A stretch of 63,968 nt of DNA, filler included, from Malassezia furfur (Eukaryota): assembly GCA_052055015.1 (NCBI GenBank). It is 6 parts of 6 records of this genome, joined end to end, with 100 filler letters (N's around TTAATTAATTAA, not from the genome) between each part and the next. Parts side by side here need not be neighbours in the genome. Positions count along the whole stretch, not along the records: positions 11,259 to 22,408 come from JBQJIT010000369.1; 5 more parts are not named here. One strand, 5' to 3'. This document shows positions 1 through 63,968 of this stretch, piece by piece. Position 1 is the stretch's first letter, and each line of letters opens with the position of its first letter. Both the position numbers and the translations under genes were made by a program. The notes beneath the pieces are model-generated. The model saw nothing but the letters and a program-made list of their open reading frames with translations, did no database searches and was not told the DNA's origin.

Positions 1-2
1 CC

Positions 3-797
3 GTCCCGACCGAGACGGCGGCCGCGACACGGGGCCGGCCGCCCAAGGACCGTGCGCCGCCCACCGAGGTGGCGTTGGCGCGTGGCGCGCGACCCGAGGA
101 CCTCGAGCGGCAGCACCCCAACATGTTTGACGGCGTGTGGCACTGCGGCAACTGCGGCATGCCCGGCTATCTTGCGCCCGGGCGCCGCAAGGGCCCCGCG
201 GGTGAAAAGACGCTGTGTGGCCCGTGCGGCAAGTACTACCACCGCCACCGGCGCATGGAAAACGTGACCTACACGCGCGACCCGGCGTACCACGCCAAGC
301 GCCTCAAGCGCATTACGGGACACGGCGAGTGGGGCGTCGACAGTGCCGACATGGGCGATGCGCATGCCGGCGACGCCGGCGATGCACCTGGCGACGCAGC
401 AGCGCATGGCACGCCAGGGCCTGCCGACGATCCGGCGCACGGTGCCCACGACGAGCACGACGACGATCCGGCGCACGGCGACATGTCGTTCCTGGGCGAC
501 GACAGCGACAGCGAAGGAGGTGATGCGGCCGCGCCCGTGGCGCCCGCGTGGCTCGTGCAGGCGGCCGAGGCGTCACGACGCAAATACCCGAACGACTGCT
601 TCCAGATCCAGCTGCGTCCGCGCTTGCCAGACATGCCGCCGCCCGCCGAGGAAGAATGGCGCATCCGGTGTGCCGACTGCCCGGGCAAGGTGTACAAGCC
701 CGGGCCGGGCGAGTCGCTGATCAACTTTGAAATTCATCTCAAGAACCGCAGTCACCGCGCAGCGGTCGCGCGGCGTCTGGGAAACATAGGGAACTAG
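3..797 (+). CDS. SNF5: C-terminal part of basidiomycete-type SWI/SNF subunit Snf5 with GATA-like finger and terminal Zn finger (5' partial)
   Basis: WHCGNCG...RKGPAGEKTLCGPCG is a GATA-like C4 finger. The tail EWRIRCADCPGKVYKPGPGESLINFEIHLKNRSH resembles basidiomycete Snf5 C-termini as recalled. The SNF5 core itself is outside the window. Confidence 0.65.
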   Translation, partial: VPTETAAATRGRPPKDRAPPTEVALARGARPEDLERQHPNMFDGVWHCGNCGMPGYLAPGRRKGPAGEKTLCGPCGKYYHRHRRMENVTYTRDPAYHAKRLKRITGHGEWGVDSADMGDAHAGDAGDAPGDAAAHGTPGPADDPAHGAHDEHDDDPAHGDMSFLGDDSDSEGGDAAAPVAPAWLVQAAEASRRKYPNDCFQIQLRPRLPDMPPPAEEEWRIRCADCPGKVYKPGPGESLINFEIHLKNRSHRAAVARRLGNIGN

Positions 798-908
798 TGT
801 ACATGCCCTATCGCGCGAGCGCCCCCGACCCCGCGCAGCGTGGCGCGCACGGAGCACAGCGGCCTCCACCTGCGCGCCGCCGCCGCGTGCGGCTGCCTCC
901 ACGCGACC

Positions 909-1568
909 ATGTCGTGCTCGCACGAACACCACCACGCGTGTGGCCACGCCCACGACGACGAGGACCATGTACGGCCCGGAGAGGGGCAGCAGGACTCGCT
1001 GTATGCGTCCATTGACCGGGACAGTGTGTCGGCGTTGAACGAGCGGGTCGAAGGCTCGGTCCGCGGGATTGTGCGTCCATTTGACGAGCGCATGCGTACC
1101 GACCTGGTGCTCGAGTCCGACGTGGACGACGAGCTGATCATTCACATCCCCTTCACCGGAAGTGTCCAGCTGCGTGCGCTGGTCCTGCGCAGCGGCCCGG
1201 GGCCATCGACGCCTCGTGCCATCCACCTCTACAAGAACCGCGAGTCGCTCGACTTTGACGAGGCCGCGGACGGCAAGCCGAACCAGAAACTCGAGTCGAT
1301 CCCCGACTCGAGCGACGTCGTGGAGATCCCGCTGCTCGCCGCGCGGTTCCCCGACGTGCAGAGCATCACGCTGTACATCCCCGGTGCGCTGCGCGCCACC
1401 GAGGGTGCAGACCCCCGCGTCTCAATTTCGTATCTCGGCTTCCGCGGCGCCTCGCGTGCAAGCCAGCGCGGCGGGCCCGCCCAGATCGTGTACGAGTCCG
1501 CGCCACGCACCGCCGACCACCCTGTGCGGGGCACCGCGGACGCCGCCCGCCACGAGAACGACACGTGA
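909..1568 (+). CDS. PITH domain protein (PITHD1-like)
   Basis: His-rich N-terminus, then SLYASIDRD...LESDVDDELIIHIPFTGSVQLR...SLDFDEA...ISYLGFRG...YESAP; ATG at 909. Confidence 0.9.
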   Translation: MSCSHEHHHACGHAHDDEDHVRPGEGQQDSLYASIDRDSVSALNERVEGSVRGIVRPFDERMRTDLVLESDVDDELIIHIPFTGSVQLRALVLRSGPGPSTPRAIHLYKNRESLDFDEAADGKPNQKLESIPDSSDVVEIPLLAARFPDVQSITLYIPGALRATEGADPRVSISYLGFRGASRASQRGGPAQIVYESAPRTADHPVRGTADAARHENDT

Positions 1569-1623
1569 TCCATAGGTTGCGCGACGTAGGACCCGATGCC
1601 TACCATCGGGCACCACGGTCAGG

Positions 1624-4309
1624 ATGCCGGCGGCGCTGCGCGGCGTGGGGGTGCGATGCTGGCACGCCGTGCGCAACTCTCATGTGTACCTGACCTTTTA
1701 CGTACGTGAGTCGACTCATACAGCGCGTACACATGCTGTGGTATTTGTTTGTGATTTTTGTCGCGTCCGGCATCCTGTACGGCGCGCGGGGTAATTCGTC
1801 CATGGCGTACATCGACTGCCTGTTCACGAGCACGGCGGCGATGACCGTCACGGGGCTCGTCACGGTTCCCGTGTCACAGTTGACCCTTGCGCAGCAAATT
1901 GTGGTGTTTGTGTTGATGATCATGGGAAACCTCATCATGGACAGCTTCCTCATTGTGCTCCTCCGCCGCTACTTTTTCGGTACCAAGCTGCACCGGTACA
2001 CGCGGCACAATGCAGGCGCACGCGCGCGTGCTCGAGATATCGAACGCCAGGAGCAGCTCCGGCACGAGGCAGAGCTTGCGCGTGTGCGCCGCTTCTTTGC
2101 ATTTGGGCCACGGAAGCGTACGGACGAGGCGCACGGTGGCGACGAGAAGGCGCACCCGCCGACCCACACCACGCAAGACCCGTCGGCTGTGCCACGCCCG
2201 GAGACCCCCGCGCACGATCCGCTACACGAAAACGCCCCGTCTGATACCCCGCTGCGCTCCATCTTAACCCAAAACCCTCACTTTGTGGGTGATCCAATGC
2301 ACAGCGGTGCGCCTCCGAGCACCTCTGCACCACTCAGCACACCCGCCCCGCTGCACGCTGCCGACGAGCGGATACAGCCGGCACCGACGCCCGATGCCCA
2401 ACCGCGACATGTCCACGTCGACGAGGCGGCCGCACCACCGATCCCGCCGGACGGGGGCGAGGACGAAGAAGACTATCTGCCGTGGCACCTCCATGGCCTG
2501 CACCGCCGGCGCATGGCACGCCCACGCACGTCGCTGTCCGCGCGCGCAAGTTCCGTGCTGACCGGAAGCGACATTGCGGCGATTCCTGGTACGGCGCTGC
2601 ACCAGATCATGATCCGCAACAAGAACAAAGGCCTTGGCGACTTTCCGACGCCGGTCGACCTGGTGATGGGACTGCTGGAGTCGTTCCGCGTGAAGCACAA
2701 ACTCAAGACGCCCGAGTCGTGCACGATGGTCGCCGAGCCGCTCACTACCGAGACCGAAGCGACTGCGGAGGGCGAAGCCGTGCACCATGCGCCCTACCTC
2801 ACGTTCAATGCACGTGTCACTGGCAACTCGCACTTTACGGGGCTCACGCATGCGCAGCGCGTCGAGCTGGGCGGTGTCGAATACCGCGCACTGGACGTCT
2901 TAGCGTGGCTCATCCCCATCTACTGGCTGACATTTGTGGTGCTGGCGCTCGTCATTTTCACACCATACATGGCGAGCAAGCACGCAGCCAAGATTCGTGC
3001 TGTGCTCAACGACCAGCCCAAACCGCCCCACAGCGCGGAGTGGTACTGGGTCTTCAATACCTTCTCGTCCATCACCAACGCGGGGATGACATTGGCAGAC
3101 TCGAGCTTTGAGTATGGATTGCGCGACGCGTACGCAATCATGGTGCCCGTCACAATCTTGGCGCTCGTGGGCAACACGGCATACCCTGTGGTGCTGCGCG
3201 CGGTGATTTGGATCATGTCGCAGTGCGTCTGGAAACAGTCACGGCTCTACGAGACGCTGCGCTTTTTGCTGGACCACCCTCGCCGATGCTTTTTGTACCT
3301 GTTCCCACAGGGCAACACACTCTTTTTGCTGGCGCTCATCATCATCCTAACCCTCATTGACTGGTTTTTCTTGCTGATCCTTGATTTAAACCGGCGCAAA
3401 TCGGGTGTGCCCATCGGCGCGTGGGTATACGACGGCCTCTTCCAGTCGCTGGCAATCCGCTCGGCCGGTTTCCAGACCTTCCACATCCTCGACCTTGCGC
3501 CGGCCGTCCAGATGCTCCAGGTGTTCATGATGTACTTGAACGATTTTCCACTCACCATGGCTGTTCGTACAACCAACGTGTTTGAAAAGGAGAGCCTGGG
3601 GAAGGAAAACGACAAGGACCCGCTGCCAGAGACCGGCAGGAGCAGCGGCGGCCGCGTGGTATGGGGCCGCTTCCTTGCCGAGCAGATGCGGCGCCAGCTC
3701 GCGTTTGACCTATGGTGGATCGCCATTGCGGTTTGGATCGTGTTGATCGTGGAGCAGGCCAAGATCGAGGAGCAGGAAAAATACCCCAACCTGACTGTGT
3801 TCACCATTTTGTACGAGATGATCTCGGCGTACGGCACGGTCGGTTTATCCTGCGGCGCACGATTCCACAATACGTCGCTGAGCGGCGACTTTAGCACCTT
3901 TTCCAAACTCATCATGATTTCCGTCATGGTGCGTGGCCGACACCGTGGATTGCCCGTGGCGATCGATCGAGCGATCATGCTTCCGAACGAGCTGCTCGCA
4001 TACGAAGAGTCGCACAAACTCTACTTCTCTGACTCGGACGACAGCTCGTCGGACTCATATTCGTTCGAAGAAGCCGATGAAAACGATCAGCATGGCACTG
4101 GCGACGGAAACGAAGGGCCGCAGTCCAGTCCTACGCAGGCTCCGAATCCGCTGTCTACCACTGACGAGGACCAACGCAGCCAAGAAGTGCCACTGCAGCC
4201 AGTCTGGTCTCACCGCGGCGCCGCTCGCAGCCACTTTCATCTCCCTCCCACGGCAGGACCCCAGGGTCCCACAAATGGACCACAGCCAGACCACGGCTTG
4301 TACTTGTAA
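1624..4309 (+). CDS. TRK1: Trk-family K+ transporter, paralog A
   Basis: Exon 1624-1701 plus a 22-nt intron (1702-1723) gives LTFY|RVH. Pore motifs TVTGL, TNAGM, RSAGF, AYGTVGLS; also ELGGVEYRA, FLLDHPRRCF, RGRHRGLP. Confidence 0.95.
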
Positions 4310-4628
4310 ATAGGTTGGTGGATGCATCGTCTCTCGGGCATTCCCTTTGTACTGTAGAAATAGTTGAAATACGAGGCTCAAGGCACCGGGTTAGTGCTTG
4401 ACATGCTTCACGAACAAAAAAAAAGCTTATACGCATGGACCGTTTGTGCCAAATGCCGGTATAGATGCACAGCACGTCACATTCAAATCACGTCCGTTGT
4501 CCATAGCGTGCCTGAGTGGTGGCCCATGCGCCTGTCCGGCAGCACGAGCAAAATCGCGCAAGCGCCACGTGGCAGAATGCTGCGCAGGGCCGTGCGGAGA
4601 AGCACGTTGGACACGGGCACACGTCGCC

Positions 4629-7128
4629 ATGGAGACTGGACAGGATGCGGGAGAGCCGGAGGCGCCGTGGAGCGCAAGCCGAGATGTAGTGGGAGGGATA
4701 CGACAGTTTTTTCGACGGTACATGAACTATTATGTACGTCAAAACACTCATTCAGCGCGTGCACATGTTCTACTTTGCCGTCACAATATTGGCTGCGTCC
4801 GGCATCTTGTACGGCGCGCGCGGGAATACCGATATGCGGTACATTGACTGTCTGTACATGGCCACGTCCGCCATGACCGTGACTGGACTGGTCACCGTCC
4901 CAGTATCACAGATGACGCTCGGACAGCAAGTGGTGCTGTTCATCCTGATGATCATGGGCAATTTGATGCTCAATAGCCTGTTTATGGTGCTGGCCCGCCG
5001 CCGATTTTTTCGAAGCAAGATCGATACCGTGTTTCAGCGGAGTGCGACTGTTCGGGCCCGGATGCACGACATCGAGGAACAAAACCGTCGACAACGCGTG
5101 ACGGACACGGAAAAGGTCCGGAGGTTCCTGGGTCTGGGCAAGGACGAGCCCGCAAAGGTCCCCTTTGCGGTCCAATCGCCGGCCTCCGACTCGATCCAGG
5201 CTCGCGGAGAGCAGCGACGCCAACGTCTCCATGCAGGCATGGTCCATCGCACAGACGAACCAGCACGTCAGGTCAACCCTACAGGTCATGCAACGACCAT
5301 GGTTTCGTACGAGCGGATGGTGGACACGGATGACCCCCATCAAGGCAGTCAAGCAGACGTTCATTACGAGAACGATGCCTTTGGAGATCAGCAGGCCGAC
5401 GAAATGCACGCAAATGCCAGTGTACCCCGGCGCATGCCTCCGCCGGAGCACCTCGGCAACGCCGACGCAGGCAAGAAGCCACAGCGTGTGCAGACCGTTT
5501 CGTACGCTGATCCGCTTACATCTCGGACGGTTCCAGTTGAGGGATTGCGTGCTCGGCGCGTAGCGACCGTTGGGACAAGGGAGTCCCTAGCTCGGGATGA
5601 CCAAACAGGGGCGTCGTCGGGCCCCTATGCAGCCCTGACACGAACCTTGTCGCAGAACAAAATCAAAGGGCTCGGAGGGCTTCCCTCACCCATCGAGTGT
5701 GCCTTCATTCTCCTGGATGCACTGCACCTTACGCATCACTTCCGAGTTCCGCGCACGGCCACAATGGCATCGACTTATGCCGACGTCGAGCCGACGACCG
5801 AGGGCGGGGGCAGCGCGGTGCGCCCTGCACCCTACCTCAGCTTTGACGCACAAGTGACGGGCAACTCGCACTTTCCTCACCTAACGCATCTGCAGCGGGC
5901 CGAGCTGGGTGGCGTCGAGTATCGAGCGATCCAAGTGCTATGCTGGCTCATCCCGCTGTTCTGGCTGGGCTGGACGCTGCTGGCGATCGTTGTGTGTACG
6001 CCGTACATGGCCAGCGACAGCGCATTGGGATACCGCCAAGTATTGGGCGAGCAGCCCAAGCCTCCCCGCAACGCGGAATGGTACTCCATCTTTAATGTGG
6101 TGTCAGCCATCACCAATACCGGCATGTCGTTGGCGGACGGAAGCTTCGAAGGGGGGCTGACCAACGCCTACCTCTTGATGATTTTTGTGGGGGGGTTGGT
6201 GCTGGTGGGAAACACCATGTACCCCGTTCTGCTGCGCTTAAACATCTGGATGCTTTCCAAGGCCGTTTCTCAAAGGTCGCCGCTGTACGAGTCGCTGCGT
6301 TTCCTGCTGGACCACCCCCGGCGGTGCTTTGTGTACCTCTTCCCCAGTGGCAGCACATGGGTCCTGCTTGGCACCGTGGTGGTGCTCAATGTGGTCGACT
6401 GGTTCTTTCTCCTGATTCTCGACCTGGGCAAGCGCCACGCGTCGCTCTCCACCGGCACCTGGGTATTTGATGCGCTCTTTCAAGCCGTGGCCGTCCGAAC
6501 GGCTGGCTTCCAGACATTTAGCATCCTGAGCCTGGCGCCCGCCGAGCAGATGCTCCAGGTGTTCATGATGTATCTTTCGGCCTACCCCATAACCATGGCC
6601 GTACGCACGACCAACGTTTATGAAGAAGGCAGCTTGGGGTTGTACGACGACGAGCTGCGCGACGAGGCCAGCGGGGCACAAAGCAGCACCAACGTATGGG
6701 GTCGTTTCCTCTCCGAGCAAGTGCGTCGACAGCTTGCGTTTGACCTTTGGTGGATCGCGCTGGCGGTGTGGACCGTGCTCATTGCTGAGCAGAGCAAGGT
6801 GGAAAATACGACCAAGTACCCGAACCTATCGGTGTTCACGGTTCTGTACGAAGTGATTTCCGCATACGGCACTGTGGGTCTCTCGGTGGGTGCGCAATAT
6901 TCCAACACGTCCCTGAGTGGGGACTTTGGCGTGGTCTCCAAGCTCATCATGATTGCAGTCATGTTCCGCGGACGGCATCGTGGCCTGCCGAGCGCCATTG
7001 ACCGCGCAATTCTGCTGCCCAGTGAGGTGCAGGCATTGGACCGCACACATGATGCGCACATTGGTGTTAGTCGGACAGGCACTGCAGAAGCGCCTGCCGA
7101 GCTACGCAACGGCGTCGACGGCGCGTAG
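4629..7128 (+). CDS. TRK1: Trk-family K+ transporter, paralog B
   Basis: 22-nt intron 4734-4755 gives MNYY|RVH; same four pore motifs and C-terminal RGRHRGLP. Confidence 0.95.
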
Positions 7129-7436
7129 CTGCGACCAACGTACGGCTCGCATGTGTCTTTGTGCAAGTTGAGGGATAGGCATCGCCCGCGTCACCCCTTT
7201 TTGGCAAAAAATGTTCTTGTAAATCGTATCATGTGTATATAAGACTCGCTTGTGTCCCCAAAGGCGCGTCTGGATGAGCGCATCGTGCCCCGGGTCGAAC
7301 TTCTGTCGGATCGACGGGGCAGCGCGTGTCCGATCTGGCAGCGCCCGCAGCACGGACCTCGGGCACGTGATGGCTAGGTGAGTTGTGCTGCGCCCACATT
7401 TTGGCGCGTCGTTGCAGCGCGCGCGCACCGCGAGAC

Positions 7437-10377
7437 ATGGGCTCGGACCTGGACAGCGACTCGGAGGACGAGCCCCAAGGGGCGCTTCAGCGCTTCCAGC
7501 GCGGCTTCCGCCATTTCTTTATGACGTACATGAACTTTTATGTACGTGTAAGAGCTCACGCAGCGTGCCCATATGATCTGGTTTATCCTGGTGAGCTTTG
7601 TCGCGTCAGGCATCATTTATGGGATCCGAGGAAACGGCAATATCGCGTACATTGACTGCTTGTTCATTGCGGTGTCAGGCATGACGGTTACGGGCCTGGT
7701 CACGTACCCCGTGTCGGAGCTGACGCTTGCGCAGCAAATTGTCGTGTTCATCCTAATGTCGATTGGAAATCTGGTCATCGACAGCGTGGTCATCGTGCTG
7801 CTGCGCCGGCACTTTTTCGGAAAAAAGTTCCGGAAAGTGGTCAAGCGCAGCGCGTCCGTGCGTGCGCGCATGCGGGATATCGAGAACCAGGAGCACAAAC
7901 ACCACGAAGAGGAGATGGAGTGGGTGCGCAGTTTCTTTGGCCTGCGGCACATTGAGCACGACATGCACGACCCGCAGGATGCCCAGGCCCAGAAAGAGAA
8001 GCGCAAACCGACTAAGCCCGCCACAGATAAGTCCAAGGGCCATGGATCGGCGAAGCGGCCCAAACTCCATGCCGGCATGGTGCAGCGGATGGACGAGCCG
8101 GCACGGCAGGTGAACCCGACCGGGCAGATGACCACGATGGTCGCCAACCCCGAGCCGCTCGAATTTGCGAGCCCTGTGCTGCAAGGAAGCAATGAGCCGA
8201 TGATGCCCTCCATCCTGCAGACCAGCGACGCGGCGGCAGACGCCCATGACGAGAAGCAAACGCCCAACATTCGCATTTCTGAGCCGACATCCGACGCGCC
8301 CGACCAGGGTATCCGCATCGTCGAGCCCGACCCGCAAAGTACCGACCGGAGCATCCGTATCGCCGTGCCCGCGGCAGAAAGCGGCGAGCCGAGCGTGCGC
8401 ATCCGCGAGCCACGGCGCGACGACGTCTTTTCCTCGAGTGCCACGTCGAAGTCCATGCCGCAGCGACGCCGGTCGACAAGTGACGACGATCGCCCCAAAG
8501 AGGCGAAGCAAATGCGCCGCGTGCACACCGTATCGTTTGTCGAGCAGACGCCCGAGCAAAAGCAAGAGCACGAAGAGCTGCGCCCTACGCGTGCCACCAC
8601 GCTCGCGACCGATAATCCATTTTCGGCTCGGTCTCTGTCGTTTGGGCGCACCAATACGATGCAGACACGCAGCGACACAGTGCGCGCGCCGCATGCCGCG
8701 CTGCACCGGACCATGACGCGCAACAAGGACAAGGGGCTGGGCGGCTTCCCCTCGCCGCTCGAGTGGGCCGTCGGCCTGCTCGAATCTTTCAACGTCAAAC
8801 ACCGGCTCAAGGTGCCGCGGACCGCGACAATGGCATCCGCATGGCCCGATCGTGTGAGCACGATCGAGTCGGACCGGGGCGGCGTGCGGCTGGCGCCCTA
8901 TCTGACGTTTGATGCGACAGTCACGGGGAACTCGCACTTCCACAACCTTACGCAGGCGCAGCGCAACGAGCTGGGCGGTGTCGAGTACCGTGCGATTGAT
9001 GTGCTTGCGTGGCTCATCCCCACCTACTGGATCATGTGGGTGCTGCTCGCGATCATCATCACGACACCCTACATGGTGAGCCAGAGCGCCCAGTCCTACC
9101 GAAACGCGATCGATGACCAGCCCAAGCCGCCGCACAACGCGGCATGGTTCTGGATTTTTACGGTGGTGTCGTCGATCACTAACACCGGCATGTCGCTTGC
9201 CGACGCCAGCTTCCAGGGCGCGCTGCGCAACGGCTACATGATGCTTGTTCCCGCAGGGATCCTCGTGCTGGTCGGCAACACGGCGTATCCAGTGATGTTG
9301 CGCTTCTTTATCTGGCTGCTATCGTGCTGTGTGCGCCGCGAGTCGCACCTGTATGAGACGCTGCGCTTCTTACTCGACCACCCACGGCGGTGCTTTGTGT
9401 ACCTTTTCCCGCGGGAAAACACGTGGTTCTTGTTTGCTCTGGTGATCGTCCTGACGTTCATCGACTGGTTCTTCTTGATGGTGCTCGACCTCGAGATGCG
9501 GCACGAGTGGCCGTCGATCGGCACGTGGGTGTTTGACGCGTTGTTCCAGTCGATCGCGGTGCGCTCTGGCGGCTTCCAGACGTTTGACATCCTGCGTCTG
9601 GTGCCTGCCGAGCAGATGCTGCAGGTTTTTATGATGTATCTTGCCGTGTTCCCGCTGACGATGGCCGTGCGCACCACCAACGTATACGAAGAAGGCAGCC
9701 TGGGCGTGTACGACGACGAAGGGCAGAAAGACGAGAACAGCATCGACGACGGGCATGCAGTGTGGGGCCGCTTCCTCTCGGAGCAGGTGCGCCGGCAGGT
9801 CGCCTTCGATTTGTGGTGGATGGCGCTGGCGCTGTGGATCGTGCTGATTGTCGAAAAGGGCAAGATTGGCGACCACGAAAAGTACCCGAACCTCACGGTG
9901 TTCACCGTGCTGTATGAGATGGTGTCCGCCTATGGCACCGTCGGCCTGTCGTGTGGTGCACAGACCGTAAATGCGTCGCTGAGTGGCGACTTCAGCGTGA
10001 TCTCCAAGCTGATCGTGATTGCAGTCATGATCCGAGGACGACACCGTGGGCTACCGAGCGCGATTGACCGTGCCATTATGCTCCCCAGTGAGCTCCATGC
10101 GTATGACCAGACACACGATGCGCACCTGAACGTACCCAATGCCGGAATCTTGGCGTCCTACCCCACTGCGGGCAGCGACAAAGCATGGGACGGCGACGAA
10201 GACGCGGGCCAGTCGACGGGTGTGCGTACCACTTTTGCCGACGACGACGGGTTGCAGCGCGTGTCGTCACGTCCCAGTGTGACGCCCGCAAGCACCGACG
10301 TCACGCCGACGCCCGAGTCAACGGGTGCGACACCCACGCCCGTGGCGTCCAAACCTACGTCCGTGCACTCTTTGTAA
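7437..10377 (+). CDS. TRK1: Trk-family K+ transporter, paralog C
   Basis: 22-nt intron 7542-7563 gives MNFY|RAH; same motifs; longest cytosolic loop of the three. Confidence 0.95.
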
Positions 10378-10447
10378 ATAATAGCGCCAATTTTTGCGGC
10401 TCCCTTTGAATGCGCGCGTCGGTGCGCCTGCCTCCACCTGCACCGGA

Positions 10448-11158
10448 ATGAATGGGACGACGCTGGTCGAGGCCGCGACGACAACGGCGTCGCTGTCTGC
10501 ATCTGCTAGTGAGGCGGCGACATCGGCGGTCCTTGCCGTCGGCTCGCACGCCGATGCAGTGTGGAGCGATGCGCTGCTGCTGCGTGTGCACCTCACGCAC
10601 GCCGACGTCGCGGGCTTCCTGAAAAGTTTTGCGATCACCACGGTAGGCTGCCGCGTGCGCTGACGCAGATCTCGGAGATTGGGGACAAGACGTTCCTTAC
10701 GAGCGCTATTCTGGCGATGCGACATCCTCCGCTCACCGTGTTCTGGGGCAGCTGGTCTGCGATGATCTGCATGTCGACGCTGTCGAGCCTGATGGGCGCT
10801 GTGCTTCCCGCGCTGCTGTCGCACCGCGGCGCACTTTTTATCAGTGCCGCGCTCTTTCTGGGCTTCGGCGTGGTGATGCTTTGGCATGGCTTCCACATGC
10901 AGGGCGATGAGCTCGGTGAGGAATGGAAAGAGGCGCAGGACGAGATCCGTGCGGACGAAGAGGAGCACGAGCTCGATGAGCTGGAGCGCGGCGAGCCAGC
11001 GACCGGCGTATACCCCCAGGTCACGCCGTACCCCCCCGTGCACCGCGAGTCGACACTGCAGCGCGCGAGCGAAGCGCTGCATGCGACACCAAAGACATCC
11101 GTATCGGCGTTTGTGCGCGAAGGCACGCGCAACCTGTGCGGCCTGTTCTTCAGCGCGA
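10448..11158 (+). CDS. GDT1: GDT1/TMEM165 (UPF0016) Golgi Ca2+/Mn2+ transporter, 3' truncated by contig end
   Basis: 26-nt intron 10643-10668 joins SFAITT|ISEIGDKTF (EIGDKT signature); acidic central loop. Confidence 0.9.
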
Positions 11159-11258
11159 NNNNNNNNNNNNNNNNNNNNNNNNNNNNNNNNNNNNNNNNNN
11201 NNTTAATTAATTAANNNNNNNNNNNNNNNNNNNNNNNNNNNNNNNNNNNNNNNNNNNN
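11159..11258. other. Artificial contig linker (N run, TTAATTAATTAA, N run; 100 nt)
   Basis: The same spacer with six-frame stops recurs at 22409-22508, 33653-33752, 44878-44977 and 56050-56149. Confidence 0.99.
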
Positions 11259-11902
11259 CGGGCGCCTCCTTGACTGGCCCGCGGCGCTCGCGTCCACCAC
11301 GAGCAACAGCTTGGGCACCTGCGTCTGGAACGCCACGGAGGCCACAGGCGTGCCGCACGGCACCACGCGGCGCACCGCGGCGCGCGCGCCGTCCGCCGGC
11401 TCGAGGTCCCACAGCTGCACGCCCTCGGCGCCGCCCACGGCGACGTACTGCTCGTAGCCCGGCGCGGCGCACCACGCCACGTCCTCGATGCGCGCGCCTG
11501 CCGTGCCGAGCACCACACTCGACGACGCGTCGTGCGTCGTCGTCAACAGCCGCAGCTCGTCGCCGACGGCCGCCAGCAACCTGCGTTAGCGCGCGCCTAC
11601 GCACTCGATGCGGACCACGCCGTCCCCCTGGCCGTACTGCGCGCCGGGACTGAACGCCAGCGCCGCCGCGCGCGCGCCCACCAGGAACGACGCGACGCGG
11701 TGCAGCGCCAGGCGCGGGCCCTCGGCGTGCGTCGCGTACACAAACACGCTGTGCTCCGTCGCTGGCGTCAGTGTGCGCGCCACCTACCCACGGCTACCAG
11801 CGTCTTGGCGAGCGGCGCAGTGCTGCACTGCACCACACCCACCCGCTCGGGCAGCTCGAGCACGGGCTGCCACGGCCCCTGGCCGCGCCCTGCCCACGAC
11901 AT
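11259..11902 (-). CDS. NUP37: WD40 protein, probably nucleoporin Nup37 (3' truncated)
   Basis: ATG 11902; introns 11762-11787 (26 nt) and 11581-11604 (24 nt); VASFLVGARAAALAFSP...IEDVAW...VQLWDL resembles the fungal Nup37 propeller. Confidence 0.55.
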
Positions 11903-11942
11903 GCCGGTCCTTCGCAAAGCCGCCCACGGCCTCCACACGCTA

Positions 11943-14855
11943 CTACCGAAATCCTACGCGCCGGCCGCCCCGCTTGGGCGCCAAACCGGGCACCGCGATG
12001 CCGTGCCGCATGCCGCCGGGGTGCGCCTGCGTCTTGCGCCGCTTGGCCTGCTCCTCCTCCTCGGCACGCTGCCGGTCGCGCGCAAACTGCGCCTCGAGCT
12101 CGACGACGTGCCCGAGCTCCGTGTCGCGCCCGCGGCGCCCCGTCGTGCCGAGCGCGTTCCGCTCGCGGATCGAGTAGAATGCGCTGCCGAGCTCCGCGAG
12201 CCAGTACGGGTCCACGGCGGTGACCGTGCCCATGTACTCCTTCGAGGTGAGCGTCAGCTCGTGGTACACGACATAGTCGGGCGTGTACCCCAGGCCGTAC
12301 AGCGCGCTCGTCGGGTGCAGGTTCATCGGAATGCCCGTGCGGCAGTGCACGTACTCGCCGATGCCCTTGACGCGCGCCGCCTGGTGGAAGTAGCCCGAGG
12401 TGATGCACTTGCGCACAATGTCCCAGTCCGTGCCGCACGACTTGAGCGGCAGGCGCTGCGACTGCAGAATGTCGGTCAGCTGCGCACGCACTTCGCGCGC
12501 CTTGCGCAGCAGCTTGCCGTGCAAAAAGTGTTGGTTGCACCACGCGTCTTTGTACCCGTGGTTCTTCCACTGCGCATACACGTGCAGCAGCGTCAGGTGG
12601 TCGCTCTCCGCCACGTAAAACTTTTCGCGCGCCGCGTCGCTCTCCTCCTGGCGCTCCTTGGGGCGGTAAAAGACGCTCGGCACACTCAGCATGCTCACGA
12701 TCGTGAGCAGCTCCTCGGAGCACCCATACTCCACACTCATGATCAGGATCTTGGCAAGGCTCGGCTCCATGGGGAACTCGCTCATGCGCTTCCCCAGCGG
12801 CGTCAGGTTGCCGAGGTTGTCGAGCGCGCCCAGCACCCACAGCTGGTACATGCTGTTCAGGATGTTGTCCTGCGGCGGCGGGTCCATAAAGTCAAAGTCG
12901 AGCAGGTCCTTCACCCCGAGCGACTTGAGCAGCAGCACCGTGTTCGCCAAGTTCGTCCGCTGGATCTCGGGGATCGTCGCGGGGAACATTTCGTTGTGGA
13001 ACGCATTCTCGGTGTACAGGCGGTACGCCGTGCCGCTCCCGGTGCGCCCCGCACGCCCCGAGCGCTGCGACGCATTCGCCTGGCTGATCGGCGTGATCTG
13101 CAGCGAGTCCATGCCCACCCGGGGGTTGTACAGCTTCAGCTTGCTGTACCCCGCATCCACGACAAACATGATGCCGTCGACGGTCAGCGACGTCTCGGCA
13201 ATGTTGGTCGCCACGATGCACTTGCGCTCGCCGTGCTCGGACGGCAAAAAGATGCGCGCCTGCAGGTCGGCGGGCATCTGCGAATAGATCGGCAGCATGA
13301 GCAGCGGCGGCGCATCGTCGATCTGCTTGAGGCGCTCCAGCGCCACCTCGCACGTCACCTCAATGTCCTCCTGCCCGGTCATGAACGCAAGAATGTCGCC
13401 GCCCGAGCCCTGGCCGAGGTGGATCGAGAGGATCTGCCGCACGGTGCTGTCCACGTAGTCCTCACACGGCGTCTTGCTGAACAGCACATCCACGGGGAAG
13501 GTGCGCCCGGGAATCGTAAAGATGGGCGCCGCGCCAAAGAACCGCGAAAAGCCCTCGGCGTTCATCGTCGCCGAGGTCACGATCAGCTTCAGGTCGCGCC
13601 GCCGCGCCAGCACCTTTTTCAGCAGGCCCATCAGCACGTCCGTGTTGAGCGACCGCTCGTGCGCCTCGTCGAGGATGATCGCCGAGTAGCGGTCCAGGTC
13701 GCGCTCGGTCAGCGACTCGCGCAGCATCACACCGTCGGTCATGTACTTGATCTTGGTATCCTTGCTCGTGCAGTCCTCGAACCGGATCGAGTAGCCCACC
13801 GTGCCGCCGAGCTCACACTCCATCTCCTCGCTCACGCGCTTCGCGACGCTCATCGCCGCCACACGCCGCGGCTGCGTACACCCAATCAGCCCATACTCCG
13901 TATAGCCGTCCTCGTGCAGAAACTGGCACAGCTGCGTCGTCTTGCCACTGCCCGTCTCGCCAATCACCACCACCACCTGGTTCTCGCGGATGGTGCGCAT
14001 CAGATCGTCCCGGCTCGCAAACGCCGGCAGGTACTGCCGCTGCTCCCGCAGCGACTTGCTCCGGCTGAACTTGGACATGCCGCGCTGCTTCTGTGCAAGG
14101 TGCGCCGCATACCGCGACTCGCCCTTCCCCTCGTCCTCCGCAGGGTTGATCTGGCTCTGGGCGCCGGCCGCCTCGTCGTCGTCCTCCTTCACGCCCATAA
14201 TCTTGCCGAGCTGCGTGCCTTTGAGCGACGCAACGCGGCCCGCCGCCTTGGCACGCTCCGCACGTTCACGGTGCTCCTTGACGAGCCGGCTGCCTTTCAG
14301 CGCAAACACGGCCATGTCTGCCGTCGGGTCGCGCACAGGGTTGACGGGCGCAATCTGCTTCGTATACACCGTCTTGCCGTCCAGGAAGGGGGGGCGCAGA
14401 TTGTGCACCATCAGATGCACACGGTCATCCCCATGCTCGTCCGGGTCGTCGTCCAGCACACGGGGGCCCCCGACACCGCCGGTCTGCATCCGGTTCGTCT
14501 CCCAGGCATCGGCGTCCGCTCGGTAGGCCGCCTGGCGCGCCGTGATGCGCTCGTGCCGCTTGGCAATCGAGCGCGACACCTCGCCAGGCATGTCCTCGTA
14601 CTGTGCAAATGGGTTGTGGTCCACATCGCCCGCCACGCCCCCGTCGTCGTCCCGGAGGTACCAGTCGCGGTCAACGTCCGCCTCGTCTTCTTCCTCCTCC
14701 CAGTGCCGGTCGCCCAGCCGCGGCGTGTCTTCCTCTTCGCCATTTGGACGGCGGCGTACCGACTCGTCACCATAGCCCAGGAACGGCGTCGGCGCCAAAT
14801 ACTGCGCCGCCGCACTGCGCGCGGCGGCGCGACGTGCTTCGCGCGAACGGCTCAT
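11943..14855 (-). CDS. PRP16: Pre-mRNA splicing DEAH helicase Prp16
   Basis: [27 protein letters not shown]; Prp16-type N-terminal DRDWY and [16 protein letters not shown]. Confidence 0.97.
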
Positions 14856-14954
14856 GGACGCTCCTCGCCACGCCACGTGCGGTCGCCGCTCGTCCAGTGG
14901 AGGCTGACGCACAGGCCGCGTCAGCTCGACGCGACGCGTTCGGCTGCTCCCACG

Positions 14955-16233
14955 ATGCTCACCGTCGTAGACGCACAGCAGAACACGTATGCTTTCGACG
15001 TAGACGCGTCGATCGAGGTCGAAAACTTCAAGGCCGTCGTCGAGGCGGATACCGACGTCCCTGCGGCGCACCAGCAGCTCCTCTTCCAAAATGCGCCCCT
15101 CACCGACGCGCAGAAATCGCTGGCGGCGTACGGCGTGCAGGACGGCGACCTGATCGTCCTCCAGGACACGCGCCAGCGCGCCCCGAACACCGCTCCGGAC
15201 ACGGACGCCGCCATGGCAGAGGCCGTGCGTGCCCAAATCCGCGGCTCGGTCGCGCTGCAAAACCAACTGCGTGCGGTACGTTGCGCCATGCTGACTCCAG
15301 AGCAACCCCGCTTTGCTCGAGGCCGCAATGGATTCCCAAGAGGCCTTTGCGCGCACCCTCGCACACCAGCGTGAGCAGCTCAGCCAGGTGCAGTCGCTGC
15401 AGCAGCTCGCCAACTCGGACCCGTTTGATGTCGAGGCCCAAAAACGCATCGAAGAGGCCATTCGTCAGGAACAGATTGCCGAGAACATGGAGCATGCCAT
15501 GGAGTACACACCAGAGGCGTTCGGTAACGTCACTATGCTCTACGTCGATCTCAAGGTGAATGGCCACCCCGTCAAGGCATTTGTGGACAGCGGCGCACAG
15601 GCCACCATCATTAGCCCCGAGTGTGCCGAGCGGTGTGGCATCATGCGCCTGCTGGACAAGCGCTTCTCGGGCGTGGCCAAGGGGGTAGGCACGGCCAAGA
15701 TCCTGGGCCGCGTGCACAGCACGCAGATCCAGCTGGGTGGAGACCTCTTCTTGCCCTGTGCCTTTACGGTGCTCGAGGTATGTACTCTAGGATGTGCCTG
15801 CCAGCGATACTAACCTACGCAGGGATCCAGTGTTGACATGCTCTTTGGGCTAGACATGCTCAAGCGCTACCAGGCCAACATCGATCTCCAGAAGAATGCG
15901 CTGGTTATTCACGAAAAGGTGATTCCGTTCTTGGCCGAGCACGAGCTTCCCAAGAACCATCTCACGGACCCAGAGCACGAATCCAGCAGCGAGTCCAAGA
16001 AGGCCGAGGAACAACCATCTACGAGTAAAGGAGGGACTGGTCTGCACCAACAGCCCACCGCACCTACCTCGGCCCAGTCCCAGCCCCATGCCGCCAAAGC
16101 CAGCACGTGGTCGGACGAGGCCATTACCACCTTGACTAACCTGGGCATCGACCGAAATCTCGCAATTCAATTATTAAATGCAAGCGACGGAAATACGGAT
16201 ATTGCGGCAAGTATTTATTTCCAAAATATGTAA
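14955..16233 (+). CDS. DDI1: Ddi1 (UBL - retroviral-type aspartyl protease - UBA)
   Basis: UBL N-terminus; [23 protein letters not shown] catalytic motif; C-terminal UBA; introns 15276-15300 (25 nt) and 15778-15822 (45 nt). Confidence 0.96.
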
Positions 16234-16622
16234 ACAGTGAATACGCAATAAATAACAATTCTAGTCGAGAAAACAAATATATTTGTAATTTAAATAATAT
16301 AAAAAACAAAAACTATATTTTGTTATAGTTCATGACAAAATTTTAACAAAATGCACTTAAATAATGTATTCTTTAAAATGCTAAAAAAGAAAATATATTA
16401 TATGAATGAAAGTAAATATAATATTTAATGTAATTATTAAACCATACATTTATATACCTTTATATAGTCACGATAACTATTTAATAGCAGAATGGTTTGC
16501 ATAAATATTTAATCTTATTCAATGAAGATTTAAATATTGTAATAAATAATAATATGGTATATATTTTGCAACAATCGCTCTTATCATCAACATAATATAA
16601 TTTGAATATTTATTGTACCTAC
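16234..16622. other. AT-rich island, candidate centromere core
   Basis: Hand count of 65 G+C in 360 nt (16261-16620), about 18% GC, in a window that is roughly 65% GC; no ORF; lies between convergent genes with GC decaying toward it. Confidence 0.8.
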
Positions 16623-19600
16623 TTATGCCAACTCACAAATAATTGAGCGCTTGGTTCCAGCACTTATTGTTTCACGGATTCGCACTTGGAGAATTTGTCC
16701 ACGTGGAGGTGCGGGGATCTTGGGGTCCCAGATGCAGTCTACTGGGAAGCCCCCGAGCGTTTGTAGGTTGACACGGATACGTGCCTGAAGTGTGTCGTAA
16801 GTGAGGCGAACATCAGGTACGCCGACAAATGCGGGAATGGTTCCGAGGAGGTGTTTGTCCATCTCAGAGAACAGGCCAGCCTCTACTGTCTCGGGCGACC
16901 CATACCGTCTAGCTTTAGCAAGGAGTCGGTCAACGTAGGTCCATATCCAGTACCGATGGGAAGCACGTTCAATCTGTTTCACCCATGACTCCATTCTCTC
17001 AAAACGGGGAAATTGGAAAACCAGGTCGCCACGCGGTAATGTCTTCTTTCCAAACATGAAGGCCTTCATTTGATAATGCGAAAGGAGGTCCGCATACCGC
17101 CGCAGGGGACTGGTCACTCTCACATAACCCCCCGCCTTCAGCACATCCGGATCCGTGTTAGCGATATCTTTCACACCGATCCCTAACCCGTAGTGCTTCC
17201 CAGGCTGGGATGAGAAATAGGCAGGTGACAAAAAGATGTCGCGTTTTTGGAGCTCTACCACTGGCATGGCCCCCGTGACGGGGTGCTTCAGCTGCTCAAT
17301 GGTGGCCACCTGATCGGCCTCTGGGGCATCTTGGCAACGATAAGGCATGGGAAGCTCGTGCTCATCACAAAAGCTTGCAGCAACACGGCCGGCCAGGAGC
17401 ATCATTTCACTGACCATGTTTTCCGAGGAGATGCCGCCAGGCAAGCCATCAAAGGTGCCCGGCTTCAGCGGCGAGCTTGGGTCAGTCAAAGTCATATGAA
17501 TGTCGGGGAACCCTGTAAAGAATTCTGGGCCATCCGGAAGCGTCGCAGCCAGCGAAGGAAGCGGCAAAGGCGACAGAGTGACTTCTGAGGACTGGTTGGT
17601 AGCATTGACTCCCTTGCCGATGGTGATCCTTCTCGAGTTCAACTTGGACGCTAGCAGCGCCAACAGCTGCAGGTTGCGTTGCGTTGACTCCAGGTGCAGC
17701 GCCGACTCGGGGTTGCTGGGGCACTTCTTGGTCAGGAAGAACTGGTTCACATCCTCGTAGCTAAGCGTCCGCACATTGCGTACAGTACACGGCCGCACGT
17801 TCAAGTCACGAATTTCGCCCTGATCGTTCACCAAAGCACTAAACGTCAAGACCTGCTGCTCCGGGCCTGTTTCGCTGGTGTTCCCCTTCAAGCTCATTCC
17901 GTTGTAGGTGGCATAGTCTGGGAACAGCGGCCACTGGGCCTGCGGGAAATAAATGCTGGAGTACTTTTGCCTCGCCTCAACCGCCAAAGGATGATTGCGC
18001 GGAATGCGGGCCGTAGGGTCGGCAATATGAACGTGGATCCAATGGGCCCCTTCTCCCGCTGGTTCCACCGAAATCCCATCGTCCAGCTCGTGCGCATTCG
18101 CCGAATCGATCACGTAGACAGGCAGGTCCTCGAACCGCGTCCTTCGCGCTTCCTCCTCGTGGTTCAGCTGAAGTGTGCGGCGGTGCTTGGCATCGTGCAT
18201 GGCGGTTTCGTCGGCGTTTTCCTCAATGTTCTTCAAGTAGGTATCCAAGACATTCGGGTCCTCCCAGGGGACCAAGGCACCCAGGCGGATCAGGAAATTG
18301 AACACCAGCGCATGCTGAAGATCTGTTCCTGCCGAGTACACGCTGGTGCTTGTGTCACTCAGCGGTGGCTGCTCGACCGTGGTGGACAGGACGGATTTGG
18401 GGAGCGGCACCTGCTCCATTGCGGGGTGGACGATGGGTTTGAGATGAATGTGCGCTCCGACGCGTTTGATGATGGACATGGCAACGCTGCCTGTAGGATC
18501 TTCTTGCAGCTCACGACGATTGCCGACGCTGATCTTGAGGAACTCGATGATGTCTTTGTCCGTCGCCGTCCACCGAACTGTGTCGCCCTCGGCAGTGGTC
18601 GGCTGGCCCAATGTTTGGATGTGGTCACTGTCCATCGTTCCCTGCGCCTCGTGCCAGCGGATGGCCGCCCTGGCGCGCGCACAGAAACCGTCCAGAATTT
18701 CGACCGCATCCATAAGTTCCACGTCGTCCTTCACCGAGGCATCCTCCATTCCCCCCGGTCCCTGGGCCGTCATACTCGCACGAACCCACGCAGAGACGCG
18801 CGAGAGGATTTCCTGCTCCCGGAGTGAGCGGTACGTAAACATCTGGCTGTGCCGATGGGTCGTCGAGTCCACGAGGAACTGTTTCGGATGGTTCATAAAG
18901 AGCGAGTGCATTGCAAACACCGTCTCGCCGCGGAAGCGGTGCTTGACGCCGGCCTTTTCTTGGCGCAGGAAAGCGAGGTATTGGGTGAGGAGCTGCGTCG
19001 CCTCGATCGTCGTAAAGCTGCCACGGTGCAGGAGCTTGAGTCCCTTGCGCAGGAAGGCGTGCTCAGGCGCCTGCTCGTGCTCCTTCCAGTCATACTCGAC
19101 ATGGGTCTCGGTCTGTTCCTGGAGGAACAAGGCACGGAAGGCCGGGTATATTTTTTGGATCTCGTTGTCCGTCTTGCGCTGGAGCTGGCGGATTTTTCGG
19201 CAGATCCACGCGCGCTTCTCAAAGCGGGGCAAGTCGAGCGGCTCCTGCTCCATGTAGGAATTGGCGCGGCTGGCGCTCTGGCGCAGCGCGAGCATGTCCT
19301 CGTGCGACACGGCGAACTCGTCCGGGAGTGCCACAGGTGCCGCCGAGACGCGCGCCGTGGACGCCGCAACGTAGTCGCGCTTGAGCGGGGCCGCCTCCGC
19401 CGCGAGCTGCTGGTCGACAAACGCCGGGAAGCGGAGCATGACGTCGGTCGATCGTACGAGCTCGAGCACGCCCGAGATGACGACGACTGCGAGCGATGCA
19501 CCAGCGCCCGACCCCGAGCGGTCGTGCTCGTCCGGGATCGGAAGCACGACTCCGGAGAACGTCCGGCCCGTGCGGCGCACCTCGACAAAGTCGCCCGGCT

Positions 19601-19889
19601 GAATCTCCTCCATCTTGGATGCGGATGCGCCGATGGTGACGTTGTAGTCGAGCTGTTCGTCCATCTTGTCGTCCTCCGCATCTTCCTGGACGAGTTCTTC
19701 GGGTGCGAGGGTGAGCGGGGGCCGCCCGTTGGGCCGCTGCGCGGTGCGCCGCGGCTCTTTGGGCGGGTCGTGGCCGCGCGCCGTGTGCTGGCGCAGGATG
19801 CATGCGGTGGTGCAAACAGCACGCGTGCGCGGTGCCACAGGCGCGACACACAGGCGGGCGGACGCGCTGCCCCACAGTCGCGCGCTCAT
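16623..19889 (-). CDS. DSS1: Mitochondrial RNB-domain exoribonuclease (Dss1/Cyt-4)
   Basis: Arg-rich presequence; VYVIDSANAHELDDGIS, HVHIADP, VSEMMLLAG, YVRVTSPLRRYADL. Confidence 0.9.
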   Translation of the reverse strand: MSARLWGSASARLCVAPVAPRTRAVCTTACILRQHTARGHDPPKEPRRTAQRPNGRPPLTLAPEELVQEDAEDDKMDEQLDYNVTIGASASKMEEIQPGDFVEVRRTGRTFSGVVLPIPDEHDRSGSGAGASLAVVVISGVLELVRSTDVMLRFPAFVDQQLAAEAAPLKRDYVAASTARVSAAPVALPDEFAVSHEDMLALRQSASRANSYMEQEPLDLPRFEKRAWICRKIRQLQRKTDNEIQKIYPAFRALFLQEQTETHVEYDWKEHEQAPEHAFLRKGLKLLHRGSFTTIEATQLLTQYLAFLRQEKAGVKHRFRGETVFAMHSLFMNHPKQFLVDSTTHRHSQMFTYRSLREQEILSRVSAWVRASMTAQGPGGMEDASVKDDVELMDAVEILDGFCARARAAIRWHEAQGTMDSDHIQTLGQPTTAEGDTVRWTATDKDIIEFLKISVGNRRELQEDPTGSVAMSIIKRVGAHIHLKPIVHPAMEQVPLPKSVLSTTVEQPPLSDTSTSVYSAGTDLQHALVFNFLIRLGALVPWEDPNVLDTYLKNIEENADETAMHDAKHRRTLQLNHEEEARRTRFEDLPVYVIDSANAHELDDGISVEPAGEGAHWIHVHIADPTARIPRNHPLAVEARQKYSSIYFPQAQWPLFPDYATYNGMSLKGNTSETGPEQQVLTFSALVNDQGEIRDLNVRPCTVRNVRTLSYEDVNQFFLTKKCPSNPESALHLESTQRNLQLLALLASKLNSRRITIGKGVNATNQSSEVTLSPLPLPSLAATLPDGPEFFTGFPDIHMTLTDPSSPLKPGTFDGLPGGISSENMVSEMMLLAGRVAASFCDEHELPMPYRCQDAPEADQVATIEQLKHPVTGAMPVVELQKRDIFLSPAYFSSQPGKHYGLGIGVKDIANTDPDVLKAGGYVRVTSPLRRYADLLSHYQMKAFMFGKKTLPRGDLVFQFPRFERMESWVKQIERASHRYWIWTYVDRLLAKARRYGSPETVEAGLFSEMDKHLLGTIPAFVGVPDVRLTYDTLQARIRVNLQTLGGFPVDCIWDPKIPAPPRGQILQVRIRETISAGTKRSIICELA

Positions 19890-20013
19890 GGTCCGACGCG
19901 CCCCCCTCTTTCGCGCCTCCACCGCGTTCTTCTTCGCGCCACGTGATGCATACGGTTGAACGTCGTGGAGCTATGAAACTATGCCAGGTTGAGTGAGCAT
20001 ATCGATGGTGCGT

Positions 20014-21556
20014 TTACTGCGGCTTCTTGATCACGCTCGTGTCCGGCACACCGGGGAGCGGGAACTTGGTGGCGAAGTCGTGCACCTCCTTGCTGAGCTG
20101 GAGGAGCTGCTTGCGGCCCTCGCCGTCGCCCTCGGTGGCCTTGGCCATGAAGTCCTTGAGCAGCTTCGAGCCGGCCTCCTTCTGGAGCACGCCGGCGATC
20201 TGCACGACGCGGTGGAGGAACTCAGCGACGGTCTCCATGTCCTTCTCGTTCATGCTGCGCGAGGTGAGCGCGTTCGAGCCGATGCGGACACCGCCCGGCA
20301 CCACCGCCGAGGTGTCACCGGCGACGGCGTTCTTGTTCAGCGTAATGTGCACCAGGTCGCACAGCTTCTCGACCTTGGAGCCGGTCAGGCCGGCCGGGCG
20401 CAGGTCCCACAGGATCAGGTGGTTGTCCGAGCCGTCGGTCTGCAGGCGGTAGCCGTACGAGAAGAGCTTCTCGGCGAGCGCCTTGGTGTTGGCACGCACC
20501 GCCTTGGCGTACTGCTTGAACGCAGGGTCGGCGGCCTGCTTGAGCGCCACGGCGACACCGGCGATCGTGTTGTTGTGGGGGCCACCCTGGCACGCCGGGA
20601 AGACGGCGGCGTTGACACGCGCCTCGAGGTCCGCCTCGCGGTCCTTGCGGAAGAAGATCATACCCGCGCGCGGGCCACGCAGCGTCTTGTGCGTGGTGGT
20701 GGTGACCACATCGCAGTACTCAAACGGATTGTTCTGCTCCTTGGCCGCGACGAGACCCGAGATGTGGGCCATGTCCGAGAGGAGGTAGGCGCCCTGCGAC
20801 TTGGCGACGTCCGCGAGGAACTTGTAGTCCCAGTCGCGGGGGTAGGCCGAGCCACCGCACACAAGCAGGCGCGGCTTGTACAGCTCGGCGTTCGCCTTGA
20901 GCTTCTCGTAGTCGATGAGACCGTTCTCGCGGTTGACCTGGTACGGGAACGACTGGAAGTAGATCGACGACGCGGTGATCTTCTTCTTGGCCGTGTAGTA
21001 GCCGTGCGTCAGGTGGCCACCGTCGGGCAGGCCGAGACCCATGACACGGTCCTGCGGCTGGATCAGCGCGGTGAAGGCCGCAAAGTTGGCCGTCGAGCCC
21101 GAGTAGGGCTGCACGTTGACGCCCCACACCTTGGGGTCGAGGTCGAAGGCCTCGAGCGCACGCTTCTGCGTGAGCGTCTCGAGCTCGTCGATGTACTCGT
21201 TGCCGCCGTAGTAGCGCGCGCCGGGCAGACCCTCCGAGTACTTGTTGGTGAGGATCGAGCCGTTGGCCTGCATCGTCGCGAGCGACGTGAGGTTCTCCGA
21301 GGCGATCAGCTCGAGACCGGTGAACTGGCGGTAGGTCTCGTTGTCGATGATGCGCTGCACCTCGGGGTCGGCCTCGGCCAGGGGCTTGTACAGCATAGCG
21401 TTCTGCGGTCAGCGGCCATGGACCTACAAAGTCGGTGGGCACAGGAATGGAGCTCATGGTACGCAAAGTCGTCGAAAAGGGGCGGGCGGAGCGTACCTGG
21501 AACGCCAGCGGCTTGATTAGCAACGGAACTCGCGACGCCCGAACGAAGGCCGACAT
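20014..21556 (-). CDS. SHM: Serine hydroxymethyltransferase with mitochondrial presequence and a second in-frame ATG
   Basis: [35 protein letters not shown] (PLP Lys); 25-nt intron 21403-21427; ATGs at 21556 and 21457. Confidence 0.97.
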
Positions 21557-21696
21557 ACTGATAGACCGGAGAGAGGTGCGTCCAGCGAGAAAACCTTCGG
21601 GCGCGCCGCGCCGGCCCCTCCTCCCTGTATGACTCGGCCGATACCTCTTATGGTAGGCTGCGCAGCCTCCACCCTGCGCGCCACCACCCAACAGGA

Positions 21697-22408
21697 ATGG
21701 GGAAAGCGGAGGCCGGCACGCCGTACGTCGCGCACTGACCCAGCAAGGCGATCAGCAATGCCATGAAGGCGCGGGGGCTCACCCGCCTCCGGTGGTACTG
21801 CCAGGTGTGCCAGAAGGCATGCCGCGACGCCAACGGCTACAAAATGCACATCGAGTCGGAGTCGCACGCGCGCCAACTCGCGGCGGTCGCCGGCGAGGGC
21901 GGCCAGCGCGCGGGCAAGGTCGTGCACGACTACAGCGCCCAGTTCCAGCGCGAGTTCGTCCTCCTCCTCAGCCGCCGGTTCGGCACGCGCCGCGTGCTCG
22001 CGAACCAAGTATACCAGGAATACATCCAGGACCGACACCACGTGCATATGAACGCGACGCGGTGGGTGTCGCTTTCCGAATTCGTCAAGTACCTGGGGCG
22101 CGCGGGCATTGCGCGCGTCGAGGACAGCGACCTTGGCTGGTACATCTCGTGGATCGACAACTCGCCGTCGGCGCTTGCGCGGCAGGACGCGCTGCAGAAG
22201 ATGAACCGGCAAAAGGCCGACGACGAGCAGCGCGCGCGCAAGCTGCTCGAGGAGCAGATCCGCCACGCCAAGAAGGACACGCGTGCGGACGAGATCGAGG
22301 AGCTGCGCGAGCAGGGCATCCGGCGGCCGACCGATGCGCCACTCAAGCTGTCGCTGTCTACGGGGAAGAGCGAGGGGGCCGCGGCGCCGAGCGAGGCGCC
22401 TGCGCCCG
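21697..22408 (+). CDS. KIN17: KIN17/Rts2 Zn-finger protein (3' truncated)
   Basis: 21-nt intron 21723-21743 restores MGKAEAGTP|KAISNAMKARGLTRLRWYCQVC; HHVHMNATRW. Confidence 0.95.
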
Positions 22409-22589
22409 NNNNNNNNNNNNNNNNNNNNNNNNNNNNNNNNNNNNNNNNNNNNTTAATTAATTAANNNNNNNNNNNNNNNNNNNNNNNNNNNNNNNNNNNN
22501 NNNNNNNNCGTCGCGCCGCGGCACGGTGTGCTGGCACCGTCACCGCGGCGTGTCTCGGCCGACCCCACGTGGCGTGTCGGACGAGCCGC

Positions 22590-22616
22590 ACGACGACGAC
22601 GACGACGACGACGACG
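22590..22616 (+). repeat. (ACG)9 microsatellite just upstream of the ATG at 22623
   Basis: Directly visible trinucleotide run. Confidence 0.9.
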
Positions 22617-22622
22617 CACACG

Positions 22623-23846
22623 ATGGACGTGCTTGCGCAGCGATTCCAGCCGCTCGCCGACGCGGTCACCAAGGTGCTTGACCCGTTCCGCGCGGTGCCG
22701 AAGCCCGCACACCCGCCACTGTGGGAGGGCGACGTCGGCAAGTTCCACCTCGCCTTCTACCCGCAGCAGTTCTACCTGCAGGGTGCGCTGCTCGCGCTCG
22801 CGCTGCTGTACGCGCTCACAGCTTGGGTCGGCCGCTGGCGCAACCGCCGCATCGCGAACCAGGTTGCAGAGACGTACGCCCGTGCGCTGCGCACTGAGTT
22901 TGCGCTCGTCGGAGCCGGCGACGACCATTCGCTGCTCGTCTGGAACGGCGCAGCGGACGCCATGCTGTTCGCGTCCGGCCGGCGCGGCGTTGAAGTGCTG
23001 CAGGCCACGTTCCAGCTCGCGCCGCGCCACGACCTGCTCAAGCGCGTGGGCGCGTTTCTGTACGACCATCTGTGGCTCCCTTCGACGCCGGTCCAAGTCC
23101 ACGACCGTGTCGCACTCTCCTTCCGCCTGCCGCACGACGAGAAGCGCACGCTCGGCACTTTTGCGCTGATCGACAAGCAGGCATTACAGCGTGTGCGCCA
23201 GAACCGCTTCGACCTCCTGTTTTCTAAGGTCGCCGACGCGGAGAACGCCAACACGCAGCGGGCGCTGGACGAGCGCTTTGCGATTGCGTCCGAGCACGGC
23301 GAGCTGACCGACCGTTTCCTTGGTGAGGTCGGTGCGCGCGGCGACGAGCAGCGCAAGCGTCTCGGGCTCGTCGAGGCCGTCAACGGGCCTGCCGGCCGCT
23401 TCCTCGAGAGCATCGTCGTGACCGACCAGCCGGAAACGCGCCCGGCCTCGGCGAGCTCGCCGAACATGGACCGCGTGGTGGTGACGCTGCGCGTGCCGCG
23501 CTCGGTGCGCGACACGGAGGCGACGTTCCCCTTGCTCACTGCGGCGCTGGACATCATCGACGCGCTCTACCTCGCGTCGACGGGCCGCTCGACGCTGCTG
23601 GCGCTGCGCCCGGAAACGCAAAACTCGCTAAAGAAGACGCGCATTGAAGTCGCCAAGGCGCTCGAGGAGCAGGCCGCGCTGTACGCGGACGCCGACGAGC
23701 AGGAGGAGCGCGAGGAGGCGCGGCGCAAGGCGCAGCAGGAGAAGTTCGAGAAGCTCACGCCCGCGGAGCAGGCGAAGCGCAAGCAGATCGAGAAGAAGCG
23801 TGCGCAGCGCAAGCTGCAGCAGTCGCAGACGGTGCGGCGGCGCTAG
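22623..23846 (+). CDS. DUF1682/CCDC47-like ER membrane protein (PAT complex)
   Basis: N-terminal TM, MLFASGRRG, LAPRHD, and C-terminal coiled coil KLTPAEQAKRKQIEKKR. Confidence 0.8.
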   Translation: MDVLAQRFQPLADAVTKVLDPFRAVPKPAHPPLWEGDVGKFHLAFYPQQFYLQGALLALALLYALTAWVGRWRNRRIANQVAETYARALRTEFALVGAGDDHSLLVWNGAADAMLFASGRRGVEVLQATFQLAPRHDLLKRVGAFLYDHLWLPSTPVQVHDRVALSFRLPHDEKRTLGTFALIDKQALQRVRQNRFDLLFSKVADAENANTQRALDERFAIASEHGELTDRFLGEVGARGDEQRKRLGLVEAVNGPAGRFLESIVVTDQPETRPASASSPNMDRVVVTLRVPRSVRDTEATFPLLTAALDIIDALYLASTGRSTLLALRPETQNSLKKTRIEVAKALEEQAALYADADEQEEREEARRKAQQEKFEKLTPAEQAKRKQIEKKRAQRKLQQSQTVRRR

Positions 23847-24040
23847 ACGTAGTAGATAGCACGTAGTAAGAGAGGGGTGGCCCACCGTGGCAAGCGGTGG
23901 CCCTAGACGCAAATGCCGCGGCAACGGTGCCTTCTGGAGTCGGTGCCGCAGTGCGCCATGCACCGTCGTGGGTCTAGGCTCATCCGTCTAGACGTATGGC
24001 GACCACACTCGCTTCTCGTCTGCGCCGTTGCACCTACGCA

Positions 24041-27000
24041 CTATATCCCTGCCTCGATGTCGATGTCGACGGGCGCGTCAAACTCGGCGTACCCCGGCAG
24101 CGCACGCTCGGCCCACGGTGTGTCGTGCATGTCGTCGTCCTCGTCGACCTCGTGCGCGAGCGCCGTACGGTCCTCAGCCAGGACCGCGTCAGACACGGGC
24201 TGCGCGAGCACCTGCGCAAAGAACGAGGACAGCTTGGTCTGCTCAACCACCTCGGCGAGCTGTGCGTGCTCCGCCTCCCACTCGTCGTGGAGCTGCGTGA
24301 GCTGCACGTGCGGCACGCCAGGGAAGCGCGCCGCAAGCTCCTCGACGCTCGGTGGCGCACTCGCGCACACCTGCTCGGGGCTGAGCAGCACATGCGCCGT
24401 GCTCTCGTTCGCGAGCACCGCCTGCACCGTCGCAAACGCCACCGTGCTGCGCACCTCTTCGAGCACGCCCTGGTCTGTCTTTTGCGCCGTGGAGCTCGCC
24501 GCGTACCAGTCGTCCTGGAGGTACAGGCGGCGCCACAGCGTCGCGAGCAGCGTTTGCTTGTGCTCCGCCGGGGCATCGATGCGCACATACACCTGCGCCG
24601 CAATCGCAAAGTCAGTCAGCGCCGTGTCCGATGCAGGCGCCGCGTACGCAGGGTCCTGCAGCGTGAGCAGGTCCACAAGCGCCTCGCCCGACGCCACGTG
24701 GCCGGCGAGCAGCTGCGTGGCGAGCATGTCAAACAACGCACGCGTCGCGGGCCACGCGTCGAGGCGCGGCGCGACGGTCTGCACGACGCGCTCCGCGGCG
24801 GCCTCGGGCGCGGTGTGTGCGGTGTGAGCGGCGTGCGCCCAGCGGTCGCGCAGCCGGTTTTGCACGTGGACGAGGTCCAGCGCATCGTCAAACGCCTCGA
24901 GCGCCGCCTGCTCCTGCGGCGCGGCGAGCGCCGTGTCGAGGTCGGGGAGCGTCGCGAGGTGCGCAAGCTTGCCGAGGCTCAGCATCGACTGCTTCGCGCG
25001 GAAATCGTCGCGCTCTTCGCGTGCACACACCCGGAGCGTGGCGCTCGCGCGGTCAAAGCGGCCGAGGAGCACATCGTGCACCCACGCCATGCGCCGGTAC
25101 TGAGGGTGGCTCTCGAGGAAGGCGAGCACGAGCTCCGCGTGCTCCGGCTGCGGCTCAAACAGCTTGCGGAACGCGCCATGCTGGATGTAGTACTGGTACA
25201 GTTCCTCGGCGAACGGCATGCCGTACCGGTCCAGGTAGGATTCGACACGCACCTCAGCCGGCTCGTGCGCAGCGGCCGCGGGGTGCGTGTGCTTGGCGCG
25301 CTTGCCGCCCGCAGCGTCCTCGGGCGCCGCCGCAAAGCACAGCGCCGTGAGCGTCTTAAAGTCGTGGTGCTGCTCGGCGAGCGCAAATGCCTTGTCGGCA
25401 CGCCCGGCGTCCAGCAGCGGGTGCAGCAGCGCGGGGCGCGCGTGGTCGTACGCGGCACGCGTCTCCTCGAGCGCCGGGCCGCTCCCATCGCCGTCGGCCC
25501 CCGCCGCGGTAAGAAAGACGAGGCGCGCATCGTACGTGTCCATAGTAAACTCGGCGAGCGCACACAGCTGCGTGCGCAGCTCCGCCACCTTGACGCCCTT
25601 GGCGCCGCGCTGCAGCGTGTGCAGCGTCGCGCGGAAGAGCGTCTCGAGGAGCTCGATGCTGCTCGCGTGCGCGTACCACGGCTCGTACGCCACGGCCGGT
25701 GTTGCGTCGAGCGCATACGCCTCGCCGTACTCGGTGCGGAAGCGTGCGGCGCCAAACCGCAGCGCGAGCACGAGCCGTGTCGCCTCGACGACGGCGCGCG
25801 CATCGTCCGTGCGCGGCTGCACCGCGGCGAGCAGCGCCGCGAGCAGCGCGGGCATCTGCGCCAGCTCGTGCTCGAAAAAGAAGCGCTCCGTGTCGTGGGG
25901 CGTCCGCTGCGGCCCGAGCGCCGTGTGGATGGCCGCAGGGAGCAGGTGCGCGGCGTGCGTGCCGCTCTGCACGCTGTCATCAAAGAAGCGCCACAGGTCG
26001 CCCGCACCGGCCAGCAGCTCGGCGTCGCTGCGCAGCTGCAGCCGCAAGGTGCGTGCGAGGCGCATCAGGTACCCATTCTCGCCCACGAGCGCAATGAGGC
26101 GCACGCAGCACGCGACGCGCTGCGCCAGCGCCGTGCGCAGGTCGACCGATGCACGCATCGCGGCCAGCTCGCCGCGCACGAGCGCGCGGCTGATGTTCTC
26201 GACGGCGGCCTGCAGCAGGTCCGTGTCGAGGTCGTCGGGGAGCGTGTCGAGCTGCAGCGGGTTCGCCGCGTCCTCGCCGTACCAGACGCCCTTCTCGAGG
26301 CGCTCCTGGAGGCGCGCGACGCGTGCGGCATGCATCGTCGGCGACGTCGGCTGCTGCTCCTCGGCGATGCGCGCCGCATGGGCCACGTCCATGTCGACGA
26401 GCAGCACGCCGCTGTGCGACGTCTGTGCGGCCCAGCGCACCGCGCTGACACCTGGCGCGCCGGGCGCCAGCACCAGTGCCGCGCCCAGCACGCGGTTCTC
26501 GCCGGGCTTGAGCACGACGCTCTCCTCTACGGCGCCGCCGGCGGTGTCGCCCAGCAGCTGCGTGACGAGCGCGTCGTCGAATGCGACAAACGCCGTGGGC
26601 GGCGCGCTCTCAGACACAGCGAGGCGCGGCAGCGCACGGGGGTCGTTCGCACGGCGGTATGCCAGCGGACGCACCTGCTCGACGCCCAAGGTGCCGTCTG
26701 CTGCGACGCCCACAAGCGCGAGGCCGTACGCCGCAGCGCTCGACGACACGTCGCTTTGGTCCGCATAGAGTACCGCGATGCGGTGTGCCGACATGGGCGC
26801 AATGTCCACGAGCTGCAGCTGGGCGCCCGCTGCGTTGCTGTACCGCCGTCCGCTCGCATACATGGCGCGGCTCGCGATGGTCTTGTGCAGCTGGTCGTCG
26901 TCAACGAGGTGCTTCGGCTGGTGCGACGCCGCACCCGAGCCGGCAATCGGCACGCGCCACACCTGCACGGCGTGGGCGCTGAGCGCATACAGGTGCACAT

Positions 27001-27691
27001 GCAGCGCATCCGCAGACGCTGCACCGACAGCGAGGCGCATGATGGTGCCGCTACCGGCGGCGCCCGGCGCCGACTGGAAGAAGCGGCTCAGCAGGCCCTT
27101 GTGTTCGGTGTACACGGAGTGCACGAGGTGGTGCTCGCCGCGGTGGACGTACGCATGCACGCGGAAGAGGCGCGCAGCGCTGGTTGCGTACACGGCTTGG
27201 CTCGGCTGCGTGAGTGGGACAGGACGTACGTCGATGCGCGCGGCGGCGGTGAGCACCTCGCCGTGCTCGAGCGGGAGCTGCGTGTGGACGATCTCGGCCT
27301 CAGGCGTGGTGAAGGCATCGGAGACCACGTCCCAGAACCGCACTTCGCCCTGGGCGTTCGCGAGAAGCAGCGCAGGCTCGGCACTCTCGTTGAGCGGGCG
27401 CGGGAGGAGCGTGCAATGCACGGCGCGCCGGTCGCTCGACGCTGGGATAGGGAACGTGTAGCATGTCGGGTTCGCGCTGTTGCTGCGCCAGACATGCGCA
27501 CGGTCGGCAGTCACACAGAACGCATACTCCGACTCGGCGTCGATGCCCGCGGCGTTTGGCGCGACGTATGGGTCAGCATGCAGCGCCTCGGCCGCGCCCG
27601 GCGTGAGCGTCTGCACGAACTGGCGCACGCGGAACACCGAGTCCTGCAACAGGACCACGGGCTCGCGCCCGCTCGACATCCACGCCGACAT
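24041..27691 (-). CDS. NUP133: Nucleoporin Nup133
   Basis: N-terminal propeller (EPALLLANAQGEVRFWD) and helical C-terminus AFALAEQHHDFKTL, YLDRYGMPFA, MAWVHDV, MLSLGKLA. Confidence 0.9.
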   Translation of the reverse strand: MSAWMSSGREPVVLLQDSVFRVRQFVQTLTPGAAEALHADPYVAPNAAGIDAESEYAFCVTADRAHVWRSNSANPTCYTFPIPASSDRRAVHCTLLPRPLNESAEPALLLANAQGEVRFWDVVSDAFTTPEAEIVHTQLPLEHGEVLTAAARIDVRPVPLTQPSQAVYATSAARLFRVHAYVHRGEHHLVHSVYTEHKGLLSRFFQSAPGAAGSGTIMRLAVGAASADALHVHLYALSAHAVQVWRVPIAGSGAASHQPKHLVDDDQLHKTIASRAMYASGRRYSNAAGAQLQLVDIAPMSAHRIAVLYADQSDVSSSAAAYGLALVGVAADGTLGVEQVRPLAYRRANDPRALPRLAVSESAPPTAFVAFDDALVTQLLGDTAGGAVEESVVLKPGENRVLGAALVLAPGAPGVSAVRWAAQTSHSGVLLVDMDVAHAARIAEEQQPTSPTMHAARVARLQERLEKGVWYGEDAANPLQLDTLPDDLDTDLLQAAVENISRALVRGELAAMRASVDLRTALAQRVACCVRLIALVGENGYLMRLARTLRLQLRSDAELLAGAGDLWRFFDDSVQSGTHAAHLLPAAIHTALGPQRTPHDTERFFFEHELAQMPALLAALLAAVQPRTDDARAVVEATRLVLALRFGAARFRTEYGEAYALDATPAVAYEPWYAHASSIELLETLFRATLHTLQRGAKGVKVAELRTQLCALAEFTMDTYDARLVFLTAAGADGDGSGPALEETRAAYDHARPALLHPLLDAGRADKAFALAEQHHDFKTLTALCFAAAPEDAAGGKRAKHTHPAAAAHEPAEVRVESYLDRYGMPFAEELYQYYIQHGAFRKLFEPQPEHAELVLAFLESHPQYRRMAWVHDVLLGRFDRASATLRVCAREERDDFRAKQSMLSLGKLAHLATLPDLDTALAAPQEQAALEAFDDALDLVHVQNRLRDRWAHAAHTAHTAPEAAAERVVQTVAPRLDAWPATRALFDMLATQLLAGHVASGEALVDLLTLQDPAYAAPASDTALTDFAIAAQVYVRIDAPAEHKQTLLATLWRRLYLQDDWYAASSTAQKTDQGVLEEVRSTVAFATVQAVLANESTAHVLLSPEQVCASAPPSVEELAARFPGVPHVQLTQLHDEWEAEHAQLAEVVEQTKLSSFFAQVLAQPVSDAVLAEDRTALAHEVDEDDDMHDTPWAERALPGYAEFDAPVDIDIEAGI

Positions 27692-27708
27692 CGCGGAAGG
27701 ACGAAAGC

Positions 27709-27714
27709 CACGTG
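27709..27714. promoter_or_regulatory. CACGTG element in the NUP133/METTL6 bidirectional promoter (representative of 13 promoter copies)
   Basis: Also at 4566, 7364, 14874, 19940, 22566, 40795, 41348, 43086, 45423, 51194, 58289 and 62085, each in short non-coding DNA upstream of a start codon. Confidence 0.7.
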
Positions 27715-27722
27715 GGACTACG

Positions 27723-28670
27723 ATGGAGGCCGCCGACGCGCCGCCGGCGCACGACGCGGCGCGTGCGCCCAGGCCGATCCCGGGCAACGTGCCCGCGAGC
27801 GTGCCGCAAACGACGCGCGCCGACGACGTGCTTGCACAGAACCGGCGCGTGAGCACACCGTTTATGATCGACAAGACGCAGCGCGAGGCCGGCAAGGCGT
27901 GGGACAAATTCTACAAGGCACACCAGGACAAGTTTTTCAAGAACCGGCACTGGACGGACCGCGAGTTCCAGGAGCTGCGCGCTGCGGGCGACACAGGCGA
28001 GGACGGTGATGAGGAACAGATCGACACCGCGCTCCCCACCGACACCCCCGTCCTGCTCGAGGTCGGCTGCGGCGTCGGCAATACGGTATACCCCCTGCTC
28101 GAGAAGAACGCGGCGCTCCGCGTGCACTGCTGCGACTTTTCGCCGCGCGCCGTGCAGATGGTCGAGGCACACCCCGCGTACACCGAGGCGCGTGTGAACG
28201 CGTTCGTGTACGACCTGGTCGGGCAGCGCACGTCGGATGCACTCGCCGAGTCTCTCGCGCGCCGCGAGTGGCCGCCGATCACGACGCTGTCGCTCATCTT
28301 TGTGATGTCGGCGATCCCGCCGCACGAGCATGTGCCTGTGCTGCGTGCGCTGCTGCGCGTTGTGCCGCTCGGCGCCACGGTCGTGTTTCGCGACTATGCA
28401 CGCGGCGATTTGGCCCAGCTGCGCTTCCACACGCGCAAGGACGCACAGTGGGCAGAGCCGAGCCTGCTGAGCGACGACCACGACTGGTACCGCCGCGGTG
28501 ACCACACGATGGCCTACTTCTTTACCGTGGCCGAAGTTGAGGCGCTCGTCGCGGAGGCCGGCGGCCTCGAAGGCCGCGTGGAGGAAGTCGTCAAGGTCAA
28601 CACGAACCGGCGCACCGGCGCGGTGATGGACCGGCGGTTCATCCAGGCAAAGTTGCGACGCATCGCCTAG
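27723..28670 (+). CDS. METTL6: tRNA m3C methyltransferase, METTL6/Trm141-type (Abp140 family)
   Basis: WDKFYK...FFKNRHWTDREF, LLEVGCGVGN, CCDFSPRA, FRDYARGDLAQLRF, MDRRFIQ. Confidence 0.85.
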   Translation: MEAADAPPAHDAARAPRPIPGNVPASVPQTTRADDVLAQNRRVSTPFMIDKTQREAGKAWDKFYKAHQDKFFKNRHWTDREFQELRAAGDTGEDGDEEQIDTALPTDTPVLLEVGCGVGNTVYPLLEKNAALRVHCCDFSPRAVQMVEAHPAYTEARVNAFVYDLVGQRTSDALAESLARREWPPITTLSLIFVMSAIPPHEHVPVLRALLRVVPLGATVVFRDYARGDLAQLRFHTRKDAQWAEPSLLSDDHDWYRRGDHTMAYFFTVAEVEALVAEAGGLEGRVEEVVKVNTNRRTGAVMDRRFIQAKLRRIA

Positions 28671-28690
28671 TACGTAGCTACCTGTATCAC

Positions 28691-29083
28691 CTACATGCGC
28701 CGCGCACGCTCGGCGATCATGACACGGTTGCCGTGCGCACGGAAAGCAGCGCGCCACCGCTCGTCGTCGTGCAGCGCCGACTCGGTGCGGAGGACCGAGC
28801 CGATCGACATAAAGAAGCCAAACGTGGCGCCGGACGACAGCATGTACTGCGACAGGGTCGCAAGAGCACCGCGGGGGCCAGGGCCGGCGCTGAGTCAGAG
28901 GGGGCGACGTACCGGAGGATCTGGAAACCGCCGCCGATAAAGCCAATGGTAAGACCCACGAGCGAGCCCATCATAGCGCCCATTGTGACTGCGTGAGATG
29001 GTGCACATACGCTTGGAAAGCACGCTCGGCTCGGGCGCATGCTGGAGGATCACTTGCTGCTGGGGCTGTTGGGGCACACTCAT
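28691..29083 (-). CDS. MGR2: Mgr2/Romo1 TIM23 subunit
   Basis: Introns 28989-29010 (22 nt) and 28890-28912 (23 nt) give KLTMGAMMGSLVGLTIGFIGGGFQILR|AGPGPRG...SSGATFGFFMSIGSVLR. Confidence 0.93.
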
Positions 29084-29178
29084 ATCCAAGAAGGTCGTCG
29101 AGGAATTTGCAAATTTGCACGCCGCGCGATGGGGTGCTTGGGCCAGGTGGAGGCGCCAAGCATCAAGCTCTCCACACC

Positions 29179-29891
29179 ATGGCCGCACCGACGCTCGTAC
29201 CGCTTCCGTTTGCCAATGCGCTTGCGAAGAAGATCGCACTGTGCTGCGGGTACGTAGACTAGACTGACCAAGTGACATCACCAAACGTGCGTAGCGCCAT
29301 GCTGATACAGTGCGCGTGGATGCCATCGTCAATGCTGCCAACAACTCGCTTCTGGGCGGCGGCGGCGGTACGTGCAACGCTCACGCAGTCGACGGCGCCA
29401 TTCACCGCGCAGCGAACGACAAGCGCTTTCTTGAAGAGTGCCGCCAGCATAATGTGCGTCTGTGCCTAACCCAGGGATGTGCGACCGGCGAAGCGAAGCT
29501 GACCAAGGGCTACAACCTGCCTGCAAAGGCCGTCATCCACACGGTCGGCCCTGTTTGTGCGTGACCAGGCATACTCATTCAGACGCGGAGCATTCGCCGA
29601 GCGAGAGCAAGTCCCTGCTCCAGGCCGCCTACCGCAACAGTCTGCAGGTCGCTGCTGACGCGGGACTGCGTTCCGTGGTAGGTTGGCGCATGGCTCACCC
29701 AGGCGTTCCCCTCGATCTCGACCGGCGTGTACGGCTACCCCAAAGCCGCCGCGACCGATGCGGCGCTCGAGCAAGTCAAGGCGTTCCTCGAAGGGCCGAG
29801 CGGCAACAAGGTCGACCAGGTCGTGTTCTGCTGCTTTATGCCAGAGGACATGAAGGGCTACGAAAACGCAGCGCCTAAGTACTTTTCGTAG
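29179..29891 (+). CDS. MacroD/YmdB-type macrodomain ADP-ribosylhydrolase, 7 exons
   Basis: Six introns (29250-72, 29287-310, 29368-88, 29454-74, 29557-82, 29678-702) give [33 protein letters not shown]...VIHTVGPVY...[15 protein letters not shown]. Confidence 0.95.
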
Positions 29892-32160
29892 ACGTAGTCG
29901 CCGCAAGTGCGCGCTCTAACAAGGCACGGGCCGGCATGGATTGCTCCATGTTCTGTACGTCCAGGAGCATCGCCACCTCACTAGGCCCGGGAAGGCCGCT
30001 GGTCGCCGCCGGCGAAGCTGGCGCCGGATGCGCCTCGGCGTACTGATGTGCAATCTGGGCAAGGGCCGCACGGTGAATCGTCGCTGGGAGTGGCGTAGGG
30101 AGCGAATGCAGGCGCTGCGGCGCAATGAGCAGCTCGGGTGATTCCAGGAAGGCATGAAGTGCCTTGCCGACATCCTCTTGCGTTGCCGACGTCTTGGCTA
30201 CGACGGCGTCGAGGCCCGCGTCCTGGACGACCGCCGTGTACTGTGTGAGTGGCGCAACGTACGTGTGCTTCGCAAATTCGCTCGAGGGCCGTGCGCAGCT
30301 GTACCAACAGCTGGTGGCAGGCTGCTTGGGTCTCGCCCTCAAACGGCTGCAGCGCCGACTAGGTTAGTTTGCCGACGTACCCACACCGGAGCAAGCGCCT
30401 GGACAAGAAAGACGTCGGCGTGCCACGCCTGTGTCTCGTACACGCGCTGCTCCATTTTCGGTGCCGCAGACCAGCGGAGGTAGCGCGACCATCCGTCCGG
30501 CTCTGCGGCAGGTTCGGCGCGAGGCCGCATTGCACATGCGCCAACAGACTTGCGCAGCGGCTCCACAAAGCGCTCCACGACGTGGCGCTCGAGCGCTTGC
30601 ACCTCTTCGGTGCTTGTGGCATCCGCTTCGCGTGCCTGGGCGCATTCCTGTAAACTCGCACGCACAAGTTGTGCCGCCTCGCGCGTCGCAGTGAGTGCGT
30701 CGGCGTCGGGCAGCGCGACGAGGTGTGAGAGGCGCGCATCAAAGAACGCCTGCAGTGCACGCGCAAACGACTCGTCTGCGACTTGGACAAGCTCGCGCAG
30801 CGTCGTACTGAGCTCGGCGCGTGCGCCAATCGTATGTTGCATAGTCGTGCGGTAGAAGCGCAGCAGGAAGTAGAGGCGGAGCGCCACCACGCCGTCCGTC
30901 TGCCCACGCAACGTGTGCAGGACGCGCGCCTTGAGCGGGCGGCAGCACCCGGCAACATTGCGCTCGAGGATGTTGCGCACCAGCGCGTCAAAGACGGACG
31001 CATCCAGTGTCGTGTGCCCCGGACGCAGCAGTGGTCCAGCGCCACGCAGATCGACGCTCGCATCGAGCCCCGTATGCCGCTCGCCAATCCGGCGGTGGTG
31101 CTTGCGCGCCGAGGCATTGTCGGCGGTGGGCGGCGGCGGTGCCAGCAATGCCAGCAGCGACACAATCAGCTCGCGCTCACTCGCAAGCAGCTGGTGCACC
31201 CAAGCGAGCATGTCGGACACGTAGCGCACCGCATCGTGCGCGTGCATTTCAATGGGACGCGGCGGATATGTCGGTGCCGTTCCACCGACCGTGAGCGCAT
31301 GCACAAAAGCGTCGGGCAGCAGCGCCGCACGCGTCTCGGCAAAGGCCGCGAGCACGGAGCGGAAGAGATCTTCGCGCGCCGCAAGGCGCTGGAGTGCCGC
31401 GCGCAAAATCTCGGGAGCCTCGGCGCCCTCGATGGGAAGGCGACGCAGTGTAGACGACGCATAGTGCGCGACGCGGCGGTACGCCGTATCAAGCAGAGCC
31501 GAAGCGCGTGCGCGAAGATCGATTGTCGCCTGGGCCTCGTCGGGGATGCGCGCGGACGACGGGCCATCTGCACCGGCACCGTCGCCGCGTGTGCTGTCGC
31601 CTACGCGCAGGTCGCCGAGGTCGATGAGGAGCAATGCGTCGCCAAGAATCGCGTGCAGCTTGTCAATGGACGCGAGCAAAGCTGTGTCAACAGGCGCATC
31701 GGACTGCAGGAGCGCCTTCTCCTCGGCAGGCGAGAGTGTCATGCGCTCGAGTAGTTTGCGCGCCATATCTTCGTGAAGCTGCGCGGTTTCGCTGTGTGAG
31801 CGCGCGTACGACCTACCTCTGCTTGGTGAGTGCGCCTGCATGCTCAAGCACCGGCTGCGCTGCGGCAATGGCGTCGTCCATCGACGCGAGCGTCGCCTCG
31901 CACGACTGCTGTGCGGCGCTCGTCTCGCTTTCCATCGCGGCGAGCGTCGATTCGACGTCCGCCAGCGCGGCGCAAAACGTGCGCGTCGCGCGGTTGGCTT
32001 CGCGGCGGATGTCGCGCCGGGCGTGCGCGCGGATGCGCCGCAAATCGGCATCTGGGTACATCTCTGCAAGCACGGCAAATGCCTCGCGTGTCGCGGGCTC
32101 GTCGTGCGGCGTCGCGAGCATCGCGTGCAGCGCGGCGCCGGGCGGCGCGTCGGCCTGCAT
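29875..32160 (-). CDS. COG6: COG complex subunit 6
   Basis: PRPIEMHAHDAVRYVSDMLAWVHQLLASERE signature; introns 31792-31816, 30359-30380, 30241-30262. Confidence 0.92.
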
Positions 32161-32234
32161 GGCGGGGGAGCCGGCGAAGTAACCTCCACTTGTGTCTCGG
32201 GCGAACAGGGTATGTCGTACTATGGCGCGCACGG

Positions 32235-33652
32235 CTATTCCGAGCGCGATGCACCGAGGTACTGCTGCGAGAAGCGGTGCAGTACATCCAGCAGCGCACG
32301 CTCGTCTGGCGTGCAGGCGCCCTGGGCGGCGCGGATCGCCGCGTCCACGTCGCGGCCGAGGCCCGAGGCGATTTCCGTCTCGGCGACGCTGGTCTGTGCG
32401 CGGCACGCGTCCGACGCGTCGGGCGGGAGCGGCCCGCGCGCCCACAGCACCGCCTGCGTCGCACACAGCCCGATGCTCTGTGCGAGCGCCGTGCCGAGCA
32501 TCGCGCGCCGTGCGTCCTTCTCCGAGCACGCGCGCGCCGCATCGCTCAGGGCACTCGCGATTTCGAGCAGCGTGCCGAGCGACGCGGGCGACGACGGCGT
32601 GGTGTGCAGCACGGGCGCAATCAGCGCAGGGAGCACGGGCCACTCGGCGACGTCCTCGAGGAGCACGATGCTCGCGCCGCTCAGGTCCCAGAGCAGCGCG
32701 AGGAGCGTCGCGATCGCATCGGCCAGTGCGTCGGTCGCGAGCGGCACAACCGCCTGCCAGTCTGCGTCCGCATCCGCGCCTGCGCCGTCCTTGGCGTCGG
32801 CGTGCTCCGGGAGGCCCAGGAGCGTGCGCAGCTCGCGCGGGTGGGTGTACAGGTAGCCGAGCTGCTGCAGCACCCACGGGAGGCGCTCGACGAGCTCGGC
32901 GTGCAGCGGGAGCGGCGTGGTGCGTGCCTTGGCGCGGTGCATCGCGTACAGCACACGCAGCACCGCGCGGAACTCGTGGAGCTGCGCGAGGTCGAGCGGC
33001 GGCGCGGCGTAGGCCGAGTTGGGCGTCGGGAGCGTGTAGTGCAGCGTGCGGCGCAGCTGCGGCGCGTACAGCTGCACAAACGCACACGCGTCGCCCTCGA
33101 CAAAGTGGGCGCCCGCCGCTGCCTGCGACGTGGCGAGTGTCTCGGTGAGGCTCGCGACGATTTGCAGCGCGACGAGCCAGTGCGCATGGAGCGGGTTGAT
33201 GTCGCCCGTCGGCAGCGCGGCGGCAAGCGTGCCCTGCTCGAGCTCGACGCTGAGCGCGTTGCTGCACAGCGCAAACACGACGCCGCTCTCGGCGAGCAGC
33301 TCGCACGTCGCGCGCTGCGCCGCGAGCGTCGCGCACAGCTGCAGCAGCGGCGCGAGGTACAGCACGTGCACGGGCGCCCACGCCTCGCCGTCGAGCGGGG
33401 CACGTGGCGCGCGTGCGAGGAGTGCCAGGCACGTGGTCAGCACACGCGCGTCACGGAGCGGCGCGGCCCACGCCGCGGCGAGGCGCGGCCGGTGCGCGGC
33501 GTGCTGCACGGCCGCGACAAGCACCTGCAGCTCGGTGTCGGCGGCGTGTGCGTCGGCGGTGCCCGGCGCGTACAGCGCCGCACGTGCCGCGACGCCGCTG
33601 AGCATACCGAGGGCGCGCACGGCGATGGCCGCGAGCGCGGGCGACGGCGAGG
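32235..33652 (-). CDS. NUP188: C-terminal part of a large helical protein, probably Nup188 (5' truncated)
   Basis: ELLAESGV..LCSNALS, NPLHAHWLVALQIV, HFVEGDACAFVQLY resemble basidiomycete Nup188 C-termini as recalled. Confidence 0.55.
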
Positions 33653-33752
33653 NNNNNNNNNNNNNNNNNNNNNNNNNNNNNNNNNNNNNNNNNNNNTTAA
33701 TTAATTAANNNNNNNNNNNNNNNNNNNNNNNNNNNNNNNNNNNNNNNNNNNN

Positions 33753-36171
33753 CCGGCGGCGCGCCCGGCGTGCCCGGCGCGGTGCAGCCGCGGCGCTTTG
33801 CGTTCCCCGCGCCGATCGCCGACGTGCTCCACTTCCGGCGGTCGCCGCACATTGTCGTCCGGCTGCAGGACGGGCAGGTGTTCCAGTCGTCGGACGACGG
33901 CGGGACGTGGCACGCACTGCACCTGCTCGTGGCGCACTTTGCCGAGAAGCGCGCGCTGGCGCTTGTGCCGCATGCGCACGACCGGCAGCGCGCGTACATC
34001 GTGTCGGACAGCCAGGCGGTGTTCTACACGCTGGACGGCGGCGTGCACTGGGCGTGGTTCACCGCGTCGCTGTCGCCCAACACGTTTGGGCTCGAGGTGC
34101 TCGACTTCCACCCGACGCGCCCCGACTACCTGCTCTGGACCGGGAGCCGGGACTGCGGCGCGGACGCGCGCGGTGCGGCGTGCCACGCCGAGGTGTCCTA
34201 CTCGCTCGACAACGGCGCGCACTGGAAGCGGGTCGAGACGTACGCGCGCAAGTGCGCCTGGCTGCTCGACACGCGCTTCCGCGCGGCGGACGCGCGCGCG
34301 ATCCTGTGTGAGCGCTACGGCGACAAGCGCGGCGCGCAGCCTGCGCAGCACACGGGCGAGCGCGCGCTGCAGCTCGTGCTCGGCAACGACCTGTACCGCA
34401 AGCAGCGCGTGCTGTTCGAGAATGTGCTGGGCTTCTCGGTGTTTGAAGAGTACCTGCTCGTCGCCGAGGTGGTCGGCGCGCCGGCGATGCTGCAGATGCA
34501 CGTCTCGCTCGACGCCGAGCGCTTCGCGGCGGTGCAGCTCCCGCCGCAGCTCGAGCTCGCGCACCACGCCTTTACCGTGCTGGACTCGGTGACCCGCGCC
34601 GTGTTCCTGCACGTCTCGACGCAGACCGTGCAGCGGCGCGAGTGGGGCGACCTGGTGAAGAGCAACTCGAACGGCACCTACTACGCGCTCTCGCTCCAGC
34701 GCGTAAACCGCGACGCACACGGCTACGTCGACTTTGAAAAGATGCAGGGCATCGACGGCATCGCGCTCGCCAACGTCGTCGCGAACCCCGACGAGGCCGC
34801 CGTGTCCGGCGCAAAGGCGCTCCAGACGCGCATCACGCACAACGACGGCGGGCGCTGGGCGGAGCTCGTGCCGCCCGCGCGCGACGCGCTCGGCGCGCCG
34901 TACGCGTGCGACGCCGTGGGGTGCAGCCTGCACCTCCACAACGTGCTGGAGCGCCCCGACGTGCGGATGACCACGAGCACGCCCGCGGCCGCGGGCTTCA
35001 TGCTCGGCGTCGGCAACGTCGGGCGCGCGCTCGCGCCGTACCGCGACAGCGACACGTTCCTGACGCGCGACGCGGGCTTCACCTGGGAGGAGGTCCACAA
35101 GGACGCGCACCGGTGGGCGTTTGGCGACCACGGCGCGCTGCTCCTGCTCGTCGACGACGAGCGGCCCACGGACGAGGTGCTCTACTCGCTCGACCAGGGG
35201 CGCAAGTGGACCGCGATCAAGCTCGGCGAGCGCATGCGTGTGCTCACCATCGACGCCGTGCCGGAGGAGAGCAAGCGCCGCTTCGTGCTGTTCGGCCACA
35301 CGACGCACGCCCAGCCGCGCGCGCTCAGCGTGTTCCTCGACTTCGCCGCGGTGCTCCCGCGCCAGTGCGTGTTTGACACCAACGCGGAAAAGAGCGACTT
35401 TGAGCGCTGGAGCCCGAGCGAGCAGCGCGAAGAGACGTGCCTGTTCGGCGCGCGCCGCTGGTACTGGCGCCGCAAGCGCGAGCGCACGTGCTTTGTCGGC
35501 GACGACGTCCCGGAGCTCCCGGTGACGTACGAGACGTGCGCGTGCACGGACGCCGACTTTGAATGGTACGCCACCCTGCCCACTCACCCAGCGCCTTCAA
35601 CCACTACCGCGACCCGACGACGCACGCGTGTGTGCCGTACGCCAACACGGCGCGTCTCCCCGCGGACGTCGACGCGCAGTGCGCGCGCGACGCGCCCGAC
35701 TACGACGGCTACTGGTACGAGGCGACGAACGTGCGCAAGGTGCCGCTGTCGCGGTGCCGCGGCGGCGCACGCCCGGACCGCGGCGCACAGCACCGGTGCC
35801 CCCACACGCCCATCCGCCACGGCGCGGGGTGGTGGATCGGCATCGTGCTGCTCGCGGGCGTGCTCGGCACCGCGTGTGCCTACTGGTACACGCGGGGCGG
35901 TGACGTGCCCACGCTCGGCGCGCTGCGCCTCGACGAAAACGCGGCATACCGCGACGCGCGCGAGCAGCTCGGCCTGCTGCGGCACTTTGTGCTCGGCCTC
36001 GCGAGCCTCGCGTGGACGCGCATCCTCGAGGCCACCGAGTGGATCCCGGCAGTGCGCAGCTGGCGCTCGCAGCGCGCCGAGCGCCCCTTCTCGAGCTACC
36101 ACATGCTCTCCACCGACGAGGACGCCGAGATGCTGCACGACTACGACTCGGACGAGCTGCCGCCCCCATAG
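33753..36171 (+). CDS. VPS10: Vps10/Pep1 vacuolar sorting receptor (5' truncated)
   Basis: BNR/Asp-box repeats (SSDDGGTW, SLDNGAHW, TRDAGFTW); KSNSNGTYY, VDFEKMQGIDG; 10CC region CACTDADFE|C across intron 35566-35591; TM and acidic tail. Confidence 0.95.
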
Positions 36172-36259
36172 CGATCACGTGCCTGACCACGCCCACGACG
36201 ACTCGACGCGACGGGGCGCGTCGTACACCAAACCCGCCCGCCTCCTCTGCGCTTTGCGT

Positions 36260-38253
36260 ATGCCGGCCCCGTGGCCCGCGCGTCCACGGCGCGCCACGGC
36301 CGCCGTGCTAGCCGCATGCGCGCTCGGCACCATAGCGCACGCGCGCCCCCTGATCGAGGCGCCCGCGGCGGCGGCGTCGCTCGTGCCGAGCCGCAGCGCG
36401 GACGCGTCCAGCGTGCCGACGGCGCACTCGTCGTCGCTCGCGCTGTGCTATGACCTGCAGGCGCTGCGCTCGCTCGAGGGGCACACGCCCACGGGCCCCA
36501 ACGCGCTCGTCGACTACGACGGCGTTCTTCACGACTACTACGTGTACATCAGCACATCGATCGCGCTCGCCTTCATCATCATCTTCATCATGATCGTCGC
36601 CGTGTGCCTCCGCGACCACCACGCAGGGAAAAAGAAGCCCGAGGACGACGAGATACCCCTCGCGCACCTCTCGGCTACCTCGCCCGAGCTGCGTAGCAGC
36701 ACGTCGCGCGGCGGAGNNNNNNNNNNCGGGCCCACACCCCGCGGCACCGGTTCCTCCGTGTGCCGCGCCGCATCCCGCTTGCTCTGCGCAAGCGGCGTAC
36801 CACCCACATGCCGGCCGGCAGCCGCTCGTCGTCGAGCGGCGGCGCATCACAGCGTGCTGCGGCTGCCCCGTCGGCACCGCCGTCGTCAGCGCCGTCGCCC
36901 GACGTGACGACACCGACACACGCACCCGCCGCACCCCTCGATACCACGCTTGCTGAACTGGGGCCGCGCTCCGGGACGTCACTCGCTCCGACGCCGCCGC
37001 CCGCCGCCGTGCCGTCGCTCCACCTTCCCCCGCCGGCGCCTGCTGCGCCCGCACCGGCGCACACACCTCGCGACCCGCTCCGTGCGCCGCTCGACCAGAG
37101 CGACGTCGAGGCCGTAAACGCGCTCCCGATCGAGCCCGCGCAGCCCCCGGCGTACATTGCGCCGCCGCCGGACGCGCAGCCAGGCTCGTCGCCCCGCGAC
37201 GACCGCGGCAAGGGCCCTGCCCCGCCGCTCGAAGAGGCCGGCGGCACAGACGAACTGTTTGCGCACCTCGCGACCGACGACAAGGCGGTGCTCACCGCGC
37301 TGCACTCGGCCGCCAGTGCGCCGGCGCCGGCACTCGACACCGACCCCCTACGGCGCGCGCCGCTCGCGCCACCACCGCGCTGGGGCGCCGCGCCCAGTGC
37401 GCCGCCGATCGATGTAGACGACGCCGCGCACCCCGACACCGCACCGCCCATGCCGCTCGGTAAGGGCAAGGCGCGGCACGTGTCGGGCAGTCTGCAACTG
37501 CCGCCCACGCGCCGCACCCCGCAGTTTGCGCGGTTCGATGCGCCGACGTACGAAGCGCCGGCGCCGGCGCCGCACGCTTCGGCCAAGGAGGCCGAGGCTG
37601 AGGCGGAGCGTGCACATCTCGCGGCGCTGCTGCCCTCGGCGCCGACCGAGTGGGGATGGGCCGACGACGTACTTCCTACATACGGCACGGCGCCTTCCGC
37701 ACCGCCGCCCCACGCGGACGAGGGCGCGACACAGTCGGTGCTGGGCACAGAGGATGACGCGCTATGGGGGACCAGAAGGCCCAGCGCGCCAGCAGACGAA
37801 GCGGGACCATCGGAGATGTCGGCGCCGCAGCCGTCGGCGCCCGTGTTGTTCGTGCCTGAGCCGTCGGTGCCTGAGCCTATGGCGCGTGAGCCTGAACCGT
37901 CGGCACCACCGCTGGTCGAGCCCGAACCGTCGGCACCGCCGCTGGCCGAGCCTGGGCTGTCGGCGCCTGCATCCATCCTTGGACCCGTGGTGCCAGAAAT
38001 TGGTTCCGAGCCATCCGCGCCCGAGCTGCTGGAACCTGCACCATCGGCCCCTGCGCTGTCCGGGTCGGAGCCATCCGCCCCCGAGTCCGGGCCGTCAGCC
38101 CCCGCGTCTGGGCCATCGGGCCCCGCGTCTGGGCCATCGGCCTCCCCGCTCTCCGAGCCGGTGACGTCGGCTGCTTCCGACCCTTTGCCATCGACATCCT
38201 CGGCGATCTTGTCACCCTCTACGATCCCGTCACCCTCGGCTCCGTCATTCTGA
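36260..38253 (+). CDS. Unknown single-pass membrane protein with Pro-rich PSAP-repeat tail (frame bridged across the 10-N gap 36717-36726)
   Basis: Signal-like N-terminus, TM ISTSIALAFIIIFIMIVAVCL; after the gap a 497-aa ORF with ~13 PSAP, PPAY and LPTY. Joining the two halves is inferred. Confidence 0.65.
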
Positions 38254-38339
38254 CACAACGCACGCGTGTGGCTGCGACCCTACCGCAGCCCCGCGCCACG
38301 GGCGCTTGTCGCCTCCTTGTACATTACTAGGATACCCCC

Positions 38340-38867
38340 TCAACCTGTAATAGCTAGTCTGTATACTACAAGACGTCCAAACCCGTCTGTGCTTCCCTCG
38401 AGCCGCAGCGCGAGATGCGTGCACGCCGCATCCACCGCGTAGGCGGCCACCTGCAGCTGCTGTGCCACATGCTCGGGTTTGAGCGGAAATGTCTGGGCCA
38501 TGTTCCCATCGGCCGGGTACACCGTCTCGAGCTCGACCCACGCGACGTCTTTCGGGTTCGCGGCGCTTGCAAATCCAGCGAGGAGCACGACACGGATCGG
38601 TGCAAACCCGCCCGCAAACGTGCAGTGCACCACCTGCAGCGACGAGACGGCACACGGCGCATCGAGCGTCGCTGTCAACGTGACCTGTGCCGAGGTGCTG
38701 GGCGATCCCTGCGTCAGCACGGCACGTACAAGCTCCACGGTCCAGCACGTCTCACTGTCCTCGCTCAATGCATAACGTGCTTCCTTGGACGAGCCAATTG
38801 ATGCGCTGGGTCAGGCACCCACGTACCGCACACGCGTTGCGCGCTCCAGCACCGAACCAGAAGACAT
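38340..38867 (-). CDS. NR2C2AP: NR2C2AP-like galactose-binding-fold protein
   Basis: 21-nt introns 38806-38826 and 38709-38729; SETCW, FAGGF, VYPADGN, EGSTDGFGRLVVYRL. Confidence 0.75.
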
Positions 38868-38934
38868 GCACGAAGCCAAGTGGAGGGCGTGCCAAGTTTT
38901 TTGGTCCACTTTCCGGAAACGCCGCCTCGACGCG

Positions 38935-40094
38935 ATGCCAGACGACGCGCCGTGGACGCTGGCGCCGCACCAGCTCCTCAGCGCGTTCCCCGAGGTGAAC
39001 GTGTGTGCGCCGATGGTGCGCTACTCCAAACTACCCTTCCGTGCGCTCACGGCACGCTACGATACCCATATCACGACCACGCCCATGATCCTCGCCGCGG
39101 AATTCAGCCGCAGCCAGCATGCGCGCGACGCGGATTTTAGTACCCATGGCGAGGAGCGCGGCACTTTTACTCTCACACCCGACTATGGCACCGGCACTGT
39201 CGCGCCCAAGGAACGGTCGGTACAAGTGCGTGGCGCATTGGTGTGCCAACTGGCCGCAAGCCGCAGTGGGCCGCTGGCCGACGCGTCCGAGCTGATCAGC
39301 CCGTTCGTGGACGGCGTCGATATCAACTGCGGGTGCCCACAGCCATGGGCGTACCAGGAGCAAATCGGGTCGTACTTGCTCCGCCAGCCCGAGACCGTTC
39401 GGGACATGGTCCGTGCCATAAAGAGCCGTCTGGGCGACGGCTACTGCGTCAGCGTCAAAATCCGCGTCGACAGCGACCTGCGGAATACCGATACCCTGGT
39501 GCGCAATGCACTGCATGCGGGCGCATCGCTCCTCTCCATCCACGGGCGCACCCGTACACAGCCCTCGGCGTCGCACCCTGTCGACCTCGACAAGATCCGC
39601 TTCGCCGTCGATGCAGCACAAGCATGCGGATTGCACACGGCATGGGGCACGGCGCAGGGTGACGCGTGGGTCGTTGCCGATGGCGGCGCGGGCGGAAGTG
39701 TGCCGACGGTTGTCAACGGCGACATTTGGACGCGTGACGATGCGCTGGCGTGGCGCGCCAGGACAGGCGCGCGCGGCGCCATGAGTGCGCGCGGCCTGCT
39801 CGCGAATCCGGTACGTGGACTGCTTATTCAGGCGCTTTTTTCGGGCTATGCCAAGACGCCGCCTGAGGCCGTCGACGCGTTCGTTGAGCGTGCGATTGCG
39901 TGGGGGCTTCCCTTTTCGCTGATGCAGTACGTCGCTTGCTCATTCGCAGCCGCCATTTGGCCTACATGCTTGAAGACTCGATCACGACACGTGCCGAGTC
40001 GATCTACTTCAACTCGCTCGCGAGCCCCGCGAGTGTCCTGGACTGGCTCGAGGAAGGGGGGTATGTGTCGCAGGACAAGGCGCGGGTGGTTTAG
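38935..40094 (+). CDS. DUS4: tRNA-dihydrouridine(20a/20b) synthase
   Basis: [46 protein letters not shown]; introns 39811-39831 and 39927-39949. Confidence 0.92.
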
Positions 40095-40741
40095 GACTCG
40101 AGCGGCACAAACGCGCTGCCGACCTCGGGCACGGCGGCAGTGCTCACCGACGGCGTTGGCGTCGTCTCGACCGTCTCGTTCACCTCGGATGCCGGCATGG
40201 GGGCGTCCGGCGCCTCTTCCGGCGGCTTGATGGCCGGCTGGCTGGGATCGCTCCAGTTGATGTTGAAGCGCGTCACGCGTGGCTTGCTGGCTAGTACCTC
40301 GCGGCACACCTTGTCAAGCTGCACCTCTTCGGGCGGGTTCTCGCGCATCTCTTCCGATTCGTACGCATTGTTCACATAGTACCCCACGCGAATGAACTCG
40401 GCGTCGCGGTACGACGCGGTGAGCAGAATCACCGTCACGCCCAGCAAGTCGCTGGCCGGGATCTTTTCCGGCGACGGCGCCTCGGCTTCAAATTCGAACG
40501 AGTTCACGCCCACGGGGACCGGCCCGACCATGCAGCTGTCGAGTTCCTGGTCGTACTCTTCGGACTCGGCGGAGCCCACGTAGATCAGCTTCCACTCGAT
40601 GTCTGCGTGTTAGCTAGGGCGTCGTGACCTACCATCTTCGAGCGGCTGGATGCACTCAAACGTGACCTTGAAGATGTACGGGTCCGAGAAGCGCGCCTTG
40701 CTGTTGATGATTTCCACGTTCTGCAGATGCACAATCGACAT
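40091..40741 (-). CDS. ASF1: Histone chaperone Asf1
   Basis: [47 protein letters not shown]; 30-nt intron 40603-40632. Confidence 0.97.
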
Positions 40742-40823
40742 AGTGGACCGCGTCGAAGCGCGGCGCACCGCGGCGCGTCGCGTTGCGTGGAGGCCACGTG
40801 GGTGCAGTCTTCCCCTCGCGGCC

Positions 40824-41212
40824 ATGGTGTGTGCCAAGTGCGAGAAGACGCTGTCCAAGACGGCCGTTGCAGACCCCTACGTACGTGTATGACTCACACA
40901 GCGCAACCGGAATACGGCCGGCTTCCTTGTATCGTCCGGCTCGGGCGCGCGGCCCGGCGCGTTGCGCGGTGGCCCGGCGCCACCAGGCGGCGCGCGCAAA
41001 GTGGGCGAGAACAAGCTGCTCTCCAAGTCGAATCGGTTCTCGCCCCTAGATGCCAAGTGCAAACTGTGCAAGCAGCGTGTAACGCAGGAGCGTGCGTCCT
41101 ATTGCCAAGGTACGTGTTGGACCCTGACCCAGCGTGTGCCTACAAGAAGGGGCTGTGTGCCATCTGTGGCAAGCAGATCCTTGATACCTCGCGGTACAAG
41201 CAGTCCAACTAG
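40824..41212 (+). CDS. CRIPT: CRIPT cysteine-rich protein
   Basis: MVCAKCEK, RKVGENKLLS, YCQ|ACAYKKGLCAICGK; introns 40881-40901 (21 nt) and 41110-41132 (23 nt). Confidence 0.93.
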
Positions 41213-41442
41213 CCCCTAGATACCCACTGTTCTGTCGTTGGTTTGACGACGCATCCCAAGCCGCCGCCTGGCTGAGTGGTCGTGAGCCCCCTGCACGATC
41301 GCTGCCTCCACGTCCAAGACGCGCGCAGCGCAGCCGAATGCGGGGCCCACGTGGCCCTAAAAGGCACATCAGGTCATTCTGGCACGCGTCGTGCGGCCTC
41401 CTTCCTAACCCCTTCGTGTACGTACGTAGGAGTGGGGTGCGT

Positions 41443-41521
41443 GTTCTGTGATGAAAAGAGAAACTCTTGATTCATCGTGAGAGTCTTGCCGTTACGGCAA
41501 CCCATTCAAGTCCCTGAGAAC
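41443..41521 (+). ncRNA. Candidate intronic box C/D snoRNA in the ERG6 5'UTR intron
   Basis: Box C GTGATGA 41448-54, box D CTGA 41514-17, closing GTTC/GAAC stem extended by GGAGTGGGGTGCG/CGCACCCGCTCC; host intron GTACGT (41418 or 41422) to CTAACGCCAG (41560). Confidence 0.75.
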
Positions 41522-41561
41522 CGCACCCGCTCCCACGCTGTTGGAACTTGCTAACGCCAGT

Positions 41562-42602
41562 ATGTCTCTTACCACCACTTCGGAGCTGCGCAACAAGAAC
41601 GGCATTGCCGACTACACCAAGTTCTGGCAGGCCGATTCGCGCAAAGACTCCGAGACCGACCAGGCGAACCGTCTGGACCAGTACACCTCCGTCGTGAACG
41701 GCTACTACGATGGTGCGACCGACCTGTACGAGTACGGATGGGGCAAGAACTTCCACTTTGCGCGCTACTACCCCGGTGAGCCGTTCTACCAGGCGCTTGC
41801 GCGCCACGAGCACTACCTCGCGCTCAACATGCAGCTGCGCCCCGGCATGCGTGTGCTCGACGTCGGCTGTGGTGTCGGTGGCCCTGCGCGTGAGATTGCG
41901 CGCTTTGCGGGCGTGAATGTGATTGGTGTGAACAACAACGCGTACCAGGTGGAGCGCGCGCGCCGGTATACGGCCAAGGCGGGCCTCGAGGGCCAGGTCG
42001 AGTTTGTCAAGGGCGACTTTATGCACCTTGTCGACCAGTTTGGTCCGAACAGCTTCGACGCCGTGTACGCGATCGAGGCGACCTGCCACGCGCCGTCGTG
42101 GGAGGGTGTGTACAAGGAGATCTTCCAGGTGCTCAAGCCTGGCGGTGTGTTTGGCCTGTACGAGTGGTGCATGACCGACGAGTACGACGGCAGCAACCCC
42201 GAGCACCGCCGCATTGCGCACGGCATTGAGCTGGGCGATGGTATCCCCGAGATGCGCACGATCAAGCAGGCGCGCGACGCGCTCAAGACGGTCGGGTTCA
42301 AGATCGATGTCGACGAGGACCTGGCAGACAAGGGCGACAAGATCCCGTGGTACTACCCGCTGGAGGGTGACATCCGCAAGGTGCAGACGCCGTGGGACCT
42401 GGTGACGTGCTGGCGCATGACGTGGCTCGGCAAGTTCACAACGCAGTCGGCGATCCGTGTGCTTGAGTTTGCCGGCCTGGTGCCCAAGGGCACGTACGAC
42501 GTGGGCGAGTCGCTCAAGGTTGCGGCCGACGCGCTGGTGGCCGGTGGCCAGACGAAGCTATTCACGCCGATGATGTTCTTTGTGTCGCGCAAGCCGCAGT
42601 AG
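41562..42602 (+). CDS. ERG6: Sterol 24-C-methyltransferase
   Basis: YEYGWGKNFHF, LDVGCGVGGP, AIEATCHAP, YEWCMTD, IELGDGIP. Confidence 0.98.
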   Translation: MSLTTTSELRNKNGIADYTKFWQADSRKDSETDQANRLDQYTSVVNGYYDGATDLYEYGWGKNFHFARYYPGEPFYQALARHEHYLALNMQLRPGMRVLDVGCGVGGPAREIARFAGVNVIGVNNNAYQVERARRYTAKAGLEGQVEFVKGDFMHLVDQFGPNSFDAVYAIEATCHAPSWEGVYKEIFQVLKPGGVFGLYEWCMTDEYDGSNPEHRRIAHGIELGDGIPEMRTIKQARDALKTVGFKIDVDEDLADKGDKIPWYYPLEGDIRKVQTPWDLVTCWRMTWLGKFTTQSAIRVLEFAGLVPKGTYDVGESLKVAADALVAGGQTKLFTPMMFFVSRKPQ

Positions 42603-42702
42603 ATACAGCCGTAATTGGGAGCATAGAGCGAGATGTATGCAGGATTGGGTATCGGAAAACGAGGGCGCGGCGCCGTGCCGCGCCGTGCCGCGCTGCGGAC
42701 TA

Positions 42703-43042
42703 CTACAGGTGTTTGGTGATGGGGATGGGTTCGGCGTGGAGCGAGCTCCAGTCGATTTTGCGGTCGCGCTCCACGTCGACGTCGCCAACGAGCGAGCTGT
42801 GTGAGTCGGCAATGGGGACGTACATGCTGTCGCCGCGCAGCACGTACACGCCCAGCGGCACTTCCTCGACGCCGGCGTCGCTGCTAAAGATGCGCTCGAT
42901 GCAGTGCGAGAGCACGAGCGATCCAAGCGCATCGTAACCACGCAGCGTCCCCAGCAGGACACGCCCGTCCTGCGTCACGAGCAAGACGCGCTCTGCGTGA
43001 GCGCGTATACGTACGCTCCATGTATCCCTGCAGCGAGGACAT
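42703..43042 (-). CDS. LSM8: Lsm8 U6 snRNP protein
   Basis: MSSLQGYME|QRVLLVTQDGR...GVEEVPLGVYVLRGDSI|SLVGDVD; introns 42993-43014 and 42797-42823. Confidence 0.93.
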
Positions 43043-43143
43043 CGCGGCCGTCCACACGCGTTGCGCGACGGTCGCCCGGTGTCGTCACGTGCGGCCGACA
43101 TCGGGTCCGTGGGTGCGCGCGCGCCGGTTTTGTCCTGGCGAAC

Positions 43144-44877
43144 ATGCGTACCCTTATGGCGAGTTCGGTGCGGCGCGCGACGCTGGCGCGCGCCTCGGTC
43201 GGCGGCATGCGGTACGCGATCTCGAGCGAGGGCCGGCTCGGTGTGCTTCCCGGGCAGGCGCGGTGGTCGTCGAGCCAGCGCAAGGCGGCGAATCCGTTCG
43301 CCCGGTTCTTTTATGCGCAGCTGGTCACCATCACGGCGCTGTTGGGCGGCGCGGCGTTTGGCGTGTACTGCATGGACTCGCGTGCGGCCGTGCACCGCTA
43401 TGTGTTTGCGCCGCTGATGCAGCTGTTTGTGGACCCCGAGACGGCGAGCAAGATCGGCATCAAGGTGCTCCAGCACGGCTTCGGCCCGCGCGACTGCGGC
43501 GTGGACGACGAGGTGCTGCGCACCGAGCTGTTTGGCAAGTCGCTCACGAACCCGATCGGCATGGCCGCCGGCTTCGACAAGCAGGCGCAGGCGATCGACG
43601 GCCTGTTTGACCTCGGCTTCGGCATGGTCGAGGTCGGCAGCGTGACGCCCGAGCCGCAGCCCGGCAACGCGCAGCCGCGTGCGTTCCGTCTGCCGCTGGA
43701 CGGAGCGCTGATCAACCGCTTTGGCTTCAACTCGGACGGGATGAAGGTGGTGCGCGAGCGCCTCCAGGCGCGCCTCGAGCACTGGGTGATGCACGTGCTG
43801 GCGGCCGGCCGGGCGCTCGTGTGCGACATTGGCACGGAAAACATGAACCAGGACCCGACGCAGCTGGCGCGTGCGCGCCTGTTCCCGACGTACCCCGAGG
43901 CGGATGTGCGTCTGCTGGACGAGTTTGGCGTGCCGCGCAGTCTGAAGGAGGACCGCGTGCTGGCGATCAACCTGGGCAAGAACAAGACGAGCCGCGAGGA
44001 GTCGGTGTCGGACTACGTCGAGGGCGTCAAGCAGCTCGGCCCCTTTGCGGATGTGGTGGTGGTGAACGTGAGCTCGCCGAACACGCCCGGCCTGCGCCGC
44101 CTGCAGCGCCGCAGCGTGCTCGAGGGCCTGCTGCGTGACGTGGTGCGTGCGCGCGACGGGGTCGTGGGCGCGTACGACGGGCACGCGAAGCTGCCGCTGC
44201 TCGTCAAGGTCTCGCCGGACCTCACCGACGCCGAGCTGCACGACATCTCGGACGCCGCGGAGAACACGGGGATCGACGGCATCATCGTGAGCAACACCAC
44301 CGTCACGCGCCCGCCCGGCCTGCTCTCGCACGAACACGTGCACGAGACGGGCGGGCTGAGCGGCCCGCCGGTCAAGCCGCTTGCGCTGCACGCGCTCTCG
44401 GTGATCTACGCGCGCAACCGCGGCAAGATCCCGCTGATCGGGTGTGGAGGTATCGCGAGCGGCGCCGACGCGCTCGAGTTTGCCAAGGCGGGCGCGAGCG
44501 CCGTGCAGCTGTACACGGCGCTGGGCTACCAGGGCTTTGGCCTGCCGCGGCGGATCAAGGACGAGCTGACGGCGCTGCTCAAGGAGGAGGGCACGACGTG
44601 GAAGCAGGTGGTGGGCAGCGGCGTGCGCTCGATTGAGCCGTACGCGCCCGACGCCGCGACGCAGGTCGGCCTGTTCCCCGGCGCGCAGGACGCGTTCGAC
44701 CGGAGCGTCGTGAGTCTGCGCAACGAGATCGAGCACATGCGCCAGTCGCTCGGCACGCCGTCGGTGCACGACACCGAGCAGCGCCGCGCGGTGCCGTTCC
44801 AGGTGGACCCGCGCGACCACCAGTACATTGAGCTGCTCGACAAGGTGCACCGCGTGCTGGACCACACGCCGCACTTT
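43144..44877 (+). CDS. URA9: Mitochondrial class-2 dihydroorotate dehydrogenase (3' end runs into the gap)
   Basis: Presequence plus TM; NPIGMAAGFDK, NRFGFNS, NVSSPNTPGLR, LVKVSPD, SNTT, GGLSG. Confidence 0.97.
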
Positions 44878-44977
44878 NNNNNNNNNNNNNNNNNNNNNNN
44901 NNNNNNNNNNNNNNNNNNNNNTTAATTAATTAANNNNNNNNNNNNNNNNNNNNNNNNNNNNNNNNNNNNNNNNNNNN

Positions 44978-45191
44978 CGTGCCCCGCTCGCTCGGCGGCG
45001 CAGCGGCAACTCGGACGACGGTGGCGACGACGCCGCGCCGCCGCGCCGTCCTTGGCCTCGTCGCCCTCGCGCTCGCGCTCGCGCTCGCCCTCGGCGTCCT
45101 CCTCGTCCGCACTCGCGCGGTACGGCGCGTTCTTGTTGCGCGGCAGGCGCGCAACCGAGGTCGTGTGCACGTGTGCCGCCGGCGACGTCAT
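44978..45191 (-). CDS. Possible N-terminal fragment of an unknown gene divergent from POL3
   Basis: ATG 45191 opens MTSPAAHVH...DEEDAEGERERE running into the gap; no motif recognised. Confidence 0.3.
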
Positions 45192-45471
45192 CGGCGCCGG
45201 CGACCACCACGGCGTACGCAGCGCACACACACCCGCGACGCGCGGCAGCGCCGCGCGCGCGGGGTGTGCGGCGCTACGTGCCGCATTCGCTCGCCAAACT
45301 CGCTGCAACGGATACCTTGGAAGCATTCCAAGACACGCTAGGTGGCAAACGTTCCTCCGCGTTCGACGTGGAGGGCTGATGCGATCCGCGGCTTCGCACC
45401 GACCCCGCCTCGATCACTCCGCCACGTGGATGTGGAGGAACGCGCCGACGCGACGCGCCGCGTCCCCCACG

Positions 45472-48400
45472 ATGGCCGAGCCCGAGTACGTCGCGTGGCG
45501 CGCACTAACGCAGCGCGAAGAAGCGCAAGCTGCACACGGACGCGGGGTCGTTCACCGACACGCTCGCGAGCCTCGCGGACACCGCGGATGACCGCGCCTT
45601 GTGTACGTTGGTGCGCCGCTCACGCAGTGGACCCCGAGTCGACGTGGCCGCGCCCGCCGCTCACGCCGCTCCAGCCGGACGAGGACGCGCTCGGTACGTG
45701 CGCCGCACGCGCTGACCCGCAGTGTTCCAGCAGATCGACGTCGAGGAGCACCAGCTGCCGCACGCGCCCCCGGAAATCCGCATGTACGGCACCACGAAGG
45801 AGGGGCACGCGGTGCTCGTGCATGTGCACGGCTTCCTGCCGTACTTTTACGTGAACGCCCCGCGCGGCTTCACGGCGGGCGCGTGTGCGGACCTGAAAAA
45901 CTACCTGAATGTGCGTGCCGCCGCTGACGCAGACCACGTTCGGCACGAACGCCGTCGCGGACGTCGCGCTCGTCAGCCGCAAGAACCTGATGCAGTACAC
46001 GGGCCCCGAGGACATTGCGTTTGTGCGCATCACCGCCGCGGACCTGCGCAGCTTCCCGCGGATACGAGATACGTACTCTGGCAGCGACTGACACCGCAGC
46101 ACGCTCGTTTGAGCGCGGCGAGATTGCGTTCCGCGACCTGTTTGTGCCGGGCGACGCGATGGTGTCGTTCGACAACGTGGTGTACACGCTGCGCTTCATG
46201 ATCGACCACGAGATCGTCGGGATGAACTGGATCGAGCTCAAGCCGGGGCACTACACGGTGCGCTCCGCAAACGCGTCCATCTCGCGGTGCCAGATCGAGG
46301 TGGACTGCAGCCCGGACGCGATCGTGTCGCATGCGCCCACGGGCGAGTGGCTCGCGCTCGCGCCGCTGCGCATCCTGAGCTTCGACATCGAGTGCGCCGG
46401 GCGCAAGGGCATCTTCCCGGACCCCGCGGTGGACCCCGTGATCCAGATCGCCAACATGGTCACGCGGCAGGGCGAGTCGCAGCCGTTCATCAAGAACATC
46501 TTTACGCTCGGGACGTGCTCGCACATCATGGGGTGCCATGTGATGTCGTTCGACAACGAGGCCGACCTGCTCGAGGCGTGGGCCGACTTTGTGCAGCGCG
46601 CGGACCCCGACATGGTGATCGGGTACAACCAGAGCAACTTCGACCTGCCCTACCTGATGGAGCGCGCGCGCGTGCTCAAGGCGAGCGCGTTCCCGTACCT
46701 CGGGCGCGAGCGCAACACACGCACCGAGGTCAAGGACACGCACTTCTCGTCGAAGGCGTACGGCACGCGCGACTCGAAGCACACCGAGATGCAGGGGCGC
46801 CTGCAGCTCGACATGCTGCAGGTGATGCAGCGCGACTACAAGCTGCGCAGCTACTCGCTCAACTCGGTCTCGTTCGAGTTCCTCAAGGAGCAGAAGGAGG
46901 ACGTGCACCACTCGCTCATCACCGAGCTGCAGAACGCCGGGCCCGAGGCGCGCCGCCGCCTCGCGGTGTACTGCCTGAAGGACGCGTATCTGCCGCAGCG
47001 CCTGCTCGACCGGCTGATGTGCTTCATCAACTACACCGAGATGGCGCGTGTGACGGGCGTGCCGTTCAACTACCTGCTCAGCCGCGGGCAGCAGATCAAG
47101 GTGGTCTCGCAGCTCTTCCGCAAGGCGCGCGAGGACGGCTACCTGATCCCCACGTACAAGGGCGACGGCGGCGACGAGCAGTACGAGGGCGCGACCGTGC
47201 TCGAGCCCAAGCAGGGCTACTACGACAAGCCGATCGCGACGCTCGACTTTGCGTCGCTGTACCCGTCGATCATGATGGCGCACAACCTGTGCTACACGAC
47301 GCTGCTCGACAAGCGCACCATCGAGCGCCTGCAGCTCGTCGAGGGGCGCGACTACGTCGTGACGCCCAACAACAACTACTTCGTCACCGCCGGCGTGCGC
47401 AAAGGCCTGCTCCCCACCGTGCTCGAGAACCTGCTCGCGGCGCGCAAAAAGGCCAAGGCGGACCTCAAGAAGGAGACCGACCCGCTCCGCCGCGCCGTGC
47501 TCGACGGCCGGCAGCTCGCGCTCAAGGTGAGCGCCAACTCGGTGTACGGCTTCACGGGCGCGACGGTCGGGCGCCTGCCGTGCCTCGAGATCTCGATGAG
47601 CGTCACCGCGTACGGCCGCCAGATGATCGAGGAGACCAAGTCGCAGGTCGAGCGGCACTACACCGTCGCGAACGGCTACGCGCACGACGCCGTGGTCATC
47701 TACGGCGACACCGACTCGGTCATGGTCAAGTTTGGCGTGAGCGAGCTCGCCGAGGCGATGCGCCTCGGCGCCGAGGCCGCCGAGCGCGTCTCCAAGGTAT
47801 TCACGGACCCGATCCGCCTCGAGTTCGAAAAGGTCTACTTCCCGTACCTGCTGATCAACAAGAAGCGCTACGCGGGCCTCTACTGGACGAACGCGGACCA
47901 CTTTGACAAGATGGACACCAAGGGCATCGAGACGGTGCGCCGCGACAACTGCCGCCTCGTGCGCACCGTCATCGAGACGTGCCTCCGCAAGATGCTCATC
48001 GACCGCGACGTGAGCGGCGCCGAGCGCTACGCAAAGCAGATGATCGCCGACCTGCTCCAGAACAAGGTCGACATGTCGCAGCTCGTCATCTCCAAGGCGC
48101 TTGCCAAGACGGACTACGCCGCGAAGCAGGCACACGTCGAGCTCGCCGAGCGCATGCGCAAGCGGGACGCAGGTTCCGCGCCGGCGCTCGGCGACCGCGT
48201 CGCCTACGTCATCGTCAAGGGCAGCAAGGGCAGCGCCGCGTACGAAAAGTCGGAGGACCCCCTGTACGCGCTCGAGCACAACATCCCCATCGACACGCGC
48301 TACTACCTCGAGAACCAGCTCGCCAAGCCGCTCCTGCGCATCTTCGAGCCGATCCTCGGCGCGCGCGCCAACTCGCTGCTCAACGGCGAGCACACGCGCA

Positions 48401-48744
48401 CGGTCCAGGTCGCCACCTCCAACGTCGGCGCGCTCATGAAGTTTGCCGTCAAGACGGTGCAGTGCCTCGGGTGCCGCACGCCGCTCAAGGACCAGAACGC
48501 GGCCGTGTGCAAGAACTGCAAGCCGCGCGAGACGGAGCTCTACTTTGAGAAGCTCGTGCGCGCCTCCGCGCTCGAAATCGAGTACAGCCGGCTCTGGACG
48601 TGCTGCCAGCGCTGCCAGGGCTCCCTGTCGCAGGACGTGCTGTGCTCCAACCAGGACTGCCCCATCTTCTTCCGGCGCAAGCGCGCCCAAAAGGACGCCG
48701 AGGACGCCGCACGCGTCGTGCAGCGCTTCGATACCGCCTGGTAG
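45472..48744 (+). CDS. POL3: DNA polymerase delta catalytic subunit
   Basis: [34 protein letters not shown], CysA/CysB motifs; introns 45486-513, 45603-27, 45694-722, 45911-32 and non-canonical 46069-46102. Confidence 0.98.
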
Positions 48745-48771
48745 CTAGCCTCTACATACCCCGCCTACCTA

Positions 48772-51144
48772 CTACGCCCGCCGCTTCTTGGCGTCGCGCG
48801 CACGCGCACGCGCGAGGATCGCCGCGTCCTCCTCCGCGTCAAACACGCTCGCGTCGGGCGCCGCGGGCGCCTCGGCCTTGCGCGCGCGCTTCGCCGGCGC
48901 CGGCGCCGCATCCGCCTCGGCGGCCGCGTCGACCGCGGCGGCCTCGGCCTCCTGGCGCCGCTTGGCGCCCTTGTTCGGCAGCTCCACCTTGAGCTTGCAC
49001 ACAAAGAACCCGTCGAGGTTGTGCGCGTGGGGGAAGATGCGGCGGCACAGCGGCATCTTTTCGTCAAACTTCTTCCCGCGGAACGACTTGAACCCGTCGC
49101 GCCCAAACTCGATGCCGGTCGGCACAATGCGCACGTTGGGGCGCTTGCGCAGCGCGTACTCGACCACCTCCTCGTTCTCCTCGACGGTGACCGAGCACGT
49201 GCTGTACACCACGTAGCCGCCCGTCTCCGACTTGGGGCTCACGCTGTCGATCGCGCACAGAATGAGCTGCTTCTGCAGCTGCGTGAGCAGGATAAAGTCC
49301 CGCTTCGACTTGTTCGTCTTCACGCTCGGGTCCTTGCTCACCACACCCGTGCCCGAGCACGGCGAGTCGAGCATCACACGGTCAAAGCCGCCCATCACCT
49401 TGGGGAACTGGCGCCCATCGTAGTTGCACACCACCACGTTGCGGCACCCCATGCGGTGGATGTTGGCCGTGAGACTCTTGATGCGCGCCTTGTTGCTGTC
49501 GTTCGCAAACACACAGCCCGTGTTTTGCATGAGCGCCGACAGGTACGTCACCTTGCCGCCGGGCGCACTCGCCATGTCCAGCACACGCTCGCCGGGCTGC
49601 GGCGCAAGCGCAATGCACGGCAGGAAGGACGACACCGCCTGCAGCATATAGTCGCCCACCAGATACTCGGGCGTCGCACCGATCGGCACGGGGCTCTCAA
49701 AGATCTGCAGCCCGACCTTGCTCCACGCACCCACCGGCTCAAGGCTCACGCCGCGGTTGATCAGCTTCTGCGCCAGGTCGCGACGCCGCGTCTTGAGCGT
49801 GTTGACACGGATCGTCACGGGACGCGGCACCTCGTTCGCCTCGAAGAACTCGATCGCCTCCTCAGGCGCAAACAGCTCCAGGAACATGTTGGCCAGGTAC
49901 TCGTTGTAGCCATAGTACCGCTGCACGTCCTTCGACAAGCGGTCCATGTAGTCCGCGCGCGACTTGCCCGGCTCGCCCAGACGCGGCAAGTCGCTCAGAA
50001 TCTTGGCCACCTCCCGGATCCGCATCTGCACGAGTTGCAGGTCGAGGGGCGCACGCTCCTCCTCTTCCTCCTCCTCGACCGTCGGCAGCAGGAATCCGCT
50101 CTCGCCCTCGTCGTCCTCGCCCTCAAGGTCGTCGTCACTGCCCTCCAGGTCGTCCGCGTCCTCGTCGTCCAGACCCTCGGCATCCAGGTCGTCCTCGCCC
50201 ATCTCGTCCGAGGGGATATCACTGCCTTGCACGTCGTCACTGTCGAACTCGTCGTCAGGCAGGTCCTCCTCGACGTCCTCTTCGGCATCCTCGAGACCGG
50301 CAAGGCCCGCGTCCTGCACGTCGTCGCCTTGCGTACGTGCCTCATCGTCGTCGTCCGACACTTCCTCGTCGTCCGACGCCTCCTCGTCGTCCTCCTCGAC
50401 TTCGTCAACCGAGTAGCCGTGGCTCTTGAGCAGCTCCTCGAGGCGCTCGGCCTCGGCACGGAGCTTCCTCTTTTGGCGCTCGGTGAGCTGCTTGCCTTTA
50501 GGAAGACCAAGCGACGCCAGCACATTGTCAACCGAGTAGTCCTCGGCGGGGGTGTCTTGGGCATTCCGCTTGGACGCCAGCGCCTTGGCATTCTTCGGAG
50601 GAGCAGCAGCCCGCTGTTCTTCTTCCTCTTCGTCGTCCTCGTCCTCTTCGTCGTCGTCGTCGTCGTCGTCCTCGTCAACGTCGACGTCGTCCTCGTCGTC
50701 TTCCTCCTCATCCTCATCCTCCTCGCTATCATCGATGTCAAACTCGTCACTGTCGCCGCCGCCCCACTCCATCGCGTCCTCGAGATTATCCTCCGACGCA
50801 AAGGTGTCGGGCTGCTTCGTCACCTTGGCCTTTGGCACAGACGCCTTCTTGCCAGGCTTTTGTGGGGGCGGCGCGGCCGCCTTACCGGGCTTTTGCATCG
50901 CCTGCGGCGCAGCCTTCTTCTGCGTCGCCGGCGCCGCGGTCGGCTTCGTCACGGCCGGACGTTTCGCGTCTTCGGCACGGACCTCTTGCTTGGCGCGCTT
51001 CGCTGGCACACCAGTCGCGCGCGGAGCATCCTTAGCCGGTGCCCGTGAGACCGCCTTGGATGACGGTGCCTTGTTCTCGCGCTTGGGCTTGGACTCCGCC
51101 AGCGGCTGCGGAGGTGCCTGCTTGTTCTTTGCGCGGCGTCCCAT
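48772..51144 (-). CDS. NOP2: 25S rRNA m5C methyltransferase Nop2
   Basis: Basic/acidic nucleolar N-terminus; IGATPEYL, LDMASAPGGK, DSPCSGTG, VYSTCS. Confidence 0.97.
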   Translation of the reverse strand: MGRRAKNKQAPPQPLAESKPKRENKAPSSKAVSRAPAKDAPRATGVPAKRAKQEVRAEDAKRPAVTKPTAAPATQKKAAPQAMQKPGKAAAPPPQKPGKKASVPKAKVTKQPDTFASEDNLEDAMEWGGGDSDEFDIDDSEEDEDEEEDDEDDVDVDEDDDDDDDEEDEDDEEEEEQRAAAPPKNAKALASKRNAQDTPAEDYSVDNVLASLGLPKGKQLTERQKRKLRAEAERLEELLKSHGYSVDEVEEDDEEASDDEEVSDDDDEARTQGDDVQDAGLAGLEDAEEDVEEDLPDDEFDSDDVQGSDIPSDEMGEDDLDAEGLDDEDADDLEGSDDDLEGEDDEGESGFLLPTVEEEEEEERAPLDLQLVQMRIREVAKILSDLPRLGEPGKSRADYMDRLSKDVQRYYGYNEYLANMFLELFAPEEAIEFFEANEVPRPVTIRVNTLKTRRRDLAQKLINRGVSLEPVGAWSKVGLQIFESPVPIGATPEYLVGDYMLQAVSSFLPCIALAPQPGERVLDMASAPGGKVTYLSALMQNTGCVFANDSNKARIKSLTANIHRMGCRNVVVCNYDGRQFPKVMGGFDRVMLDSPCSGTGVVSKDPSVKTNKSKRDFILLTQLQKQLILCAIDSVSPKSETGGYVVYSTCSVTVEENEEVVEYALRKRPNVRIVPTGIEFGRDGFKSFRGKKFDEKMPLCRRIFPHAHNLDGFFVCKLKVELPNKGAKRRQEAEAAAVDAAAEADAAPAPAKRARKAEAPAAPDASVFDAEEDAAILARARARDAKKRRA

Positions 51145-51252
51145 CGTGCAGGGAACAAATCGAACGCGGCGCCCGCAAAAAAAATGTGGACGCCACGTGA
51201 TTGCGTGGCAAGCGAGTTCGTGTTGGCTGGTTGGGTGGGGTGGGGGAGGTAA

Positions 51253-52302
51253 CTACGAGTACAACTGGCGAATACCGGAGGCCGGGGGTTTCTGGGGCGA
51301 CGAGTGGGTCGGGAAAGATCGTGTCCGTTTCGTAGGCGGGTAGTCGATAACGTCATTGTGGATAGGGGAAAACTTCGTGCCTTCTTGGGGTGGCCCACTG
51401 TCCGAGCGAGCGTAGAGGGTCTCACGTTCCTCGGAGAGGGTCTTTTCGCTGCGCGACTGCACGAGACATAGACGCTGTGCCCAGTAGTCGGCGCGATCGA
51501 CCACGTCGCCAATAACATGGGCTACTTTGCGGAGGATGTCGAGCGACTCGACCGCCAGTGTGAGGATCATGGTCGCTGCCTCTTCGGCACATACGCATGA
51601 TCTGGTATGAGGGCTGGTGGAGCCATTGGTATTTGGGTTCGTGTCTCTCGCTTTGAGCATCGCGAGTTTTTGTCCACACGACGTAGGAAGGCTCAGAATA
51701 CACTGGCGTACGAGCTTGCATGCGCTCTCTGGCAGCACATCGCTCGCATAGCTGCTTGCCACATTGATGACCGAGCGGATGTTGTTGGCGATATCGTGCT
51801 GAATTTGTGCGAGCTGGTGTGTGACGGGCGAGACGACGGTGCGGGGCTGCTCGCGGAACTCGGCGATCATGGCGCGGAGGACCACAATATGGTGCTCAGT
51901 GTGTGCGATGGTATACTGGAGCCATGTAATGCAGTATTTGAGGCGGCGGCGGCCCTCATAGCTTATCGCCAAGCTCAGTCCGCTGGCGGTGCTGCCGAGG
52001 TCGAGCAGCATGGATGTCCACGATGACGAGGCGCGGGCCTGTGCCGGCTCGCGTGGGGCCGGCAGCGGATCTGGGGGTGGCATCGTGCGTGCCTGGGACG
52101 TGTACCATGGACGGGCGGCAAGGCGGTTGCGCAGGCTGCTGGGCATGCCTGGCCATGGGGCCAGCTCTGGTTCGACGATACGTCGAGTTCCAGCGACTCC
52201 TGCGGTGCTAGACAGTTTCTGCCGCTCTGGATCAAGGCTTGCCTCATGTGGCGGCAGCGGGCTTGACTCCTGCTCATTCCAAGCACGTTTACGGCTCGAC
52301 AT
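51253..52302 (-). CDS. OPI1: Opi1-domain transcriptional regulator
   Basis: RLKYCITWLQY, VINVASSYASDVLPESA..VRQCILSLP, ILTLAVESLDIL, DRADYW match the Opi1 family pattern. Confidence 0.75.
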   Translation of the reverse strand: MSSRKRAWNEQESSPLPPHEASLDPERQKLSSTAGVAGTRRIVEPELAPWPGMPSSLRNRLAARPWYTSQARTMPPPDPLPAPREPAQARASSSWTSMLLDLGSTASGLSLAISYEGRRRLKYCITWLQYTIAHTEHHIVVLRAMIAEFREQPRTVVSPVTHQLAQIQHDIANNIRSVINVASSYASDVLPESACKLVRQCILSLPTSCGQKLAMLKARDTNPNTNGSTSPHTRSCVCAEEAATMILTLAVESLDILRKVAHVIGDVVDRADYWAQRLCLVQSRSEKTLSEERETLYARSDSGPPQEGTKFSPIHNDVIDYPPTKRTRSFPTHSSPQKPPASGIRQLYS

Positions 52303-52455
52303 GGTGCGGACCGCAGAGCAGCGCGGAGAAAGCCACAATTAGCGCCCACGGCGTGCAGGGTCGCGCCTAAATTACGCCCATGTTGGGCAACGTGACTTGA
52401 TCGGGCGGTGCCCGATCCCGTGGGGTTGGGGCGGCGTGGCAAGTGTGGGTGGTGG

Positions 52456-55400
52456 CTATGGTGCGTTCGCTTGGTGCAGGCGAACAGAGTATACAGAGGA
52501 GTCTCCAACAAATACAATGTGGTTGCGGCTCGCCAGCACCGACTCCATGACGGGGTTGTGGGGCTTAGGCGACGAGGTGCCGGACGTGGCGGACTGCATG
52601 CTGTACCCCGAGATCGAGGGGCGCTGCATCCCCGTCACGCTCGGTGCGAAGCTGTTGGCGTACGGCGAGCCCGGCACGCCCGTGGACACGGACGGGGGCG
52701 AGCCCGGCAAGTTCGCGTACATGAGCGAGCCGGACGGGCTCGCGACGAAGCCCGAGTCGATCGATGCGGGGCTGAAGGGGCCGGCTGCGCCCGGTGCGGC
52801 GAACGAATTCATCGGGACGCGCGCGGGGTACATGGGCTTGGCGTGTGCGCGCGAGCCGAGTGCGCCACGCGACGTGCTGGGCGACGCATTGATCGAGTCG
52901 GCAAAGATGCACTGCAGGTTGTGGCCGGTAATCACCTGGTGCAGGACGCCGGTCTCGACGTGGCGCACCTCGATGAAGCTCGGCTCGAAGGCGAGCACGT
53001 AGGGGTGGTGGAGCGCGAACGAGGTCGGGTGGCCCTCCCAGTGGATGATCCAGTTGCCCTTGGCGCGCCACCCGTTTTTGTTGACGTAGAAGGCGAACTC
53101 GTTGTAGCACAAGAGGAACTCGCCCTCGATGCGGTAGATGGCGATCGGCTTGAGGTTTTCGCGACGCTGCACAAACTCGAGCGAGGCGTCCGCGGGGTCG
53201 AGGAGCCCCTGCGTGTCGAGTGTCTCGAGGTCGACGATTTCGAAGCCCTTGGTGGTGCCGATGCACAGCTTCGACTTGAGGAAGTGGATCGAGCTCGACT
53301 CGGTGGGGATGTAGAACTCCTTGAAGACGCGCAGCGAGTCCTGGCCGCCCTGGAGCAGCTTGCGGAACGTGGGCTGCTTCTTGACGCGCATGTCGCGCTC
53401 GATCGGCTCGAGCGTCTTGATCGTCGACGACACGGGCCCCGACTTGACGACGCACACGAGCGTGCGCCCGAGGCACACGCCCGCGCGGAAGAAGGTGGTG
53501 TGCGACGAGATGCGGCGCCCGCGCTTGAGCGAGCCGACCGGGTCCGCCGGGTCGAGCGCGTCGAGCGTAAAGGTGTACACGGACTGCTCGGCGAGCACGA
53601 TGAGGATCTGGTACTCCTCGAGCACGTCCACCTGTGTGACGCCCGGCAGCGGGAGCACCTTGGCGGGGGCGCGTGCGTCGGCGCGGAGGTCGGAGAGGTA
53701 TACGCCGTCGCCGCGGCCGTAGAGGATCTGGCGGCCGAAGTCGAACGGCACCGCACACGTGATGCGGTTCTGCGGCGTGTCGAGCAGCTGCGACAGGGGC
53801 ACCACGTCGAAGATCTGGCTGCGCTCGCGCAGCATCGCCTGGCGCGCCTCGATGTGCTCGAACCACTTGGTGCGGCTGACGTACGTGCTGGCCCACAGCG
53901 TGAGCGAGTAGCCCTTTCGGCCGAGGTACGTAAAGGTGATCGCAAAGCCCGTCTTGGCGTCCTGCTTGGACGTCGGCTGCCCGGGCGACGGGCCGAGGCT
54001 CACGCGCTTGCCGATCGACGAGCGCGACATGACCGACTTGATGCGCGACGAGGCGTTCTTGCCCGTGGGCACCTCCTCGTACACGGTGGCCTGCAGCAGC
54101 TCGAGCGGGATCGGCTTGCGGTACACCTTCTCGAGCTCGTTCTTGTGCACGATCTTGTGCTTGACCATGAGCAGCGCGTGGTCGAACAGGTACACGTGGA
54201 TGTCGGCGTTGTCGCTCTGCGTGCCGCTGCGCTTCTTGAGCGTGCCCTTGAACACCAGCTCGCGGTTCTCGTCGCGCAGGCGCAGGTCGACCGTCTCGCC
54301 CGGCTTGAACACGAGGCGGTCGCTCAGCTGCGAGATCTGCAGGCGGTTCTCGTTGCGCCCCGTCTCGTCGTTGACGCGGCTCAGCAGCGCCTTGATCTTC
54401 TGGATCGCCACCGGGAGCAGCACCTTGTCGGGGCTGTCGTCGTCGGTGTACTTGAGCACCTGCTCAAAGAGCAGCGGATACCGCGCGAGGCGCGTCGTCG
54501 GCTTCGTCAGGTAGCCGTTCAGCTCGAGCTTGCGCGAGGCCGCCTTGCGCTCCGTGTCCGCGACAAACAGCGCAAAGAACGGATTCGTCGCCTTCTCCGA
54601 CTCGAGCCGGAGCCGCGCATGCATCTGGTTTGCGCCGTACGTCACGTACGGCACAAACTGGTCCACCATGTCGAGGTAGATGTCGCCGATGCACTCGACC
54701 ACCGCGCGCTGCTTCTGCCGGCGCGTCAGCAGCTCCGCGACGCGCTGGTTCACCGCGAGGATCTCGGGCAGGTTCTGGAACAGCACCTGCACAAACTCGG
54801 CGCGCTGCGGCCGCGCAATGATGTGCTGCGTGCTCAGCGGCTGCAGCCAGTAGTCCCGCACGTACTCGAGGTCGTGCACGTAGCCGCGCTCCGTCGCAAT
54901 CACCTCAAAGATCACCTCCTGCCGCTTCCGCTCGCGCTCCGGCACACTGTCGTACACCTCGCGCGGCACCGACTCCGCCCACAGCTGGCTCGTGATGTCG
55001 ACGCCGCCCTCGGCGTGCGCCGCTTGCTCGGCGGCCGCCGGCGTGTGCGGCGTCGACGCGCCCTGGCTCTCGAGGTGCCGGGGACACGCAATGCTGTAGC
55101 ACGGCCGGCTCCGCGTGCACGTCGGGCTGTAGCACGGCGTGAGCAGCGTAAAGACGCCCGTCGGCAGCGGCAGCTCGGGGCGCGCGCCCACTCCGCCGCC
55201 ACCGCCTGCGCCACGCACTTCGTCGTCGTCCAGCACGCGGCTGTCGTCGTCGAGCGAGTACTGCGTTGCGTCGGGGTCCTCGCCGTCGCGCACGCGCTTC
55301 GACAGCGGCGTCAGGCCGCCCGCGAAGCCCACACTCAGATCGCGCACGGACCCATGGCTCCGGATCGACGAGCGCGACGAGTGCACGAGCGAGTCGTTCG

Positions 55401-56049
55401 CCGCTGCGTCGCCCGCGTCGTCCAGCACACCGCCGGCCGGCACGGGCGCACACGTAAACTGGTACAGCTCATTCGGCGAGTCGCGCAGCCGGTGGTCGTA
55501 CGTCACGTCGTGGAACAGCTTCTGCGCGTCCAGCGCACGGCCCAGCAGCAGCGCCAGGTTGCGGTCGTTTGTGCGCGCGATCGCCGCGAGCTTGTCCACC
55601 GCCTGTCGCCCGTCGAACGCGTTTACGTACGCCAGCCCGTGCTTGGTCAGCTCGCCCGTCGTGATGCGCTCCACAAACGCACGCGCCACCTCGGACAGCA
55701 GCGCAGGGTGCTGCGCCACTCCGCGCCGCGCACGCATGCGCGCCACACTCGTCCGGCTGCTGTGCCGCGCAGGCGCGCCGCGGGGGTGCAGCGACGCGTG
55801 CGAGCTCTTGTGCGACAGCAGCGACGCCGCATCGCTCGCCGCCACCGGCGCCGTCGGCGAAGTGGGCCGCGACGGCCACACTTCGCTCCCGCTGCTCCGC
55901 GCACCCGACGTGCGCACGCCAGCACGCCCGTCGTGCCCCGTGCCGGCACGCACCGGCAGCGCGTCCCACTCACTCGCATGGAGCGCACGTGCGTCCTCGC
56001 CGAGCTCGGTGGTCGGCGCCGCCTACCACGGCAGCGGCGGCGGCGCCCC
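52456..56049 (-). CDS. ROM2: Rho1 GEF Rom1/Rom2 (DEP-DH-PH-CNH), 5' truncated
   Basis: AFDGRQAVD, LFHDVTYDHRLRDS, RQEVIFEVIATE, LTKPTTRLARYPL, FKEFYIP. Confidence 0.96.
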
Positions 56050-56149
56050 NNNNNNNNNNNNNNNNNNNNNNNNNNNNNNNNNNNNNNNNNNNNTTAATTA
56101 ATTAANNNNNNNNNNNNNNNNNNNNNNNNNNNNNNNNNNNNNNNNNNNN

Positions 56150-58215
56150 CGCTGGGCGGCGCTGGGCAGCGCCTTGCGCTTGCCAAACAGGCGGAACCCA
56201 AACGTCCCCCGTGGCGCAGGCGGAGGCGCCGCATCGGCCTCGTCCGGCACAGGCGCCATGTCGGCGTACGCGCCATGCGCCGCGTCGGTGGGCGGCGCGT
56301 CGTGCGGCCATGCGGCGCCTTCGTGCTGCGCGTGCCACGCCGCTTCTTGTTGCGCGTGCCATGCTGCTTCTTGCTGTGCGTGCCACTCGGCCTCTTGTTG
56401 CGCGTGCCACTCAGCCTCCTGCTGTGCGTGCCATTCGGCTTCCTGCTGTGCGTGCCATTCGGCCTCCTGCTGTGCGTACCATGCGGCCTCCTGCTGCGCC
56501 TGCCACTCGGCCTCTTGCTGCGCCTGCCATGCGGCGTCAGGTTGGGCATATGCCGCCTCGGGCTGGGCGTACGCCGTGGCGTCCGCCTCGTTGTGCCACT
56601 CGGCAGCCTGCTGCGCCTGCCACTCGGCCTCGCGCTGTGCGTGCCATGCAGCTTCCTGCTCGGCGTGCCACGCGTCCTGCTGGGCAGCGCCGACGCGCGG
56701 CGTGTCCTTCGACGGGACGGGCGGCGGCGCTTCGGCGGACAGTTTGCGGAAATCGGCCGAGCCCTGGCGCTTCTCCTGCTCGAGGATGCGGCGCGCCTCA
56801 AGCATCGAGCGGCGCTTGCGCTCAAACGCCTCGCGCTCGTCGTCGCTCATGCGCGTCGATGCGCGCGAGCTTGCGGTCGCCGTGCGCTCCATCGGCTGCA
56901 CGGTGCTCGCGGAGCGCTGCGACGCCGCCGACGCACGTCGCGTGCCCGGGTCGCTCGACCGGTCCATGCTCGACGAGCTGTACAGCGACGGGCTCGCGTC
57001 CGCACCCTGGAACACCACGCCGTCGTGCGATGCGCGCGACGCACCCGACACGGTGCGCTGCGAGTACTCGGAGGCCGACGCACTGCGTGTGCCCTCGGCG
57101 GGCCAGATGCCGCGCAGCCAGCTCTGCCGCCCAGGCTGGACGACGCGGTTCATTAGATCGGTCAGGCCCGCGCCCTCGGGTGCCTTGTGCACGGCGTTCA
57201 GCAGCCGCTCCTGCTTATGGTCCGCGGCAGCGGTCGTGTCGGTGCGCTCGAGCATGCCGGGCAGCGGCGCACCGTAGATCGGCTCAGGACGCCGGCGGCG
57301 GTACAGGCGACCCGCGCCTGCCTCGTCGTCGTCGTCTTCGTCGTCGCTCTCGTACGCGTTCCACGGACGTGCGCTCGGCACGGTCGGCTCGTACTTGTTC
57401 GTGCGCTCCTGCACGGCCGCATAGTCAATCACCGTCGCGTCCGCCTCGGCCATCGCCGCGCTCTCATCGGGCTCAAGCGGCGCACCAGTGGCTTCAGCCG
57501 CGACTTCGGTGGTGCTCTCGACCACTGATTCGACCACCGATGCACGCTCGGCACTGCGCCCAAACGCCGCAGCTGAGATGCTCGTGCGGTGCTCGTGCGG
57601 CGCCTCGGCCGCACGCAGCGACGACGGTGGGCGCATTTCAATGGGCGCTGGGGGTGCCTCGGCCTGCTCGGCGGGCAGCGCCGCGTACTCGTCGAGGATG
57701 TCGGCCTCGGTCGCAGCGCGACGCCCTGCGTCTTCCACAGACGGCTTGGGCGGCGGCGGCGGCGGCGCGTGATGCGACATGGGCGGCGGCGCAAGCGAAG
57801 CCGCGGCGCGTGGTGGCGCGTGGGATACGAGCGCACCTAGTTGTGTGTCGCTGCCGTCGTACAGCTGCCAGTTGGGCAGCCCGGGGACGTAGTATTCGGG
57901 TGCGTTGGGGTCGTACACCACACTGTTGCGGGAGGATGGGCGCGGCGACGGGCTGCGTGCACGCCGGATTGAGCGGCTGATCAGCCCGTTCATGCTGCGC
58001 CGCTTTGATGGGCTGGCGTCGTCGGCATGCGTGCCCTCACTGTGATCGCGCGGCTGCGGACTCGGCGAGCGGCCACGCACACGCTGCAGCTGGTCTGAGA
58101 GCCGCGAGCGGATACTGCGTTTGTCCTTCGCGCCCGACGCACTGTCGTACATCGCAACATCGTGCATCGCCTCGTCGCGGTGCGGCGACGGCGGCGCCAG
58201 CGCGTGGAACGACAT
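56150..58215 (-). CDS. Unknown low-complexity protein with 8-aa WHAQQEAx tandem repeats (3' truncated)
   Basis: Long ORF with GC3-type codon bias, ATG 58215, CACGTG upstream at 58289; RSPSP motifs. Confidence 0.7.
56320..56680 (-). repeat. 24-bp coding minisatellite, about 13 units in two blocks
   Basis: Units resemble TGGCACGCACAGCAGGAGGCCGAG and encode W[HQY]AQQEA[EA]. Confidence 0.9.
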
Positions 58216-58827
58216 GCTCGCTCTCGCCAAGTCGGCGCGCCCCTCCGTGCAACTTCTACGCCCCCTGTGTTGATCTCGACGCGCAGGTCACGTGCACAAA
58301 CGCGCGCGGTCGAGCGCACGGAGCACGCCGCGGCGCCCAACGGCGGCGCGTCGGAGGATGCACCAAGTGACGTGCGCATCGCCTACCGTACGTGCATGAC
58401 GTAGTCAGACGTTCTCGTCTCATCTATTGTATTGGCTAGGTGGTGTGTTGACACAAGCGAGTCGGACACCAAAAAAAAATAAGTCGGCCTCATCCACCCT
58501 TTCTGGACTGCCAGGGTGCGTCGCGTGTGCTGACGCAGTCACGCCGCGCACTTTGCAGACCATTGCGTTGAGACTGTGAGTGAGATAAACTCGGTCTGTA
58601 GGTAGCACAGCAAGCTACAGATCTGATGCCTGGTCTGTCAAGAGTACATTCGGTACATCGCACAAGCTGACCCAGCTTGGTGACGCGCCGCTCTACCCAC
58701 GGCTCGGAGTCGCAGTGTAGTTTCGCGCAGCAGTCGGCGCGGACGTGGGCATCACACTGCCGCTGCTGTTTATGTGCCACGCGCGCCGCTCTGTGCGACT
58801 GAGACATGCCTGTGTGGTTCTATGCAT

Positions 58828-60177
58828 CTACTGCAGGCGGAAAACGAGCGCGACGCCCTCGTCGCCCGCGCCGACCAGTTTGTAGCCCTTCGACGGCGTC
58901 GCGTGCGCATAGGCGCCAACCCCACCGGTTTCGGCGCCCTGCGTAATGCCGTCGTCGATGCCGACCGCCACGTCGAGCACGCCGTCGGTGAAGCCGTGCT
59001 GGATGCCGACCGTCTGCATGGACCGTGCGTCAAACGTGCGGATCAAATGGTCCACCGACGAGGTGGTAAAGAGCGGCGTGTGCGGATGCACGACGAGCTT
59101 GGTGATCGCCGCGTCGTGCAGCGCCTCGCCACGCGCCTTGCCCGTGGTGAGATCCCATGCGATCGCCTTGCCGTCCGTGCCGGCAGACACCACATGCGTC
59201 GAGGTGCGCGACGTTGGGCCGCTAAATGGCCCCGTCGACGCCGCGGGAACGAGGTCGACAAACTCGACGCTCTCCACGCTCTCGCCCTCGGCGTGCCCGT
59301 TGAGCACGCCCACCACCGACACTCCGCCCGTGGTGTCCAGGTTCGCCACACTCACCACACGCACACCGCCCGCCGCGCCGCCGACGACGACGAGGCGTGA
59401 GTCGGGGGAAATGCACAGCGAGGTAATGCCGCCGTCCAGCGCAAAGCGCGTGTCGTCGTCGGCGACCTTGGCGAGCACCGCCGCACTTCGCGGGTCCCAC
59501 ACAATCAGCGAGCCGTCGTCGCTGGCACTGACGAGCTTGCGGCCGTCGGGCGTGAAGCGCCCGCAGGTGACCGAGCCCGTATGCCCGCTGAAAACGTTCA
59601 TTGTGTTGCCGCTCGGCAGCTGCCACATCCACACGGTTGCGTCGCTTGCTCCGGCGACCAGCACCGGGCCCTTGGGGTGCCACGCAAGCCACACCACCTC
59701 GGAGGGGCCCTCGAGGTTCGTGAGGAACTCCCACGTGTGCCACCCATCGCCGCGCCGGCGCCACACACGCACGCGGCCATCGAGGCCACCGGTCGCGACC
59801 ATCTCGCCGTCGTGGCTAAAGGCGACCGCGACGACACTGTCGCTGTGTCCGCTGAGCTGCGCAATTTCCGTGCCGTCGATTGTGTTCCACAGCCAAGCGC
59901 GGTCGTCCTCGCCGCCGCTCACGGCGATCGGCGGGTTAGGGAAGTTGGGGTGCAGCGACACACAAAACACCGACGCGCGGTGTGCGTAGAACGCGGCGAT
60001 CGAGTCGTCCTGGAACTCCATCTGGTCGTCGCCGCCCGCGTCCTGCTCTGCATCCTCGCCCTCGTCCATGGGCGCCTCGGCAGACTCGGTAACGTCCGCG
60101 TCCACATCGTCGTTCGTCAGCACGAGGTCCTCGCCATGCTCCACCTCGGGCTCGTGCGCTAGTTGTTCGTCGGCCAT
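58828..60177 (-). CDS. SQT1: WD40 ribosome assembly factor Sqt1/AAMP
   Basis: Acidic N-terminus; DDSIAAF..H, SGGEDD, GHSDSV, ATGGLDG, WHPKGPVL, WMWQLPSG. Confidence 0.9.
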   Translation of the reverse strand: MADEQLAHEPEVEHGEDLVLTNDDVDADVTESAEAPMDEGEDAEQDAGGDDQMEFQDDSIAAFYAHRASVFCVSLHPNFPNPPIAVSGGEDDRAWLWNTIDGTEIAQLSGHSDSVVAVAFSHDGEMVATGGLDGRVRVWRRRGDGWHTWEFLTNLEGPSEVVWLAWHPKGPVLVAGASDATVWMWQLPSGNTMNVFSGHTGSVTCGRFTPDGRKLVSASDDGSLIVWDPRSAAVLAKVADDDTRFALDGGITSLCISPDSRLVVVGGAAGGVRVVSVANLDTTGGVSVVGVLNGHAEGESVESVEFVDLVPAASTGPFSGPTSRTSTHVVSAGTDGKAIAWDLTTGKARGEALHDAAITKLVVHPHTPLFTTSSVDHLIRTFDARSMQTVGIQHGFTDGVLDVAVGIDDGITQGAETGGVGAYAHATPSKGYKLVGAGDEGVALVFRLQ

Positions 60178-60321
60178 CGTGGGTGGCGGACCTTCGCGTG
60201 GGCGCGAATTTTTTTTGGGCGCTGACGACCGCACACGCGCACGGGCTCGAAATGCTTTGTCAGCACACTCCGCAACCGGGGCTGACCCTGCAGGCGGACC
60301 ACGGCACAGGCTTCGCGCACC

Positions 60322-61135
60322 ATGGCAGCAGCAAACACGGCAGCATCGGCGGCCAAGAACCTCAGCCTGATCGAGTCCGCGAAGCGGGCGGCGGCATATG
60401 CGGCCGTCGACACCCACGTGCGTGCCGAGCACAAGCTGATCGGCATCGGGTCGGGGTCGACGGTGCCGTATGTCGTCGAGCGCATCATCGCGCAGGGCGC
60501 CGAGGTCAACCGCGATCGCTGGTTCGTCCCCACCGGCTTCCAGTCAAAGAACCTGATCATTGACGGCGGGCTTCGGCTCGGCGACATCGACATGTTCTCG
60601 ACGCTCGATGTGACCCTCGACGGCGCCGACGAGTACGTACACGGCCACTCACTCCAGGGTCGACACCGCGCTGAACCTCATCAAGGGCGGCGGCGCATGC
60701 CAGCTGCGCGAAAAGGTGCTCGCCGAGGCCGCCAAGACATTTATCGTCGTGGCCGACTTCCGGAAACGCTCCAAGGTGCTCGGCGAGTCGTGGAAGCAGG
60801 GCATTCCGGTCGAAGTCGTGCCGTTCGCCGCGTCGCAGGTGCTCCGCAAGCTGTCGGAGCTGGGTAGCACCAACCCCGTGCTGCGCATGGCAAAAGCCAA
60901 GGCGGGGCCCGTCGTGACAGACAACAACAACTTCTGCATCGACGCGCCCTTCCCCGAAACCCTCATGCGCGACCCAGCGAACCTGTTTGTCGAAATCAAA
61001 AAGATTACGGGCGTCGTCGAGGTAGGCCTCTTCCCACACGTCTGCAAGGCGGCCTACTTTGGCAACGAAGACGGCTCCATTGCCATCCTGCAAGACGACG
61101 GTAGCGTCCAGGAGAACGTACACACGAGTGCCTAG
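60322..61135 (+). CDS. RKI1: Ribose-5-phosphate isomerase A
   Basis: IGIGSGSTV, DGADE|VD, IKGGGAC..REK, GVVEVGLF; 25-nt intron 60633-60657. Confidence 0.97.
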
Positions 61136-61207
61136 CGCTGCCCTTCGTAGAATTCGCCCAAATTGTCATTTGTGGAGATGTCAATCGGGGGAGACTTTGC
61201 CGCCTCC

Positions 61208-62071
61208 ATGTCCACGGTGCCCGAAGGCCGCAAGACGCGCCGACTCAAACTCGTGCGTCCGCGCGGACGGCGCGGCGGTGTCAAGAACCGCAAAAAGACG
61301 GCGGTGTCCCATGCACACGCCCAACACATTGCGCGCTATCACACGCTCGAAAAACAAATTGCCCGCACCACCGACGAGGCGGAGCGTGCAGCGCTTCTCG
61401 CCGAGCAGCGCGCGCTCGGCGGTCTTGCGGCGTACCAGGACCAGAGCAACACGGGCGCCGCCGTGGTGCGTGGCGGCGAGTCGGCCAAGTGGAGCGCCAA
61501 GGTACTTAAGGAGCTGTTGCAGCCCGATACCCCTCTTCGGCTGCTGGACGTGGGCGCGATTGCGGGCACGGCATATGCCAAGTACAAGTGGATCGCGCCG
61601 ACGTACATTGACCTGAACCCTCGCGCCGAGCATGTTCACCAGTCCGACTTTTTCGACTGGCCTGTGCCCTCGGCTGCAGAGCGGTACGACGTCGTGGGCC
61701 TTTCGCTCGTGCTCAACTTTGTCGGTGATCTGGCCAAGCGCGGCGAAATGCTCCTGCACGCGCACCAGTATCTACGTCCGCAAGGCTACGTGTACCTTGT
61801 GCTGCCGCTCGCATGTGTGGCCAACAGCCGCTACCTGACGCACGCACACCTGCAGGCGATCGTCGAGTCGGCCGGCTACGAGGTGGTGCGCAACGAGGAC
61901 AGCGCGCGCCTCACGCGCTGGCTGCTGCGGCAGCGCAAGCCGAAGCGAGCCAAGGCGGGCGACACGCCGATGGAGACGATCCGACGGAAGTACTACGATG
62001 GCACGGTGTACAAGAAGCGCGAGCTGGTGCCCGGCGCACAGCGCAACAATTTCTGCATCCTGCTCTCGTAG
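61208..62071 (+). CDS. BMT2: 25S rRNA m1A2142 methyltransferase Bmt2
   Basis: YHTLEK, LGGLAAYQ, RLLDVGA, IDLNP, SLVLNFV, LPLACVANSRY, RNNFCI. Confidence 0.92.
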   Translation: MSTVPEGRKTRRLKLVRPRGRRGGVKNRKKTAVSHAHAQHIARYHTLEKQIARTTDEAERAALLAEQRALGGLAAYQDQSNTGAAVVRGGESAKWSAKVLKELLQPDTPLRLLDVGAIAGTAYAKYKWIAPTYIDLNPRAEHVHQSDFFDWPVPSAAERYDVVGLSLVLNFVGDLAKRGEMLLHAHQYLRPQGYVYLVLPLACVANSRYLTHAHLQAIVESAGYEVVRNEDSARLTRWLLRQRKPKRAKAGDTPMETIRRKYYDGTVYKKRELVPGAQRNNFCILLS

Positions 62072-62119
62072 GGCCGTGCGCGTGCACGTGACCATAGGCC
62101 GCGTACCCTTCCCGACACC

Positions 62120-62455
62120 ATGGCTGCGAAACAGGCTGCGGAGGTGCGTGGTGTGCGCTGACCGCAGAAGTTTATCACCGAGCACGCGATTGCTGTGTTC
62201 AGCAAGTCGTACTGCCCCTACTGCCGCCGCGCCAAGAGCGTCATCTCGGAGCTCAAGGTCGACCAGAAGAAGGTCGGTGTGATGGAGCTTGACGAGGTGA
62301 ACAACGGCGGCGACATCCAAAACTACCTGCTCGAGAAGACGGGCCAGCGCACGGTGCCCAACATCTTCATTTCGGGCAAGCACATCGGTGGTAGCGACGC
62401 GCTGCTCAACGCGCAGTCGTCCGGCGAGCTCGACAAGCTCGTTGCGTCGCTGTAA
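62120..62455 (+). CDS. GRX1: Dithiol glutaredoxin
   Basis: FSKSYCPYC, TGQRTVPNIFI, GGSD; 24-nt intron 62144-62167. Confidence 0.96.
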
Positions 62456-62457
62456 GC

Positions 62458-63718
62458 CTATGTCATGATGCCATCCAGTAGCGAGTATTCTGTGCGTGAG
62501 TGTGTGAGTGGCGTACGCTTCGTCAAGACACATTCGCCGCCGTGCTCGAGATCCAAGGCGTAGACGTAGAAGTGGCCATCCATGGTCAGCACCATTACCT
62601 GGGCGGGCAGACTGCATGTGAGCGAATCGATGACGTACTTGCTCACGGCGGCGATCGCACGTACACCGGGGTTCGGCAGCTTGATGTGTGCAAAGTCGCG
62701 CGTGGGCTCCCACATCCCCGCGAGCGATGGGGGCAAATACCCCCCGACCGACCCCACGAGCGCCGACGGCCGCCGCCATGCGTTGCGCAGCGACGCGCCG
62801 CGCCGCGGCGAGGCCTGCACGGCCGATGCTCCTGCGTCGCCCGCAGTATCGTGTGTTCGTGCCGGGGTCAGCTGGAAGAGGTGCACAGTGCCGGTGTCCG
62901 ACGTGACGCACAGCAGCGTGCTCGCTGCGTTGAACGTGATGCTCCCAATGTGTGCCGCATACGATCCGCGTCGGAACTGGTACAGCGGTGCACCGTCCGG
63001 TACGGAAAACACGCGCACGACGGTGCCCTTCTCGCTCGCAGTCGCAAGGAGGGTACCGCTTGCGTTGAAGGCGAGGCACGCAACAGGCGAGCGGTGCGCC
63101 GCAACGACGCCGGCGACGCTGAGCGTGAGTAGATCGTAGAGGACGACGGTGCCGGTACCGGTGCCGGGGCCGGTGCCGGAACCGGCGCTGGTGCTGGCGG
63201 CGCCATCGGTGGTGCCGGCCAAGGGCCCAGCGTACGCCATGTAGCATTGCTCCGAATTGGGCGAGAGCGCACACAGCCCTGTGGCGTTTGGTGCAGTCTC
63301 GACGGTGTGCAGGAGCTTCATGTTGCTGATGTCGTATACGAACAGCGCGCCCTGCAACACCACGACGAGGCGGCGGCGGTTCATGTGCACCAGGAGAACG
63401 GGGGTCGGGAACGACAGCTCGCAGATCGTCGACTGCCGCTTGGTGTTGATGACCTGCAGGCGCTGCGCGCTGCTGGTGTGCGCCGGAGCATCGGGCAGCG
63501 ACACAACGGTCACGAGGCTTGTGCTGAACAGCATCTCCACCTGCGCGGTGGGTGCGTCGGCTGCGTGAGTGGGGGTTGCGCGACGTACCCTGCGCAAACA
63601 CGCGTGTGAATGGCTCACACTGCACAATCGAATAGCCCGTGCGTGTACCGATCGCGATGCAGCTAAAGTCCTGATTAAAATTGGCCGAGCACAGCGCGGA
63701 GCGGGGTGCGGGGGCCAT
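62458..63718 (-). CDS. ATG18: Autophagy PROPPIN Atg18
   Basis: NFNQDFSC, VEMLFSTSL, ICELSFP, ATASEKGTVVRVF, FRRG; introns 63561-88, 62612-38, 62490-516. Confidence 0.96.
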
Positions 63719-63752
63719 GGCCGTCCAAGCGTCCCTGCGCAGGCCTCCACAT

Positions 63753-63968
63753 CTACGAGAGCCACAGCGGCACTACGAGCGTGCCCGGCACGGCGTCGGG
63801 CAGAGTAAAGTAGCGGTCCGCCTTGCGTTCCTGGCCGACACCCGCGATGAGCAGCGGCGGGATGCACTCCTTGTGCCCGAGCACACGGCCCGTCGCGGGG
63901 TCGCGCTGCACCGCCGCGAAACGGTCGGCCATGGGCGGCAGCCCCGAGCCGTGCGCGGCGTCGGGTGC
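63753..63968 (-). CDS. C-terminal fragment of an unknown protein
   Basis: Open frame from the window end (...VLGHKECIPPLLIAG...VVPLWLS*) stopping 34 bp before the ATG18 start. Confidence 0.4.
   Translation of the reverse strand, partial: APDAAHGSGLPPMADRFAAVQRDPATGRVLGHKECIPPLLIAGVGQERKADRYFTLPDAVPGTLVVPLWLS

Follow-up and report, generated by a model that had tools for sequence, protein, structure and literature searches.

A putative chromosome 1 centromere core in the AT-rich DDI1–DSS1 spacer of a P1-lineage Malassezia furfur

Centromeres of Malassezia species have been described as short regions centred on troughs of GC content. In M. sympodialis, regions of 3.2–5.1 kb bound by Mtw1 are centred on AT-rich intergenic cores of 81–1152 bp with 13–20% GC and without repeats (Sankaranarayanan et al., eLife 2020, PMC7025860), and the published range of Malassezia cores is 81–1200 bp and 13–38% GC (Tables 1, 2, and 4 of the same study). 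For M. furfur CBS14141, that study reports seven GC troughs (MfCEN1–7) of 168–721 bp and 15.4–27% GC, confirmed by CENP-A ChIP-qPCR. Of these, MfCEN1 lies at Chr1:2,850,135-2,850,402, spanning 268 bp at 15.7% GC, and is placed in one row with MveCEN4, MjaCEN7, MreCEN2, and MsyCEN5 (Table 3, PMC7025860). A 12-bp AT-rich PhyloGibbs motif is enriched at the centromeres, with 7–13 matches per 500 bp (PMC7025860). A later study reports that each chromosome has one discrete GC minimum, coinciding with the validated centromeres, and predicts centromeres for twelve further assemblies from 250-bp windows with less than 40% GC (Coelho et al., PNAS 2023, PMC10410736, Dataset S1); in the available parts of its datasets, no gene names or accessions anchor the positions, the only anchors being MAT-gene locus tags. 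The short AT-core centromere is thus an already known kind in the genus, and the putative ortholog of the locus described below has been mapped and validated by CENP-A ChIP in a sister lineage. We found no study of centromeres in the P1 lineage of M. furfur, no paper naming a Malassezia centromere together with DDI1 in a full-text search, and no literature account of how AT-rich DNA favours CENP-A.

We analysed a stretch of 63,968 nucleotides from a M. furfur assembly (GCA_052055015.1; hereafter the window) and focused on the AT-rich spacer between DDI1 and DSS1 (Table 1). Judged from composition and gene order, this trough is very probably the AT-rich core of the chromosome 1 centromere of a P1-lineage M. 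furfur, orthologous to MfCEN1 of CBS14141 and to the predicted CEN1 of M. brasiliensis.

Table 1. Features around the AT-rich trough, in positions along the window, and identifiers of the flanking genes in annotated genomes
Feature	Position	Strand	Remarks
PRP16 DEAH-box helicase	11943..14864	-	Divergent from DDI1; third member of the conserved flanking trio
DDI1	14955..16233	+	402 aa; three exons 14955-15275, 15301-15777, 15823-16233
Candidate AT-rich centromere core	16212..16614	.	403 bp, 17.9% GC, maximal AT-scoring segment
Intergenic spacer DDI1–DSS1	16234..16622	.	389 bp, 18.8% GC
DSS1/MSU1-type mitochondrial RNB exoribonuclease	16623..19922	-	Convergent with DDI1
Expected kinetochore-bound domain	14300..18500	.	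Projected from the 3.2–5.1 kb Mtw1-bound regions of M. sympodialis
Flanking genes, CBS9595			PRP16 CBS9595_000453, DDI1 CBS9595_000452, DSS1 CBS9595_000451
Flanking genes, CBS14141			WFD46945 and WFD46947
Flanking genes, M. brasiliensis			WFC94719, WFC94720, WFC94721 (trio consecutive, Chr1)
Flanking genes, CBS17886			WFD33073 and WFD33075
Flanking genes, M. vespertilionis			WFD06936 and WFD06934
Flanking genes, M. yamatoensis			WFC99409 and WFC99410
Flanking genes, M. psittaci			WFD43501 and WFD43502

The initial annotation had described an ORF-less stretch of 389 bp with about 18% GC, lying between two convergent genes in surroundings of about 60–70% GC. The measurements agree with this description: the spacer consists of 175 A, 141 T, 39 C, and 34 G and contains no reading frame longer than 62 amino acids, code 4 included, and the whole window, with N excluded, has 65.4% GC. 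Elsewhere in the window, segments of 389 bp had a mean GC of 0.653 (sd 0.051), the trough being ~9 sd lower. The maximal AT-scoring segment extends 22 bp into the coding end of DDI1, and the length of the core becomes 466 bp if delimited with the rule of 250-bp windows below 40% GC (PNAS 2023, Dataset S1C). An AT-rich core below 1 kb, intergenic and placed at a GC trough, is what characterizes the short regional centromeres of Malassezia, and the stretch between the two stop codons is of this kind.

Windows of 100 bp with less than 40% GC were found at six places within the 64 kb, but five of these, at about 11.2, 22.4, 33.7, 44.9, and 56.1 kb, were paired masks of 44 N, and the DDI1–DSS1 spacer is the only real GC trough within the window. 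Ten further spacers had 53–73% GC, and the three other convergent spacers measured 194 bp at 62%, 27 bp at 56%, and 386 bp at 62% GC; convergent termination in this genome therefore needs no AT-rich DNA. The masks consist of two runs of 44 N with 12 bases between them and recur ~11.2 kb apart (11159-11258, 22409-22508, 33653-33752, 44878-44977, and 56050-56149), and a single run of 10 N is found at 36717-36726. The N runs interrupt KIN17 and other genes and look like GC dips in composition profiles.

Searches for other content in the spacer matched no Rfam family and predicted no tRNA. Tandem repetition was limited to one stretch of 23 bp, and the direct and inverted matches within the spacer were all short, imperfect, and of low complexity. 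The single-strand DNA fold of the spacer was no better than that of shuffled sequences (z = -0.05). The spacer thus has no repeat architecture, direct or inverted, and no transposons, as is typical of the short regional centromeres of the genus. Recurring AATATTT-like words had also been pointed out at the outset, and here the support was weak: the spacer holds 5 copies of AATATTT or its complement, in comparison with 1.6 ± 1.4 in dinucleotide shuffles (reached by 34 of 1,000), and the repetition of k-mers in general (k = 7–10) did not exceed that of the shuffles. TAAATA or its complement, a word chosen post hoc, occurs 12 times, in comparison with 4.0 ± 1.9 and with none of the 1,000 dinucleotide shuffles reaching that number. 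As a surrogate for the 12-bp motif, we counted 10-mers common to the spacer and to the corresponding trough of a metagenome contig (L006, below) and found 16 against 7.3 ± 3.7 in shuffles, a weak excess that was reached by 18 of 500. The published qPCR primers of MfCEN4 had no matches in the window at three or fewer mismatches, which is uninformative as the locus is of the CEN1 type and from another lineage.

The genes around the trough are those that the initial annotation had named, its five labels PRP16, DDI1, DSS1, SHMT, and KIN17 all being correct. The protein encoded by DDI1 contains a ubiquitin domain, an aspartyl protease domain of the DDI1 type (Asp_protease), and a UBA domain, DSS1 is named MSU1 in one M. 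furfur annotation, and beyond DSS1 follow SHMT (-) and KIN17 (+). The introns of DDI1 are very short, 25 nt (15276-15300) and 45 nt (15778-15822), with GT...AG ends, and the second contains a CTAAC-like branch site. To the left of the trough, at a distance of 6–14 kb, are three tandem genes for TrkH-family cation transporters (1694-10377, +) with frames of 871, 800, and 941 amino acids; their GC content at third codon positions (GC3) is 0.71–0.79, below that of the genes to the right of DSS1.

The flanking proteins bear out the assigned M. furfur origin and narrow it down, being 98.9–99.9% identical to those of strain CBS9595: PRP16 is 99.9% identical, with 1 of 970 residues differing, DDI1 is identical at 400 of 402 residues (99.5%), and DSS1 is 98.9% identical, with 4 mismatches and one gap in 1,096 residues. 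The identities of the three proteins are 91.7–97.0% to CBS14141 and 88.6–97.4% to M. brasiliensis, the latter being the named species nearest to the P1 lineage (PMC10410736). For comparison, the genomes of P1 (CBS9595) and P2 (CBS14141) have been reported to be 89% similar genome-wide (PMC9040865). By these identities, the window comes from a P1-lineage M. furfur genome that is close to CBS9595 without being that strain; it may represent a different P1 isolate or, in a hybrid, the P1 half. The word "centromere" is absent from the available text of the CBS9595 assembly paper (PMC9040865).

The initial annotation had suggested a comparison of gene order with mapped Malassezia centromeres, and the outcome of this comparison was positive. 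The protein accessions or locus tags of PRP16 and DSS1 were at most two apart in all seven annotated genomes in which both were obtained (Table 1). In M. yamatoensis and M. psittaci, the accessions of PRP16 and DSS1 are consecutive, and the search for DDI1 returned none from either species; at the centromere of these two, the gene has either been missed by the annotation or been lost. We then assigned the orthologs to chromosomes by comparing the lengths of the sequences bearing them with those of the chromosomes listed in Dataset S1C. The trio was found on Chr1 in M. furfur, M. brasiliensis, and M. obtusa, on Chr2 in M. arunalokei (1,299,527 bp), M. psittaci, and M. yamatoensis, on Chr3 in M. 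cuniculi, on Chr4 in M. vespertilionis (844,328 bp), on Chr5 in M. nana (717,675 bp) and M. equina, on Chr7 in M. japonica (548,816 bp), and on Chr9 in CBS17886.

In every species checked, the trio is on the chromosome of the syntenic partner of MfCEN1. Against the MfCEN1 row of the eLife Table 3, both direct checks matched (M. vespertilionis and M. japonica), as did both checks made by proxy, M. arunalokei standing for M. restricta and Chr5 of M. nana for the Chr5 type of M. sympodialis. For the former proxy, CEN2 is at 87,156 in M. arunalokei and at 87,190 in M. restricta; for the latter, Chr5 of M. nana matches Chr5 of M. caprae, whose centromere at 124,592 mirrors MsyCEN5 at 125,056. The chromosome checks did not include M. 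slooffiae, M. dermatis, M. sympodialis, or M. globosa. Among the chromosomes bearing the trio, the arm from the centromere to the chromosome end is 236–244 kb in Chr1 of M. furfur and M. brasiliensis and 241–242 kb in Chr2 of M. psittaci and M. yamatoensis.

The position within the chromosome was estimated best from gene indices and, less strictly, from accession numbers. In M. vespertilionis, whose genome has been reported to have 7.581 Mb and 3,791 gene models (PMC6344816), DSS1 is MVES_002156, and the index expected at CEN4 is ~2158 within a scaffold range of 1866–2288; the expectation is the cumulative length to CEN4 scaled to the 3,791 genes, assuming scaffolds ordered by size and even gene density, and has a resolution of ~±60 kb. 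The differences between accessions in all six genome pairs correspond to 1,947–2,209 bp per protein for a trio at the predicted centromere of each species, on the assumption of adjacent GenBank blocks, whereas a trio at 0.83 Mb on Chr1 of M. furfur would require 1,360 bp per protein; this arithmetic is compatible with an offset of a few hundred kilobases. We rejected the use of WebAUGUSTUS locus-tag numbers as positions (CBS9595_000451-453, and CBS14141_000750 for PRP16), as the two annotations give conflicting numbers and order their scaffolds arbitrarily. With the Chr1 scaffold in first place, the same tags would put the trio 0.8–1.4 Mb into it, which speaks neither for nor against the placement. 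Gene synteny with the mapped centromere of other Malassezia species is thus found at a resolution ranging from the chromosome level to ~±60 kb.

The same arrangement was seen outside the annotated genomes. We scanned 80 metagenome loci encoding fungal relatives of DDI1 for PRP16, DSS1, and an AT trough, and found two or more of the trio's genes in three of them (L006, L002, and L001). The most complete, L006 (7.8 kb, 52% GC), contains PRP16 (-), DDI1 (+, stop at 5248), a segment of 325 bp with 20% GC (5134-5458), and a convergent DSS1 (stop at 5385). This clade-B contig has M. restricta-like protein ends; an assignment to M. globosa was rejected, and one M. globosa CEN5 primer had no match in the contig. 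The second, L002, contains PRP16 and DDI1 followed by a run of 188 bp with 21% GC where the contig stops, and L001 covers the same locus but is truncated sooner. These two are from one Malassezia-like lineage with 59% GC and end inside or just past DDI1, L002 within the AT run, and short-read assemblies appear to break at the centromere. The remaining 77 loci are from other fungi, with neither PRP16 nor DSS1 in the flanks available and none with a trough beside DDI1; in L017, a trough is found ~7 kb from DDI1. No stray Malassezia DNA was found in bacterial and archaeal genome contigs. Among the loci compared, the trough at the DDI1–DSS1 spacer is an old feature of Malassezia and confined to this genus.

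The AT-richness does not stop at the stop codons. The GC3 of the last 30 codons is 0.37 in DDI1 and 0.30 in DSS1, and further into the genes it is 0.5–0.8 (0.5–0.67 in DSS1), whereas the control genes SHMT, Pol delta, NOP2, and CCDC47 have GC3 of 0.90–0.97 in their last 30 codons and 0.80–1.0 across all eight bins. A similar drop was seen in L006, with GC3 of 0.20 and 0.17 at the coding ends of DDI1 and DSS1, respectively. In both clades, GC3 stays low for hundreds of codons (15823-16233 and 16623-17350 in the window; 4808-5248 and 5385-6100 in L006). Such a graded effect on synonymous sites, present in two clades, speaks for a local regime of mutation or gene conversion that has acted for a long time and against an insertion or an assembly error. 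It is possible, although we would not call it probable, that the centromere imposes a sharply bounded AT bias on its neighbours, taking GC3 from 0.9–1.0 to 0.3–0.4 independently in two clades and leaving the proteins unchanged, and that it has occupied the same DDI1–DSS1 spacer since before the split of Malassezia clades A and B (and, by gene adjacency, clade D) while its DNA has fully turned over. If true, the GC3 gradient could serve as a ruler, read from sequence only, of a recombination-cold region or of the CENP-A footprint.

A gradient of this kind also bears on the origin of the spacer. The mitochondrial DNA of Malassezia is AT-rich, and a piece of it, or of foreign AT-rich DNA, inserted between the two genes, or else an artefact of the assembly, could account for the trough. 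We consider such an origin extremely unlikely: the spacer contains no Rfam family, tRNA, or code-4 frame above 62 amino acids, the AT bias extends gradually into the final codons of both genes at their synonymous sites, and metagenome contigs from other lineages independently show the same layout. Another reading would take the spacer as ordinary AT-rich 3' DNA in which DDI1 and DSS1 share a zone of termination and polyadenylation, with no centromere function. Both convergent transcripts must presumably end within the spacer, and AT-rich words such as TAAATA are frequent there, but the three other convergent spacers of the window, with their 27–386 bp, have 56–62% GC. Moreover, the trough has been kept beside the same genes in another clade, and the chromosome assignment follows one specific mapped centromere, which together make a mere terminator zone very unlikely.

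The initial annotation had left room for a recently inactivated centromere, that is, a relic that is still AT-rich while the active centromere is elsewhere on the chromosome. Inactivation of centromeres has been documented in M. furfur, but the two inactivated sites reported lie on Chr3 and are no longer AT-rich (PMC7025860), whereas the spacer is assigned to Chr1, has 18% GC, and is as AT-rich as active cores. The Chr1 of P1 and P2 are reported to be collinear for the MAT loci, and only one trough per chromosome is described (PMC10410736). With these observations against it, a relic is a highly improbable account of the trough, and the reading as a centromere core is favoured by its size, its GC content, and its synteny with the partners of MfCEN1.

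We therefore regard the spacer as almost certainly the core of a short Malassezia centromere, as the initial annotation had proposed. Its identification as MfCEN1 follows from synteny rather than from an alignment to Chr1 coordinates, and the site would be expected to coincide base for base with the published MfCEN1. The analysis has covered the compositional anatomy of the locus, its species, the conserved trio, the cross-species chromosome assignment, and the recurrence of the trough in a second clade. By analogy with the mapped centromeres, the spacer presumably binds the kinetochore in this isolate: the repeat-free AT stretch of less than 1 kb, unique within the window, would be the place where CENP-A replaces histone H3, kinetochore proteins such as Mtw1 would peak at the AT core, and weaker binding would spread over 3–5 kb, across the transcribed ends of DDI1 and DSS1 (Table 1).

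The locus pins the genes flanking the MfCEN1-type centromere, PRP16–DDI1 on one side and DSS1–SHMT–KIN17 on the other, which we have not found named in print. It also provides a putative P1-lineage copy of CEN1 for comparing the turnover of centromeres between the two parents of M. furfur hybrids, as well as a clean case of AT bias spilling over into the synonymous sites of flanking genes, and it indicates that a Malassezia centromere may be recognised from composition alone.

Beyond the genus, the trough resembles the GC-poor trough centromeres of yeasts of the Candida auris/C. lusitaniae type and the point centromeres of Saccharomyces (CDEI-CDEII-CDEIII) in being small, unique, AT-rich, and intergenic. 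Point centromeres, however, are defined by the protein-binding motifs CDEI and CDEIII, and these lineages are unrelated to Malassezia. The centromeres of Malassezia are regional (3–5 kb) and, to our knowledge, are not known as sequence-defined. The likeness to trough and point centromeres is drawn partly from the available text of PMC8262905.

Within the genus, the candidate core can be compared with three centromeres. CEN5 of M. sympodialis, the Table 3 partner of MfCEN1, has a 164-bp core with 18% GC in a kinetochore-bound region of 4,066 bp with active flanking genes (PMC7025860); it belongs to a different clade, and the link to it runs via the arm lengths of Chr5 in M. nana, M. equina, and M. 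caprae. CEN1 of M. brasiliensis CBS14135 (Chr1 2,818,664-2,819,157) is 493 bp long where the same rule gives 466 bp here, and the trio is likewise on Chr1, although that centromere is a prediction from GC content alone (PMC10410736). The third is MfCEN1 of CBS14141, from the same species complex and on Chr1, where the same PRP16, DDI1, and DSS1 proteins are encoded on a chromosome of 3.09 Mb and where an AT-rich, repeat-free core again sits in an intergenic GC minimum; the CENP-A ChIP-qPCR enrichment is that of CBS14141 (PMC7025860). The two differ in lineage, P1 for the window and P2 for CBS14141, and in the core, 403 bp with 17.9% GC here against 268 bp with 15.7% GC in MfCEN1, and such a difference in core size between hybridising lineages could have consequences for the stability of chromosomes in hybrids of M. 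furfur.

Follow-up and report, generated by a model that had tools for sequence, protein, structure and literature searches.

Introduction

U2-type introns with AT-AC termini occur in animals, for example in human SCN4A and SCN5A, and the survey of Sheth et al. 2006 (PMC1557818) counts 15 in human, 6 in mouse and 3 in fly, with borders conserved from human to pufferfish. The endogenous AT-AC intron described for RPL30 is used in about 1-2% of transcripts and has a 5' site unlike the U2 type (Gould et al. 2016, PMC5029451); for engineered AT-AC introns, the relevant part of that paper cites Parker and Siliciano 1993 only for their splicing in vivo. In the basidiomycete Ganoderma lingzhi, RT-PCR with Sanger sequencing verified an AT-AC intron in chr6g0094801, which encodes a zf-C4pol domain (BMC Biol 2024, PMC11590231). 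The same report attributes the disrupted model of this gene in earlier gene sets to a failure to recognise the AT-AC intron.

A similar intron had been predicted, from DNA sequence, in POL3 of Malassezia furfur. The window analysed here is a stretch of 63,968 nt from assembly GCA_052055015.1, made of six parts joined with filler, and the gene lies in the part taken from JBQJIT010000372.1 (positions 44,978 to 56,049).

Results

The coding region of POL3, the catalytic subunit of DNA polymerase delta, was delimited by end-to-end alignment with homologues and runs from ATG to TAG at 45472-48744 on the + strand, as do all features given below. The model has five introns and six exons and a conceptual product of 1044 aa. 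Its alignment to the Malassezia vespertilionis protein P0003 (84.7% over 996 aa) needs no gap opening, and the end-to-end alignments to P0005 (82.8%) and Thecaphora P0008 (77.4%) need one and two respectively, and over its C-terminal 879 aa the model shares 99% identity with M. furfur KAI3618406. The best 120 protein matches all had E = 0 and all contained PF03104 and PF00136; PF14260 was present in nearly all of them, and many bear the name Pol delta or POL3. Full-length similarity and the family B domains thus identify the gene as POL3/POLD1.

Introns 1 to 4 are predicted to be very short GT-AG introns. Intron 1 (45486-45513, 28 nt, GTACGT...CTAAC...CAG) gives MAEPD joined to AKKRK, in agreement with P0001, and intron 2 (45603-45627, 25 nt, GTACGT...CTCAC...CAG), whose branch motif is non-consensus, follows an exon ending DDRAL. 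Intron 3 (45694-45722, 29 nt, GTACGT...CTGAC...CAG) joins PDEDAL to VFQQIDVEE and intron 4 (45911-45932, 22 nt, GTGCGT...CTGAC...CAG) joins KNYLN to TTFGTNAV. Intron 5 (46069-46102, 34 nt), placed by junction ranking and alignment, would be an AT-AC intron in phase 1 of a Gly codon, between CGA G and GC TCG.

The coding frame breaks at 46068/46103. As originally predicted, the upstream frame (...SFPRIR) ends at a TGA, at 46089-46091, and the downstream frame is shifted, being a 917-codon open frame at 45991-48744 with an offset of +1. No GT-AG or plausible GC-AG pair that would repair the break was found. Of three GT-AG pairs, one leads to a stop and the others end up in the wrong register; joining the GT at 46073 to the AG at 46099, a 27 nt excision, does run into a stop, as had been claimed. 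The GC-AG options are either 16-19 nt long or delete conserved residues. Both excisions put forward in the original prediction translate as described: removal of 34 nt from AT to AC gives PRIR-GS-FERGE, and removal of 31 nt from AT to AG is also in frame, with a product one residue longer.

When 2601 pairs of ends were tried in the window, 1962 gave an open frame and removal of 46069-46102 ranked first among them. The AT-AC junction also ranked first at locus L006 (1541 open solutions from 2601 pairs) and at L009, L010, L013 and L079. Only excision of 46069-46102 brings back the conserved junction R-G-x-F-E-R-G-E. Genomic relatives that lack the intron (L001-L004 and L008) read CGA GGC GCG TTT GAG at this point, and the Gly codon rebuilt by AT-AC splicing is the Gly codon of these relatives, in a gapless match.

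The bare pattern AT[AG][ACT]GT...CTRAY...NAC has eight matches in the window and is hence not rare. What sets 46069-46102 apart is the combination of a frame break in a conserved single gene, homology and conservation. Five of the seven other matches lie inside long uninterrupted ORFs and a sixth encloses a normal GT-AG intron, and these six were put down to chance. The remaining match is at 1682-1701.

The predicted signals, ATACGT followed by CTGAC, are present at 46069-46074 and 46088-46092. Among 19 tiny-intron pattern matches in the window, eight begin with GTACGT and six with GTGCGT, and the putative 5' site ATACGT is the former with A in place of G at the first position; it agrees with the U2-type consensus everywhere but at +1. 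CTGAC is a branch motif as found in the local GT-AG introns, and 46091 would be the branch A. An AG at 46098-46099 is apparently by-passed and the predicted 3' splice site is CAC at 46100-46102, CAC or TAC standing at the intron end in all six distinct sequences described below. The distance from branch A to 3' end is 11 nt, as against 5-9 nt in the 19 local GT-AG matches. An Rfam scan of the window gave no matches.

Conservation of AT...AC at this site, which had been suggested as a check, was found in contigs resembling M. sympodialis, Tremellales and Filobasidiales, in the same Gly codon. Eight of 80 metagenome loci have an intron at the site, 71 have none and one is uninformative; a GT-AG intron at this position was seen in none of the 80. 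The distinct DNA sequences with an intron at this codon number six and all have AT...AC, with ATACGT, ATAAGT and ATGAGT as the 5' hexamer in two each and lengths of 28-82 nt. ATAAGT and ATGAGT belong to the Tremellomycete-like loci, where neighbouring introns begin GTAAGC or GTAAAC. In five of the six the AC used for splicing is preceded, 3-4 nt upstream, by an AG.

Public protein models were surveyed as well (181 Pol delta models, each of at least 900 aa). R/K-D- occurs at the junction in 34. Seven of these 34 read through the intron in frame, from an initial D to a final R directly before x-F-E-R-G-E. An intron of the form G/AT...AC/GN predicts just such a D-to-R read-through, where GT-AG would give G...G, so these seven models carry its signature. 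A further 118 of the 181 are contiguous at the junction, and some of their genes may have the intron.

This distribution points to an origin in a shared ancestor of Ustilaginomycotina (Malassezia, probably Tilletia) and Agaricomycotina (Tremellales, Filobasidiales and many Agaricomycetes). On the sequences compared, the POL3 AT-AC intron is evidently neither a quirk of Malassezia nor a recent mutation. A literature search for a conserved AT-AC intron in Pol delta of Malassezia or other basidiomycetes returned only the G. lingzhi example, a match to AT-AC in a dermatophyte genome paper being irrelevant, as it is part of the PKS domain string KS-AT-ACP; it is the sharing far beyond Malassezia that is new here, and this deep conservation was previously unreported.

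Could there be no real intron at all? The frame break might stem from an error in sequencing or assembly, from a G-to-A change confined to one strain in a decaying copy, or be bridged by translational frameshifting, and a single change of A46069 to G would yield a perfect 31-nt intron, GTACGT...CAG. The A recurs, however, in an independent lineage of M. furfur (P0136, five contigs), whose junction sequence comes from genomic ORFs reading through the intron, and two M. sympodialis-like contigs share ATACGT. It can also be deduced from protein models of M. japonica and M. equina, which read PR[VI]RDT at the junction, and of M. brasiliensis. At L006, moreover, G at position 1 together with the AG leaves the frame broken, and the remainder of the M. 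furfur gene is intact and 99% identical to the annotated POL3. We therefore give this explanation next to no chance, and A46069 is, from these comparisons, not an assembly slip. P0122 (M. furfur WFD49403) was set aside as independent support for A46069, being near-identical to the window model outside its mis-annotated junction. When the upstream exon was used to look for an M. furfur protein derived from a transcript, the single match was a genomic read-through ORF. If the intron is real, its 3' end might still be the normal-looking AG (46069-46099, 31 nt), used for the main product or a sizeable isoform. This junction is in frame in the window, where it ranks 28 of 1962, its AG lies 8 nt past the branch A and so inside the local range, and an in-frame AG also stands 3 nt before the AC at L009, L010 and L013. 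Against it, the product would gain a residue and lose the Gly found in intron-less relatives and most contiguous models; at L006 the AG, 4 nt upstream, leads to a stop, and L079 has no AG near the intron end. In yeast genetics, an intron beginning with A is reportedly blocked at the second step by a terminal G and rescued by C, as Parker and Siliciano are said to have found in 1993. AG use thus seems very unlikely, and the original preference for AC holds: AC rebuilds the Gly codon of intron-less relatives, and in the M. sympodialis-like sequence the AG does not keep the frame.

The AT-AC termini are typical of one subclass of U12-type introns (PMC1557818), and removal by the minor spliceosome has to be considered. 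However, the 5' site is ATACGT, not the U12 consensus ATATCC, as had been pointed out, and the intron starts ATACGTAC in place of the U12-type /ATATCCTT. No U12-type motif was found in the 34 nt, neither CCTTAA nor CCTTGA, and the branch site TCCTTAAC, expected about 10-15 nt from the 3' end, or anything like it is absent from them. The 5' hexamer instead follows the GT-type consensus of each lineage. The supposition that these fungi lack the minor spliceosome agrees with two surveys, which, in the parts that deal with these groups, report minor introns and minor snRNAs to be absent from Basidiomycota and Dikarya (PMC10639083, PMC2846911). A U12-type intron is thus scarcely credible. As Basidiomycota lack the minor spliceosome and the 5' sites differ from the local GT consensus only by an A in place of G1, the sequences argue for a U2-type AT-AC intron, the class originally proposed, and this reading is supported by the first rank of the AT-AC junction both in the window and in the five further distinct sequences.

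The expectation that gene finders would mis-annotate the gene was borne out: among 13 named Malassezia protein models, 12 have a wrong sequence or a truncation at the junction. Across basidiomycetes, an error at this junction affects at least 34 of the 181 Pol delta models and may affect as many as 60. In the proteogenomically curated M. sympodialis set the Pol delta model is truncated N-terminally, and the one supplementary file of that paper that was searched has no entry for POL3 or AT-AC.

Discussion

The best explanation overall, with a probability of about 0.87, is that 46069-46102 is a real AT-AC spliceosomal intron of an essential gene, removed by the major spliceosome and anciently inherited. 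From lineage and motifs, excision would be carried out by U1, U2, U4, U5 and U6 and not by U11, U12, U4atac and U6atac. The internal signals match those of the ordinary ultra-short GT-AG introns in this organism, and splicing would join CGAG to GCTCG. During the second step of catalysis the first intron base, A, would pair with the terminal C, not with the G of the nearby AG; since A1 would be unable to partner G, the AG at 46098-46099 would be passed over and ligation would take place at CAC. At L006 splicing to an earlier AC (GAC, 6 nt past the branch A) would not restore the frame, so the choice of 3' end cannot simply be that of the first AC. Reversion to GT-AG would presumably take two simultaneous changes in an essential gene, which may be why the sole escape seen is complete loss of the intron. 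That the site is either AT-AC or intron-less, and never GT-AG, is as such a two-mutation trap predicts. One may also speculate, as the original prediction did, that the intron acts as a splicing bottleneck for Pol delta.

It is conceivable, if rather unlikely, that the intron is a molecular fossil, a U12-type AT-AC intron of an early fungal ancestor that was captured by the major spliceosome when Dikarya lost the minor one and was then frozen because both ends must change together. Two comparisons lent this idea no support: POLD1, POLD, POLA1 and POLE do not occur as whole words in eight supplementary files of Olthof et al. 2019, and every metagenome locus of non-basidiomycete appearance is contiguous at the site. 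If true, the fossil would be one of few remaining traces of the conversion of minor introns in fungi, and it would offer a natural setting in which to study the bypass of an AG 3-4 nt upstream in favour of ligation at AC.

As a major-spliceosome AT-AC intron, the POL3 intron belongs to a known kind, to which it adds a member. It offers a clear natural example of a U2-type AT-AC intron long kept in a lineage without the minor spliceosome. The AG 3-4 nt upstream of the used AC in five of six sequences makes it a compact natural substrate for control of 3' choice by the first base. In practical terms, permitting AT-AC at this codon would mend wrong public models of an essential replication gene.

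Compared with U12-type AT-AC introns, the POL3 intron shares the terminal dinucleotides AT and AC but is missing the defining /ATATCCTT and TCCTTAAC. The animal U2-type ("type II") AT-AC introns, as described, are closer, having the same termini with an ordinary U2-type 5' site; they too are rare, and their borders have been kept across great evolutionary distances. They differ in that the POL3 intron is only 34 nt long and its host lineage is without any minor spliceosome. The animal type also has one fixed 5' site, /ATAAGT, whereas POL3 has ATACGT in Malassezia and ATAAGT or ATGAGT in the Tremellomycetes-like contigs.

The closest case is that of G. lingzhi, again a basidiomycete B-family polymerase gene with an AT-AC intron. 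The published primers translate to the Pol delta motifs HITDF and EQKED, which in the window model fall at residues 90 and 427, on either side of the junction at 165; by this primer mapping, the 1026 bp amplicon spans the POL3 junction site. chr6g0094801 would thus be the POL3 orthologue, and its AT-AC intron is very probably orthologous to that of the window. In the part of PMC11590231 that deals with this gene it serves as a single-species example of a non-canonical site, not named as POL3 and with no mention of conservation.

In yeast, the engineered double mutants with A first and C last, and RPL30 (PMC5029451), demonstrate that AT-AC introns are within reach of the major spliceosome of a fungus, and that a match is required between the two terminal bases of the intron. 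The RPL30 intron is used at a low level, whereas the AT-AC junction of POL3 appears to be the sole route to a full-length essential protein.

Results

POL3, the gene for the catalytic subunit of DNA polymerase delta, has its coding region at 45472-48744 (plus strand). From 46105 a long open frame of 879 aa shares 99% identity with a M. furfur protein. The best 120 matches of this frame are all basidiomycete family-B polymerases, which carry PF03104 and PF00136 and in nearly every case PF14260 as well; many bear the name Pol delta or POL3. Reading of the sequence and a tested gene model indicated that the 5' part is broken up by five very short plus-strand introns: GT-AG introns at 45486-45513 (28 nt), 45603-45627 (25 nt, with CTCAC in place of CTRAC as branch motif), 45694-45722 (29 nt) and 45911-45932 (22 nt, the shortest), all four within the first 460 bases of the gene, and intron 5, AT-AC, at 46069-46102 (34 nt). 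Three relatives match the spliced model of 1044 aa from one end to the other: M. vespertilionis POL3, without any gap opening (84.7% over 996 aa), P0005, a Malassezia sequence that is intron-less across the same part of the gene (82.8%, one gap opening), and Thecaphora (77.4%, two gap openings).

The original prediction, that an AT-donor intron, probably AT-AC, is needed here, was borne out at each signal. The upstream frame stops at TGA 46089-91, the downstream SFERGE frame is shifted by +1, and ATACGT (46069), CTGAC (46088-92), AG (46098-99) and CAC (46100-02) are all present. Around the break there are 2601 donor/acceptor pairs if any dinucleotide is allowed; every one was enumerated, and the 1962 products with an open frame were scored against six relatives whose junction is intact. 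The AT-AC pair 46069-46102 ranked first, giving PRIR-GS-FERGE, and the rival AT-AG pair 46069-46099 (31 nt), whose product is one residue longer, ranked 28th, which upholds the predicted preference for AC as the 3' end. Three GT-AG pairs were tried; one led to a stop and two to the wrong register, and the join of GT 46073 to AG 46099 does give a stop, as had been claimed. GC-AG pairs either deleted conserved residues or were only 16-19 nt long. The AT-AC motif pattern alone is unremarkable, with eight matches in the window, most of the others within long ORFs, and the case for intron 5 comes from the frame break and homology. A 20-nt AT...CTGAC...AC match at 1682-1701, where an open frame of 144 codons (1259-1690) ends, may be chance or a second non-canonical intron.

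As regards the reality of A46069, a second M. furfur lineage, on five contigs, carries the A too, in a read-through genomic ORF. The junction is PR[VI]RDT in models of M. japonica and M. equina, and in one of M. brasiliensis it is the +1 frame GYEI. P0122 was left out as independent support because its sequence is essentially the same as that of the window.

A strict tiny-intron pattern was found at 19 sites in the window, against a mean of 5 in fifty block shuffles (sd 2.5, maximum 11). Most of the 19 measure 21-30 nt, one 17-nt match being nested within a 21-nt candidate, and the distance from the branch A to the 3' end is 5-9 nt. Their 5' hexamers are GTACGT (8), GTGCGT (6), GTAGGT (3), GTATGT (1) and GTGGGT (1), so ATACGT differs from the commonest hexamer of the window only by A for G at position 1. 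GT-AG introns as short as 21-30 nt are in use in this genome, further examples being 21723-21743, 29454-29474 and 38709-38729 (minus strand); tiny introns have been described in Malassezia before, and Table 2 of PMC5389616 gives a mean intron size of 30 bp for the curated M. sympodialis set. In intron 5 the branch-to-end distance is 11 nt, above the local range, a point against the AT-AC reading. The in-frame AG is at a normal distance from the branch, and a minor isoform containing ARS may for that reason be made.

P0128, a related genomic ORF of another strain or species, is longer by seven residues, VRALLTQ, precisely at 46212/46213 (between GAG and ATC of POL3). They resemble the product of an in-frame 21-nt intron that was not removed, in which case POL3 in the window would be without an intron present in a close relative. 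Paired 44-N runs occur about every 11.2 kb (11159-11258, 22409-22508, 33653-33752, 44878-44977 and 56050-56149; also 36717-36726) and are evidently masking, with no biology; one pair, about 500 bases upstream of the start codon, makes part of the upstream region unreadable.

A scan of metagenomes yielded 80 POL3 loci, and the genomic comparison revealed AT..AC at the same codon in M. sympodialis-like, Tremellales-like and Filobasidiales-like contigs. L006 and L007, which share 98.4% identity with M. sympodialis POL3 across 426 aa, have a 28-nt intron in that codon, AGAG/ATACGT...CTGACCAGACAC/GCTCG. In L006 AT-AC was rank 1 of 1541 open solutions and only AC works as the 3' end, as the AG 4 nt upstream yields a stop. 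Five Tremellales-like loci (L009-L013; best matches 64-79% to Tremella POL3) have 46-47-nt introns, ATAAGT...GTAC or ATGAGT...GCAC, and the Filobasidiales-like L079 has an 82-nt intron, ATGAGT...CTAC, that reads through; all are phase 1 in the same Gly codon, with AT-AC at rank 1 in each. The intron is missing from genomic contigs of other Malassezia (L001-L004, L008), whose CGA GGC GCG TTT GAG contains the Gly codon that AT-AC splicing would rebuild in the window. In total 8 of the 80 loci have the AT-AC intron, one starts downstream and 71 are contiguous, some of these probably being transcripts whose contiguity is uninformative on gene structure: L005 (3439 bases), whose protein is 100% identical to Tilletia maclaganii POL3 over 1074 aa with no introns, has the length of an mRNA. 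No GT-AG intron was found at this position among the 80. The same AT-AC intron was thus met, unexpectedly, far beyond the genus Malassezia.

Public models bear out the predicted mis-annotation. The conserved junction is present in only one of 13 named Malassezia models, that of M. vespertilionis; in the remaining 12, residues are skipped, a wrong frame is read through, or the protein starts at the first post-intron Met, as in the curated M. sympodialis model, whose N-terminus is MIDLNIVGMNW. When 181 basidiomycete Pol delta models with 900 aa or more (from P0001-P0195) were classed at the junction, 118 were contiguous, 34 continued 'R/K-D-', 26 had other defects (a few, e.g. P0106, P0116 and P0190, being alignment artefacts) and 3 lacked the region. 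Seven of the 34 (Tilletia horrida, Ganoderma sinense, Grifola, Russula, Flammula, Mycena venus and Panaeolus) are complete in-frame read-throughs, D first and R last before x-F-E-R-G-E. In phase 1 of a Gly codon this implies an intron that begins AT (or AC) and ends C, as GT-AG would give G...G. The recurrent false form VRDKGEC, which arises when a GT inside the AT-type 5' site is joined to an exonic AG, matches the best false GT-AG solution enumerated in L009. Mis-annotation of public Pol delta at this junction is systematic.

Discussion

As predicted, the donor is not of U12 type: U12-type 5' and branch motifs are absent from intron 5, and in each lineage the 5' hexamer is its own GT-type consensus with A at +1. 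The supposed lack of a minor spliceosome agrees with two surveys, which report minor introns and minor snRNAs missing from Basidiomycota and Dikarya (PMC10639083, PMC2846911). An origin as a U12 fossil is conceivable but has no support: POLD1 is absent from the minor-intron supplements searched and none of the non-basidiomycete-like loci among the 80 has an intron at the site.

First and last intron bases pair as G-G or A-C, as yeast work and spliceosome structures indicate, and the AG in intron 5 would be skipped through A-C pairing. In five of six distinct AT-AC introns the terminal AC is preceded, 3-4 nt away, by an AG (CAG-CAC at 46098-46102 in the window, CAG-ACAC at 1564-1569 in L006, AAG-TAC at 2994-2998 in L009, TAG-CAC at 910-914 in L013); L079 is the exception. 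This AG may serve as a recognition signal ahead of the second step, or may be a relic. L006 skips an earlier GAC and takes CAC, a choice that fits a possible YAC preference analogous to YAG.

In the literature searched we found no description of the Malassezia POL3 AT-AC intron, of its conservation across Ustilaginomycotina and Agaricomycotina or of a systematic annotation error from it. The kind of intron is already known. PMC1557818 presents U2-type AT-AC introns as an established rare class (human 15, mouse 6, fly 3), 'hypothesized' for some fungal xylanase genes, and PMC5029451 describes an engineered AT-AC intron that splices in yeast and a natural, low-level one in RPL30. A Ganoderma lingzhi instance is in print: according to the re-annotation paper PMC11590231, earlier gene sets had chr6g0094801 (zf-C4pol domain) interrupted because its AT-AC site went unrecognised, and RT-PCR with Sanger sequencing confirmed the splice. 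Primers from its supplementary table encode HITDF and EQKED, Pol delta motifs that lie at residues 90 and 427 of the model and flank junction residue 165, with a spacing consistent with the reported 1026-bp cDNA amplicon. From these motifs we infer that the G. lingzhi intron is probably orthologous to intron 5.
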